Assembly (NCBI GenBank): GCA_037379345.1
Contig: CM074515.1
Span: 39,623,743-39,687,742 of the forward strand
DNA: 64,000 nt
Reading direction: 5' to 3'
From: Perna viridis
Taxonomy: Eukaryota
In this document: positions 1 to 64,000 of the stretch, piece by piece
Layout: each line of letters starts with the position of its first letter
How positions within the stretch are numbered: the first letter of the stretch is position 1
The notes under the pieces: generated by a model
What the model saw: the letters and a program-made list of their open reading frames with translations, nothing else
Database searches by the model: none
What the model was told of the DNA's origin: nothing
Program-made: the position numbers and the translations under genes

Positions 1-300
1 CCCAGCCACATACATTTTTGTACTTTATGTGCCTGTCCCAAGCTAGGAACCTGTAGTCATATAATTGTCCTTTTTTTATGTTCATTGTTATTTGTTTTAT
101 TTTTTTTGTATAGATTACCGGTAGGTGGATTTTGTCTTTAAGACTAGTGTTTTTGATTTTGGGGTCTTTTACAGATTGCTTTATGGTATGAATTTAGCAC
201 ATCATTGAAGACAATGTGGTGACCTGAAGAAGTTTGTTTGTTACTTGGTATTTGACGGATGACTGTCTCATTGGCAATCATACCACATCTTTTTTTTTTT
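1..300 (+). repeat. 3' part of a dispersed SINE-like/retroelement repeat
   Basis: Contains tgcctgtcccaagctaggaacc and ends ...ttggcaatcataccacatc(T)n. A related motif occurs at ~62050 (cgcctgtgccgagtcagagcc). Confidence 0.5.
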
Positions 301-3300
301 AAATCAAATGCCAGAATGACTTTGCAGAAAGGAACCTTTGTCTGTTTTTCACATTGGAAATTTACAATTTTAATTTTTTTACTTTCAGTTTGCATATAAA
401 ATGACCTAAGGTCAGGACTTCTTCTAAGTAATAATAAATATGATCTGTTTATATGTCATTCAATTCAGCTGTATACATGTATCTTTCTCTACTGTTCCAC
501 AGGTTGTTCAATAATAGAGCTTGCCATAGATAAAATATAGCTATGACTGTATTATCCAAATCTAAGCATAGTTTTTATAAGATAGAAAAGGCAATCATTA
601 TCTCTTTGCCATTGGCATTTATGCTGTAACAGGTCAGGTCCACTAGAATATTTGTCCTGCAAAAGGTAGGAAGAAGATTGACTTTCAAATATTCTTGTTT
701 TTTTTGTTGGACTATGCCTAACAAAACGTTACCAGAAACATCCTTTCTTACCTTCACAATCTTGGAAATCATGTATTTATATTTTAAATAGGTTTGAAAG
801 TCTCGTCCCAGTTTCATTTTCCATACTGGAATTTTCATTGTAGAACGTTTTGAAATCCAACTACCGATCTGGATTTAATTGTTTTATTGTTCATATCATT
901 CCTTACAAAACATGCTAATTTTCACACAGTTTCATGGGACTTCGGTTAAATTTATTTCTATTGATAATTTGGTAGAAAACCCAAAGCATTTCTTTTTATC
1001 TTCTTGTTTCACAACTGAACAGGAAATTTTTCATTTCAATGGAACATTTCTAAAGCTTGAGACAAGTTCGTACCCACTGCTACAATATGCATCAATAAAT
1101 TTTGTCTTGATTTGTCAGTAAAAAATTTATAACTCGATTATTGATACTCTTGTCAGATCAACTTTTATTGAGAGACTGGATATTTTGAACAAGAAATCAT
1201 TGGTTAAGTGGGACCTGGAAAAACAAAACAAAACAAAATGAAAATTCCAACTGAATGTCACTCCCTGAAATTTTCCAGTGCTGCCAAAAAGACATCAATT
1301 GGACAATTGTATCGGGAGAGGACTTCATAAGTGGGATTTCACTTGTGTCCAATCCTACTGCTTTATTTGCAATGAAATATGTTTGAACTACTGGACAATG
1401 CATTACAAGAAGCTTTGCTTTACTTAATCATATAAATTAATTTTGTTGTAATAAATTTGGTAAGGGGTAGAGGTCAAGGAGTTAAATATAGAAGGATTCG
1501 CATCTCGTAAATTATCGCATTATCTCGCATGGTGAGATTGCAGTATACTAGCCACAGCTACTTGTTGCCTATACAGTCAACATTAGGTCATATAAAACAT
1601 TTATATTACAAAAGCAGGGGAAGCTACAACTATAAACATCCTTATATACACAGACCATTTTAATCAATTTAAAGCAAATTTTATGATGATCGTTTGGATT
1701 TTGAAGGAGTTAGAACTTTAATTTAGGAAGAAATGCCTTTCTCGAGGGCACGACTCTGGCCGCCATTTTTTTATATCAACAGTTGGTCAAATAAAAACGT
1801 TGATATCACACAAGAATGGGAGGCTACAGCAACAAGATTTCTGATATACACCCTCGGACCATTTGTGCTCAATTTGAAATAAATTTTATGATTGATCGGA
1901 TTTTTAAGGAGTTTAAATTTTAAATGAGGACGGTGACCACCCTCGAAGGTAGGGTTACGCAGTCAGGAGTCAAAAGAAAGGCTTGTATAAACATTAATAT
2001 AACCATGACAATTGATCTGGTTTGGAAAAAGGAGCTTGAATTTTTAATGAGGAAGGAAGTACGCCTTCGAAGGTGGGACCAGGTTGAAAATTTGATGGAG
2101 ATTAAGGTCTCGAATATCGACGTACTGATCAAAACAAAACATTGAAAAAGTCTGGAAGCAACTTTCGGTGGGATATTTTAATTTGTTTTTCAAACCATAT
2201 GGGTCAGAATACCTACACTTATGGTGATAAAATGTTGAAGCAATGGAAATCATCCGCCATTAAGAGGGCACGCTCAGCATCAACAAAATGCATCATGGGT
2301 AATCTCACTGTATATCACCCCACGCAACATATTTGTTATTGTGCAATGTAAAATTGTGCTAGAGTCCAATCCTTGCTATATATAAATCCTTGCAGAGGTA
2401 TAGATTAAAATTCAATTTTATGAATATACAGCCAATCATTCAGTCAGCAGGCTGATTTCATTTTGTCCAAAATATTTAGTTTCTTACACATGCACATTGT
2501 AGCTTAAAAAAAAACAGAAACGTTTACCTCAATGAAAGAAAATAAACATATAAAAATGCCTGTTTATATATTGTGTGATTTTAAGAAGCATACAACATAT
2601 AATTAAAAAAAAAAAAAAAACATTAGTAAATGATGTGAGCAGGCGTCCACTTCTCCCTATTGTCTCTCTGAAAGAGAAGTCATTTCTCACTGTTTTTCTC
2701 AAGTAACTTGAGACCTGTCGTTTACTTCTGGGATCTCAAGAGTACTGCATTACAATGCAAAATCCTCTATCTATTGCCTGCCTTCACATTTTATCATGTA
2801 GAACGAATTTTTGTCATTTTTATCACTATTTTTACCAGAGAAAGATTTTTGGCTTTTAATACTTGAAATCAAAGGCCTGTAAAAAAGACAAATAAAATCC
2901 ATAAATTTGAATGGTAGACTTGGACCCATTCTCGTGAAACTACAGTCACGTGAAGAGACTTACATACAACATTTGAATAATATGTAATTTCAAGTATGGT
3001 GAGGCTCATGGTCTCTTACGGTTAAATATGCAATGCCTACTCCATAGTATGACAAATTTCAATCCTCTAATAGCAAGCACCGTGAAGCGGTGTGAGCTCT
3101 ACGGTTATTACATGTACTATCTAAATTTCCTTAACTTCTCCAATATCCCAGCGAAAAAAAAAGTCATGACCCTGAAATAAAAAAAACTGACTGTCCTTAC
3201 AGAGAAAATTCAATGTTTTCTTTAATCAAACAAATAAAATTAAATAGGTGAAAACCCATGTTTCAGTAAAAATAGCTGCATTTTTCTAATAGTTTTCGAG

Positions 3301-6300
3301 TCTTCCCTTTTCTTTTCTACTCATTAAAACAAGAGAATATTTGATGTGATTTCATAAAGTTCGAAAAAAACATGGGTATAAGTACGTGTACCTCAACTGT
3401 TGCCTTTGTCAAGAACCTAACTTGCTTTGGAAAAAATAATACTCTGATTGTATTATTCAAATCGGAGCATAAGTTTTCAAGCTTAGGTTTTCTAAGATAT
3501 GAAAGGCAATCATTTTCTTTTTTAATATACATATATCCTGTCAGTTGGGTCCCAATTTTGTATACAATTTTTTGTATGTCACATGATATGTGCAAAATAT
3601 TCCCACCATCTGAACGAGAACTGTAATACTTCTGGAATCTTTACAAATTCATTAATACTTCTGGTATCTTTACAAGTTAATTAGACCATCTAAATCTAGG
3701 GCTGCATGTAGGGGTTAAAAAATGATAAATTGAAGTGTTACCAAACATCAATTATTTTGTAAGTCTGATGGGGCAGGAATATTTTTTGAAAAAAAAAATT
3801 AATATGTTTATAATATTCATTTATTGAAAAAAAAATTAAAAATGATTCTACATTTCCCCCCATTATTTGACAAGGCAGATTTTTAATTCACTTGCTGTTG
3901 AAATATAAATAAATATTGCGCTTTGCCCAAAAATTTCTTATCCGACCCTCCCCCTTTTTGAATTTGAGTTTTGTGTCCTAGTCCTAGACTAGAGGCTGGG
4001 GGTTGGTTATGCTCACGGTGCTCGCTCATGTAAGCAATGAAAACTCCATATAAAAAAATGTTTTTGGAAAAATGGTACAAGAGACAAACCACCTTAAACA
4101 TAAGCATATTTCTTAGTGGCATATAGGGGACGAACAATGCACATATATATTTTTGAGACTGTACCACTACCACTGACACTGTCATACCCTAGCTTGTCGC
4201 AGTTGTGGACATTTCAAGATACTGTACTGTCAAAAAGCCAACTGAATACAAATCAGCCGATTCTATATGGCATGTAAATACAGCACTTACCCTTACTGTC
4301 AAAGATATTATGTATTTTTTCGCCTCTTCATGTTGTCGTATCGAAAATTTGACAGTCCACCATTTTGATTCCAAGGTGATATGTCAACTATCCTTACTGT
4401 GTTATTGCGCGTTGGACTTACTTTTACTATTTGTATTATTTATATGCAATATTTATAGATTTTTTAAAAGATTGTTCTTTGATAATGCATCTTTTGTTGT
4501 TATTTCCCAAGAAAAGTAACATCATGCCATCTGTCAATGGACTATTTCTTTATTCACGGGAGATAACCCCAACAAACAAAGATTGCTGTTCAATCCAAAA
4601 CGTAAAATCCTGCTGAAAAAAATCCTCTTGTTCCAAAACTAAATGTTTGCTTGTTTATTGATATAAACCCTTGTTTGAACTTGATTTTTTCATGTTTTCT
4701 TTTTTGATATACAAATAAAAAAAACTTTTCTATCTTAACTACATACAGGATAGATGAACAGCTGACAGAAAGAGTGGACTTGACATATCACCTTGGAATC
4801 AAAACACATCATGAACAACCAATATTAATAAATTACTTTTCAGATGACGTTTTTTCCCCACTCTGGAGTATATATTTGTAAGAAAAAAAGAACATCACAC
4901 ATCAGTTTAAATCATGACTTTGTAGGACTTCCATAAATGTCAAAATGTTTCAAAAGTACAATTTTATTAAACAGTAAAAATCTTGAAGGAAAAATTAAAA
5001 ACACTCAAAGAAGTAAATTCTCTTGTAATATACTAAATAATTCAATACAACACTGTTCCCTATTTATGGATAATTACCTGTAAATGTTTTTAAAATACAT
5101 TTAATTTCTAACCAATTTTCCATGCCATGCACTTTTATTGCCTTTGACAAAATTGTTACTTGAAATGACATCATAAATATCATTTTTTTTTGTTTTATTC
5201 AAACAGTCTTTCATATACTCCATATCTATAAACAAGTAAATTTTTTGCCTACCTTCATTTAATAGTTATAAATAGATTACAGAATTACAAATTCAAAGAC
5301 TATTTCTTATTAGCTCATGAACATACATGCATATGGTGATGAAAATAACAACTGATTTCTGAAATTTGTTTTTTTTTAATTTTATAATTATAACTATGTC
5401 ACCCTTAATTGTGATGAACTATTTCCAAGCCAATGAAATTTACCTGAAAATTTAATTATATGGAAAGTGTTAAAGTAGTTGAGAGTGTTCAGTTAAAGTG
5501 ATAATGAAATTTAATCAAGAGATGTCACTTTGATTAAATAATATAATATTGATTAATTTTCAAAGAGATGTTTATTAGACATCAATATAAGTCTATGATA
5601 ATTATTTTCAGAACTTTTTTGCAAAAATCCACTGATCTTAAATATAATTATATAAGCTCAAGATCATTGATAAACAGTCCAATAACTATTTTGTAAGTAC
5701 ATCTTATTAACAATCTGGTATTATATTGTTTCTATAAATATAGTTGTTCAATTATGGAATTCTTAATACTCCAAAGGGTCAGGTCTCTGATTTGACTCAT
5801 ATAAATGTTATACATAATTATATATGTTTACACACTTCAATTTGACAATTTATTTACAACATAAAAATTATGTACATAAAATAATTCTTTTCTGTGGTAT
5901 CAAATTGAATTTTCTGATATGATATAAAACCTCACTCATTCATTCTAAATCTTTATGTGTATTTTGCCAGTTTTCCTGGTCTAGTCTTAGTTCGTAGATT
6001 CTTGATCCAATAAGTTCTCTTTGCTTTTTCTTTCTAGAGCCAATGGTAAATACATAAAATTAATCTTCTTCATTTTAATTTGGTACATCATTATAAGAGG
6101 TGGTAGTGCTAACTTTATGCATGTACCGCTTTGAAGTAGACACTAAACACAATATGGATTAGACTCTTAAGAAAATGCTGGGTTTACTAAAATGTATTAA
6201 TCTTGGAAGATCTATGAACGACTGGTCAGAAATATTTCTGATTCAATATGAAGTTGTTCTCAAGTTGTTGAATGGGCACAAAGTAACTATGAACAGACAG

Positions 6301-6332
6301 ACAGGCAAAGACTAAATATACAATGTTTTTGC

Positions 6333-6540
6333 AAGAGTAATCAAGGGAAGCAAGGTTACAGCGGTAATCAAAATAATGTAATCCAGGGACAAAGACCAGA
6401 CATGGAAAACAGACATACACACCAAAGTAACAAATTTCAAATGAGCAATCGGACTCCACTAAGAACTGGGAGCATGGACCAGTTGCACCAGTAGGGTAAG
6501 TGTCCTCTGCTTTTCTAGAAACACCCAAGTTGCTCATAAA
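6333..6540 (-). mobile_element. 5'-truncated 3'-UTR fragment of the Penelope-like RT family
   Basis: Near-identical to 59362-59602 and the reverse complement of 52935-53158. Shares the 3' end ...CCCTTGATTACTCT. Confidence 0.85.
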
Positions 6541-8294
6541 TTTAGTTTATCTTGAAAAAAAAATGAATACTGAATACTTTTTAATGATACACAAAGTGGG
6601 AAATATGAACACATTTTTTTTCTTTATTTAATAGCACTTAAAATCATTCTTACAATTATGAAAACATAAAGTCATACAATAATAACAATTTATTGCAAAG
6701 TCATTGACAATGTGTAATTTAATCTCCATATAATGCATTTTTTAAGACAAGATAAGTATATGTAGGTGAAGATGGAAGACTTCTGACAGGCTCTAACAAA
6801 CCTGATATGATTCCCTAAAAAGATTCATTGAGAACTAGAAACAAAAATTGCACAACCACTTTATAGATGATGGTATTATACAAGCTTAAAATAAACACAG
6901 GACAAAAGCTCCCCCCCATGAGAAATTATTTTATCAATTATGAATAATATTTCTATCAATACTGCAAGTGTAAAATTTGAAATTTAATATTTTTGCAACT
7001 TATACTATGTGGATTAATATAAAAATGTATAAATACCAGAATTGTAAGGTTTAAACATTTATTTTGTTTTGAAATTTTATTTAAGTCTAAGTTTTAAAGT
7101 TTAGATGAATAGTATAATCAATTAATTATATTGTATTTTTATCTCTTGTTGAATATTACAGTGCTTCAATAATTAAATTGTTAACATTTTAACCTTTTGT
7201 TGTTTCTTTTTAAGACAATATAAGGCTTTTGTCCAGGGGGCTTATGTCCTAGACCCCACAAGATGTAGTGTGAGATCCCTAGTCCTATGCAATTTGTCTT
7301 CGGAAGTTTTATTTCCTTGTTTGAATAAGATAAAAACAATAATGATACCTTAGGAGGGATATTCACTAGCCTGTTCAGTCTTAGTTTTAGATAAGTATAG
7401 AAAAAAGTAAACAAAAGCCAATTAATAAAATAGCCATAATATGGGAAGACATTTTAAAATAATAATGTGTATAGCAGTCTTTCATTTAGATCCAAAACCT
7501 TACTAGGCTGTTACAGGGAGAACACTGAAATAACAAATGCAGAGGTGCACTAAAATGCAACAAAATGTTTTAATAGTGTATGAAAGGTTTACATGCCAAA
7601 CATTATATGATGGTATACATGACATTATATTTTGTTCATATCTGCTGATAATTATTGATTCAATATACATAGGCATAGCCTGTTATCCAATTCCTTTATT
7701 TATTCAATAAAATATTTGAAATGAAATAAAATCATTTTGGTGAAAATAAAAATCTGGGTCAAAACTCAATGATATGACTAATTTTTTCAATATATTATAA
7801 CAAACCTGAAATGAGATTTCCAATCTACAAGTACATGCAAATATATGTTATTTTATGGGATGGAAGAATGGGAAGAACATGGGTCTGGAAAGATTTCATG
7901 TAATAGTTTGTGATGGGAAAGCAAGTACTGTGCGAGGAGATATGTTTCCATTTCTTTAATCTCAGTCAAGCTCTCATTGCAAATTCTATAGGTTTGAAGT
8001 CTGAATAGTTTACTTATATATAATTCTTCACATTCAGAACATAATATACTTGTGTACTTGTACCAAGTTTCATGATGAACTGACTACATCTTTATAAATA
8101 AAAACTTCTTAATGAAAATCTAAACCTTGTACATGATAGTTTACAGACAAATACACAGGCTGAAAATCTAATCGCTGATTACAGTGCTAGTGAGCATGAT
8201 AATGAAGCACTGTGTCAAGTGCTGCATCATATTTAACAATTAATAATTGATACAAATAAATAACTTCCACAGACATCAGCTTTATCACCAGTGT

Positions 8295-8387
8295 TTAGTC
8301 TTTACATAAATCAGCTCTTTCTTTAAACTGTCTTTCCACTGCTTTGTCCAATGCCTTCAGAAAATCACCCAAAGAAACTACAGCACT
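8295..8387 (-). CDS. TRIP13: TRIP13 last coding exon ([30 protein letters not shown])
   Basis: Matches the TRIP13 C-terminal helix (FLxAL..AV..QF.ER). AAG-type acceptor. TAA at 8297-8295. Confidence 0.92.
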   Translation of the reverse strand, partial: SAVVSLGDFLKALDKAVERQFKERADLCKD

Positions 8388-11300
8388 CTTCAAATAATAA
8401 AAATATGCATACCATAAAAAGTTGTGTATATAAACATTTCACGTACATAAATAATTCAGAATAGTATAAAACTATCATGCTTCAAACATATGAAAATAGC
8501 TGTAACTGTGTGAAAGTGTTTTCTTTTGGAAGATAACCTTCCATATCTACTTACAAGCACCTTAAAAAATCCTGGTATACATGTACTATATATATAGTAT
8601 ATCTTAAACACATAGAAAACATGTACTATATATAGTATATCTAGAACATATAGAAAACCTGTACTGTACATAGTATATATAGAACACATAGAAAACCTGT
8701 ACTGTACATAGTATATATAGAACACATAGAAAACCTGTACTGTATAAAGTATATCTAGAACACATAGAATCACACAGAAAACCTGTACTGTACATAGTAT
8801 ATCTAGAACACATAGAAAACCTGTACTGTATAAAGTATATCTAGAACACATAGAAAACCTGTACTGTACTTAGTATATCTATAACATATAGAAATCCTGT
8901 ACTGTACATAGTATATCTAGAACATGTAGAAAACCTGTACTATATATAGTATATCTATAACACATAGAAAACCTGTACTGTACAGAGTATATCTAGAACA
9001 CATAGAAAACCTGTACTGTACAGAGTATATCTAGAACACATAGAAAACCTGTACTATAGATAGTATATCTAGAACACATAGAAACACACAGAAAACCTGT
9101 ACTGTACATAGTATATCTAGAACACATAGAAAACCTGTACTGTACATAGTATATCTAGAACACATAGAAAACCTGTACTGTACATAGTATATTTAGAACA
9201 CATAGAAAACCTGTACTGTGTAAAGTATATCTAGAACACATAGAAAACCTGTACTGTATATAGTATATCTAGAACACATAGAAAACCTGTACTGTACAGA
9301 GTATATCTAGAACACATAGAAAACCTGTACTGTACATAGTATGTCTAGAACACATAGAAAACCTGTACTGTAACTAATGTAAAATTTGGCTAGTAAGCAG
9401 AAACTCAACACAGTATCAATTTGGATAGCAACACGACAAAGCAATGTACTGTTTATCATGAATGTAATAAATAACCCCCCCCCCCAAAAAAAAACCCCCC
9501 AAAAAACAGCTTCTGACATATGTCAAATCCTACAAACAAAAGGTGTCAAAACATGTATTCATATATTTATTTATCTCTGTAAAGAATTGGGATATTTTGC
9601 CATTTTTCTCTCTTAAATTTCACCAAATAACACTTTTGTTCCTCAATATTTATTTTTATTTATTGTAGAACATGTTTGACAGTTTTATCCTGGTGTATTT
9701 GTTCTACGTATTTTTTTAAGCTATGTGCTAATCTCTAATCTTCAATGCAATGATACTGGAAATTTCTATTACTTTGCAAGTATTTCTAGGATGGCAAAGC
9801 ATTCTAATCTTCTGCTGTACAATTCTGCATAGGCTATTTTGTTGTGGTACTGTTCTGTATAGGCTATTTTGTTGTGGTACTGTTCTGTACAGGCTATTTT
9901 GTTGTGGTACATTTCTGTATAGGCTATTTTGTTTAGGTACTTTTCTGTATAGTATATTTTGTTGTGGCACTTTTCAGTACAGGCTTTTTTGTTGTGGTTC
10001 TGTTCTTTACAGGCTATTTTGTTGTGGTACTGTTCTGTATAGGCTATTTTGTTGTGGTACATTTCTATACAGGCTATTTTGTTGTGGTACTGTCTATACA
10101 GGTTATTTTGTTGTGGTACATTTCTGTATAGGCTATTTTGCTATGGTACATTTCTGTATAGGCTATTTTGTTGAGGTACTGTTCTGTATAGGCTATTTTG
10201 TTATGGTACTTTCTGTATAGGCTGTTCTATTGTGGTACTCTTCTGTATAGACATTTTTCTGTACCGGTAATTGAACATTGTTTTAAGTACTGGTAAATCT
10301 GTCTAATCTTTGAACAGTAAAATTTAATGGATATCCAAAACAAACTGACTTTACTGATAAGAAATCTTAGAGCAGGAAGCACTGTATACATTTTTATCTT
10401 TCTTTTTTTTAAACTTGATGGTTGCACTCATGCATTTTTAACTTACCTGGACAAACATTGCATGTGCAATGAAAGGTAGCTTTCTAAGTGTTCTGCCACT
10501 CAAGCTGTGACTTTTTCTGCAAAGAATATAGAAGAAAGGGTAAAGTTATGACAGGCTACACTACAGCTAACGACTATTTGACGATTCCACTTGCCCACCG
10601 TGGAGAAATCAAGTTGTCCACGCTTTGCCCACCCTTAATGGTGTTTACTTAGGAATTAAGATAATTAGGTTTTTATACAAATGAAATGCTTTGAACTCTT
10701 ATTTTCCTTTTTTTTTCTTCTGAAGGCCGACATCGTAATTAAGTCTGTCATTATTGAAATGTAAACCTGGACTAATCAGAAAACAAAGTTGATATAATCT
10801 TTAAAGAAATTCATAAGGCTTTAATTTAAACATTTCCAGTTGCTACATGTATCATGTAATAATATTGTACATCTGACCAGAATGTTACAAATTGTAAAAT
10901 ATGATGTTCAAGAAAATCAAGTATTTGCGAACTCCTTATTTCCCTGACTACCCATTTAACGCTGCTGTATTTTCTTAGTGAAAGAATAGGTTTGAAGCAA
11001 ACGCAGGCAACTTTAACTTATGGTCTATAATTGACCAATTTCAGTATCTTGTCATTTCAAGAAAATTTTAAAGTGGCAAGATAATATGTGATCCAGAAAT
11101 ATTGAACCGCGTAGTTCATGAGTTTTCAAATGCCAACGGATTTAACTATGTATCATCCGATCACACGTTAGCCGAATATAGTAATGGGTGAAAATTCCCC
11201 CTCTTAAGTTTAATATGCAGTTAGTTTTTAAAGATTTAGCGCATAAAAGACGGTTGAACGAATTATTTCTTCTGGTTTTTTCCCTTCACTTAGTTCAACA

Positions 11301-14300
11301 ATTTTGACTACGATTAGTTCTGTTATTATATAAAAAAGTAGCATACAATTTATAAATTACGATGTTCAAGAAAGTCGAGTATTCACGAATTACTTATTTT
11401 ACTGATGAGTTTCTTACGTAATAATTCTTAGGGGTGGCTTTTATATACTTTCGTTTTTAAACCAACAACAACAAAAATGCTTTAAGTGTCTGAATTTCTT
11501 ATGCAGATTTGGTAAACGCCTTTCAATCACTGCTTTTCACGTTTCATCAATAATCATGGCAACAGCTATCGATCGACAAACAATGTGCCTTATTTGCATA
11601 GATAATAAGAAGACTGAGTAATAATACACGAAAGTATTTAAAATTCTACACCGTCATTCATAAATATGTAACTTTAGAGATATATAGAAATATAAATATT
11701 GTTTTTTTTTTTTTCATAACTGCTGACGTTAAATCAAAATTTCAGACCTTTTGATTAAGACTTTTTAATTTTGTTTAATTACCGAAAATCTTCGCATATC
11801 AAAATGCACTTTCGAAAACAGATTTCCATTTAAGTGTTTTACTTTGAAATCACATTATATTTTTCTAGAATCTTCTCAAACTTTATTCCAGAAACATTAT
11901 TATTTTCATTTCCGAAATATTCATTGTTAGTTTTGGAATATACAAAAAGGTACATTGTAAATGACACAAGGGCAATCATATTTTTTCTTTTGAATAATAA
12001 AATATTCACTGTTCTTGTAAAACCATGCTCATTACACACATTTTTTTCTGTTTACAAAACGTAATAATCTTGTAATGTATTTGTGATATTTCATATCACA
12101 GCCACCTAGAAATAAAATTAATCAATGTGTTTAAAACATTAACTTATTAAGTCAAATCTCACTAATTGTACTGGAAATAGTGTGTATTATCTGTGTAATG
12201 TCACTACTTAATACCCAAGCGTGTCACACTTACCCAATATACAGGAAGTGGCCGATCAACTGCTAATTAACGGGATGGCATTGTTTGGTAATATTAAAGA
12301 ATTAAAAGAAACCTTATTTAATTTTCATGATTACAGAAGCGTATTAGGAACATCCTAAGTGTTTTATTTTAAATCAAAATTTTGACTTTTAAAACCTCTT
12401 TTAAAATAAAAATTGTTTGAATAACCCAAGTATGATCTAATAAAAACAAATCAAATTCTTTTAGTAAGAATTTTACTGCTTACTATATATAGAATAAATT
12501 AAACTAATTGGCACAAGTGTGTTGACTTCAAATGAAGTAGACCTTTTTCTGAAAATCTCAATACTAAAAAGGGACAAAAATGAGATTTTGTATGTTTTGC
12601 GTTATTATGTCTTCCACTTGTAGTTGTTGAAATGGATACATAATAAATTATCATATTTGAGAGTAACTTTCAAATTTTAGCAAAATCGTAACATCAGCCC
12701 TCGTTCGTTTCAATTATACATGAACATGTCCTTTCTCGAACTCCATAAAGATTGCACTCATCGTATATCTTATAATTTATTTTTTGTTACGGATGTTGAC
12801 AAAAAATAAACCAATTTATAACACCTCAATTTTAGTACACATAAACATCTAATCATGATTAAATCACCTACATGTCTTCTCAGGTACTTGTTAGTGCCAT
12901 TTTCTTATACGCGCAGGTTGACTCTCCAGTTCTTTAAACCACACCCTCAATATTCCTATAATTTATTATCTGTCAATCAACGATATTGCATCTTTCCTTC
13001 AAACCACACCGTTGACATTTAATTTAATTGACTACCCGTCAATCATAGGTCCAAGAAGGAACACCTGCATCTTCAGCCACCATGAAAAATTCATAGCAAC
13101 ATGATGCAGTAACATTGAAAAAAACAATGCAGTTGTAAATAGTTGTACATGTATCTTTCATAGGGGTGCACATCCGATCTTAGCTGATTTTCTTAAGGAA
13201 TTTTAAATAGTATAAGCAAAAGGAGGGTGCACTTTTTACATCATATGGGTGTAAAAGTATTTATCTCAGAATTCACCTTACAAGATTGATTGTTGTTCCC
13301 AAATTCATATAAGTTATGTTGAACTATTGATTATTTCTGAACACATTCTTATTCATCAAGTAACACTTGATGAACGTTAAATCAAATTTTCTAATATAAT
13401 TCAATTTATTTGTTTACAAGTAGTAGCACTGCACTGTATTCAAACATGCCGCTACTGTTAATTGATTAACTGTCAATTAAAGAGATCACATGGCACCTGT
13501 CAAAGGTTACCACAGGTACTTTGTTAAAATTCATTTGTTGGCAAATGACCACGCATCTCTGCATTAATCCCCGCCCTACAGGTAATTGATGACTGTCAAT
13601 TATAAAGAAGCTCTATTGACACCTGTGAAATATTTGTTACCGCAAGTTCATACAATTAGATATGCTTCTTATAATACAACAGGACTGTAATATTTATTAC
13701 ATAAGAATGAGTTTTAATTACGATTCCTGTTAAAACTAAACAAGATTTAAAAGTGACCAACAGAATGCGTGGGCAACATGTACAGATCAACATCAACAGA
13801 TGTCCACAGTGGGTCGATGGGAACGTGTCCAGGGGTGGACACAAATTGTCCACTATTACCCATGCCCACCGTGGGAAGAGGGAATCATCAAAATAGTCGT
13901 TAGCCGTAGTGTATATCAGAAAAGATTCAATATGATGAAACTGATCTAAACCTTACTCCTCTTCAATTAAAGGTTTAGTTCAATATATATCTTTCTGACT
14001 ATACAAAAAATATACCACAAAATGAACTGTTGCATGTTTTTTTCAAATTGAAAGTAACAAAGCTATCACACTAGGTGCTAGTTCCTCAAAATATTTTTTC
14101 TTTTTCTAGTATTTGCCAAACCTATACTCACATTGCTATATCCCTGAGCTGTAGACTTAGTCTTGTTGCATCATTCTGAATAAATCTCATCACCTCTAGC
14201 TGTCTCAGGTCAAACATTTGCTGAGCTGGACTTATTATTTTTGCCTAAAATAAACATATGAGATATCAAGCAAGGAAAAAAAAAACTAACATTTTATAAT

Positions 14301-40110: not shown

Positions 40111-40871
40111 TATCCACTACTACCATACGTACTGTATTAATTTATAACCTTAGATTTAACGAACGAGGAGGAATCATCTGGTCTGCCAAATCTTAATTTC
40201 ATACAGCCTAGCTGGCCGAGTGGTCAAGGGCGCTGGACTTGGTGCTGGCAGTGTTGCTATAGATGTCACAGCGGTACGAGTTCGAGTCCCGAGGAGGGAA
40301 CGACCAAAAATTTGCAGCGCAAATCATTTCTTTACGTTTACATATCTTTCCTGTATCAAATTGATCCGATGGAGAAGTGTAGCGGATTCGTCACATTCTG
40401 AGACACACACACACACACATATATATATAATCAAGTCTAATTACACCCCAACTCTACAATCGATGCGAGGTTGCAAATTTGCGATTAAATTTGGTCGCTC
40501 CCTCAGCGGGATTCGAATCCCTTCCCTTCTCTGACATCTATGGCAACACCACCTGCACAAAGTTCAACACTCTAGACCACTCGGCCAACTTGGCTATAGA
40601 TAATATATATAGAAAGGTCTGAAAACTTCCGAACGATGTTACAATTGTCAAATTTAGTGGCCGAGTGGTCTAGGGCGCTGGACTTTGTGCAGGCGGTGCT
40701 GCCATAGATGTCACAGCGGTACGAGTTCGCAAATTTGACAGTTCTAACATCGTTGAGAATTTTCAGACCTTTCTATACGTTTACATGTACATTATCTTCC
40801 CTTATCAATTTGATCCGATAGAGCAGTGTAGCGAATAGAACTGTCAAATTTGCGAAGCATAATTTTCGGTC
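40107..40871. repeat. Cluster of tRNA-headed repeat units in alternating orientation
   Basis: Approximately 40107-40404(+), 40455-40600(-), 40609-40655(-), 40656-40838(+), 40836-40871(-). Separated by (CA)n/(TA)n tracts or microhomology junctions. Confidence 0.85.
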
Positions 40872-40890
40872 AACTAATGACCTCCATCAG
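40864..40890 (-). ncRNA. Partial hammerhead-ribozyme-like core
   Basis: CUGAUGGA-GGUCA-uuagu-UGACC-GAAA downstream of the GIY-YIG fragment. Stem III and the cleavage site are missing. Confidence 0.5.
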
Positions 40891-41400
40891 TGCTTTAAAC
40901 AAACTGAGTGTGTATGAAAATAAATGGTCTGTGAGCACAACTCATTACCTAATTACATTAATACATGTAAGGTATTTAAATTGTATTGACAGTAAACAAA
41001 TATTTTGAACATTGTGGTTTGGTAATCTGAAATGTTGACTCACAGGCAGTAAAGGCTTTTTTGTTAGGTCGCTCCTGTGCCCGTTTAAGCTCTTGTGAAA
41101 AAGCTGTTAGGGTTCGCCAACATATTGGAGACCGCAGATGGGACAGTGAAGCAAATATATCAGATTAGCGCTCTTGCAGTGCACGTTACAGAATAACAGA
41201 ATATTTTGTTGCTAGTGAATAATGACGAGTGGTGCATTTGTTTGCAACATTTACACTGTTTGTTACCTCAGGAGCGATTCTTCTCTGGAGTCAAGTTGAG
41301 CTTAAATATTTCAGCCCTTAAAAGCAGACTACGCAAACTGTCTGACTGTCTGAAGCTAATCATAGTTGGTTCGGGAAAGACCTTGGATAGACTTTGATTC
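40864..41400 (-). mobile_element. Penelope-like element 3' fragment: Zn-linker, GIY-YIG endonuclease, 3' UTR
   Basis: KVFPEPTMISFRQSDSLRSLL...NKQCKCCK...CKSANLIYLLHCPICGLQYVGE...NGHRSD...PVSQHF, with stops and frameshifts. Not in the ORF track. Confidence 0.85.
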
Positions 41401-44400
41401 ATACCATATTCATTATATGTATATAATTGGTATGAGTATGAATATGTTTCATTATTTAACTAGCATACAGTGATTACAACACCTTTTTGCAATTTATCAT
41501 GACTACATAATATGGAGTTGCAAGTCATGTGACCAATATTAACACAATTCAGACCACACAAACTGGCAGGCTCACATGCAATTTACAAGTGCATTTGTTG
41601 TATATCTCAAATTGACATGTATATTTTTTCTGTTTCATTGTGAAAAAAGTAATCGTTTTCCGTGAAGATCGGAAAAACCACATCCCCACACGTGCGTAAC
41701 TCGTTGTCAAATTATTCCAAGATCATAGAAGACATCAAACACCTGTGCCTGCAATTAAAAACCGTTAAAATATTGCATAATTATTTATTTCAAGTGCTTG
41801 GAAGCCAAGTATGTAAAATAAATCGCTTTTGATGTATCTACAAAAGACACCCACATGTGAATTTCATAAACGTGGAAAACTCAGACGGACCAGTCTTCAC
41901 TTTTATAAATGATGTATTCCAGGTTTTAGAAGAAGAATATGGTAATAGATGTAACGTATACAGAAAATCAAAAGAGAAAAATGTACATCGTTTTGTTACA
42001 TTGGATATGGCAGCTTCTATTTTCGCAACACTTTTCTTGGTCTCGCACGATGTATTTAATGCACAAAGCTTGGCACTACAGAGCTAAATACGCGAATAGT
42101 AAAATCGGGGCGAAACGACTTCGATACCAAATAGGGATATAAAATTATAAAACTTTTCTATTTTTAAAACTTGAAAAAAAACTTCGATATATTATCATGA
42201 CCTAAAGGTGGCTAATTACTATTACAAAACAAAAAATTCTAAAAAATTCTTTTGAAAAAGTGCAATTATATTTGATCAAATTTCTAATTTCGAAGAAAAT
42301 GTTTGATTTATGGGATTGTTTTATACAATTCCTTAAATATTATGACAAACCTAGAGAAATTGACTCTACCTAATGAGGTTTTTAAAGTACATATCATAAA
42401 CAGATTATTTATTGAAACAAGTTGGCGTGTATTTTATGTTACGGATCTCTGTAACCTTTTCCCTGAAATCTTTTTGTTGACCTCTCCGATGCTAAGACTT
42501 ATATAATCGATTAAATGCGTCCATTTACATTCAATCAACAGAAGTTCTATATCAAGGGATATTTTTTCAGCCTCAACGAGGAATCCATCAAAGTGAACAG
42601 AAATAATGAGAGAATTATGAGTTTGTACGAAGAAAATATTAATCATATCAATGTTCATCACGTACAATGAAATTGATCTGCGATATCATATTCTTAGTGC
42701 TTAAAAACGTAGGAATATTAAAAGACAAAAAGAAAGAATAAGTCAAAAAGGAACAAAAACAACCATACAGACTTTCAAAATGGACGAAAATAACATAAAA
42801 ACCCATAAAACATTGGAAAATGCAATAGACAGATCTCCAGAACATGAGGCAAATTATTATGAAGTAGATATAGGTGCTTAGATAGGTCAATACTATTCAA
42901 TACTCACATTATTCTGCAGACCAATGGCTGTACGTAGAGGATGATATATATTCCATTCTTGGATTATGAATGATAATATTTTTTTAAGAAAAAGCAAGCA
43001 ATTGCGAATTCCATTTTTTTCGAGTTAAAAGACAATTGCAAAAAGAAAAGAAAAGTGTCATTCACGTTATAGTAAAAGCAGTCGTTGACCTTTGATATTT
43101 AAGACATTGAAAAAGTACTACGACAGTAGACCCTATCAAATCGTGAATCTAGTACTGCACGTGAAGCAGCACATGCAAATACACTTCAGAAACTTCAAGA
43201 GCTTATGTATTAATAATCATAAGAAGGAAAATGACTTTAGAATGAAAGGATCATCACCAACCACTATGTAATTACTGTTCTTAAAGTGCAAAATAATCAT
43301 TCAAATGCTCTTAATTCTAATAACGTTTAAGAAAGTTTTGATTACAAACATACGGCAACTGTTGCTAAATGATTTCTCTAGTGATATATTTTTATAGACA
43401 ACTGTTGCTTAAGATATGTAGAAATTCAACAAACATCGCATTCATATACAAAACAGATCTTCAAAGGATTCTCTAAACTCAACGCTGTTTCTATAATTAT
43501 ATGACTATTAGCAGAAACAAATATTTTCCCTATTTATTGTACTTGCAGGAACAATACATACATTGAAGAGCAAAGGGTTATCTTACAAAATATTTGGATC
43601 CTCATTTAATAACAAGACAGCCTACCAAAAAGACATGAAACATATGTCACTCCTGACAGAAACAGAGATTAGTGATTTGATGAACGACATTCTTGTTTCT
43701 GTTTTGTTTTCAGCATTTTCACTATTCATCGTTCTTCTTAAAATTGTTGAAGATAGAGAGATGAGAAAAATCAAATTGAACTAACATTTATCTACTTGCT
43801 AAACCATTATCTTACAAGACGTTTGATATTTGTTGATTGTGGTTTGTTTTTGATTAACAGGTCGTACAAGCTCAAAATGAAAGAAATTATAATTAAAGTT
43901 TCAACTGGACTTTAACAATTGTTCCAATATTCTGACAGCTACTATCATATCAGTTCACAATGACCATAAACCGTCAAATACACCGTACGCGTGCCATCGC
44001 TTATATACGGAGTAACGCCAGTTTCATTTTTTAATTGATTTCTAGGAAGCATCACTCCTCACCCAATCGAGCTCTCTGTGACATTAGTAATTTAAGCCTG
44101 AATGTTAAAAGATCTGCTATTTGTATGAAATTTCTTATCTGACACAGCACACGAATTAGATTATTATTGTTTTATCTTTAGTAATCAAACTATAAATTAT
44201 TGACATAATTCAAGAAGATAAACTAGGCATTCGAGTAGATAACTAGATTTAATTTCAGGGCAACGAACCAACTTACTGCATTATGATAACATAATTATAT
44301 TTTGTAATTAATAGGTCAATTTATAGAGGTAAAGTTGCCACTGGCCAGCACGGTCAAATTGATCATGTGACCTCACTCCTTTCGTTGTTAGAAGGGGCGA

Positions 44401-44584
44401 TTGTAAATAGTTACACGTATTATTTTGAATGTTATTATATTTTGATTGTAAATACGCTGCACAATTTTATATGTTTATCATACAAGTCTATAAGAGGTAA
44501 CATGTTAATTAATGTATGAATATTTTTATGTATACTAGGAATCTTTGTGTATCGCTTAATGCGTGCGAGAAAATTTCTTTTATA

Positions 44585-45559
44585 TATATATATATATATA
44601 TATAAACGTCTCAGAATGTGACGACTCCATTCACCGCCTGCACAAAGTCCAGCGCCCTAGACCACTCGGCCAGCTAGGCTATATAAAAATATAGCTTTCG
44701 CTGGCCGGGTCATTCCTCCTTGTAGGATTAAACTAGGGCTGTATCTTTGTGCAGGCAGTGTTGCCATAGATGTCACAGCGGTACGAGTTCAAGTCCCGCG
44801 GAGGGAACGACCAAAAATTTGTCTAGCAAATTTGAGAGTTAAAACATCGTTGGAAATTTTTCGGACCTTTCTATATATATATTAATATTATATATTAATA
44901 TATATAGTCTCAGAATGTGACGACTCTATTTGCTACACTGCTCCATCGGATCAAATTGATACAGGGAAGATATATAAACGCATAGAAAGGTCTGAAAAAT
45001 TCCCAACGATGTTAGAACTGTCAAATTTGCGATGCAAATTTTTGGTCGTTCCCTCCGCGGGACTCGAACTCGTACTGCTGTGACATCTATGGCAACACCG
45101 CCTGCACAAAGTCCAGCGCCCTAGACCACTCGGCCAGCTAGGCTATATAAAAATGTAGCTTTCGCTGGCCGGGTCATTCCTCCTCGATCCGATGGAGCAG
45201 TGTAGCAAATAGAGTCGTCACATTCTGAGACGTTGTATAACATTGATTTGTTGTGACATGCATCATTAATTTGATCCTCTATCCTACATATTAACATCTA
45301 AATGAACTGTCCCGTACCACCATACATCGTGTACTAAGTTACAGCCCTAGATTAATCCTACGAGGAGGAATGACCCGGCCAGCGAAAGCTATATTTTTAT
45401 ATAGCCTAGCTGGCCGAGTGGTCTAGGGCGCTGGACTTTGTGCAGGAGGTGTTGCCATAGATGTCACAGCAGTACGAGTTCAAGTCCCGCGGAGGGAACG
45501 ACCAAAAATTTGCATCGCAAACTTGACAGTTCTAACATCGTTGGGAATTTTTCAGACCT
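44585..45559. repeat. Cluster of young tRNA-headed ~410-bp units, circularly permuted and inverted, embedded in (TA)n
   Basis: 44585-44745(-), 44745-44872(+), 44907-45186(-), 45187-45559(+). A-box 45411-45421, B-box 45478-45487. Confidence 0.9.
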
Positions 45560-45696
45560 ATATATAAATATTACTCACCTTTTTCTGTGTAATCAACTGC
45601 GATCGAAGAATTTGAATAAAGTAATTATATATATATGTTATATATATATATATATATATGTATTTTACAAATGTGCATTCTAAAAGGCCCTGTTAT

Positions 45697-46523
45697 AGAG
45701 ACGGGCAAAGATTACACAAACGGTCAGTAGCAATCGATTGTAAATCGATTTTTTGAGTAATTTTGTGTAATCGAATTTCAAGTAATTACTCACCTTTTTC
45801 TGTGTAATCGTGTAATCAACTGCGATCGATGAATTTGAATAAAGTAATTATAATTGAATTTCGATTACATGAGTATGTAAACACACACTGCTTTGACTAT
45901 AACACTTTACGTAGAATGAACTTAAGTGTTCTGGGATCAGTAACTAGTAAACAAGCTTACAGGGTTGGCAAAGTATTGACTGCACGGTTTTCCATGTCGG
46001 AAACAAGGGTTTACATGGGTTGGGCAATACTCCCTGTAACGGGTGAACTAGCCAGTACTGATTAATTAATTTTTTTATACATTGTTTTCCTCTCTAGAAT
46101 ACAAGTTGATCACATTGAATATATATAGTCTGTTGTATATTCAATTTATTATTTTAAAATGCAATTGCTTATTAAAATTGAAAGAGACACCCTTAGGTAA
46201 ATGTATAGATGAAAGGGCGAACTGCTGTAAAAATATTAGACATGTTTGTTAGACAATGCCTAGACAGTTCATATTGCCAGTGCTGTAGCTGCTATTTACA
46301 GACTTTAAAGTGTTAAACTTATGTACTCGACTACAGCTCATGTCAAAAAATGACTTAAAAATATAAAAAATAATTGAAATTAAATCGTCATTACGTGTAA
46401 TTTTTTAAGCCGTAATCGATTGTTTTCAATTAAAAGTAATTGAAATTCGTTTTGATAATCGATTACACTCAATCCCTCCACAAACAACAAATAACTGAAA
46501 TCGATTCAATTACTCCATGTCTG
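45697..46523. mobile_element. Probable old hAT-type MITE with GTAATCGATTAC subterminal repeats
   Basis: Ends TAGAGACGGG / CCATGTCTG. Clusters of gtaatc/gattac motifs at both ends. TSD not clear. Confidence 0.45.
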
Positions 46524-46699
46524 CTCTGCCGTTTTCTCTTCGATTTTCATTTCTAATCAATGATTTCTTATTTAAGTGAATAGCGTTAAGCTCTGTGGTA
46601 AGTTGTTAGGATATTGAAGTGCAAAAAGACAACGACAACTACTGATTCTACACGTGCACTCAACTAATTTCCATATAATAACCTATTCATTTGTTTGAT

Positions 46700-46850
46700 G
46701 GTTACCCTACCGGTGCACCTGCTCCATGCTCCCAGTTTTTACTGTAGTGCGATTAGCGCGTTTGCTTTTGTTACTTTGTATGTATTGTTTTAGTTCTTTG
46801 TTGTGTATGTTTGGTATTTTCCCTTGGATTGCTTTCTTTTGATTTCCGCA
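46700..46850 (+). mobile_element. Penelope-like family 3'-UTR fragment (diverged)
   Basis: ttaccctaccggtgcacctg...ccatgctcccagttttt matches 52985 onward and 59500-59560 (rc). Confidence 0.75.
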
Positions 46851-48210
46851 TTTCTGTTTGCTATTGATTTAATGTGACCTGAATCGTTAATTTGATCCCT
46901 AGAAATGGTTAACTGAAATAAATTACGTAAAGGATCAGATTTCAAAATGATATTGTTCACTAGTAGGCCATTGCTTACTTAGAGTGTTCTATCGTTACCA
47001 CTTTTTGCTATCGTCCTAAAGTGTGAAAAATATGTTATTCAAGATTATAAATGTGTAAACTGCAGGACTTCATTTAATTTTAAGCTTGCAAATATCAAGT
47101 TAACTTTTCTGACTATCTGTAATGTGTTTTAGACTACATGTTAGCAGTGTTGATTTCGCAACTTCATGAAATTGTCTTTTGTTACACAAGTTGAAAAGGA
47201 TATCAAATCTTAAAAAAAAAAATTTCTGTACATACATTTATGTATTATTATCTTGCATAGCGCCGACTGTTTTTTTTTCTTTTTCTGTATGCCCATATTT
47301 GTTTATTCGCGTTGTACCAACTAGTTTTTCATTAGAAAAATTAATACAATTTTAGTCAATGCCTTTAAGGGACGGAGCTATCTGTACTTTTACTCAAGTT
47401 ACAGTTTACGTTTTTGAAAATGCACCGTCATGTTGTTATTTTACTGATGTCTTTACCAACGGGAATATACAAGACATTTTATAACATATTATGAGCATCT
47501 GCGGTAAAAATTAAATCACATCCGAACTACATTATCAATTCACTGAGTGATTTTTTTTCAAGAAATGTTAAGACTATGGCAGATTGAAAGGAAATAGATG
47601 ATGACAGGGATAATACAAATGCCATTATGAATTATAATGTAACGAAAATGGTTTCATTCATTCAAACTACCAAGTTAAATAACAAGTTCTCTTTCACGTT
47701 TACTTCAGCACACAGTACTGTTGTAAATTTTATTGTACCCGCTCATAAAACTCGACACAGTTATCTGTCCTGTAGATCAATTGAATTTACTGAGTATTTA
47801 CAAAAAATAGATAGCACCCCGCGACATATATCTCGACTATTTGAAATCGACCTGAATATCGTTTTGGTCTTTTGGCGGGTTTAAGATATACTCTGCAACT
47901 TGGTAGATATTCCTTTCAGAGCCTGGATTAACCCAGGTTAAAAGTCTGTTTGAATTACAGTGGCAACAAGTTAAAACTCTGACATCCATTGTGTTATACA
48001 GAAATAAGACTGAAAGATGTCCTTTCAAGGTTAATATCCGGAGACATAGTAATGGCACAAGGTGTGCAGCATTACGTTTTATACTCACAATATGTTAGTA
48101 GGGGGGAGGGAAACAATACTTGTGACAACACTTGTGTCAAATAGTGGTTTGAAAACTCATTAAAAGTCTTTGACAAAGTCGGGAAAAACGATATGAACTA
48201 AACCCGTTCG

Positions 48211-48281
48211 GAAACGGTCTTCAGTATCAGTAGCACCCCGCACAGAAACGGTCTTCAGTATCAGTAGCACCCCGCACAGAG
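48211..48281. repeat. 34-bp direct duplication
   Basis: gaaacggtcttcagtatcagtagcaccccgcaca occurs twice in tandem. Confidence 0.9.
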
Positions 48282-49451
48282 AAATATACATTTAACTAAT
48301 ATGACGTACCACAAAGGCAAAATAAGAGACAGGAGTTGTAAAGGAATAAATTGTTTGCTGCAGGATCAAAAAGTTTCATCTCACTTAAAAGAAATGCCAA
48401 CGAATTTATTTAAGAACGTACAGCACGTGATTTCTATATACATTTCAACTTTACAAAATTTTGTCATTTGCTTTAGTGGGAAAATAATATCAAACAAAAA
48501 TGCCTGGTCTCTGTTTGCCACGTGCTTGGTATTTATGTTCAAAGAACGAACTAAACTTGCAGTTGAGTCTTGCAGAACGAAATGCAACGTTTGATGTATA
48601 TTTGCTAGATAAATGCATGATTAGAATTGAAACCAGGCATGGTCACTGATAGTCGAGTCCATTATATGGTGACCCTATGTCAGGATGATTAGAAAATAAT
48701 CATATTTACTTTACTTTTTTCAATCGGTAAATTCGCGGAAATTTAAATTGATCATTTGTTTTTTTTACAATGGCCTTGTTATTCACGTCTATAATTTCAT
48801 CTAAAGCAACAGTGTTGATTTTCTATGATTTTCTTTTCAATTGAATTAACGACACAAATGGAAGTCTGTAGTAATACAAAAATAAAATTCTGTTTCAATG
48901 AATTATGTGTGTTACTGAGGTATGTGACTTAACCATCTTTAGATCAGTTTACGTTCAATGAACCACGCATCATGATTAAAAATACTGTTAAACATCTAGT
49001 GCAATACATCTGAATTGAATTAGAGTAAAAGTTTAAGTTATTTAGTGCAGTGATAACCGAATTGTTTTATAGGTTTTTGTCTAATTGGTAAACCTAGAGT
49101 ACCTAATGTTATTGCAACTGCCTATAAATTTCTTAAATTTCTTTAACAATCGTGTTATTATTCAACGTGAGTATTTAACAGAAGAATTATTATATAACGG
49201 AGACAGATTGAGAGCGTCTTGAAATGCCAGTCACTGTTTGTAACATGATTTAACAATTTTTACTAATGTTTAAGGAGTATTACGTAATTCAACTGCACTC
49301 TGATCTGAAATAGGACACTAGAAAAGTTTATAATCGTTCCTTTTGATGATGTTTATCTTATGAAGAGTATTATTTCTACCCTCTATCGTCTTTCTAGAGA
49401 AAATATACCTTTGGTTTGTTCTTTTCAAATTAACTAAAGATTATACAAATT

Positions 49452-49656
49452 ACGCTTATCCTACCGGTGCACCTGGTCCATGCTCACAGTTTTTAATGGA
49501 CTCTGATTTGCCCATTTACTTTTGTTACTTTGTATATATTATTTGGTTATTTTATGTTCTTTTATTGTGTGTGTCTGTTTCCCATGTCCGGTCTTTGTCG
49601 CTGGATTACATTTTTTTTTATTTCTGCTAGAATCTTGCTTCCCTTAATTACTCTTT
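49452..49656 (+). mobile_element. Penelope-like family 3'-UTR fragment
   Basis: acgcttatcctaccggtgcacctggtccatgc...cccttaattactct. Confidence 0.82.
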
Positions 49657-49872
49657 GATTCAGTAAACAGCTCATCTTTCATGTTGATTACAATACTTGA
49701 TATATGTTTCTTTGATTAACATTGCAAAGCGACAAAATGTTTATTGTCAGATTTATTTTTTACAATGCAAGGGTATTAAACAATCGAACAAGAACTGCTT
49801 TATGTTTGACTGACATTCAATGCACTAAACTAAACTAGACGTAATTTGACATGCTAGAAGTAGGTACAGTTC

Positions 49873-49990
49873 TATGATTTTAGTTACTTTATGTTTTTTG
49901 TTGTGTATGTCTGTTTTCCATGTCTGGTCTTTGTCCCTGGATTACATTCTTTTGATTACCGCTATAACCTTGGTTCCCTTAATTACTATT
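49873..49990 (+). mobile_element. Penelope-like family 3'-UTR fragment (short)
   Basis: tatgattttagttactttatg...ggttcccttaattact matches 53041-53158. Confidence 0.8.
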
Positions 49991-50099
49991 TCACTATAAA
50001 CTATGTCATTCCAACAGGATACATTATATTTTTTTGTGAAGCCAACCAGTCGATACTAATACGAGTAACTTTCACTTGTCAGAGAAACCGTCTATGTTA

Positions 50100-50216
50100 G
50101 TAAAAGTACCGGGGTAGAACCCAAAATGTCAGAGAAGCAGTCTTTGTAAAGGTCCCGGGATAGAACCCAAATGTCAGAGAAGCAGTCTTTGTAAAAGTAT
50201 CGGGGTAGAACCCTAA
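50100..50216. repeat. ~45-bp tandem repeat x2.5
   Basis: gtaaaagtaccggggtagaacccaaaatgtcagagaagcagtcttt repeated. Confidence 0.85.
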
Positions 50217-50417
50217 ATATCCAGCGATCGAGGTGATTACGCTACCATCGACGTTGTTAAAGTGATAATGAAGGTTAAAATCTTTTAGTTGTTTTTGCGT
50301 TATATCATTATGACATTATTGTGAATACGTAGAAAAGAAATCGAAAAATTAAGTAGAACTTACTTGATGAATAATAGAGGTGTCATTATATTTCCGCACG
50401 ATGAATACAATAAAGGT

Positions 50418-51180
50418 GTTTGTTATTCCTGTCTATTGTCCAAGTTCATTTATCCAATCTATTATCTAAGTACTTTATTTCTGTCTATTGTCTCAATACT
50501 TTATTCCTGTCTATTGTTGCAGTTCTATTCCTGTCTATTATCCCAGTACTTTGTTCCTATCACTACAAGTACCTTATTCATGTGTATTTTTTCAGTACTT
50601 TATTCCTGTCTATTGTCTAAGTACTTTACTCCCGTCTATTGTTTCAGTTTTTTTTACTGCCTATTGTCTTAGTAATTTATTCCCGTCAGTACATTATTCA
50701 TGTGTATTTTTTTCAGTACTTTATTTTTGTGTATTGTATAAGTGCTTTATTCCTGTCTATTGTCTAAGTATTTTACTTTTGTCTATTGTATCAGTTTTTT
50801 ATTCCTGTCTATTGTCTTAGTTTTTTAATCCCGTCTATTGTCTCAGTACTTTGTTCCTATCATTACCACTACCTTATTCATGTGTATTGTTTCAGTTTTT
50901 TATTACTGCCTATTGTCTAAGAACTTTATTCCCATGTCTATTATCTCAGTACTTAATTCCTGTCTATTGTCTATGTACTTTATTCTCATGTCTATTTTAT
51001 CAGTACTTTGTTACTTTCTATTGTCTAAGTTCTTTAGTCCCGTCTATTTTCTCAATACATTATTCCTGTCAGTACCTTATTCATGTGTATTGTGTCAGTT
51101 CGTTATTCTTCTCCATTGTCTCAGTACTTTATTCCTGTCTATTTTTAAGTACTTTATTCTTGTAAATTGTATCAGTTTTT
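50418..51180. repeat. Degenerate ~26-bp minisatellite
   Basis: Recurrent tcagtactttattcctgtctattgtc. It produces the spurious Cys/Tyr/Leu ORFs at 50364-51185. Confidence 0.88.
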
Positions 51181-51784
51181 CGTAACGTTTTGTTAATAAT
51201 AGTCCTGAACGTGGTAATCTTTGAATTCCCTGTTGAATAGTAGACATGGTATCTTTTGTTGAAAAATAAATTAAATTTGAAATAACTTTTCAAATTATCT
51301 CAATGTTTGCTGATAAACAATTATGATATTCTATTTCCATCATAGTGAAAGCTATTACTAAAAAGACAGGACAGTAGTATATGAACAATAAAAAGGGGAA
51401 TAATGAACTTTCAAAAGTTCAAAAACTAAAACAAGCAGAATGTTTCTGTCGTTTACAATCAATAAATGAAAAGAAATCAACATAATTGTACGTGGATTGC
51501 TACGTGTACAATGCATCTAAAAAGGTGTCACAATTTCTCTCATAGTGACGGTAGTTACAGCATAATGATGGACTAAGAGATTATTACCAACTTAATATGA
51601 AAAATTACTCGAGGCAATTACCCCAGATGAAAAGAAGAGTGGTCATTAAGATCTATATGAAAAAAAATCAGAAATCATGATTCAAGTTTTATTTAAAAAG
51701 TATTTCTAAAAGCAATGTTTCATGCATTCATATTTTTTGAATGTGTTTAAGTGAATGTGTTAAATAAATTCAATTACATGAACA

Positions 51785-53158
51785 GTGGAATTTCCATTTG
51801 GAAGAATTTCTAGTATCTCTACAATTCCCCATTTTCTGTTAAATCCGATTCAAAAACAATTCATCGTTGTTACTCTAAAACGGATGGAACATTTAGATGA
51901 AAATACCCAGTGGCAGAGATTATACATACTTTGCATTAATTCAATGTGGATCCTAAAAAAACTCTCCTAAAAGATCTTTTGGAGACAATCAGTTCACGAC
52001 TATTATCAGAATATAATAGCATTGAAAACTATGATTTGTTAACACTGTATACTTTTATTCCCCAGACTCAGTTAAAATCCCGACTTAAAAACATCTTTGT
52101 TTTTCCAAAGAAGATGGTACACCTAGATACAAATATATAGATCTTCGTAGAGATTCCTCATATTTTGTAAGAAATAATTCCAAATCATCTTCCAAAGATG
52201 TTTACGAAATGCTGAATATATTATCGACAACATATTTGTACAATGTGGTGGACGCGTTTTTCAACAAACAGTCGGCATTCCAAATGGGAACAAATTGTGC
52301 TTCTCTATTTGCTGACCTATTCCTTCACTCTTATGAGGCTGACTTTATAGCTGATCTGATCCGAGAGAAAGAATATCGTTTAGCTAGATCATTTAATCCT
52401 TTATAGTTTCCGCTATATAGATGACGTATTATCTTTAAACAATCATAATTTATAATTTAACAAAAAAAAAAAAAAAACAAAAAAACAAAAAAAAACCTTG
52501 AGATAAAGGATATTACAAACACTGTGAAGTCAGCATCATATCTTGACCTACACTTAGAAATCGATGGTAAAGGAAAACTAATGACCTAACTTTACGACAA
52601 ACGTGATGACTTTTCATTCAGAATTGTCAACTTTCCTTTCATCTGTGGCAACATCCCTTCAGCACCTGCGCATGGAGTGTTTACATCACAGCTTATACGT
52701 TATGCCAGAGCTTGCCGAAACTACGCAGACTTTTTGTATCTCGCTAGAATTCTAACATATAGGCTTCTGGAACAGGGTTATGTTGCTACAAGATTGAAGT
52801 CATCACTACAGAAGTTTTATGGTCGTGATCATGAACTCGTGGATCGTTACGGTGTACCCATCTGCACCATGAAAACTGATTTGTTCAACGTGTCATAGTA
52901 TTCCTTTCCTCTTTAATCGACCCCGGACTTGACTTTTTATGAACAATTTGGGGGGGGGGGTGTTTCTAGAAAAGCAGAGGACGCTTACCCTACCAGCGCA
53001 CCTGGTCCATGCTCCATGCTTGCTTTTGTTACTTTGTATGTATGATTTTAGTTACTTTGTGTTCTTTGTTGTGTATGTCTGTTTTTCATGTCTGGTCTTT
53101 GTCCCTGGTTTACATTCTTTTGATTACCGTGATAACCCAGGTTCCCTTGATTACTCTT
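51785..53158 (+). mobile_element. Penelope-like retroelement, 5'-truncated (RT and 3' UTR, no C-terminal endonuclease)
   Basis: INSMWILK, YDLLTLYTFIP, QMGTNCASLFADLFLHSYE, FRYIDDVLSLN (~52407-52440), SASYLDLHLEID, SQLIRYARAC...KTDLFNVS* followed directly by a ~260-nt UTR. Internal A-rich tract at ~52455-52496. Confidence 0.9.
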
Positions 53159-53159
53159 T

Positions 53160-53830
53160 TGTAAAACACGATTCCAAAATATTGTCTTCATATAACGAAG
53201 AGGATGTTGTCAACGTGCAGCAACATATTTGTCAAATGAGGTGGACATGCTTTCCTCATACTTTGTAAAAAAACTTATTCCAACTTTATAGTTGATCTGA
53301 TCCAAAAGAAGGAACATCGTTTAGCTAGATCCTTTAATCTCAGTTTCCGCTATATAGATGACGTATTATCGTTAAACAATCCTAGTTTCGGGGATTTTAT
53401 ACATCGCATTTTCTCCAAAGAACTTGAGATAAAGGATACTTCAGACAATGTGAAGTCAGCTTCATATCTAGAGATCGATTGTAAAGAAAAACTATTAACT
53501 GAACTATAAGACAAACACGATGATTTTTAATTCCGTATCGTCCACTTTCCTTTCATCTGTTGCAACATCCCTTCAGCAGCTGCGTATGGAGGTTTCATAT
53601 CACAACTCACATGTTATGCCAGAGCTTGTGGTAACTGCGCAGACGTTTTTTTTTTACAGCGTTAGACCTTTTACAATTAGTCCTCTGGAACAGGGTTATG
53701 TTGCTACAAAATTGAAATCATCACTATAGAAGTATTACGGTCGTCATCATGAACGCTTGGATTGCTACGTTGTATTCATCCCGAAAACTGATCTTGTTAT
53801 GTGTCATGGTTTTCCTTTCCTCCTTTGTCT
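53160..53830 (+). mobile_element. Second, tandem Penelope-like RT fragment
   Basis: FRYIDDVLSLNNPSFGD (~53344) and LEQGYVATKLKSSL. Abuts the 3' end of the previous copy. Confidence 0.85.
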
Positions 53831-54037
53831 ACCCTGGGTTTGACTTTTTATGAGTATTTTTATGCAGACATCTATTCTTACGATGTTTAGGCAGATTGTA
53901 AGAGATATGAAATATGAGCAATGTGAAGTTGGTTCGTTTGACATGCATTTGATATTTATTTTACTTTCAATTGACATTAAGTTCAATTTAATTAACGTTC
54001 AATTTCGATGTAAAAAAGTAATTTCATAGTTAAAAGA

Positions 54038-54392
54038 CTTGGCGGGGCGATTTTGACACAAAACTTGCATATTTATATTTGAAACGACTTCACCCCTTCC
54101 GCCCTTTTACCCGAAATGATCAAACAGCCACTGTATAGGAGTTATAGTACTGGAATAGGGCAACAATCGACAGTCAATCGATACTCGATGCCTTGAGATT
54201 GAAGTCGCTCACCGGGGTTCAAAATTTGGCGGTCGGGGCGATTTTGACACAAAACATGCATATGTATATTTGAAACGACTTTTACCCCCTTAACCCGAAG
54301 TGTATCAAACAGCCACTGTATAGGGATTGTAGTACTGGAATAGGGCAACTATCGACAGCGAATCGATACTTGATTCCTAGAGATTGAAGTAG
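54038..54392. repeat. ~188-bp tandem duplication
   Basis: ggcggggcgattttgacacaaaac...tagtactggaatagggcaac...gagattgaagt occurs twice. Confidence 0.85.
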
Positions 54393-57317
54393 TGTTCACT
54401 AAATGTATAAAAAAGTAGCGCCATTGTGCATTGCAATGAAATAAAAAGTCCGCAAAGTATTGAGTGATTTACATTGTAAACCTTAGTAGAATTATAACAT
54501 TTTTTTTTCAAAGTAATATTTACTAATTTTATCGAAGTTGTTTCAGGGCCATGACTCACGTGTTCTATTGAATATTTTTTGTTCACGTAATAAATATTGA
54601 GAAATACTTTTCGTGATTAAAAGTTTGGATAATAAAAACGCTTCTACTTCCATTTTACGACCAATTTGCTTTTTTATAACCGACGTAAAATATTATTGTT
54701 GTTTTGCGTCATTTTCTACATTATCTAATTAGTTATTAACTTATTTGTTATTCAGTGTGATTGGTTATAAACACATCCTATTCTATCTCCTGTTGTAATG
54801 TAATTGTCGCTAGATTTCGTTCGCTTCGGTTTCCATTAGTTCAAACTCACAAACAAAAACATAAGAAACTCATTCTATTTATTTGTTTATTGTTAATGAC
54901 ATTGCGCAAAATGATAATTTAAATTTAATGACTTTGATCTGTAAAATCTCAAATACGTTTATTTATCCGCACAAGGTTTATATACTAACACCTAACACAG
55001 TAGTTTGTTGATGGACAGCCATGGCAATCAAGTGAAAAAGTACAAATCTCTGCAACAGACATTCAGTTGACTAAGTAATTCTCGAAAGAAAAATGGATTT
55101 AAATGACATGTTTTGGTAAGACTAATGAAAGAAAAACAAAAGAATTTTCCACTTCATTGGGGAACATATTGAATATAGCGAGATCCTTTACAGGTAATTT
55201 GAACGTCGAATAAGCAATATTAAGTAGAGACAACTAATTATTTACTTTACGTATGAACATCATACAAGAATTTGCAATATTCATATGATTGGATTATTCA
55301 TATGATATGATTAGAGAGTCTATTTGTTCTATTTGAACTTTCAAGCACAAAAAAATCGGCATAATTGAAAGTAAGTATAATTTACTTAACCTTGCACTCA
55401 CTTATTTCAAATTTTCGTATTCAAAATACTTCTCATACTGAGAGAAAATACAAAGTTTTTTACAATTAAACAATGAAAGTTCTTTACAAGTGTGTTAATA
55501 AATATTTGTATAATTCAACAATGTAAAGGGAAACATTCCATATTTTGAGTGTTGAGTAATTCTGTACTTTTATTGATATAGTGAAAAACGCCGTTGACAT
55601 GTTTGAGAGAAACACGCATTTTAAGTCTGAATCCATATAAAATTCAGAATCTGCAAATACAGAAGGTATTCATGGTAGAAAAACCCACCAAACAAATGCT
55701 TTTTTGTCTTCAAACGAGATAAGTATAGTCAACTATAGTCCGTTCTGATTACAGATTTAATTGCCAAATAAATTAACCAAATCAAGCACGATTACTCATG
55801 CAAAGTACCCATTTCATGTACAATCCATTGAATTTTTTTATCTTTAAAGGGCAACAAATGAAGGACAAGCTTGGTTATATGGACTTAAACTCTTTCTTAA
55901 AATTAGATTTGGTAGTTTTTTCACAAGCATTATTCGTCTCCCTTCTGATTTTTAAAAAGACTGCTTCTTAACATGTTTCTACATACATCGTGTATCCTTT
56001 TTATGTCAGTGCCTAGGATTCTCTTAAAATATATAGGTATAAATATAGAAAATATTCATGACGTCACAATAACTGACCCTTTTGGGGAGAACAATCTCTC
56101 ATGAAGGCTAGTGGTCATGAGATTGAATACTATTTCTTCTTCAATTTAATATAATATGAAAGACATTTCATTTTTGCACTTCAGAATATGCCAGTTCTTT
56201 ATTTTGTTGTTAAGAATTTTTCCCAGGTTTGTAAACAGTGGTGGGGGCTAGGGTAAAAAAATTTCAGCATATTTTCACATTGCGTGTAAAGAGGCCATGG
56301 AAATGGCAAAAAAAAAAAATGCGATTTGTCGCGTGGAGAATGTAAAATGAAAAGGTGTCCCCAATAATAATTATAAAAACTAAAACGATTATTGCAACCT
56401 TGTAAAAAGATAACTTAAAGAACAAAATTGAGGATTGAAAGTACATACAATGTTTACTTTATGAGAACGTCTCAATCAATGTCGTTCCTTTAACTTCCGT
56501 CCAAAACTCAATTCTGAAGACAAAAAATATTAAAATGACAGAATTTTTAGGTAAATTAACAAATACATTTAAGGTTAAAAAGAACATATCAAATATTTTA
56601 ACATTCATACATTTTACTTTATTTTTAGTTTTACGTGTACTTCTATTTGATTTCATGTGTTATTTTCGCTTCGTTTATGATCATCAGATTGTGTGCATTG
56701 AATGCCACTCTCAACTTGATTATCCTTGATTCTAATATATTTAAATCATTATTTTATTCGTACATTCGTACTCTGTACGTGTTTTCACTTATCCGACAAC
56801 TAGGCACTTTAACATCTTGTCAGCCCTCACAGTCTCATACAAGTTTTAATAAAGCTGTTAATATTAACAGCAGAGGTACCTTGTAACAGTTTATTAAACT
56901 ATTGACCAATAATTCTGAAGAAAATCTACTGTAAAACATATAATTAAAACTGGCATTTAAAATGCTAATGGAAACAAAGAAAAAAGGTGAAGCATAACAA
57001 ACTGTTAAAACTTCAATAGTTCTTAACCGTAAAAATTAATACGAGCTATAATACAAAAAAGTGACATTTCAATAAGTGACAAATATGATAATTGTCAAAT
57101 CAAAAAGTGTATGAAGTAGTATTGAAAAGCAACATTGATTGGCTTTTGCCATAGATATGAAAAACAAACAACATTCAAATAGTAAGAAGCACAAAATACG
57201 TTTTTATCAGACATATCTACAAACTATATAAAACTAACACAAACAGTGGGAATGGTAGTCTGCATCGCATTATTTTACCACAAATGAAAAAAATACATTC
57301 AATGGGAGAGACACAAA

Positions 57318-57452
57318 CCAAGAACAATATATTTGTATCTAGGTGTACCATCTTTTTTGGGAAAGCAACGATGTATAATGTTTTTAAGTCGGGATTTTAA
57401 CTGAGTATGGAGAGTAGAAGTATACAGTATTGAAAAATCAGAGGTTTTAAGG
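57318..57452 (-). mobile_element. Isolated internal Penelope-like RT fragment
   Basis: Matches 59963-60095. Confidence 0.8.
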
Positions 57453-59361
57453 TTTTAAAAGTATGAAAAGGTCCTACATTGGGCAGTATTGTTAATCCGT
57501 ACTATAGTTCACATTATTTCAAAACAAGTTCTACTGTATTAAATAAATGTTACTTTATTGATTCAATATCAAAAGGCTCTTCGGTTGAGCCATTTTGTAA
57601 GTCATAAACACGGGTACAAATGTCTCTCTAAACAGGAACTATAATTTACGGAGTTGATAACGAATTATATCTGCATATTTCAGAAATAAAACATAGTCGT
57701 CAAATCAGGGGGAGAATTTTCCTTTCTTTGATTTGTCTTTGAAATTGCCCATATGACATTTTATCTCATATAATGACTACATCATTATTGGGTCAGCAAA
57801 AGGTTTTATAAATTATATTTCAACCCACATATTTTCAAGTTGTCTTGAGTTCTAATTGTTTTGAACTAACACAATGGTTCTCCCTGAAACCCACATAAAT
57901 TTATTTAGAAAGATGCAATATCCCTAAATGTGTGGAGGTGAGGTATGTTATGATTGATGTCAGAGAAATTTAATGTTAAGGTATTTAGATAAAAGCAAAA
58001 TCACAAGTTCAGGAGAAAAAGAAGGATGATGAATATAATTATGTCATTCAAATCATTTTCTAGGATTTTGATTGGTAAAAAGGAAGTTTTTAACATGAAC
58101 ATGAATGAACAGCGAAATATACCACCGTATTCAAAATGGTAAATTAAAAAGAGACTATTCGTATAACCCGTTATTTTCAGTTCCTATATGTTCTCTCAGA
58201 GGAAGATCCCTACACTTAAATAAAAACCATTCGATGTTCTCAAATTCGTGACAATATATAAATGATGCGGAAAAAACCTTACTTTTACGTCACTTTATTT
58301 TGGACCTTTGATTGTAAAATTGATATTATTGGACTATTATCGGCGATTGATTCGTTAAATATATCCATAACCATAGCTATGAATATTTTTACATCCTCCT
58401 ATTCTGTACACTCTTAGGACGTATTTTGTAACTTCAGGTGTAAAAAAAAGAACACATCTGTGGATATGAACGTAAATAAGTTATAATTGATTTTTTATTA
58501 AAAAAAAGAATTAAATTTATTAATTTACCAATATCTTCGCTCAATACACACATAATCTTGAAAGTAGCCTCATAAATGAAATATAGTTTAACAATAGGAA
58601 GTTGTAAGGCAGTTAAATTTAAAACAAAAGGAACGCCTAATTTAATAGAAAACAATATGTGAAGAGTAAGCTATCGATCAAGAACGAGTAGTGTCGTATC
58701 ATACCAGATTCTAGAAACTTCAGGTGTGGAAGTAGGTTGATTTTATGCATCAAAATCAGACGCGATTATACTCCCAAGAAAATACATTCACCACAGAAGG
58801 CATGTAACACAATGAAAGTGTATTTTCTCGTATTTATCAAATACATTTCAATTAAAAGGAACATAATTTATTTTTCATAAATAAGTGCATTACTTTCTGA
58901 TTTGTATGTTAAAGATCATATCTGTCCTTATTTTCATTCTCAATATCAAGTCAATATAGGACCCCCCCCCCCCACATGACAACAAAAAACGTTTTGGCAC
59001 ATTCCACATGCAAACAAATGTCATTAACATTCTTAACCAAAGTTATGGAAAATGAACCCGCAATATTTAAAATACACCAAACTGTCCCTTTGTCTCCTAC
59101 ATTTACAACAACACTATTGCGCTTAAAAATTTGAATTATAAATGTGCATTGCATGACCTTAGTTTAGAAGAGTACATCTAGAACGCCTTGACTTGTTTTT
59201 TTTTACAATTCCTCAGAAGTAGACTCACTATTAGATTGAGAAAAAGTGTTACGTATTTGATACAATGTTGCCTTTGCAACCTCAACCACTGGATGAATGA
59301 TCGACCTTAATCAATATTCAAAGATGTAAAAGATGCAAAGTTTTTCCCTTCTCTTCATGAC

Positions 59362-60890
59362 AGAGTAATCAAGGGAACCAAGGCCATAGTGGCAAACAAA
59401 AGAATGTAATCTAGGGACAAAGACCAGACATGGAAAACAGACATACACAGCAAAGAGCATAAAGTAACCAAAATCATACATACAAAGTAACAAAAGCAAA
59501 TGGGCAACTCGGACTCCACTAAAAACTGGGAGCATGGACCAGGTGCACCAGTACGGAAAGCGTCCTCTGCTTTTCTAGAAACACCCGCCGAGTTGCTCAT
59601 AAAAAGTCAAGTCCGGGGAAGACAAACGAGGAAAGGAAAACCATGACCCGTTGAATAAATCAGTTTTCATGGTGCAGACGGATACACCATAATAATCCAC
59701 GAGTTCATGATGACGACCATAAAACTTCTGTAGTGATGACTTCAATCTTGTAGCAACATAACCCTGTTCCAGAAGTCTATTTGTTAGAGTTCTAGCGCGA
59801 TACAATTCGCCATTTGAATGCCGACCGTTTGTTGAAAAACACGTCCACCACACTGGACAAATATGTTGTCGATTAAAAATTCCAGCATTTTGTAAGCATC
59901 TTCCTCTGTATATTTGGAAGATGATTTGGAATTATTTCTTACAAAGTATCATGAATCTCTACCAAGAACTATATATTTGTATCTAGGTGTACCATCTTTT
60001 TTTTGAAAAACAATGATGTATAATGTTTTTATGTCGGGCTTTTAACTGAGTATGGGGAATAGAAGTATACAGTGTTGAAAAATCATAGGTTTTAATGCTA
60101 TTATATTCAGATAATAGTCTTGAACTGCTTGTCTCCAAAAGATCATTGGAATTGTTCAGGATCTACATTGAATTAATACCACTACGGGAGTAACAAGTGT
60201 TTTGGTAGGACTGCAGCCCCTCTTTGACAGTTGTGAGGATAGAAGTTAAAAGTGTTGAAAGAGGTTTGGTGGTACATTTTGCAGATCCAGCTTTGAAACG
60301 TTGTTTGTATGGATTTTTCTGGAGTTTAGGAATCCAGTATATAGACGGTAAATCACAATCATTGTCCTTGGTAGAGAGACCAAAAGAGGATAGCACAGAT
60401 TTATGGTTTTCCACGATCTCTTCTTTGGAGAGTGTGGTAGCAGTATAGGTCTTATTACTGCTATTATTTTCTACGACTATCTCTGATAGTAACCATTGGA
60501 TGTAAAACGTTTTACAGACAAAAACAATGTTGTTTTGGGCTTTGTCTGCTGGTACGACAACATATTTTTCATGTATAGTAGACAATCGTTTTGCTACATC
60601 GGGGTCTTTGAAAACTGATGAAGGCTTGGCACTCATTGATCTACTTAAAACTTTCATTCGTTTCAAAATTAAAGACCTCACGGCCTTTAACCACTCTGGC
60701 AGAGAATCAATGTCTTCTTGTTCTCGTTTTATCCATTTTCTTGCATAGTCCTCGACGGCATCCATAAGAACTTTAAAGTTATAATTCCTATTTATGGAGC
60801 GTGATTCATGGTACTTGGGACCTTAAGAAAGGATATTACGCAGAGATTCGTTTTCGATGATGGTTAAATCTCCCGTAACGACGTGGCCAG
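59362..60890 (-). mobile_element. Penelope-like retroelement copy with an internal deletion of the RT catalytic region
   Basis: 200-aa ORF 60163-60765 (VVVPADKAQNNIVFVCK, LPSIYWIPKLQKNPYKQRF.AGS.KC.TKPLS). Continues YDFSTLYT.IPH, then jumps at ~59802 to YRARTL..RLLEQGY. Full 3' UTR to ...GATTACTCT. Confidence 0.9.
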
Positions 60891-61830
60891 AAAAATGAGA
60901 AAAATGATGTTGTCTTTGTAGACAAAGAATCTAAAATTCTTATAAAAAGAGCTAGGAATAAAATATAATTCGGATAATCCTACATACAAACGTAGTACGT
61001 TCAACAAAGATAATATCCCAGCTAACCACAGGTCCTTTATGGCCTTGTTGAATATACATTCAATGAAAATATGAGGATTTACCTTATTTGTATTGGATTC
61101 CAAAACCAGAAAAAAATCTCAACAAACAAAGGTACATTGCATGATCATCTAGTTGTTCATTTAAAGAGCTGTTTGTAAGGCTCACGAAGATTTTGTCCGC
61201 TGTGACCAGAAAAAAAAATGCCGTGAAAGCCTTTACTCGCGTAGTAGTATAAAACATACGTGGATTAACCTAGAGCTGAAGTTAACTCCATATTTTTGGG
61301 TTTTTTTTATTTTTGCAACAATATATATTACCTTAATCCACGACAAATTGATACTCCGTCTAAAAGAAACCACTATCAAGGATCTGACTGCAAGAATGGA
61401 TATTTTTACTAATTTTCTGTTTTATGCCGCGATTCTACATATTTATTTACCACTACAGAACGGAAAGACAAAAGTTACTACACCGAGCGACAGAGGGTCA
61501 GTTTGTTTGAGTTTCCCCCTGACAACATATATTTGTCGCTTTGGGAAAAACACTCCTTCAACAAAATATGGGCATTCCAATATAAGCGTTAATTATGCTC
61601 CCTCCTATCTGATCTGCTTCGTTATTTATATGAATATGAGTTCCTTAAATATCTTGTGAAAGAAAAAAGGATATACAAGCTGAATCCTTTTATTTCACTT
61701 ATCGATATATTGAAGATGTTTTTTTCATTGAACACTAAAGCACTAAATATGAACTATCGGATAAACATGTCATGCGATTATTTATCGACCACAGTTTATA
61801 ACCATAGAGATAACTGACAACGCTTCGTTA
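60890..61830 (+). mobile_element. Older, highly decayed Penelope-like RT copy, head-to-head with the previous element
   Basis: Remnants NDVVFV, YWIPK...KQRYIA, GIPI..NYAP, YRYIEDV. Confidence 0.7.
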
Positions 61831-62589
61831 TTGACTGAGAGACATGCATTTAGACCAATATTATAAGAATAAACGTCTCTTATTGAGTAATAGTTTTCTG
61901 TAGTTTTTACTTGCATATTATTAATTTCATGTTAAATTTGAAACATCTTCCCCTCAAAACTCAAGACTTATTTCGAAGATCGTGTCTTGGATATATTTAA
62001 CTTAAATGAAACTATAAAACCTGGTTTAAACCATAGTTCCTATCTGAAACGCCTGTGCCGAGTCAGAGCCATTGCGATGGTTCCAAACAAGATATTGGCA
62101 TTTGTTTACGGACTTTCCTTTTGACATTTCCAATTGACTAGATTTTATCGGTTGGATAATTTGGTTATTACACTTTCTTGAGTATACAAGTTGCTTTACA
62201 GGCATACGTCAACGTATTTTAAGAAAGACAGAACAGGTAAAACAGAAAGAAATTCAATACAAGTGTGAAAATAGCAGGATTTTACCTAGGATTTTGAGAG
62301 CTTTAGTCACTTTTGCGAAAAGCATAAACGACATATTATGGGAACAGAATTTTGTAAATAGTCAATAGTACCATAAACTAAAGACATAAACACGCTTAAT
62401 ATATTTATTTTAAGTTTACAGATACAGACATAAAATAATAATAAATATAATAAATGATACAACAAAATAACTGTTAGAAACCATTTGTATTACATAATAC
62501 AATAAAATAGTTACTATTAGAAAAATAGATTTTTTACATCATGACAAGGCTTTGATGCAGTCAGTCTAAAAATAGTTACTATTTGACAA

Positions 62590-62900
62590 AAGCTACTATT
62601 ATGGTATCAGAAAATCCTTCTGTCCTTTGCAGAACACCGCACCTCAAAAGCGCTCTTCTACCTAAAACTCCTAAAATCAGAAGGATGGAGATAGATCTTT
62701 AGAAGAGAATAGACTGATGAAACCTTGAGTCTTTTCCTAAGATACATGTAGGTCTTGATCAGATTGTATACCTACTAAATCCCCTCTCACAGTCACCAGA
62801 TGATAAAGCAGAAACTAGAGATAGATAGGAGTTTGGCCACATTGGCACAGTCAAATGTAGAATTTTGATCTCTGTAAGTTGTTGCTCCTTGATGTCTTAC
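62590..62900 (-). pseudogene. hAT transposase C-terminal (dimerisation domain) remnant
   Basis: ANVAKLLSISLVSALSSGDCERGFSR.NLIKT..LRKRLKVSSVYSLLKI matches the hAT S..CERxFS..NLIK...R.RL motif. Frameshifted. Confidence 0.7.
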
Positions 62901-64000
62901 TGCTGGGTGGTAACTTGTTTAGTTACCTTTGACCCCGGATCATGAGTCGAATTGAAGAAGTTCGTAATATTTGTGATTTCATTTCAAGAAGAAAAGAGAA
63001 TTGTATTTAAATAGTTAACTACTACATACAGGTTCCTGTTAAAGTTTTTTTTCATTAAATTTATTTATTTATATTTTTTGGTTATCTGAAAAATCCCTTA
63101 AACTACTATTTTTTTTCTAGATGCATCAAAATAAATAAAATTAGTCACCAATAATCTTAGACTGGTTTATTTTTTATCGTTATTTTAACCAAACCTAACT
63201 AAATTTACACATCACAAATTGATAAAAAGTTGGTCTTGTTATTAGACAAATCAGCATCCAACTCTAAATATACCATTGGAAAAAACAAAGAGAGCTAATA
63301 GCTCTATGTTTATGACGGTTATTTTAAGATAAATGCATATATCACAGTATTTTATACGTGAATGAAAACAATGCATCAACATGATTTCGAAATAACAAAA
63401 TATCTATTTACAAAAATTTTGCAGGTCATTTATTGCTTTTTTGACAATTGCAAACAGGTACTTACCTGTAAGTATCTTACAATTATGCACAACTTTATAT
63501 AATTTATAAAAATTGTAACATGGAACAAAAAATCAAAGGCAATTCTTCACATGAGGAGATAATTATAAACACGAATTTGCAGTTTATATCAAGGGCATGA
63601 CCTATCTTTGAATTAAAAACTATTAGAAATAATTATAACTTGTACTATAACCTGTTTATAATTGCAACTGAGACTGTCTTGACAAGCTAATAATAATAGT
63701 ATAAAAATATTATCACAAGTTTTAATAAAACAATTATGAAATTGCATTTGTAGCCTGTGCAAAACAGAATTTCCCCATCTTTTACCCCTCAATACATTTA
63801 ATAAAACAAACAAGGAAGTCTAGTTTAGTTACCAGTAAAAATATCGCTTACTTTTCCGCAATGTCAACTGGAAGTCTCAGATTGGACGCTTTGCATGTAA
63901 TAAACTCTGTGGCCAGGACAAAATAGAGATAAAATAGTAACCAAGGAAACCGAGATTCAGACAATCATAAAAAGATATTGCAAAGATAAAAAGAAGACAA

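Follow-up and report, generated by a model that had tools for sequence, protein, structure and literature searches.

A hammerhead-bearing Penelope-like element joined to a tRNA-headed unit in Perna viridis: probable nested insertion and likely shared machinery

In a 64,000-nt stretch of the AT-rich, 723 Mb genome of Perna viridis (C5:39623743-39687742; henceforth referred to as the window), three repeats meet at positions 39193-41389: a hammerhead-bearing Penelope-like element (PLE; family G), a tRNA-headed unit (U) and a second RT family (R). The initial annotation had explained the point at which G runs into U by template switching between the two RNAs during one reverse-transcription event, which would imply shared machinery. 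The locus therefore raises the question of how the join arose and, independently of the answer, whether G and U are moved by the same enzyme. Throughout, positions within G and U are coordinates on working references built here, and searches of the DNA for relatives scored the best 40 candidates each. The hammerhead word of young G copies occurs 261 times in the genome; from the first 90 of these exact matches, in listed order and lying on contigs C1-C5, 87 young loci were retained after removal of the duplicates L220-L222 (10 of the first 100 listed matches were not fetched anew). Abundance was estimated from 600 kb of evenly spaced genome pieces (L122-L181), in which G formed one cluster, U nine (0.45% of bases) and R 80 (about 6% of bases), making R ~13 times more abundant than U.

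The features of the locus are collected in Table 1. On the minus strand, 40895-40836 reads (A)AGCA CTGATGG A GGTCA TTAGT TGACC GAAA ATT A TGCT TCGCAAATTTGACAGTTCTA, and this fused G/U word has a single match genome-wide, at the locus itself. The join of a G hammerhead to the unit is therefore real and occurs once, although it had been misplaced: it had been put at a GACC(G/A)AAA microhomology, whereas G family copies go on from there as GAAA ATT(T/A) TGC(C/T) CATTATAT (ten other G copies with the GACC GAAA form likewise read on into ATT..GCT-like sequence), so that the 3' part of the hammerhead, ATTATGC(T), is derived from G and unit-specific sequence begins only at T40855. What follows had been taken for the tail of the unit and turns out to be 20 nt from U ~104-123 and then U pieces in the opposite orientation. 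On the minus strand G runs to 40860, and TGCT is followed by the 20-nt sense stretch of U; next come U 214-104 and 71-1, both inverted, U 108-155 in sense orientation and what remains of a TA tract, and after them UB, (TA)n(CA)n, inverted UA and R. As the initial annotation had anticipated, the GIY-YIG Penelope family does have a full hammerhead at this position. The family form, GGCA CTGAAGA A GGTCA TTTGT TGACT GAAA ATT T TGC(C/T) CATTATAT, shows the features of a minimal type I motif (CUGANGA core, stem II, GAAA, UH and a stem I of 4-5 bp), and the window copy is complete except for a G at core position A9. Folding of this copy recovers stem I and stem II (z -2.45; 8/200 shuffles).

Table 1. 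Features around the G/U join (positions in the window)
Feature	Position	Strand	Remark
Old 5'-truncated G copy (linker Zn motif, GIY-YIG remnant, start of 3' UTR/pLTR)	40857..41389	-	
Minimal type I hammerhead motif (predicted)	40856..40895	-	architecture as in PMC4209133
Hammerhead stem I, 5' arm	40895-40891	-	
Hammerhead core CTGATGG	40890-40884	-	G where the family has A9
Hammerhead unpaired A	40883	-	
Hammerhead stem II	40882-40868	-	
Hammerhead GAAA	40867-40864	-	
Hammerhead ATT	40863-40861	-	
Hammerhead H17	40860	-	predicted cut 3' of H17
Hammerhead stem I, 3' arm	40859-40856	-	
Imperfect G/unit homology, 16 nt	40856..40871	-	crossover between 40860 and 40856, TGCT shared
Sense patch of U, 20 nt (U ~104-123)	40836..40855	-	exact inverted copy of 40726-40746
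Young U pieces, opposite to G	40658..40836	+	U 1-71 (40658-40728) fused to U ~104-214 (40727-40836), internal deletion
U 108-155 piece (likely primed end of the young insertion)	40601..40655	-	ends at first preferred U end site; short TA remnant 40607-40601
Older unit subfamily copy UB	40441..40600	-	starts at leader TATAGCC; 15% from young majority
(CA)n(TA)n tract	40403..40440	.	UA and UB meet there tail to tail
Older unit copy UA, internal deletion	40107..40402	+	5' end adjoins R at 40107; 9-16% from young majority
Old RT fragment, family R (Naiad-like), truncated at both ends	39193..40106	-	not the hammerhead-carrying family

The G copy in the window is a ruin: ~243 nt of family sequence are missing at ~41015, stops and frameshifts are many, and translation of the minus strand of 40857-41389 gives the linker and the GIY-YIG region piecemeal. 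Its search returned 632 candidate relatives. The family is represented at locus L187 by a near-intact frame of 897 aa (L187:2206-4896, minus strand), a single ORF with RT plus a GIY-YIG domain at its C-terminus, a CX2-5CxxC motif upstream of the latter (CGDKRCKCC) and a DKG motif (PADKG); its profile matches (RVT_1, E 3.8e-6; GIY-YIG, E 1.5e-4) both lie just under the curated cut-offs. Judged from its sequence, G is a Neptune/Nematis-type, EN+ Penelope-like element. The 5' ends of G copies pile up at reference positions 2916-2944, just upstream of the hammerhead (41/64 listed), which marks a pLTR of ~215 nt, and at L198 the pLTR passes into the beginning of the ORF. Many G copies are solo pLTRs, some of them in head-to-head palindromes. 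Immediately before the frame at L187 stands a U copy in sense orientation, with TATAT at the join, and at L016, L022, L033 and L193 G copies are interrupted by another repeat, one end of which is GCCCCGTGCAGGTCC and the other (AAAC)n.

U is a permuted tandem monomer of 409 nt, the tail of which reads through into the leader and head. The starts of its copies lie as far as ~190 nt and more upstream of the head, and the tRNA head is not at a fixed 5' end. Over the A-box region, 22/23 nt of the head agree with a tRNA-like gene array on C8, the same pattern also finds tRNA-Leu genes, and tRNA-derived A and B boxes are present; U carries what is, by sequence, a tRNA-Leu-like promoter. Long tandem arrays of tRNA-Leu-type genes lie at C6:6.66-6.78 Mb, C7:14.45-14.54 Mb and C8:24.30-24.36 Mb (101 pattern matches). 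ARAGORN found no tRNA in the window and did not call U itself; Rfam models gave nothing above chance on the young unit and, on the window, only a MIR821 match, for which the fold-back at 40592-40793 is responsible, and a second, weak match. The U monomer contains no hammerhead and on that count is not a retrozyme; a hairpin in its leader (GGCCAGC-GAAA-...) was considered as a ribozyme and dropped for want of a CUGANGA core. Regular target-site duplications were absent at U (a non-TA repeat of at least 7 nt occurred in both flanks at 5/58 clusters, most of them AT-rich), and no empty paralogous site was found among 255 clusters. Head-to-head U/U pairs occur in 28/58 clusters and G/U pairs of this kind in 0/58. 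With tandem copies, head-to-head pairs, two end sites and the (TA)n target of its presumed helper, U has the insertion anatomy of a Penelope-like element. Elsewhere in the window, 44596-45566 holds a young fold-back cluster of five U pieces, the long ones 96-98% identical to the majority.

The relative ages of the joined parts bear directly on whether one event made the window junction. The G copy departs from the majority sequence of its family at 73/535 columns (50/375 and 23/160; 13-14%), and the joined unit pieces differ from theirs at 7/202 (1/23, 4/108 and 2/71; Fisher p = 3e-5). The result holds when G is compared with an older subfamily (14/129 and 20/160 columns, 11-13%) and the 48-nt piece, U 108-155 (4/48 columns), is counted with the unit (34/289 vs 11/250; p = 0.003). 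Divergence from the nearest neighbour is likewise 12.9% (20/155) for G and 2.6% (7/266) for the unit pieces, and no close source copy of the window G was found among the best 40 candidates per search, the best others reaching 84% over 337 nt and 91% over 99 nt. Since UB, UA and R lie 9-17% from their own young majorities, the cluster as a whole is an old nest holding one young insertion. This four- to five-fold gap between G and the unit argues for two events, not one template switch, and the proposed switch finds no support at this locus. It is nevertheless a local result: at 21 other direct G/U joins both parts are co-aged (0-6%), so that the age test orders the parts only in the window.

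The sequence at the crossover points the same way. G (GACCGAAAATTATGCT) and the unit (GACCAAAAATT-TGCT) are in register at the join over 16 nt with 14 matches, one mismatch and one gap. Scored from the join this homology reaches 11, a score of even 10 being attained by 0/58,636 sampled pairs of G cut and unit position (every third unit position), whereas an equally good match anywhere between the two sequences is common (85/100 shuffles). A match somewhere is not rare; a junction sitting right on the match is. Both diagnostic positions of the homology are of the G type (among units, the variant TGCTTCGC was seen 24 times against 89 for TGCATCGC). Had unit cDNA used the homology to jump to G RNA, unit bases would be expected at these positions; annealing of cut G DNA to unit cDNA would instead leave G bases up to the 3' edge of the homology, and this second course probably fits better, since G bases are what is found.

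We therefore favour, as the most probable explanation, that a young unit inserted later into the TA-repeat tail of a resident old G copy, in a nested insertion whose joining was aided by homology. A G-type RT/GIY-YIG enzyme would have nicked the TA tract between the old G and the old UB copies; one strand would have been primed at U site 1 (40655-40608) and the other inside the U RNA, giving the inverted pieces at 40836-40658. Priming on two strands has a counterpart in twin priming. The cut DNA end on the G side could then have annealed to the unit cDNA through the 16-nt imperfect homology, been extended by 20 nt and been joined to the inverted U piece. No G sequence would have been lost if G had its end at the hammerhead cut site beforehand; otherwise a deletion would have removed 70-155 nt of its pLTR. 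A locus with the same type of join is L296, at which a G copy lies inside R with 35 bp of target missing and a 3-nt overlap at its 5' side, and ends on TATA.

The position of the crossover sits uneasily with nested insertion: it falls at the predicted self-cleavage site, where a jump to a cleaved G RNA would have put it. Under that alternative, which we regard as improbable, the RT copying unit RNA would in a single event have jumped to a G RNA with a 3' end left by hammerhead self-cleavage. G-specific sequence does stop exactly at H17 (40860), and G copies in general pile up ending 1-8 nt past GAAA (10 of them, compared with 16 in the 54 nt that follow; p = 0.0009). This pile-up, at reference positions 2974-2981 (L225, L305-L310, L021, L239 and L289), often falls on (TA)n. 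Genome-wide, ten loci have TA at most 8 nt from GAAA, one of them an internal deletion and two duplicates, so that 9/10 are not simple internal deletions; the control of 7 loci over the 27 nt upstream is an undercount, since it requires a longer upstream match. Such ends may be a trace of self-cleaved RNA used as template or may reflect overlap of AT sequence with the target. They also include the form seen in the window, there being a class of G copies in which GAAA-AT(T)(T) is followed at once by TA at the copy's end, and the window G may therefore have ended at the predicted cut site before U arrived. Direct G/U joins are common besides (16/87 listed loci) and co-aged elsewhere, which a single event would also explain. 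Set against this, apart from the divergence gap and the missing source for G among the candidates scored, are the G in place of core A9, the G rather than unit bases held by the homology, the occurrence of the junction only once in the genome, and the behaviour of an anole element (PMC11167929), for which hammerhead mutants left insertion in vitro unaffected and no reads ended at the cut site. It is likely that the hammerhead took no active part in the window join.

Two further explanations dispense with a jump between RNAs. Two independent insertions standing side by side across a TA tract could have been fused by a later repair deletion running through the 16-nt homology. Internal deletions do occur in both elements of the cluster (of 243 nt in G, and at 40728 and 40325 in the unit pieces), microhomology deletions are reported for Penelope copies (PMC3846280) and the homology is unusually long. 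But the sense patch, at no more than 20 nt, exactly repeats an adjacent piece in inverted form, more like a product made at insertion, and L296 has target loss and a short overlap at the 5' side of an insertion; we consider this course of events unlikely, though slightly less so than the jump. That the junction is an assembly error between two repeats is very improbable, as the same kind of direct join was found at 16/87 other listed G loci and neighbouring joins are bridged in independent runs; no contig from another run is listed across 40857, where repeats swamp the search and its outcome is uninformative. Nor did these runs show an allele of the locus with an empty site, a result that carries no weight for the same reason.

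If nested insertion accounts for the window, one-event chimeras may still exist elsewhere, as suggested by the co-aged young joins and by U patches that are not local: short patches at G 5' ends (35 nt at L229 and 20 nt at L249) differ from the neighbouring U copy. Across the 87 listed young G loci, U touches G in 37, in 16 of them with no TA spacer, and R touches G in three, two directly. Free 3' ends lie on (TA)n of at least three repeats in 48/98 cases for G, 113/175 for U and 1/90 for R. Compared with background TA tracts near U (6/77; p = 3e-7), contacts are strongly enriched; compared with tracts of at least five repeats (5/22) they do not differ (p = 0.14), and a further tract set gave 15/559. 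The suggestion that chimeras exceed chance is thus borne out, G/U chimeras being far above genome share, although much of the excess may follow from the shared TA target. Head-to-head pairs at these loci are mostly of one kind (19 G/G, three G/U and one G/R), and G and U are nested in both orders across TA tracts. Direct joins of G to U cluster at G 3103-3121 (L231, L244, L269, L278 and L043), and four of these sit at CCCATTAAG, an ATT site of the kind that the anole PLE endonuclease prefers. A short G copy at L271 has, at its 5' end, one G/U junction three times over and then in inverted form.

The ends of the two elements are alike in a more specific way. Of 140 walks in G, 45 stopped at one site and 50 at another, and U ends likewise fall at two sites (42 and 43 of 138 walks, with 17 more at site 1 of the next monomer), and all four sites are preceded by AGAC-(N)-TT-(N0-2)-TATA, at a spacing of 88 nt in G and 83 nt in U. 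The motif, which was defined after the four ends had been seen, precedes 7/11,030 background TATA sites. Overall alignment of U with the G pLTR is not significant (88/1000 shuffles score as well). Because G and U have in common both the TA repeats on which they land and a signal at their ends, they are likely served by the same enzyme, and the part of the initial annotation that posited shared machinery is sustained by the common (TA)n target, the end motif at two sites, Penelope-style inversions and the enriched G/unit contacts. As described in PMC11167929, a purified anole PLE nicks AT-rich DNA, its own pLTR included, and extends the two strands, with two sites inside the RNA as starting points; taken with the shared ends, these properties suggest that U is likely carried by G or a close relative as a non-autonomous passenger with a Pol III promoter. 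A fuller scenario, to which we give less than even weight, would have U capturing the twin start signal (AGAC-TT-TATA) of its helper, a dimeric Penelope enzyme sometimes co-inserting G and U RNA (L199, L229, L249 and L275), and hammerhead-cleaved G RNA serving as template in vivo.

The helper candidates compared for U were families G and R, and R is also the partner in the second join, at 40107. That join had been described as linking a truncation point of a Penelope RT to another unit copy; it is real, being bridged by contigs in 4/4 runs from three studies, but the RT belongs to R and not to the GIY-YIG element. Nor does the GAAC overlap ascribed to it stand, since the R majority reads TCTTT, not GTTC, before the join, leaving an overlap with UA of at most 2-3 nt. 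The 40107 join says nothing about G. R has CxC and DKA motifs, and the 2.4 kb scanned contain no hammerhead; its 3' end is fixed and lies off TA (1/90). It adjoins U in 3/57 U-anchored clusters, once directly, in line with its genome share; with a different target and no enrichment beside U, R was rejected as helper. Further R copies lie at window 46702-61146, and at L217 an R copy sits within G with a duplication of ~9 bp. The tandem repeat arrays at window 8579-9372, 9817-10257 and 50418-51180 are unrelated to the G/U join.

The junction itself, so read, is an ordinary nested insertion; it is the G/U pair that bears on how Penelope elements choose RNA and start copying. A non-coding passenger sharing just an end motif of ~12 nt with its likely helper is a natural test of that signal, and a near-intact helper frame is at hand (L187). 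In the literature outside subscription journals and Repbase we found no published hammerhead-less, tRNA-promoter passenger of a PLE, which is no proof of novelty, and supplements of papers may hold a consensus that matches U or G.

Among known systems, G resembles the Neptune/Nematis-type PLEs, which carry minimal hammerheads in the pLTR (PMC4209133, PMC8557442). The likeness is one of motif layout: RT, a CX4CxxC linker motif, C-terminal GIY-YIG and DKG (PMC8557442), and a minimal hammerhead with a stem I of 4-5 bp, an unpaired base before stem II and a palindromic AATT for stem III (PMC4209133). Partial tandems and inverted 5' copies are a further shared trait, whereas the two preferred ends of G lie 88 nt apart, a greater length than the 30-40 bp tail described for that type. 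Both G and U resemble the Anolis Poseidon element in the AT-rich target, the extension of both strands and the two internal start sites (PMC11167929), and the mechanism described there explains head-to-head pairs and nesting in an element's own pLTR. The Poseidon start site is not homologous to its target, whereas the ends of G and U carry TATA and sit on (TA)n, and the anole assay is not reported to have included a passenger RNA, which U is presumed to be here. R is likened to the Naiad clade by its CxC and DKA motifs and by the lack of a hammerhead in the 2.4 kb scanned (PMC8557442); it differs in having ends off (TA)n and no enrichment beside U. U is like the non-autonomous Chlamys PLEs such as MRC1, which according to PMC8557442 are non-coding and pLTR-like, with head-to-tail copies moved by a PLE; these generally share 3' sequence with their helper, whereas in U the sequence shared is just a short end motif, and the promoter is tRNA-Leu-like. 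It is also like the schistosome Sm-alpha SINE-like elements, with short tandem units and a Pol III promoter inside the propagated unit, and like animal non-LTR retrozymes, again with short tandem units and with a dependence on PLEs that has been proposed (PMC6765202, PMC7229834, bioRxiv 10.64898/2026.07.22.740005); unlike both, U has no hammerhead.

Follow-up and report, generated by a model that had tools for sequence, protein, structure and literature searches.

A 409-nt-period repeat of Perna viridis with permuted, head-to-head copies in (TA)n microsatellites: a probable non-autonomous retroposon of Penelope type

Within a 64,000-nucleotide stretch of Perna viridis DNA (hereafter the window), positions 44585-45559 hold several pieces of one short repeat which meet in opposite orientations, carry tRNA-type promoter boxes and begin and end at different points of the same sequence. 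This leads to the question as to what kind of element leaves such permuted and inverted copies, and which enzymes put them there. A reading made from the sequence alone proposed a retrozyme-like unit, transcribed by Pol III into a multimeric or circular RNA and retroposed by Penelope-like machinery into microsatellites. The components of this proposal fared differently in the computational analysis reported here, which covered the locus, the remainder of the window, the genome assembly and the resident Penelope-like elements (PLEs).

The repeat cluster and its relatives in the window

BLAST comparison against the window revealed five pieces of one repeat with a period of 409 bp between the TA-rich tracts of 44585-45559, joined to one another head-to-head and tail-to-tail across TA repeats (Table 1). 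The DNA of the window is AT-rich, with a GC content of ~32%. The monomer is obtained by adding to the plus-strand copy a 36-nt stretch that is carried only by the minus-strand copy, and its length of 409 bp agrees with the ~410 nt estimated previously. The pieces at 44632-44753 (minus) and 44745-44874 (plus) meet head-to-head with an overlap of 3 bp, while the copies at 44907-45186 and 45187-45565 meet in the same manner at 45186/45187 with a gap of 0 bp, the outer ends of this latter pair adjoining TA-rich repeats. Furthermore, the 46 bases at 44907-44952 recur as an inverted copy at 45186-45231 with 100% identity (BLAST against the window). Hence, one and the same segment forms the 3' end of the minus copy and the 5' start of the plus copy, as had been suggested.

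No poly(A) was found at the copies of this locus and no TSD was discernible, TSDs being unreadable inside microsatellites; the gapless junction and the flanks confirm the earlier description of head-to-head joins that lack both features and of copies that end in (TA)n/(CA)n. The unit has no open frame of more than 80 aa, as judged from a trimer. Positions 44585-45559 are best explained as a group of clustered retroposon insertions whose period is 409 nt.

Table 1. Features of the repeat unit in the window, and genome-wide matches of unit 20-mers (unit positions refer to the 409-bp monomer)
Feature	Window positions	Strand	Unit positions	Remarks
Diverged relative	30157..30223	-		74% identity over 70 nt; more canonical B box (GGTTCGAATCC)
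Solo copy, head to terminus B	34990..35162	-	~205-379	86% identity
Older subfamily copy	40107..40404	+	118-335, then 373->45	83-86% identity; ends CTGAGAC beside (CA)n(TA)n
Mosaic of six further unit pieces	40474..40871	.		Both orientations; includes head-to-head pair 40655/40658
(TA)n microsatellite	44585..44604	.		Target flank beside 3' terminus A; from sequence and flank classes
Short unit fragment	44605..44631	-	22-48	Ends CTGAGACGTT beside (TA)n
Unit fragment, leader and A-box region	44632..44753	-	~144-265	
Unit fragment	44745..44874	+	250-379	3' terminus B (TTCGGACCTTTCTAT) beside TA-rich repeat
TA-rich repeat	44875..44906	.		Separates two 3' termini; tail-to-tail gap 32 bp
Unit copy across monomer junction	44907..45186	-	175->409->45	3' terminus A (CTGAGAC) at 44907
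Unit copy	45187..45565	+	1->373/379	3' terminus B (TTCAGACCT) abuts ATATAT
AGAC motif 1	45228..45231	+	42-45	Just upstream of 3' terminus A
T5 run	45394..45398	+		Just upstream of A-box region; potential Pol III terminator
A-box-like motif TGGCCGAGTGG	45411..45421	+	225-235	Exact match to TRGCNNAGTGG
B-box-like motif AGTTCAAGTCC	45477..45487	+	~291-301	1-2 mismatches from GGTTCGANNCC
T5 run	45548..45552	+		2 nt before terminus-B AGAC; potential Pol III terminator inside the unit
AGAC motif 2	45554..45557	+	368-371	Just upstream of 3' terminus B
20-mer			5-24	5,187 genomic matches
20-mer			60-79	3,045 genomic matches
20-mer			120-139	3,189 genomic matches
20-mer, leader			184-203	4,654 genomic matches
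20-mer, A-box region			226-245	6,607 genomic matches
20-mer			340-359	8,526 genomic matches
20-mer			388-407	5,681 genomic matches

Pieces of the same family were detected by BLAST at 34990-35162, at 40107-40871 (eight pieces), at 44601-45565 (the five described above) and at 46863-46898. The assignment of all pieces in the window to one unit family is accordingly correct for those at 35002, 40107-40871 and 44585-45559, but not for the piece at 30150, which is a diverged cousin (74% identity) belonging to another subfamily. An older unit subfamily, represented on the minus strand by 40474-40609 with a tail continuing to ~40420, ends in ...TTAGACTTGAT(TA)n.

Two further observations concern the surroundings of these pieces. 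Within 40836-41389, unit fragments are fused to a minus-strand piece of PLE family A that is truncated at its 5' end (83% identity; 40857-41016 and 41071-41389). Sequence of the PLE hammerhead region, GACCGAAAATT, gives way at ~40871 to unit sequence whose usual form is GACCAAAAATT, which looks like a template switch at a microhomology between PLE RNA and unit RNA. The window also contains 151 N at 27496-27646, either an assembly gap or a masked stretch.

Permutation, termini and insertion targets across the genome

A search of the organism's own assembly (723 Mb, 46 contigs) returned 2,403 first-look candidates, among them dozens of full matches to positions 1-373 at 96-98% identity. Nearly every full copy among the 30 best full-length loci is preceded or followed by an extra, in-register partial monomer (for example 214->409, 1->409 or 1->53). 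The longest tandem among the 40 best-scoring loci measures ~2.6 monomers, and the unit family is therefore not a satellite. Copy number was estimated by counting unit 20-mers in the whole genome with up to 2 mismatches (Table 1), for which reversed-pattern controls gave 0-3 matches; it lies between 3,000 and 8,500 per segment. The counts step down past position 379 and once more past position 53, indicating two 3' termini, and they fall towards the 5' side, indicating 5' truncation. The junction 20-mer (44-63) was matched 1,280 times (controls 16 and 10), which is an undercount owing to a frequent variant with a 1-nt insertion at this point.

These counts also bear on the sequence that precedes the tRNA-like head, here termed the leader. 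With 4,654 matches for the leader 20-mer (184-203) against 6,607 for that of the A-box region (226-245), ~70% of head-bearing copies possess the leader, and the unit is hence not an ordinary head-first SINE. The observation that copies carry sequence upstream of the head consequently extends well beyond the window, and the possibility, raised with it, that most copies start at the tRNA 5' end does not hold. Likewise, permutation is a property of the family across the genome and is not peculiar to the 44585-45559 locus, permuted and partial-tandem copies being seen throughout, both among the best loci and in the 20-mer counts. With thousands of copies of this architecture in the genome, the pattern lies well outside what chance would produce. 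Assembly is difficult where inverted and tandem repeats are complex, and an assembly error, a segmental duplication or a satellite expansion could in principle produce such a pattern at a single locus. A local artefact of this kind is hardly credible, however, as the same architecture recurs at dozens of independent loci on many contigs, as junction k-mers occur thousands of times genome-wide, and as the family was found in contigs of independent sequencing runs from nine studies. A side observation from these runs is that X9 (organism B), a run that bears the label of a second species, contains 44% of the unit words sampled, so that near-identical copies occur under another species label.

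The anatomy of individual insertions was examined in 101 chained segments from ~299 kb. This sample is biased, as 29 of the loci were picked because they contain a full match to 1-373 and 30 because a PLE lies close by; the 20-mer counts and the loose ends of DNA-run contigs are free of this selection. The 3' ends fall at positions 40-54 in 30 of the 101 segments and at positions 364-392 in 38, corresponding to a terminus A at ~45-53 (after CTGAGAC) and a terminus B at ~373-379 (after TTCAGAC). Of these 68 canonical 3' ends, 55 (81%) adjoin (TA)n with n of at least 3, as compared to 3.5% of random positions, and five adjoin (CA)n or (GA)n. The 5' ends of the 101 segments are scattered, with clusters at ~204-231, ~373-409/1 and 56-58. 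When DNA-run contigs were placed on the natural dimer, their (TA)n loose ends lay at exactly termini A and B. The motif AGAC is present in the monomer only at 42 and 368, and at both places a terminus follows 1-11 nt further on. The most extensive TA-rich patch of the unit (204-217) never serves as a 3' end in the 101 segments, which implies that TA microhomology alone does not set the termini.

Head-to-head pairs are a prominent feature of this sample: 24 such pairs take in 48 of the 101 segments. The two arms of a pair, both of them 5'-truncated, are separated by -7 to +10 bp, and their outer 3' ends lie inside a microsatellite at canonical termini. Furthermore, 32 of the 101 segments are longer than 409 bp, the longest measuring 866 bp. 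The notion of 5'-truncated, inverted copies inserted in microsatellites has thus been borne out, with fixed 3' ends, head-to-head pairs and (TA)n, or rarely (CA)n or (GA)n, at the insertion site.

Could such copies be the product of a DNA transposon? A non-autonomous rolling-circle element of the Helitron or Helentron type, whose tandems would arise by read-through of its terminator, would be in keeping with head-to-tail tandem copies and with insertion beside A/T-rich sequence, and Helentron-borne satellite-like repeats are known in molluscs. Against this origin, which we regard as highly improbable, stand the contrast between scattered 5' ends and fixed 3' ends, the lack of a 5' TC, of a 3' hairpin-CTRR terminus and of Helentron terminal inverted repeats, and the frequency of head-to-head, 5'-truncated pairs joined at microhomology. 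In addition, the genome-wide 20-mer counts display no fixed 5' boundary.

tRNA-type boxes, transcripts and the ribozyme question

The A-box-like and B-box-like motifs of the unit (Table 1) start ~65 nt apart, which, at the level of motifs, is the spacing of a tRNA; in other unit copies, the B box reads GTTCGAGTCC. At the unit segment, ARAGORN reported no tRNA at its default setting and only a '???' tRNA at a threshold of 75%, and Rfam gave no match to a tRNA with the region, the natural dimer or the segment alone. A genome pattern search for class II tRNAs returned only variants of the unit. Of the degenerate tRNA-like head with Pol III boxes that had been proposed, the boxes are retained (the A box being exact and the B box near), but neither ARAGORN at its default setting nor Rfam recognises a tRNA. 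Judged by its sequence, the segment is 'tRNA-like' solely through these boxes and a D-arm-like stretch, and the boxes are best read as a putative inheritance from a class-II-tRNA-derived SINE ancestor.

Several side observations were made in the course of these searches. Applied to the whole genome, the tRNA model gave 47,015 first-look candidates. The genome contains large tandem arrays of tRNA genes with periods of ~390/700 bp and 682 bp, as well as an array with a 1,087-bp period that harbors a class-II-tRNA-like 20-mer (G000:C6:28992243-29010160, G000:C8:20315829-20356301 and G000:C6:6655338-6790213). Within the unit, positions 184-236 (window 45370-45422) are predicted to form a hairpin of -27.4 kcal/mol, in which the leader pairs with the start of the tRNA-like segment and the A box. 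This predicted hairpin may be what remains of a former head-to-head junction that was captured in the master copy.

The presence of A and B boxes invites the view that the unit is an ordinary tRNA-derived SINE, moved by a microsatellite-targeting LINE, with inversions arising by twin priming and tandems by repeated hits or unequal recombination. Fixed 3' ends combined with 5' truncation fit this view, simple-repeat tails are frequent in SINEs, and tandem-like and palindromic SINE structures have been reported in bivalves (PMC11481361). The fall of ~30% in copies from the A-box region to positions 184-203 would, moreover, fit some head-first copies. The explanation nevertheless appears unlikely in view of the leader found upstream of the head in ~70% of head-bearing copies and of the seamless monomer junctions, in which neither a TSD nor a microsatellite intervenes. 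The inverted pairs, to which nearly half of the segments belong, have canonical termini at the ends of both arms. Finally, a census of repeats that abut (TA)n, described below, yielded no LINE with a matching tail, but only PLE termini and one unclassified family.

The second question raised by the boxes is whether they drive transcription of a multimer. Each monomer contains two T5 runs (unit positions 207-211 and 362-366), so a box-driven Pol III transcript should stop before terminus B and should not span the monomer. These runs, together with the position of the leader upstream of the head and the limit of ~2.6 units on tandems among the best-scoring loci, leave the suggested Pol III multimeric RNA unsupported. 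The whole monomer is represented in contigs of putative RNA runs, whose label was guessed, roughly in proportion to its abundance in DNA. The depth profile of these runs roughly follows that of the DNA run, giving no sign of a discrete small RNA or of a start site, and the assembled contigs carry no information on ends, strand or circles.

As regards ribozymes, a motif search revealed the hammerhead core CUGANGA on neither strand of the unit, and no Rfam ribozyme was recovered from the region, the natural dimer or the tRNA-like segment at E<=10. The minimal hammerheads of the resident PLEs also escape Rfam, even at E<=1, and hence only the motif search argues against a minimal hammerhead ribozyme (HHR) in the unit. 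On these grounds, the retrozyme and circular-RNA parts of the sequence-only reading are unsupported. They would have a Pol III multimer cut, circularised and copied in rolling-circle fashion by a PLE reverse transcriptase (RT), which would yield permuted copies of more than one unit. Such a scheme would agree with the fact that copies cross every monomer position seamlessly, which makes the template periodic, with the A and B boxes, and with the location of some 5' ends just past the 3' termini (56-58, 373-389 and ~401-1). Indeed, animal HHR retrozymes are PLE-linked tandem units of 170-400 nt (PMC7229834; bioRxiv 10.64898/2026.07.22.740005). We consider it quite improbable, however, as the unit is devoid of a CUGANGA core on either strand and of a ribozyme family at E<=10, contains two T5 runs per monomer, does not exceed ~2.6 monomers at the 40 best-scoring loci and has no detectable tRNA fold that processing enzymes might act on. 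The putative-RNA contigs give no signal of circles either, although contigs cannot show back-joins.

Resident Penelope-like elements as a probable source of enzymes

PLEs are known for partial tandems, for adjacent inverted and 5'-truncated copies and for a bias towards microsatellites, and non-autonomous derivatives of them have been described (Craig et al. 2021, PMC8557442). A Pfam profile search of the genome detected at least 486 GIY-YIG candidates, of which ~30 loci were sampled. Two families, A and B, dominate the sampled PLE loci, and both insert into (TA)n. Family A possesses a C-terminal GIY-YIG domain and includes one intact ORF of 896 aa with RT and GIY-YIG; the resident PLE protein clusters with animal PLE-type proteins. 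The 3' end of family A reads ...CCTTTAGACTT(TA)n and that of family B ...TTTGACAA(TA)n. Copies of family A form tight head-to-head, 5'-truncated pairs, as do those of the unit. Furthermore, 8 of 19 (TA)n-inserted PLE copies have unit copies within ~100 bp of their 3' end, mostly tail-to-tail across a leftover microsatellite.

A census of repeats abutting (TA)n with n of at least 4 produced five recurrent repeat termini, namely termini A and B of the unit, those of PLE families A and B, and that of an unclassified family X. In each of these five termini, GAC is present in the final 10 nt before (TA)n, as opposed to 9.4% of 160 unrelated flanks. In an end-anchored alignment of 26 nt, terminus B of the unit resembles the PLE-A terminus with p=0.0025 and terminus A with p=0.009. 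Apart from the final ~26 nt, the unit has no significant homology to the 3' UTRs of the sampled PLEs, and the classical proof of partnership by a shared tail is therefore weak.

Some further features of these repeats were recorded. Minimal type I hammerheads were recognised by eye in the 3' UTRs of families A and B (CUGAAGA ... GAAA; in family B CUGAAGA...GAAA-GUAC-UU, with GUAC as a palindromic loop) at L057:1890-1935, L046:1905-1950 and L061:4470-4510 (minus). The sampled PLE-A copies L038, L041, L042, L052, L055 and L060 carry ~28 extra bases at element position ~2550, in the GIY-YIG region, relative to the intact L061; either a retained mini-intron or an indel could account for the difference. 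Family X ends in ...TTATTTAGACGATT beside (TA)n (L006:~1911, L046:~2592 and L048:~2327), and over its final 26 nt it is similar to the PLE-A terminus (p<0.0005). A Naiad-type PLE was considered as a partner and rejected: the single Naiad-like family seen ends in ...GATTACTCTTTCA and has no (TA)n target. In this family, GIY-YIG lies N-terminal to RT (L062, G000:C6:47134000-47143900; L063; L064), and it forms a 5.1-kb head-to-tail tandem with 99.5% identity between units.

Of the origins considered, we favor the view that the unit is an abundant, young, non-coding and non-autonomous retroposon which is probably copied by a Penelope-type mechanism. For the part of the earlier proposal that invoked Penelope-like machinery, the architecture and the (TA)n target, both as in the resident PLEs, speak in its favor, while the likeness of the tails is confined to ~26 nt. 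Under such a mechanism, a GIY-YIG endonuclease would nick both strands of a (TA)n tract, and each 3'-OH would prime cDNA synthesis at an 'AGAC + 2-8 nt + UA' site of an RNA that exceeds one monomer in length. Joining of the two cDNAs at short microhomologies would then give rise to head-to-head twins. The enzymes would likely be supplied in trans by a resident PLE with a C-terminal endonuclease, either family A with its intact ORF or family B, since these share with the unit the same microsatellites, the same (A)GAC-NN-(TA)n end and the same head-to-head structures. As to the templates of more than one monomer, transcripts that arise from partial tandems already in the genome, by read-through or by Pol II, would be likelier than Pol III products or ribozyme-made circles.

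A more far-reaching proposal, which we put forward tentatively and which is more doubtful than the Penelope-type mechanism itself, is that a ribozyme-free element with a Pol III-type promoter serves as the main non-autonomous passenger of canonical, hammerhead-bearing PLEs, with reverse transcription starting at an internal 'AGAC + 2-8 nt + (UA)n' of a multimeric, possibly circular RNA. If PLE RT does start at the AGAC sites of the unit, these two sites would reveal the minimal cis-signal for PLE priming, which is undefined for any PLE.

PLEs are the least understood major class of retrotransposons. It is unknown how they build tandems and inverted twins and how their RT recognises RNA, and there is no in vitro system (Craig et al. 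2021, PMC8557442). With thousands of young copies, two 3' termini tied to AGAC, and a target and architecture that match those of PLEs, the 409-nt unit may offer a compact natural substrate with which to define the priming signal and to learn how tandem and inverted structures originate. It follows, too, that an element with tRNA-type boxes need not act as a LINE-dependent SINE, which matters for the annotation of invertebrate repeats.

Several known systems resemble the unit in part. The Sm-alpha repeat of Schistosoma is reportedly SINE-like, ~330-400 bp long and tandemly arranged, with A and B boxes, and is in these respects similar to the unit; it is also said to contain an active hammerhead, of which the unit has none. 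Classical tRNA-derived SINEs, including those of bivalves, share with the unit the boxes, the fixed 3' ends flanked by microsatellites and the occasional tandem or palindromic structures (Martelossi et al. 2024, PMC11481361). Unlike them, the unit has an internal head and seamless tandem junctions, around half of its segments occur in inverted pairs, and no LINE tail or TSD was found. Animal non-LTR retrozymes are likewise tandem and non-coding (Cervera & de la Pena 2020, PMC7229834; Li, Clavereau & Pollet 2026 preprint), and, at 170-400 nt, AT-rich and linked to PLEs as their non-autonomous partners, they are close to the unit in these traits as well (PMC7229834). HHR retrozymes are, indeed, regarded as passengers of PLEs (PMC7229834; bioRxiv 10.64898/2026.07.22.740005). 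The defining features of retrozymes, however, are a type I hammerhead and circular RNAs (PMC7229834), whereas the unit has no hammerhead core.

In the literature searched, no description was found of a PLE passenger that lacks a hammerhead and carries tRNA boxes. Parallels are provided by MRC1 and other non-autonomous Chlamys elements of Chlamydomonas, which, like the unit, are short and non-coding and have no canonical hammerhead (PMC8557442). The non-autonomous PLEs of this alga also share with it the pseudo-LTRs, head-to-tail multicopy arrangement, 5' truncation and microsatellite bias (PMC8557442). They have clear 3'-end homology to their partner, while the likeness of the unit to PLEs comprises the last ~26 nt. 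In contrast to the Chlamydomonas elements, the putative partners of the unit are hammerhead-bearing animal PLEs with a C-terminal endonuclease, and the unit itself has A and B boxes of tRNA type as well as two alternative 3' termini in every monomer.
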